Made by a program: the position numbers and the translations under genes. The notes below the pieces were generated by a model, which ran no database searches, was not told the DNA's origin, and saw only the letters and a program-made list of their open reading frames with translations. This document shows positions 1 to 10,948 of a stretch of 10,948 nucleotides of DNA, piece after piece (the first letter of the stretch is position 1; each line of letters begins with the position of its first letter). The DNA lies in assembly GCA_003135555.1 (NCBI GenBank), contig PLCF01000007.1, positions 1 through 10,948 on the forward strand, given 5' to 3'. The stretch is from Vulcanimicrobiota bacterium (lineage in GTDB: Bacteria; Vulcanimicrobiota; Vulcanimicrobiia; Vulcanimicrobiales; Vulcanimicrobiaceae).

Positions 1-411
1 CACGCGGTGCTCACGCTGCCGGGGATCGCGGGCTTCGTGCTTTCGATCGGTATGGCCGTCGACGCCAACGTCCTGATCTTCGAGCGGGTCAAGGAAGAGC
101 TGTGGGCCGGAAAGTCGCTGCGCGTCGCGGTGCGCATCGGCTTCCAGCGCGCGTTCAGCTCGGTCTTCGACTCGCACTTCACCACCATCGTCGGTGCGGG
201 CGTGCTGTACTTGCTGGGGACCGGCACGGTGAAGGGCTTCGCCTACACGCTCTTCTGGGGCACTGCGTTCTCGCTGGTGACCGCCGTCGTCATCACGCGC
301 TTCTTCATGGACGTCGTGGTCGAGAACAATCTCGTCACCTCGAAGGCCGCCTACGGCGCCGGCGGCCCCGGCCCGGCCGCGACGATCGCCCCCGCGGAGG
401 CGCGACACTAG
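1..411 (+). CDS. secD: Protein translocase subunit SecD, C-terminal part (5' truncated by the window edge)
   Basis: Frame open from base 1. Contains the SecD signature LTLPGIAGxxLSIGMAVDANVLIFERVKEEL and GTGTVKGFAYTL. The TAG at 409-411 overlaps the secF GTG. Confidence 0.97.
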   Translation, partial: HAVLTLPGIAGFVLSIGMAVDANVLIFERVKEELWAGKSLRVAVRIGFQRAFSSVFDSHFTTIVGAGVLYLLGTGTVKGFAYTLFWGTAFSLVTAVVITRFFMDVVVENNLVTSKAAYGAGGPGPAATIAPAEARH

Positions 412-1781
412 TGTTCTTCCGCAACCTCAATTGGAACGTCGTCGGCTGGTTCCGCACCGTCTCGGCGATCTCGTACGCGTTCATCATCGCCGGCCTGCTC
501 TTCATGGGCTACCACTGGATCCGCGACGGTTCGCCGCTGCGGCTCGGGCTGTCGTTCACCGGCGGTACCGACGTCACGGTGAAGTTCAAGGCCCCGACCT
601 CCAAGGACGCGATCGCCGCCGCGCTGGCGAAGATCAACGTTACCGACGCGCGCATCAACACGCTGTCGAAGGCGGGCGAGCCCGCCGACGAACGCTGGAC
701 CGTGGAGACGCAGACCGACGTCGGCAACCATTCGGCGCCGTTCTGGCAAGCGCTGGGCAGCGTCGCGCCGGTCGATCGCGGAGCGTCTTCGATCTCGACG
801 GTCGGCCCGTCGCTCTCGCGCGAGTACCTCTTCAACGCCATCAAGGCGCTGCTGATCGCGATCGCGATCCAGTTCTTGTACATCGCGTTCCGCTTCGGCT
901 GGAATCTGATCTTCGGTTGGGTCTGCGTCGTCGCGCTGGTGCGCGACTCGCTGATGATGATCGGCATCTACGCGATCGCCGGAAGACGGGTGGACGACGC
1001 CTTCTTGGCCGCGGTCTTGACGGTGATCGGCTACTCGGTCATGGATACGATCGTCATCCTCGACCGGATCCGCGAGAACGTCAAGCTCATGGACGGCAAG
1101 CCGTTCGACGAGATCGTCAACACGTCGATCCTGCAGACGATGACGCGCTCGGTGAACACGCTGGCGACGGTCGTCATCACGCTGATCGCGCTGGTCACCT
1201 TCGGCGGCGCTTCGTTGCAGAATTTCGCGTTCGCGCTGCTGGTCGGCATCTGTTCGGGCGGCTATCACTCGATCTTCTTCTCGGCTCCGCTCGTCGCGGT
1301 GATGCAGAAGCGGGCCAAGCGCAGCAGCATCTTCCGGCGTTCGTCGCTGACCCCCCAACCCCGCACCGTCGCCGCAGCGCGCGGCGGCAGCTCGGCCGGG
1401 GCGCAGCGCGATCGCGAGGCGGTGGCCGCGGCGCGGCGCACGCGGCGCGAGCTCGAGCGCCAAGGTGCCTCGCGGCGGACGACGCAGCCGCCGCGGTACA
1501 AGCGCACGCCCCAAGAACAGATCGACTTCGAGAAGTTGGAGAATCGCAACTTCGGCGCGCAGCTGCCGGTCAAGCCCGAGCCGCAGGTCGCCGACGGCGA
1601 GGCCGATCCGATCGACCCGCTCGACGCGCAGTCGATGGGGCTGCACGACGAGGCGGCGGAGCTGGGCCACGAAGCGATCACGCTCAACCTCGGTGACGAC
1701 GACGTGCCTGCCGACGGCGAGATCAAACTCGACCTCGACAAGCCGGCGGCACCCGAACCCGAACACAAGACGATCCCGTAG
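411..1781 (+). CDS. secF: Protein translocase subunit SecF (456 aa) with a ~157-aa charged C-terminal extension
   Basis: Motifs LGLSFTGGT, TVGPSLSRE, YIAFRF, AAVLTVIGYSVMDTIVILDRIREN, TMTRSVNT and GGYHSIFFSAPL. GTG start at 411 (TAGTG overlap with secD) with GGAGG at 396-400. The ORF-track start at 102 is an artefact. Confidence 0.96.
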   Translation: MFFRNLNWNVVGWFRTVSAISYAFIIAGLLFMGYHWIRDGSPLRLGLSFTGGTDVTVKFKAPTSKDAIAAALAKINVTDARINTLSKAGEPADERWTVETQTDVGNHSAPFWQALGSVAPVDRGASSISTVGPSLSREYLFNAIKALLIAIAIQFLYIAFRFGWNLIFGWVCVVALVRDSLMMIGIYAIAGRRVDDAFLAAVLTVIGYSVMDTIVILDRIRENVKLMDGKPFDEIVNTSILQTMTRSVNTLATVVITLIALVTFGGASLQNFAFALLVGICSGGYHSIFFSAPLVAVMQKRAKRSSIFRRSSLTPQPRTVAAARGGSSAGAQRDREAVAAARRTRRELERQGASRRTTQPPRYKRTPQEQIDFEKLENRNFGAQLPVKPEPQVADGEADPIDPLDAQSMGLHDEAAELGHEAITLNLGDDDVPADGEIKLDLDKPAAPEPEHKTIP

Positions 1782-1833
1782 TGGATTCGGCTTCGCCGAA
1801 CCCGCGGCGGTCGCGCTCCGCGCGACCCGCCGC
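1781..1833 (+). other. Two tandem GC-rich hairpins directly after the secF stop
   Basis: GTGGaTTCGGC-TTC-GCCGAAcCCGC (1781-1805) and GCGGCG-GTCGCGC-TCC-GCGCGAC-C(C)GCCGC (1804-1833). Neither has a U-tract. Confidence 0.45.
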
Positions 1834-1843
1834 CGCGAATCGG

Positions 1844-3796
1844 ATGAAGCTTCCGCCGCCCACGCCCTCGGAGGCCGCGTTCGAGCGGCTGCTCGAGCAA
1901 TTCTCCGTTGCCTCGCCGCCGTCGACCGCGAGCGCGGTTGACGCTGCGCCGGAAGCGAGCGCATTCCTCGACCAGCTCTACGCCAACGCGCACGAGTTTC
2001 TCGACCGCGATCCGTATGCGACGATCGGCGCCGCGAGCGGCTTCAACACCAAAGTCGTGGGGGTGAGCTTCGAGGGGCGTCAAGACGTGGTCGCGGCGCT
2101 GCGTCCCGGCGAGGCGGTGGAGCTGCGCCGGGATCGTGCCAATCGGTTCGATCCCAACGCGATCGGGGTGTGGTTTGGCGCGCTGCAGCTGGGTTTCATC
2201 CGGCGCGAGATCGCGGCGCGCATCGCGCCCAACGTCGATGCCGGCGAGCGCTACGGCGCCGAGGTCACCGCGGTGACCGGGGGTGGGACGCGGTCGTTCG
2301 GGATCAACATCTACGTCACGCGGTTGCGCGAGGCGACGCCGCGCGGCGAGTCGCCGCGCGCGGCCGCGGCGCGCGAGGACGTTCTGCCGTCGCTGATCGG
2401 CGAGCAGCCGCTGCGCGAGGCGCAGCGCGCCGTGCTCGAACGGCTCGACGCGGGACGCAATACGCTCGCGGTGATGGGGACCGGGCGCGGGAAGTCGCTG
2501 TGTTTCCAGTATCCCGCAGCCGTCCGCGCGCTCGAGCGCGGTCACAAGACCGTCGTGCTCTACCCGCTGCGCGCCTTGGCGAACGATCAGTTCGATGCGT
2601 TGGTGCGGCGGCTCGCGCCGCTGGGGCTACGCATCCACCGGGCCAACGGTGCGATCGACGCCGCCGAGCGCGCCGCGCTCAACGATGCGCTCGAATCGGG
2701 TGCCTGGGATCTGATCTGCGCGACGCCTGAGTTCGTGCAGTTCCATCTCGAGCGATTTCGCGGCGAGCTCTCACGGCCGGCGCTCGTCGTCGTCGATGAA
2801 GCCCACCATCTGGCCGAGTCGACGCATCGGCCGGCGTACCAGCGCATCGGTGCGGCGATCGAAGCGCTGGGCGATCCGCAGGTGCTCGCGCTGACCGCGA
2901 CCGCCGGCGACGACGCCTTCGCGAAGATCCGCGCCGCGCTGCGCATCGACGCCTGGGTCATCGACCCCACGGTGCGCGACAACCTGCACGTGGTCGACGC
3001 TCGCGGGACGACCAACAAGCTCGCGTATCTCGAGCGGCTCGTCAGCGACGGAGCGAAGGCGATCGTCTACTGCAACTCGCGCACCGAGGCGACCAAGATC
3101 GCTCAGAAGCTGCATGCCCGCGGCGCGGCGGCGGTCGCCTTTTACCATGCGGGGGTGGGGACGGCCGAGCGAGCCTACGTCGAGAAATTCTTTCGCGAGG
3201 GCGCGATTCGCGTCGTCGTCGCGACGTCGGCGTTCGGGGAGGGGATCGACCTTCCCGACGTGCGCCACGTCGTGCTCTACCATCTCAACTTCGACTTCAC
3301 CGAGTTCAACCAGCAAGCCGGACGGGCGGGCCGCGACGGCGCCGACGCTTCGATCCACCTGTTGTTCGGCGAGAGCGACCGCAACATCAACGATTACCTC
3401 ATCGAACGCGAAGCGCCGACGATGCAGACGCTGCGCCGGCTCTACGCTGCGATGAAACGCTTGACGTCGGACGGGATGCTGCGCATGACGCCCGCCGACG
3501 TCGCCGCGACGCTGGGGTTCGACCGCGTCGAGGCCGGGACGATCACGGCCGCGGTGCGTATCTTCGCCGATGCCGGGATCGTCGACGTCGGCGAAGATGA
3601 CGACGGGCGCTACGTGCGCTTTCTTTCGGTCGACGGCAAGGTCGACTTGGGCAAGTCGGAGCGCTATGCCGAAGGTGAGGCGACGCGCGAGGCCTTCGCG
3701 CGCTTCGCCGAGATCGCGCTGACGGCGCAGGCCGGTGTCCTCGAGGCCGTCATCGACCGCCCGATTTACCCCAGCGCCGTACCGCTGTTGCGCTGA
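1844..3796 (+). CDS. HIRAN-domain RecQ-like DEAH SF2 helicase with a RecJ-C-terminal-like domain (alternative GTG start at 1781)
   Basis: HIRAN-like segment TKVVGVSFEGRQ...LRRDRANRFDPNAIGV...LGFI (about 2042-2323). SF2 motifs GTGRGKS, LYPLRALANDQ, TPE, VVDEAHH, LTATA, IVYCNSR, YHAG, ATSAFGEGIDLPDVRHV and QQAGRAGRDG. Both ATG 1844 and GTG 1781 are in frame. Confidence 0.9.
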   Translation: MKLPPPTPSEAAFERLLEQFSVASPPSTASAVDAAPEASAFLDQLYANAHEFLDRDPYATIGAASGFNTKVVGVSFEGRQDVVAALRPGEAVELRRDRANRFDPNAIGVWFGALQLGFIRREIAARIAPNVDAGERYGAEVTAVTGGGTRSFGINIYVTRLREATPRGESPRAAAAREDVLPSLIGEQPLREAQRAVLERLDAGRNTLAVMGTGRGKSLCFQYPAAVRALERGHKTVVLYPLRALANDQFDALVRRLAPLGLRIHRANGAIDAAERAALNDALESGAWDLICATPEFVQFHLERFRGELSRPALVVVDEAHHLAESTHRPAYQRIGAAIEALGDPQVLALTATAGDDAFAKIRAALRIDAWVIDPTVRDNLHVVDARGTTNKLAYLERLVSDGAKAIVYCNSRTEATKIAQKLHARGAAAVAFYHAGVGTAERAYVEKFFREGAIRVVVATSAFGEGIDLPDVRHVVLYHLNFDFTEFNQQAGRAGRDGADASIHLLFGESDRNINDYLIEREAPTMQTLRRLYAAMKRLTSDGMLRMTPADVAATLGFDRVEAGTITAAVRIFADAGIVDVGEDDDGRYVRFLSVDGKVDLGKSERYAEGEATREAFARFAEIALTAQAGVLEAVIDRPIYPSAVPLLR

Positions 3797-3834
3797 CAGG
3801 TCCACGGACGTCACATGTCAATGGTAGAACGGTC

Positions 3835-4011
3835 ATGAGTAGCGTCGCGATGTTCCGCCTGCGCCTGTTGATCGAGAACGGGCTCTTCGCCGCGCTCGTC
3901 ATCGCGATGCTCGTTTGGAAGCCGGTGTGGTGGATCGCCGTCGCCGCGGTCGTCTGTTACGTGGTTGTGGCGATCCTGTTGCACCGTATGATCCCGCCGC
4001 CGAGCCGCTAG
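3835..4011 (+). CDS. Small two-transmembrane hypothetical protein (58 aa; alternative ATG at 3850)
   Basis: Translated by hand: MSSVAMFRLRLLIENGLFAALVIAMLVWKPVWWIAVAAVVCYVVVAILLHRMIPPPSR*. It has two hydrophobic stretches split by KP and GC-rich third positions, and it fills the gap exactly. Its stop shares CTAG (4008-4011) with the convergent gene. Confidence 0.7.
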   Translation: MSSVAMFRLRLLIENGLFAALVIAMLVWKPVWWIAVAAVVCYVVVAILLHRMIPPPSR

Positions 4012-4496
4012 CAGCCCGCAGGCGGATACTTCGCGCCGTCGACCACCACCCATCCGTTGGCGGCGCCGCGATGTGTCGCGCAGTGCACGTCGTGGATACC
4101 CGCGACGAACGGCCGTTGGCCGGGCGTCGTGCGGAAGTACTGCCCCAGCGCGAACACCGTCGCGCCGCGCGGGGCCGTGACGTGGCCGTCGAGCACGTCG
4201 TTGGTGACGACCTCGACGAGCGCGCTGTGGCCCGCGGGATCGAGCGGCACGCGCAGCGGGATCAACTGGTGGCTGCCGTGCGGGCCCGCGCGCTGCGGGC
4301 GCGACGGCCCGAAGGCGGTCCCGCACACCATGATGCCGTCGACGGGTCCGTCATGCTGCTCGGCGACCAGCTGGGCGAGGCGCGCGTTCACCGCGGCGCT
4401 GCAGCTCGCCGGAACGCTTGCATCGCCGGCGCTCCCCGAGCACGCGCTGGGGGCAACGAGCGACGCGCTCAGCGCGGCAACGAGGATCGAACGCAT
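4008..4496 (-). CDS. Exported putative lipoprotein, DUF3465-like (162 aa)
   Basis: ATG at 4496 gives the signal peptide MRSILVAALSASLVAPSAC. The pattern GSHQL...N...GQY...GIHDVH...H...GWVVVDGAKY matches my recollection of the DUF3465 conservation pattern (HQ..N..GEY..IHWTH..H..GW...G..Y). Confidence 0.7.
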   Translation of the reverse strand: MRSILVAALSASLVAPSACSGSAGDASVPASCSAAVNARLAQLVAEQHDGPVDGIMVCGTAFGPSRPQRAGPHGSHQLIPLRVPLDPAGHSALVEVVTNDVLDGHVTAPRGATVFALGQYFRTTPGQRPFVAGIHDVHCATHRGAANGWVVVDGAKYPPAGC

Positions 4497-4558
4497 GCCG
4501 CAGCGTTCGACGTGGTGCCCCCAGGGCCCACGCCCAGCTCGGGACAATGGACGAATCG

Positions 4559-5002
4559 ATGCGTGCCGCCGGCCTCGTCCCGATCGCCGCCCTCGCCGTC
4601 CTTTTCGGCGTCTCCGGGTGCACGAACTCAACGTCGACCGAGGCGCCGCACGCGCACGCACCCGCGCCCAAGAACCCCGATCTCAGCGACGTGATGGAGC
4701 GGTTCTACCAGCAGGTCGAGGGCGGCCACTGGGCCATCGCCTACGGGATGCTTTCGCCGCGCTACCGGGCGCGCCTGACGCAGCAGCAGTTCGCGGACCG
4801 CTACGTCGTTCTGGTCGACCCGAACGTGCGCGCGCGCCAGCTCTCCGACCGAACCGTCGTCGCGTGGCTCGACGCCGGCGATCGGGCGCACTCCGGCCGT
4901 GCGGTGCACGTCCGCGAAACGGTGACCCTCGCCTGGGACGGCGAGCAGTGGACGATCGATGCGATCGAGCGGCGCGGCATCAGCCCGGGCGATACGCGCT
5001 GA
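4559..5002 (+). CDS. Putative lipoprotein, probable NTF2-like fold (147 aa; alternative ATG at 4547)
   Basis: Signal peptide ending in the lipobox VSG-C, followed by a low-complexity linker. The pattern VMERFYQQV...AYGMLSP...QQFADRY...VTLAWDGEQWTID is typical of NTF2-like lipoproteins. The 3' end overlaps the convergent GT gene by 23 nt. Confidence 0.72.
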   Translation: MRAAGLVPIAALAVLFGVSGCTNSTSTEAPHAHAPAPKNPDLSDVMERFYQQVEGGHWAIAYGMLSPRYRARLTQQQFADRYVVLVDPNVRARQLSDRTVVAWLDAGDRAHSGRAVHVRETVTLAWDGEQWTIDAIERRGISPGDTR

Positions 5003-6146
5003 GCAGCTCCCCGACGACCGGCGCGGCGCGAAAGCGTTCGGCATCCCGGCGCGCGCGCGCGCCCATGCGCTCGCGGCGGCTGCGGTCGTCGAGCAGCGCC
5101 GCGATCGCGCCGGCGAGCGCGCGCTCGTCGGCGGCGGGGACGGCTACGCCGTTGACGCCGTCGTCGAGCCACGTGCGCACACCGCCGACATCGTAGGCGA
5201 TCACCGGACGGCCGCGCGCTAGGGCTTCGATCCCGGTGTATCCGAACGGTTCCGCCCAGAGCGAGGGCAGCACGACCAGCGCCGCGTCGTCGATCGCGGC
5301 GCGCACCGTCTCGGCCGGCACGCGGCCGGGCGCGTCGAGGTTGACCCCGGCTCGCGCCGCCTCGTCGCGCGCAGCGGCCAGCTCGGAACCGTCGCCGAAC
5401 GCGCGCACCAGCGGGCGTGCGTCCGCGGCGATGCGTGATACCGCGCGGATCAGCGATCCCAGCCCTTTTTGCGGGACGACCCGGCCGGCGAACACGATTG
5501 AGCGTTGCGCCGGCGCTGCGACCTGCTCGGCGTAGGCGTCGTCGGGGAGCGGCAGCGGGATCTCCACGATGCGCTCGCGCGGGATGCGGCTCTGCGCGGC
5601 GCGCTCGGCGACGTAGCGCGACGCCGCGATCACCGTGTCGGCCGCGGCGATGGCGTCGCGCAGCTGTACGCGGCGCCGGATCAGCGCGAGCGTGCGCGGC
5701 CGCAGCCCGTACGCGCAGCCGTCGGTGACGGCGTGCAGAACGCACGCGCGGCCCAACGCCCGGGTGCAGTTGCGTCCGCTGCGCGGAAAGACGCGGTCGC
5801 CGTTGGGGCAGCACGGGCGGTGATCGTGGATGTGATAGGCCAAGCGCGGTGCTGCACGCAGCTCCGTCACGATCCCGGCATCCATCACGTTGTGCGCGAC
5901 CGCGATGTCAGGGCCGAACTCGGCCAGGGCGCGCCGCGCCTCCGACCGCGCCGCGCCGTCGGGGGGATCGTGTTCGTCGGCCCAAGCGACGCGCTGCGCG
6001 GTGACGCCGGCAGGGACGGCGTCGACCTCGCGGGCGAGCACGTGCAGCGTCGCACCGCGCTCCGCCAGCGCCGCCAGCACGATCTCCACGTAGCGCTCCA
6101 TCCCACCAGCTCGGCCGAGCCGCTCAACGGCGACGAGGATTCGCAT
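4980..6146 (-). CDS. Glycosyltransferase family 4 (GT-B fold) with a Cys-rich insert (388 aa)
   Basis: Starts MRILVAVE...GGMERY. Contains HIHDHRPCCP, FAGRVVPQKG and PSLWAEPFGYTGIEALARGRPV (ExF-x4-EA motif). ATG at 6146 overlaps the upstream TGA by 1 nt. Confidence 0.92.
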   Translation of the reverse strand: MRILVAVERLGRAGGMERYVEIVLAALAERGATLHVLAREVDAVPAGVTAQRVAWADEHDPPDGAARSEARRALAEFGPDIAVAHNVMDAGIVTELRAAPRLAYHIHDHRPCCPNGDRVFPRSGRNCTRALGRACVLHAVTDGCAYGLRPRTLALIRRRVQLRDAIAAADTVIAASRYVAERAAQSRIPRERIVEIPLPLPDDAYAEQVAAPAQRSIVFAGRVVPQKGLGSLIRAVSRIAADARPLVRAFGDGSELAAARDEAARAGVNLDAPGRVPAETVRAAIDDAALVVLPSLWAEPFGYTGIEALARGRPVIAYDVGGVRTWLDDGVNGVAVPAADERALAGAIAALLDDRSRRERMGARARRDAERFRAAPVVGELLSAYRPG

Positions 6147-7231
6147 CAGGCGTGTGCCGCCAGGGCGCGCGCGTACGCTTCGAGCGTCGCCGTCCCGGTA
6201 CGCTGCCAGGTCAGCGCCCCCAGGCGCCGTTCGAGCGTGTCGCCGCGGTCGCGCGGGCCGCGGTCCAGCGCGCGCAGCACCGCGGCGCGGATCGACGCGG
6301 GGTCGGCGGGATCGGCGTAGTCGACGTCGGAGCCGAAGTACTCGCGTTCGCAGCCGCGGTCTCCGGCCACGACGCGTGCGCCCGTCGCCGCCGCTTCGAG
6401 CGAGGCCAGTCCCGGACTCTCCAGCCACGACGGGTGCGCGTGGACGGCCGCCTGCGACATCATGCGCACGACCTCGTCGTGCGGCGCGTGCTCGACGAAG
6501 CGCGTGCGCGGCGTCGACCACCGTTTGCACAGCGCGAGATAGCCCGGGTCGTGCGCGCCGCCGACGATCGTCACGTCGACGTCCACGTCACGCAGCGCGT
6601 ACAGCAGCGCGGCCTGATTCTTCTTGGGCTCGACGCGGCCCGCGCAGAGCACGCCGGACCGTGCGCGCGGACGCTCGAGGGCGAACGCCTCGTCGTCGAC
6701 CCCCAGCGGTGCGACGACGAACGGTGTGCCCGAGACGCGCAGGCGCTCACCGTAGAGGTATGCCTCGACCTCGCTGGCCGGCAGCAGCACGTCGGCGGCC
6801 AGCGCGAGCGCGCGTTGGGCGTGCAGGCGCCGGTCGGCGTTGCGGGCGATGCTCCCGCGCCAGGGCAGCTCGGATTCGATGCGGTGCAGCCGCGCCAAGC
6901 GGTGCTCGACCGCGGCGGCGGCGCGCGCCGCCAGCGCGCGTTCCACCCGCGGAGCGACGGCGAAGAAGGCGCGCAGGTCGAGCCAGATCGGCGAGAGCAC
7001 CAGCGGGGTGCCGTGCGCGCGGATCGCGCCGATCTGCTTCGCGGCGCGCTCGGGTTCGAAGATGCCGAAAACGTGCGCGACGTCGTACCCGCGCGGATCG
7101 GGAGCGTCGGTGAAGACGAGATCGACGTCGGCGCCCAGCGCGCGCAACGCCGTCGCGGTGCGCTGCGCGTGCACGATGTCGCCGCCGTGCTTGCGAGCGC
7201 CGTCGGCGCGCGCGACCAGCAGCGCCCTCAC
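6146..7231 (-). CDS. Glycosyltransferase family 4 (361 aa)
   Basis: Motifs GGDIVHAQRT, AGRVEPKKNQ and PSWLESPGLASLEAAATG. GTG start in a GTGA overlap with the upstream stop. Confidence 0.92.
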   Translation of the reverse strand: MRALLVARADGARKHGGDIVHAQRTATALRALGADVDLVFTDAPDPRGYDVAHVFGIFEPERAAKQIGAIRAHGTPLVLSPIWLDLRAFFAVAPRVERALAARAAAAVEHRLARLHRIESELPWRGSIARNADRRLHAQRALALAADVLLPASEVEAYLYGERLRVSGTPFVVAPLGVDDEAFALERPRARSGVLCAGRVEPKKNQAALLYALRDVDVDVTIVGGAHDPGYLALCKRWSTPRTRFVEHAPHDEVVRMMSQAAVHAHPSWLESPGLASLEAAATGARVVAGDRGCEREYFGSDVDYADPADPASIRAAVLRALDRGPRDRGDTLERRLGALTWQRTGTATLEAYARALAAHA

Positions 7232-8250
7232 GCTAACGCCGCGACCTCACCCAGCACGCCCAGCGTTTGCGTGGTGCAGCGCTCCCACGAGAACGCCGCC
7301 GCGCGCGCCGGACCGCGCGCGCCCAAGGCTGTGCGCGCGGAGTCGTCGGCCAACAGCGCGCGCAAACTGCCGGCCCATGCCGCCGGGTCGTGGGCGTCGT
7401 CGACCCAGGCCGCGGCGTCGCCGCCGACCTCCGGGAGCGATCCCGCGCGCGCCGCCAAGGTGGGCGTGCCACACGCCATCGCCTCGAGCAGCGGGAACCC
7501 GAAGCCTTCATAGGTCGACGGGACGGCGACCAGCGCCGCGCCGCGGTACAGCCCGACCAGCGCGGCGTCGTCGGGTGCATCGACGACGACGCCGCCGCGC
7601 GGCAGCACCGGCGGCCGGCGGGTGAACGCCAGCATCACGTCGCCGCCCGGGAACGCGCGCTCGAACGCATCGATGAGCGTGCGCGTGTTCTTGCGCTCGT
7701 CGTGGGCGCCGACGTGGAGGACGTAGCGGCCGTGCAGCCCGGCCGGCAGCGGGCCGCCGGCGCCGGGCGTGAAGGCCGCGTCGACCGCCAGCGGCGTGAC
7801 CACGATGCGCGCCGCGTCGACGCCCAGTCGCCGTTCCACCTCGCCGGCGGTGAACTGCGACTGAACCAGAATGCGTCGGGCGGTCGCGGCGGTAGCGAGA
7901 AATGGGTTTTGTTCGGTCGCGCGCCGGCGCGCGTCGGCGGCGGGGAACGCGAACGGCGCCGCGTCGTGGACGGTGGCGACGGCCGGCACGTCGGTGCGCA
8001 CGAACATCCCGTTCCACGGAAACCATGCGACATCGGCGTCGGGCGGGATGCGCCGAGCCACGGTCACCGTTGCTTGCCCGATCGCGTGCGCGATCGCGCT
8101 GCGCTTGGGCCACAGGTCGCGCACGACGAAGGTCCAGCGGAAGGCCGGGTCGCGCACCGCGCGCGACAGCACCGCGCGAGCGTACCGGCCGATACCGCGA
8201 TCGTCGCGCGCGAGATTGTGTGCGTCCACCGCGACGTGGACGCGCCTCAC
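7228..8250 (-). CDS. Glycosyltransferase family 4, MtfB/WbaZ-like mannosyltransferase type (340 aa)
   Basis: Motifs VAVDA...RGIGRYA, TVHDAAP, SQFTAGEV, RKNTRTLI and PSTYEGFGFPLLEAMACGTP. The GTG at 8250 forms a GTGA overlap with the stop at 8247-8249. The ORF-track start at 8571 is too far upstream. Confidence 0.92.
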   Translation of the reverse strand: MRRVHVAVDAHNLARDDRGIGRYARAVLSRAVRDPAFRWTFVVRDLWPKRSAIAHAIGQATVTVARRIPPDADVAWFPWNGMFVRTDVPAVATVHDAAPFAFPAADARRRATEQNPFLATAATARRILVQSQFTAGEVERRLGVDAARIVVTPLAVDAAFTPGAGGPLPAGLHGRYVLHVGAHDERKNTRTLIDAFERAFPGGDVMLAFTRRPPVLPRGGVVVDAPDDAALVGLYRGAALVAVPSTYEGFGFPLLEAMACGTPTLAARAGSLPEVGGDAAAWVDDAHDPAAWAGSLRALLADDSARTALGARGPARAAAFSWERCTTQTLGVLGEVAALA

Positions 8251-9080
8251 CCACGGCCTTTCGGGCACGGCGGCAAGTCGGTGTAGCCTCCTTGATCGGT
8301 ATGCTTGATGATGTATTGGATCAGCGGCGGAAAGGTCGACGGGTCGCTGCCCGCCGGCGGGAAGCGCAGGGTGGTGACGAAGTTCGGGTTCTTCAAGTTC
8401 GTGTCGGACCATGGATCGGTCTGCTCGCCGTTGGGATACGGCCACACGTACGGAAAGCGCGCGGTCTCGGTGTGACCGTCGGGGAAGCTCACCGTCGCCT
8501 GGACCGGCTCGAACGCGGTGCCGTTGGAATACCTCGGCGCCGCGGTTGGTTTGAAATCGACGAAGCCGCACGGCGAGTTCGCGTTGACGGCGCCGTTCCC
8601 GGTCCCGGTGTTGCCGCTGCCTGTTCCGCCCAGGCCGCCGCCGGTTCCCGGGGCTTGACCGCTGCCGTTGCCGGGGCCCGAGCCGGTCCCTGCCCCGGCG
8701 GCATGCGGGTCGGCATACGTTCCCGTCGGCGCCTTAGCGATCGCCTTGTGCGCGCCGCCGCCGCGGTGCCGCGCCGGGTGGCCCTTCGCACGGGCCGCAA
8801 TCTGCTGGACCGGTGCCGGGGTGCTGTGCGGCGGCGGCGTGATGCGCGGCTCGGGCGTCGGCGGTTGCGTCGGCTGCGGCGTGGGTGTCGGTTTGGGCGT
8901 GCGTCGCGGCGTCGGCGTCGGACGCGGCGTCTCCATGACGATGCGCGTCGCCACCGCGTCGCGCTCGGTATCCGCCGTGTGATCGGGGCCGTGAAGAAGA
9001 CCCAGGGCGATCTCGTGCGATCCGATGGCGAGCGCGACGGCGACGATCATGCGATCGCGGTAGCGCCTCAAGTCGATCAC
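8247..9080 (-). CDS. Membrane-anchored Pro/Thr- and Gly-rich protein with TonB-like architecture and an unrecognised C-terminal domain (start uncertain: 9080, 9050 or 9113)
   Basis: Basic N-terminus, then a His-containing TM (IVAVALAIGSHEIALGLL), a TPRPTPTPRRTPKPTPTPQPTQPPTP linker, a GAGTGSGPGNGSG Gly-rich stretch, and a ~115-aa globular domain bounded by two Cys. The GTG at 9113 lies inside the terminator stem, so 9080 is preferred. Confidence 0.75.
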   Translation of the reverse strand: MIDLRRYRDRMIVAVALAIGSHEIALGLLHGPDHTADTERDAVATRIVMETPRPTPTPRRTPKPTPTPQPTQPPTPEPRITPPPHSTPAPVQQIAARAKGHPARHRGGGAHKAIAKAPTGTYADPHAAGAGTGSGPGNGSGQAPGTGGGLGGTGSGNTGTGNGAVNANSPCGFVDFKPTAAPRYSNGTAFEPVQATVSFPDGHTETARFPYVWPYPNGEQTDPWSDTNLKNPNFVTTLRFPPAGSDPSTFPPLIQYIIKHTDQGGYTDLPPCPKGRG

Positions 9081-9103
9081 GATGCGTTCTCTTCGGCGGG
9101 ACG

Positions 9104-9130
9104 AAAAAGCCACCCCGGGCGGGGTGGCTT
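9104..9130 (-). terminator. Rho-independent terminator downstream of the 9163-9456 gene
   Basis: Perfect 10-bp stem AAGCCACCCC-(4 nt)-GGGGTGGCTT (9107-9130). On the minus strand it ends ...GGGGTGGCTTTTT. Confidence 0.8.
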
Positions 9131-9162
9131 CAACGTCGTTCTCCCGTCAGCTCTCGTCGCCC

Positions 9163-9456
9163 TTACGGCGAAACGCCGTATTGGCTGAGGTACCAGGAGC
9201 GGACTTGCGCGTCGGTCGGATAGTAGCCGTGACGCTGATAGAAGGACTGGCGATAGGACGCCTGCCGGCGCGTCGATTCGCGTTGCTGTTCGCGCTTCGC
9301 ACGGACTTTGTGGTTGTAGTTGGTGACCAGGATCGCCGCCGCCGCGCCGCCGATGAGGATGTTGCGGGTACTAGCGGCACCGTTAGCCAGCGCCGGCGCA
9401 ACCGCGCCAAAGGTCATCGTCGCGGCGAGCGCCGCCGCTGTCAGCGTTTTGTTCAT
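9163..9456 (-). CDS. Small secreted hypothetical protein (97 aa)
   Basis: ATG 9456 with GGAG 5 nt upstream. Sec signal peptide MNKTLTAAALAATMTFGAVAPALA|N, then hydrophobic STRNILIGGAAAAILVTNY and an Arg/Gln/Tyr-rich tail. Followed by a terminator. Confidence 0.85.
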   Translation of the reverse strand: MNKTLTAAALAATMTFGAVAPALANGAASTRNILIGGAAAAILVTNYNHKVRAKREQQRESTRRQASYRQSFYQRHGYYPTDAQVRSWYLSQYGVSP

Positions 9457-9608
9457 AGCTTCTCCATTGTTCCCCGAATCGAGGAAAGATCGCACAGGGG
9501 GGAACGAGCCGTGAGGTGGCCGAGGTTCCCCCGCAGCGCTTGCCGTCTCCGCGGAGCGAGCAAATGTGACCGCAGGCCACATCGAGCCGAGGGCGAAGCG
9601 GGCGAGCC

Positions 9609-10127
9609 GTGAGCGTGCCCATCGAACAGCTGATCCGCGCGATCCCCGACTTTCCGATTCCCGGGATTCTGTTTCGCGACATCACCCCGCTGTTGGCCGA
9701 TCCGAAGGGCTTTCAAGCGACCATCGACTTGTTCGTGGAGCGCTTCCGCGACGCTCGGGTGGAAGCCGTGGTCGGGATCGAAGCACGCGGTTACATGCTT
9801 GGAGCACCGGTGGCCTACGCGCTGGGCGCGGGGTTCGTCCCGGTCCGTAAACCCGGCAAGCTCCCCGGCGAGAAGTTCAGCGAGCAGTACGCGCTGGAGT
9901 ACGGGACCAACACCCTGGAGATCCACGCCGACGCCGTCGGGCACGGCCATCGGGTCCTCGTGGTCGACGACCTGCTCGCCACCGGCGGCACGATCGCCGC
10001 GACCCTGCGGCTGCTCAAGAAGCTCGGGGCGAACGTGGTCGGGACCGCCGTCCTCATCGAGCTCGAAGCCCTAGGCGGCCGAGCCGCCCTCGAAGACGTC
10101 GAGCTGACGAGCTTTATACGGTATTAA
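9609..10127 (+). CDS. apt: Adenine phosphoribosyltransferase
   Basis: Motifs IPDFPIPGILFRDITPLL, GIEARGY, RKPGKLP, YALEYG and the PRPP-binding VLVVDDLLATGGT. Length 172 aa; located directly upstream of rel. Confidence 0.98.
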   Translation: MSVPIEQLIRAIPDFPIPGILFRDITPLLADPKGFQATIDLFVERFRDARVEAVVGIEARGYMLGAPVAYALGAGFVPVRKPGKLPGEKFSEQYALEYGTNTLEIHADAVGHGHRVLVVDDLLATGGTIAATLRLLKKLGANVVGTAVLIELEALGGRAALEDVELTSFIRY

Positions 10128-10277
10128 AGGCGCTCCGCCCCCGGCTCCGCGCCCCCGACGCCTAGGGCGTGGGGCCCCCGGGTCCGACCTCGCAACGACA
10201 CCGTCGCGGGGCTCGATAGTCCTGTGCTCGGTCCATGACCAGGTTGCGGCTGCGGGCCCGTGCTTTTCGCGCACCCT

Positions 10278-10307
10278 TTGCGTTGCGCGCTGGGTCTCCG
10301 ATAAGAT
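10278..10307 (+). promoter_or_regulatory. Putative housekeeping sigma70-type promoter for rel
   Basis: TTGCGT (10278-10283), an 18-nt spacer, then TAAGAT (10302-10307). The -10 ends 15 nt before the rel ATG and sits in an AT-rich patch of GC-rich DNA. Confidence 0.5.
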
Positions 10308-10322
10308 AAGGGCTCCATCCCG

Positions 10323-10948
10323 ATGACCATCACCGATCTCGTCACCAAGCTCCAGCAGTACGACCCGTCGCTGGACGGGGCGTGGCTGGAACGCGTCTAC
10401 GAGACCGCCGACCGCGCGCACGAGGGTCAGCACCGCGCCTCGGGTGAGTCCTACATTGCCCACCCGCTCTCGGTCGCCGACATCCTGGCCGACTTGGAGA
10501 TGGACCGCGACACGATCGCGGCGGCGTTGCTGCACGACGTCGTCGAGGATACCGTCCTCACCAACGAGGAGGTGGCCGAGCAGTTCGGCGCCGAGATCGC
10601 AGCGCTCGTCGACGGCGTCACCAAGCTCACCCGCATCCCGTATCAATCCAAAGAAGATGCGCAGGTCGAGAACTTGCGCAAGATGTTCCTGGCGATGGCC
10701 AAGGACATCCGGGTCATCATCATCAAGCTCGCCGACCGCCTGCACAACATGCGCACGCTGGCGAGCTTGCCGGCGCCCAAGCAGCAGGCTATCGCGCGCG
10801 AGACGATCGAGATCTACGCGCCGATCGCGCACCGGCTGGGGATCTGGCGTGTGAAGTGGGATCTCGAGGACCTGTCGCTGCGCTACCTCGACCCCGACGC
10901 CTACCGCGACATCGCCGAGCGCGTTGCGAAGAAGCGCGTGGAGCGCGA
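10323..10948 (+). CDS. rel: Bifunctional (p)ppGpp synthetase/hydrolase Rel (RelA/SpoT family), N-terminal part, 3' truncated; absent from the ORF track
   Basis: Translated by hand: MTITDLVTKLQQY...AHEGQHRASGESYIAHP...AALLHDVVEDT...LVDGVTKL...ENLRKMFLAMAKDIRVIIIKLADRLHNMRTL...YAPIAHRLGI. The HD hydrolase motif is intact. An in-frame TAA at 10302 fixes the start. Confidence 0.97.
   Translation, partial: MTITDLVTKLQQYDPSLDGAWLERVYETADRAHEGQHRASGESYIAHPLSVADILADLEMDRDTIAAALLHDVVEDTVLTNEEVAEQFGAEIAALVDGVTKLTRIPYQSKEDAQVENLRKMFLAMAKDIRVIIIKLADRLHNMRTLASLPAPKQQAIARETIEIYAPIAHRLGIWRVKWDLEDLSLRYLDPDAYRDIAERVAKKRVER

Follow-up and report, generated by a model that had tools for sequence, protein, structure and literature searches.

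In bacteria, RecQ and RecJ are the textbook pair for gap widening and for nascent-strand trimming at stalled forks, and they are separate proteins in the RecF-pathway resection and fork processing of E. coli, B. subtilis and D. radiodurans. Many Gram-positive anaerobes join a RecQ-type helicase and RecJ through a HIRAN domain, and this fused enzyme has apparently never been studied. The HIRAN domain, which is reportedly the subject of a paper by Iyer and Aravind, binds the 3'-OH end of single-stranded DNA in eukaryotic HLTF/Rad5, and HLTF/Rad5 have been proposed to hold the nascent 3' end via HIRAN during strand exchange. Among the papers listed, our literature search found no publication on the helicase described here or on its fused relatives; for HIRAN with bacterial RecQ it returned work of the eukaryotic HLTF type or passing mentions of HIRAN, and for RecJ in Eremiobacterota it found nothing.

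The gene of interest (HQ, for short) lies in a stretch of 10,948 nucleotides, referred to below as the window, with the following features:

3 to 1781, + strand: 3' part of secD/secF (SecD_SecF_C, E 1.7e-50), directly 5' of the helicase gene
1844 to 3796, + strand: HIRAN-RecQ-like helicase gene (HQ), an open reading frame of 650 aa from the ATG at 1844
1850 to 1894, + strand: conserved N-terminal peptide LPPPTPSEAAFERLL, residues 3-17 of the 650-aa form (alignment of 19 family orthologs)
2042 to 2326, + strand: HIRAN domain (PF08797), containing the motif N100-R-F-D103-P-N-A-I (650-aa numbering)
2381 to 3340, + strand: RecQ-type SF2 helicase core with two RecA-like lobes (DEAD, Helicase_C, TIGR00614)
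2477 to 2497, + strand: Walker A motif GTGRGKS of the helicase core
2795 to 2809, + strand: DEAHH motif of the helicase core
3311 to 3334, + strand: motif VI, QQAGRAGR, of the helicase core
3356 to 3793, + strand: C-terminal domain in the structure model, made of a helical hairpin, a winged helix (about nt 3419-3631) and a helical tail
9609 to 10127, + strand: apt, adenine phosphoribosyltransferase-like (Pribosyltran, E 3.4e-18)
10323 to 10948, + strand: 5' part of a RelA/SpoT-type gene (HD_4, E 2.3e-57)

An alternative GTG start at 1781, which shares one base with the secF stop codon, gives a 671-aa reading, so two residue numberings are used here and each is named where it applies. The identical protein in the database is P0002, for which the gene calls take the ATG (650 aa). 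Pfam, NCBIfam and the predicted structure (whole-protein model, pLDDT 87.3, pTM 0.77) agree with the earlier note that one open reading frame holds three modules. We find these to be HIRAN, a RecQ-type SF2 core and a cysteine-free winged-helix tail, and the module limits given in the note (2042-2323, ~2381-3370 and ~3416-3790) match the spans we obtained. The frame was also said to be free of a nuclease, and the Pfam scan indeed returned no DHH, DHHA1 or RecJ_OB match. Many source records label this protein 'single-stranded-DNA-specific exonuclease', which is a misnomer because the protein has no nuclease domain and recJ was not found in the window's genome or in the genomes of its class that were searched.

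The N-terminal segment had been read as HIRAN, and it is recognized as such by Pfam, by a six-frame search of the genome and by sequence search against solved structures. PF08797 matches residues 88-155 of the 671-aa reading (nt 2042-2245; 38.4 bits, cut-off 24.7, E 1.1e-9) and scores 42.3 bits in the six-frame search; in the structure model the HIRAN beta-strands occupy residues 66-161 of the 650-aa form. By sequence the nearest solved HIRAN is 3k2y_A, the bacterial stand-alone protein lp_0118 (E 1.5e-5), and the HLTF HIRAN chains match weakly (E 0.13), with the conserved motif aligned. In our conservation alignment of 41 sequences (19 nuclease-less and 22 fused), HIRAN residues K70, G73, F76, R79, Q80, R96, N100, D103 and A106 (650-aa form) are invariant. 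From family membership and the motif N100-x-F-D103-x-N-A-I, this domain is predicted to bind a 3'-OH end.

HQ is a conserved RecQ-family SF2 helicase with intact catalytic motifs, from which helicase activity is predicted. SF2 motifs I, II, III and VI (GTGRGKS, DEAHH, TAT and QxxGRxGR) are invariant in the 41 sequences. According to Pfam, DEAD matches residues 213-376 (nt 2417-2908, E 5.7e-30) and Helicase_C residues 413-520 (nt 3017-3340, E 1.7e-23) of the 671-aa reading; the NCBIfam model TIGR00614 (recQ_fam) covers residues 201-560 (nt 2381-3460) with 203.1 bits, just under its cut-off of 219.8. Bacterial RecQ cores are the best solved relatives of the core by sequence (E 2e-40), and RecQ-family cores head the structural matches of the core model (Z 22-24 over 354-415 residues). 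HQ is not an ordinary RecQ/RecS: the same genome encodes two further RecQ-like proteins, one of them a canonical RecQ with Zn-binding, RQC and HRDC domains, and both differ from it in architecture.

The winged-helix tail begins at about residue 526 of the 650-aa form in the predicted structure (pLDDT 89.1 for the C-terminal domain model). No Cys occurs after residue 440 of the 671-aa reading, i.e. the C-terminal 230 residues are cysteine-free, and the RecQ zinc-binding subdomain is therefore missing; PF16124, the Pfam model of this four-cysteine subdomain, has no match in the protein, and the two other RecQ-like proteins of the genome possess the subdomain. Neither RQC (PF09382) nor HRDC (PF00570) is matched in Pfam; the tail model folds as a winged helix, and an HRDC-like part was not seen. 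Winged-helix structures match residues 22-92 of the tail model with Z 7-9.6, and the sole whole-domain match is the S. aureus RecJ C-terminus (8y30_A 635-756; Z 9.5 over 117 residues, rmsd 5.6), which emerged in a wide structure search of the tail model and not in Foldseek, where weak matches of the MarR winged-helix type were the only ones found (best E 1e-3). The description of this tail as RecJ-C-like is supported indirectly. PF10141 (ssDNA-exonuc_C, cut-off 26.4 bits) has no direct match in the window protein at E<=1; the likeness comes through the aligned region of the fused homologues P0147 (34.9 bits) and P0157 (33.7 bits), which PF10141 does match, and through the S. aureus RecJ structure. 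That S. aureus domain is said to be the subject of Gao et al. 2026 in Protein Sci.

The helicase half is also found within much longer proteins. The earlier note mentioned long RecJ-helicase fusions in Coriobacteriia, and long RecJ-HIRAN-helicase proteins do exist: we found at least 120 longer homologues (1176-1262 aa), of which all those listed carry DHH, DHHA1, RecJ_OB, HIRAN, DEAD and Helicase_C, with 37-45% identity over 88-95% of the query among the matches listed. Named members come from Thermincola ferriacetica (P0127), Coriobacteriia and Peptococcaceae. We note that these ~1200-aa proteins of Bacillota and Coriobacteriia are annotated simply as 'single-stranded-DNA-specific exonuclease RecJ'. 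The alignment to their C-terminal ~630 residues starts just past the RecJ OB domain. In P0147, where RecJ_OB ends at 564, residues 571-1197 are collinear with residues 57-666 of the 671-aa reading (39% identity over 629 columns, E 2e-152), and 56 residues of the window protein precede the point aligned to the end of RecJ_OB. HQ thus corresponds to the non-nuclease part of such a fusion, as had been supposed. Three further stand-alone HIRAN-helicase representatives (P0251, P0252 and P0273), each a single metagenome sequence, are nested among the fused forms in the tree and may be split genes, truncated calls or independent losses. A search for the P0251 locus gave one distant match (26% identity).

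In place of the nuclease, the nuclease-less orthologs begin with the LPPPTPSEAAFERLL peptide, in which P4, P6 and R15 are nearly invariant, followed by a linker of varying length. The alignment shows no counterpart of this peptide in the fused proteins, and the structure model predicts a helix at residues 8-20 (pLDDT ~72).

As for the genomic neighborhood, the helicase gene closes a secDF gene string, at the place that recJ takes in related bacteria. secF precedes the gene on the same strand in each of the 12 loci of a first set, and directly so in all 65 testable relative loci. Between HQ and apt lie a 217-aa minus-strand ORF and then three minus-strand GT4 glycosyltransferase genes. The secDF-recJ-apt-rel context proposed earlier is present as the order secD/secF, helicase, apt and rel, and is interrupted by these minus-strand genes. 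The downstream region differs between genera, and no partner gene is conserved beside the helicase. The recJ slot itself is real relative to apt-rel, since other families of the phylum have the order recJ-apt(-rel) (recJ-apt in L034, L035, L036, L042 and L043).

Within the window's family, 177 of 178 sampled genomes yielded an ortholog, as did the window's own genome, against none of the 22 genomes of the class's two other families. The gene is single-copy, family-wide and fixed in position after secF, with orthologs at 54-80% identity in all 80 genome loci kept. Vulcanimicrobium alpinum, which we take to be a cultured organism, carries one (WPS_28300), so experiments should be feasible.

recJ turned up in all 40 genomes searched from 16 other families of the phylum, and in 0 of 201 genomes of the class, of which 200 are at least 90% complete. 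Searched in six frames, the window's own genome (84% complete) gave no match to TIGR00644 (recJ), and none of the 80 loci has recJ within 4 kb of the helicase gene, so that recJ was found neither beside the gene nor elsewhere in these genomes. Using tblastn, no RecJ N-terminal remnants were found in the 80 loci, nor in L030 and L031, loci of the class's two other families. The sole DHH match in the window's genome is a 347-aa NrnA-like protein on another contig, and in all five family genomes examined the sole DHH protein is in an open frame of 330-357 aa. The class's two other families and one other family of the phylum have neither recJ nor the HIRAN-RecQ-like helicase, which means that the helicase is not a necessary replacement for RecJ. 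Among other repair genes, family genomes carry a RecG-like gene, xseA (ExoVII; 5 of 5) and recO (4 of 5).

These results bear on how a helicase came to stand in the recJ position. An ancestral recJ gene with a helicase module would have lost its nuclease part in this lineage, and the sister families of the phylum would have kept the nuclease and left the helicase to decay. Of the two routes in the earlier note, which had the helicase split from or lose its exonuclease, loss is better supported. The 840-aa RecJ of one sister family ends in 259 residues that match residues 381-638 of the helicase (hhalign probability 98.2%, E 4.8e-14) as a decayed second lobe and tail from which motifs V and VI are gone, so the fusion probably predates diversification of the phylum. 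The same decayed lobe and tail make it unlikely that the stand-alone HIRAN-helicase is ancestral and never had a nuclease, with the RecJ fusion arising later in Bacillota/Actinomycetota lineages, as do the position of the gene ahead of apt-rel and the fact that homology to the fused forms begins exactly at the linker past RecJ_OB. The trees taken alone do allow an ancestral stand-alone helicase, because both place the nuclease-less clade outside the fused forms as a whole, as their sister: in FastTree (with five other RecQ-like helicases as outgroup) its sister group is made up of all 71 other family members sampled, of which 68 are fused (support 97), and in IQ-TREE on a 45-row subset it is again sister and not nested (SH-aLRT 98), but amino-acid composition bias was flagged for both trees and the root depends on the distant outgroup. 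The missing nuclease half might also suggest a functionless relic of a broken recJ gene. This we reject as next to impossible, since it is contradicted by the orthologs: the frame is intact and the catalytic motifs are invariant down to 54% identity, a conservation that requires purifying selection.

We consider HQ to be, with a probability of about 0.6, a RecJ-derived, nuclease-less helicase of RecQ-like type that is guided by 3' ends and processes gaps or forks; its polarity, 3'-end binding and substrate are those expected from family membership. The free 3'-OH end that HIRAN would capture could lie at a gap, at a primer-template junction or at a stalled fork; from there the RecQ-type motor would unwind the DNA (presumably 3'-5' as in RecQ), and the winged-helix tail would grip duplex DNA or a partner. 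Degradation of the 5' strand would be left to unlinked nucleases or would not take place; the genome has ExoVII and a gene pair of AddB-like (PD-(D/E)XK) and UvrD-like proteins. Together these steps would give HQ a role in gap or fork processing beside the genome's canonical RecQ and RecG. With such nucleases at hand, one may also think of a two-part resection machine, in which the 5' strand is fed to a nuclease in trans, possibly recruited via LPPPTPSEAAFERLL on its flexible linker. The candidates in the genome would be ExoVII, the AddB-like protein and the NrnA-like DHH protein, and the strong conservation of the peptide in 19 orthologs, ahead of a variable linker and without an equivalent in the fused proteins, speaks for such recruitment. 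However, no partner gene stays beside the helicase from genus to genus, and the peptide might just as well dock in cis, or have SSB, the clamp or RecA as its target; we regard this arrangement as improbable.

It is likewise doubtful that HQ is an HLTF-like remodeller that reverses and restores stalled forks independently of a nuclease, with HIRAN on the nascent 3' end and the motor driving strand exchange. RecQ-family helicases (BLM, WRN and RECQ1) do remodel forks in vitro, the protein does have a HIRAN domain whose core motif is conserved, and a nuclease is neither fused nor adjacent. HLTF, however, is a SNF2 double-strand DNA translocase and not a RecQ-type helicase, and the family genomes already have a gene like that of RecG, the usual bacterial fork-reversal enzyme; moreover, the HIRAN-helicase unit is normally fused to a 5'-3' exonuclease, which suggests unwinding for degradation and not for regression. 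Only speculatively, then, would this be a class without RecJ in which one family's free HIRAN-RecQ is the first bacterial HLTF/Rad5-like remodeller, with a new docking peptide that replaces the link to the nuclease or recruits a partner. PADLOC pointed to another kind of function, anti-phage defence, by matching residues 198-563 to DpdF (244.8 bits) and PsyrT (194.9 bits), and the NCBIfam DpdF model (NF041063) gives 130.1 bits. The PADLOC matches cover the generic RecQ core alone, the NCBIfam score is far under the cut-off of 550 bits, and the gene stays at a fixed locus throughout the family, which is not how a mobile defence island behaves; the neighbors in the window are secF, glycosyltransferases and apt, and among them we recognized no dpd or toxin-antitoxin partner. 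A role in defence like that of DpdF or PsyrT is therefore rejected as very improbable.

The lineage offers a natural dissection that is reciprocal: throughout a family whose genomes lack RecJ, strong selection maintains the HIRAN-helicase half alone, and sister lineages would have retained the nuclease and let the helicase decay. With the nuclease gone from both gene and genome, this family of uncultured soil bacteria allows the helicase half to be studied by itself, and HQ is a clean protein with which to ask how HIRAN acts in bacteria and whether it confers 3'-end targeting on a RecQ motor. The distribution also raises the question of how RecF-pathway repair proceeds without RecJ in a major soil phylum, and a widespread 'exonuclease' misannotation of a nuclease-less protein is corrected.

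Compared with known systems, HQ is closest to the fused RecJ-HIRAN-helicase proteins, with which it shares collinear HIRAN, core and winged-helix tail and the same invariant catalytic and HIRAN residues; it differs in that the RecJ part (DHH, DHHA1 and OB; ~570 residues) is absent and an N-terminal peptide and linker are found instead. For the core, the best solved relatives by sequence and structure are the bacterial RecQ catalytic cores 4q47, 4tmu and 1oyw. The whole tail model resembles the C-terminal domain of S. aureus RecJ (8y30), but in long Firmicute-type RecJ this domain follows the nuclease, whereas here it is preceded by a helicase predicted to be live. Like HLTF/Rad5, HQ has a HIRAN domain (PF08797 above cut-off, with an NxYDxNAI-type motif that aligns with the HLTF chains), which in those proteins is found on a SNF2 translocase with a RING domain and here on a RecQ-type helicase. 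With the RecQ/RecJ pair it shares the RecQ-type motor, and it departs from that pair in having neither the zinc-binding subdomain nor an RQC or HRDC Pfam match, in its added HIRAN domain, and in having no RecJ partner in the genomes searched.

The helicase ORF of the window (10,948 nt, G+C 66-75%) may start at either of two codons, a GTG at 1781 or an ATG at 1844. The GTG lies 21 codons before the ATG and shares one base with the stop codon TAG of secF (TAGTG, window 1779-1783); gene callers start the identical database protein P0002 at the ATG, which gives 650 aa.

Features of the window and of the helicase (domains in 671-aa numbering, i.e., from the GTG)
3-1781, plus strand: SecD/SecF
1781 (GTG) or 1844 (ATG) to 3796, plus strand: HIRAN-RecQ-like helicase
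Helicase residues 88-155: HIRAN (Pfam E 1.1e-9, 38.4 bits, cut-off 24.7)
Helicase residues 213-376: DEAD (Pfam E 5.7e-30)
Helicase residues 413-520: Helicase_C (Pfam E 1.7e-23)
4008-4661, minus strand: 217-aa ORF, about 70% identical in two same-genus relatives
4980-8571, minus strand: cluster of three genes for GT4 glycosyltransferases, inserted between helicase and apt
8247-9113, minus strand: 288-aa ORF of no family, conserved in close relatives, with a proline-rich stretch and weak matches to TonB and SslE models
9609-10127, plus strand: apt
From 10323, plus strand: RelA/SpoT-type HD domain

Besides the three listed domains, NCBIfam places the core nearest RecQ: TIGR00614 scores 203.1 bits over residues 201-560, just under its cut-off of 219.8, and TIGR01389 scores 225.2 bits (cut-off 640.2). 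These Pfam and NCBIfam matches therefore bear out the three modules, and their limits, that the earlier note had read from the sequence. DHH, DHHA1, RecJ_OB and PF10141 are not among the ten Pfam families that match the protein at E<=1. Among solved chains, bacterial RecQ cores are the nearest in sequence (E 2e-40). A full-length predicted model is confident (pLDDT 87.3, pTM 0.77, from 41 aligned sequences), and its top Foldseek matches are RecQ-family catalytic cores (RECQL5, E. coli RecQ and C. sakazakii RecQ, E ~1e-22), with VIA-align Z of 22-24 over 354-415 residues. For the HIRAN stretch, the closest match is lp_0118, a stand-alone HIRAN protein of bacteria (3k2y, E 1.5e-5); the similarity of the stretch to HLTF HIRAN chains is weak (E 0.13), with the NxYDxNAI-type motif in register. 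In HLTF, the aspartate of this motif contacts the 3'-OH.

When the tail is modelled alone (pLDDT 89.1), it shows a hairpin of helices, a winged helix and a helical end. Residues 22-92 of this model are matched by many winged-helix proteins (Z 7-9.6), whereas only one match covers the whole domain, namely the S. aureus RecJ C-terminus (8y30_A residues 635-756, Z 9.5, 117 aligned, rmsd 5.6). Because of this match, and because PF10141 matches the corresponding aligned region in two fused homologues (~1200-aa RecJ-HIRAN-helicase proteins), the label 'RecJ-C-like' given to the tail holds in substance, with no direct PF10141 match in the window protein itself (Pfam, E<=1). As the tail lacks cysteines, it does not contain the RecQ zinc-binding subdomain. 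A paper that reportedly deals with the S. aureus RecJ C-terminal domain (Protein Science, 2026) may be relevant to what the tail does.

That long RecJ-helicase fusions exist, including in Coriobacteriia as suggested in the earlier note, is clear from a search for longer relatives. It returned 705 proteins at E<=0.001, and all 120 of them that were listed (1176-1262 aa; including named members from Thermincola ferriacetica, Coriobacteriia, Peptococcaceae and Eubacteriales) carry DHH, DHHA1, RecJ_OB, HIRAN, DEAD and Helicase_C, covering 88-95% of the query at 37-45% identity. In the fused homologue P0147, RecJ_OB ends at residue 564 and the BLASTP alignment runs from 571 to 1197 against residues 57-666 of the window protein (39% identity, E 2e-152), leaving 56 extra N-terminal residues in the latter. 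Since the alignment starts past RecJ_OB, the window protein is exactly the non-nuclease part of such a fusion, in agreement with what had been proposed. Part of the N-terminal extra segment is a peptide, LPPPTPSEAAFERLL (window 1850-1894, residues 3-17 of the 650-aa protein), which is conserved in 19/19 aligned family orthologs, is followed by a low-complexity linker of very variable length and has no counterpart in the fused proteins; it may be a docking motif.

Residue conservation was compared in 19 nuclease-less and 22 fused sequences. Invariant in all of them are K70, G73, F76, R79, Q80, R96, N100, D103 and A106 of HIRAN as well as helicase motifs I (GTGRGKS), II (DEAHH), III (TAT) and VI (QxxGRxGR). 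A dead relic is excluded by this conservation.

All of the best 120 similar-length matches (567-706 aa, 69-100% identity) have HIRAN, DEAD and Helicase_C, and their source names point to Eremiobacterota (Vulcanimicrobiota), e.g., Ca. Elarobacter, Baltobacteraceae and Vulcanimicrobium alpinum (WPS_28300); many JGI records among them carry the name 'single-stranded-DNA-specific exonuclease'. Eighty loci (54-80% identity), nearly all labelled as the window's phylum, were retained from a scan of species-representative genomes. Within the window's class (201 genomes, 200 of them at least 90% complete; ortholog threshold E<=1e-80), 177 of 178 genomes of the family carry the helicase, as does the window's own genome (175/176 leaving out the unpublished G207 and G212), and it is found in 0/4 and 0/18 genomes of the two other families. 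These two families (f2 and f3) and another family of the phylum (f11, 0/3) are without both recJ and the HIRAN-helicase, and in their loci L030-L033 neither apt nor rel follows secF within ~9 kb.

The nuclease is absent from the gene, and recJ, which the earlier note suggested locating elsewhere in the genome, was not found there either (TIGR00644; genome of 3.57 Mb, 84% complete), nor in any of the 201 genomes of the class; the same search was positive in 13/14 reference genomes used as control. Across a phylum-wide sample of 61 genomes, recJ is present in 40/40 genomes of 16 other families, 0/18 of the window's class (its own genome included) and 0/3 of one further family. A tblastn search with the N-terminal part of RecJ had no match in the 80 public loci. 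The only DHH-domain gene in five family genomes lies in a frame of 330-357 aa; the one in the window's genome is not a RecJ but resembles NrnA (75.8 bits, well short of the cut-off for an equivalog).

The helicase has a fixed upstream neighbour: the gene directly before it, in the same orientation, is secF in 12/12 loci fetched from genomes and in 65/65 public loci (those with at least 1200 nt of upstream sequence), with secF-helicase gaps mostly of 2-100 nt. The downstream side is variable, and apt is found within 7 kb in 3/12 loci and within 4 kb in 1/80. In the window, the GT4 cluster is shared only with two same-genus relatives (L018, L019), the region being different in other genera, and the 217-aa ORF has no Pfam, NCBIfam or PADLOC match. 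The SecD/SecF frame runs about 155 residues past SecD_SecF_C (window 1311-1781, residues ~437-592), an unmatched extension with a charged, proline-rich end.

Other families of the phylum have the order recJ-apt(-rel): apt directly follows recJ in L034, L035 and L036, L043 has recJ-apt, L042 has recJ-apt-rel, and rel follows recJ in L038, L039 and L040. Their RecJ frames are long (two checked have 840 and 859 aa), and 3/10 of these loci show weak tblastn similarity past the OB domain to the second helicase lobe and tail, with hints of a helicase remnant in the RecJ tail of L034 and L036. In L035 (5161-5940, minus strand), the 840-aa RecJ aligns through its last 259 residues with window-protein residues 381-638 (hhalign probability 98.2%, E 4.8e-14); these residues lack motifs V and VI, while the first lobe and HIRAN have been deleted. 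This tail is a decayed copy of the second RecA-like lobe plus winged-helix tail of the helicase. The phylum thus holds both RecJ proteins that carry a dead helicase stump and, within the window's family, a live helicase that has no RecJ. Most simply, this can be read as the decay of one ancestral fused gene in opposite directions within the phylum.

It is also possible that the helicase was originally free-standing. In trees rooted on five other RecQ-like helicases (composition bias flagged in both runs), the nuclease-less clade (support 99) and all other sampled family members are sister groups (FastTree, 83 rows, 97; IQ-TREE LG+G4, 45 rows, SH-aLRT 98), which makes recent transfer from one sampled fused lineage unlikely; the trees neither contradict nor prove the opposite-decay history. 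The domain tally for the tree (best 150 representatives from a 1.84-billion-protein library, rows cut by contig ends dropped) has 44 full RecJ+HIRAN+helicase proteins, 24 RecJ+helicase proteins without detectable HIRAN and five stand-alone HIRAN-helicases, i.e., two of the window's clade and three metagenome singletons (P0251, P0252 and P0273; 642-673 aa), each placed separately among fused forms; these singletons may reflect split genes, truncation in gene calling or separate losses of the nuclease.

Judging from the protein families involved, HIRAN would bind a free 3' end and the motor would unwind 3'-5'; in fused relatives the displaced 5' strand would be fed to RecJ, a step that in the window's family would be absent or done in trans. 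Repair genes were inventoried in the window's own genome and four relatives. The window's genome has a canonical RecQ (C45) with Zn-binding, RQC and HRDC domains. A second RecQ-like paralog, distinct from it (G000:C62, L125:1230-2867, 545 aa), has a zinc-binding domain and a weak C-terminal match to the PcrA/UvrD tudor domain. The family genomes have a RecG-like gene (641-657 bits, just under the cut-off of 659), the ExoVII large subunit (5/5) and recO (4/5, missing only from the incomplete window genome). A 771-aa AddB-like protein with a C-terminal PD-(D/E)XK domain adjoins a UvrD-like helicase gene (G000:C66:74500-80500, L127), resembling a short AddAB/AdnAB-like pair; it is the sole PDDEXK_1 match in 4/5 family genomes, and G045 has two further large matches. 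With RecQ, the second RecQ-like, RecG-like, ExoVII and AddB-like genes present, the cell has other helicases and other nucleases at its disposal; the window protein is therefore an additional, specialised helicase. Partnership with a nuclease in trans is a possible role. HLTF-like fork reversal is possible too, but its motor is of another class and RecG is present, which weakens this reading; a role in defence is unlikely, as the DpdF and PsyrT models match the RecQ core only and the gene context is fixed and housekeeping.

Searches of open-access papers and bioRxiv yielded nothing on either the RecJ-HIRAN-helicase fusion or the window protein. The window protein combines an intact set of RecQ-type helicase motifs with HIRAN and a winged-helix tail; it is conserved, single-copy and fixed after secF in RecJ-less genomes. 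It is a RecQ-family helicase and belongs to the RecJ-HIRAN-helicase family in a form that has probably shed its nuclease, conserved across one family, without RecJ altogether, of an uncultured-majority phylum.
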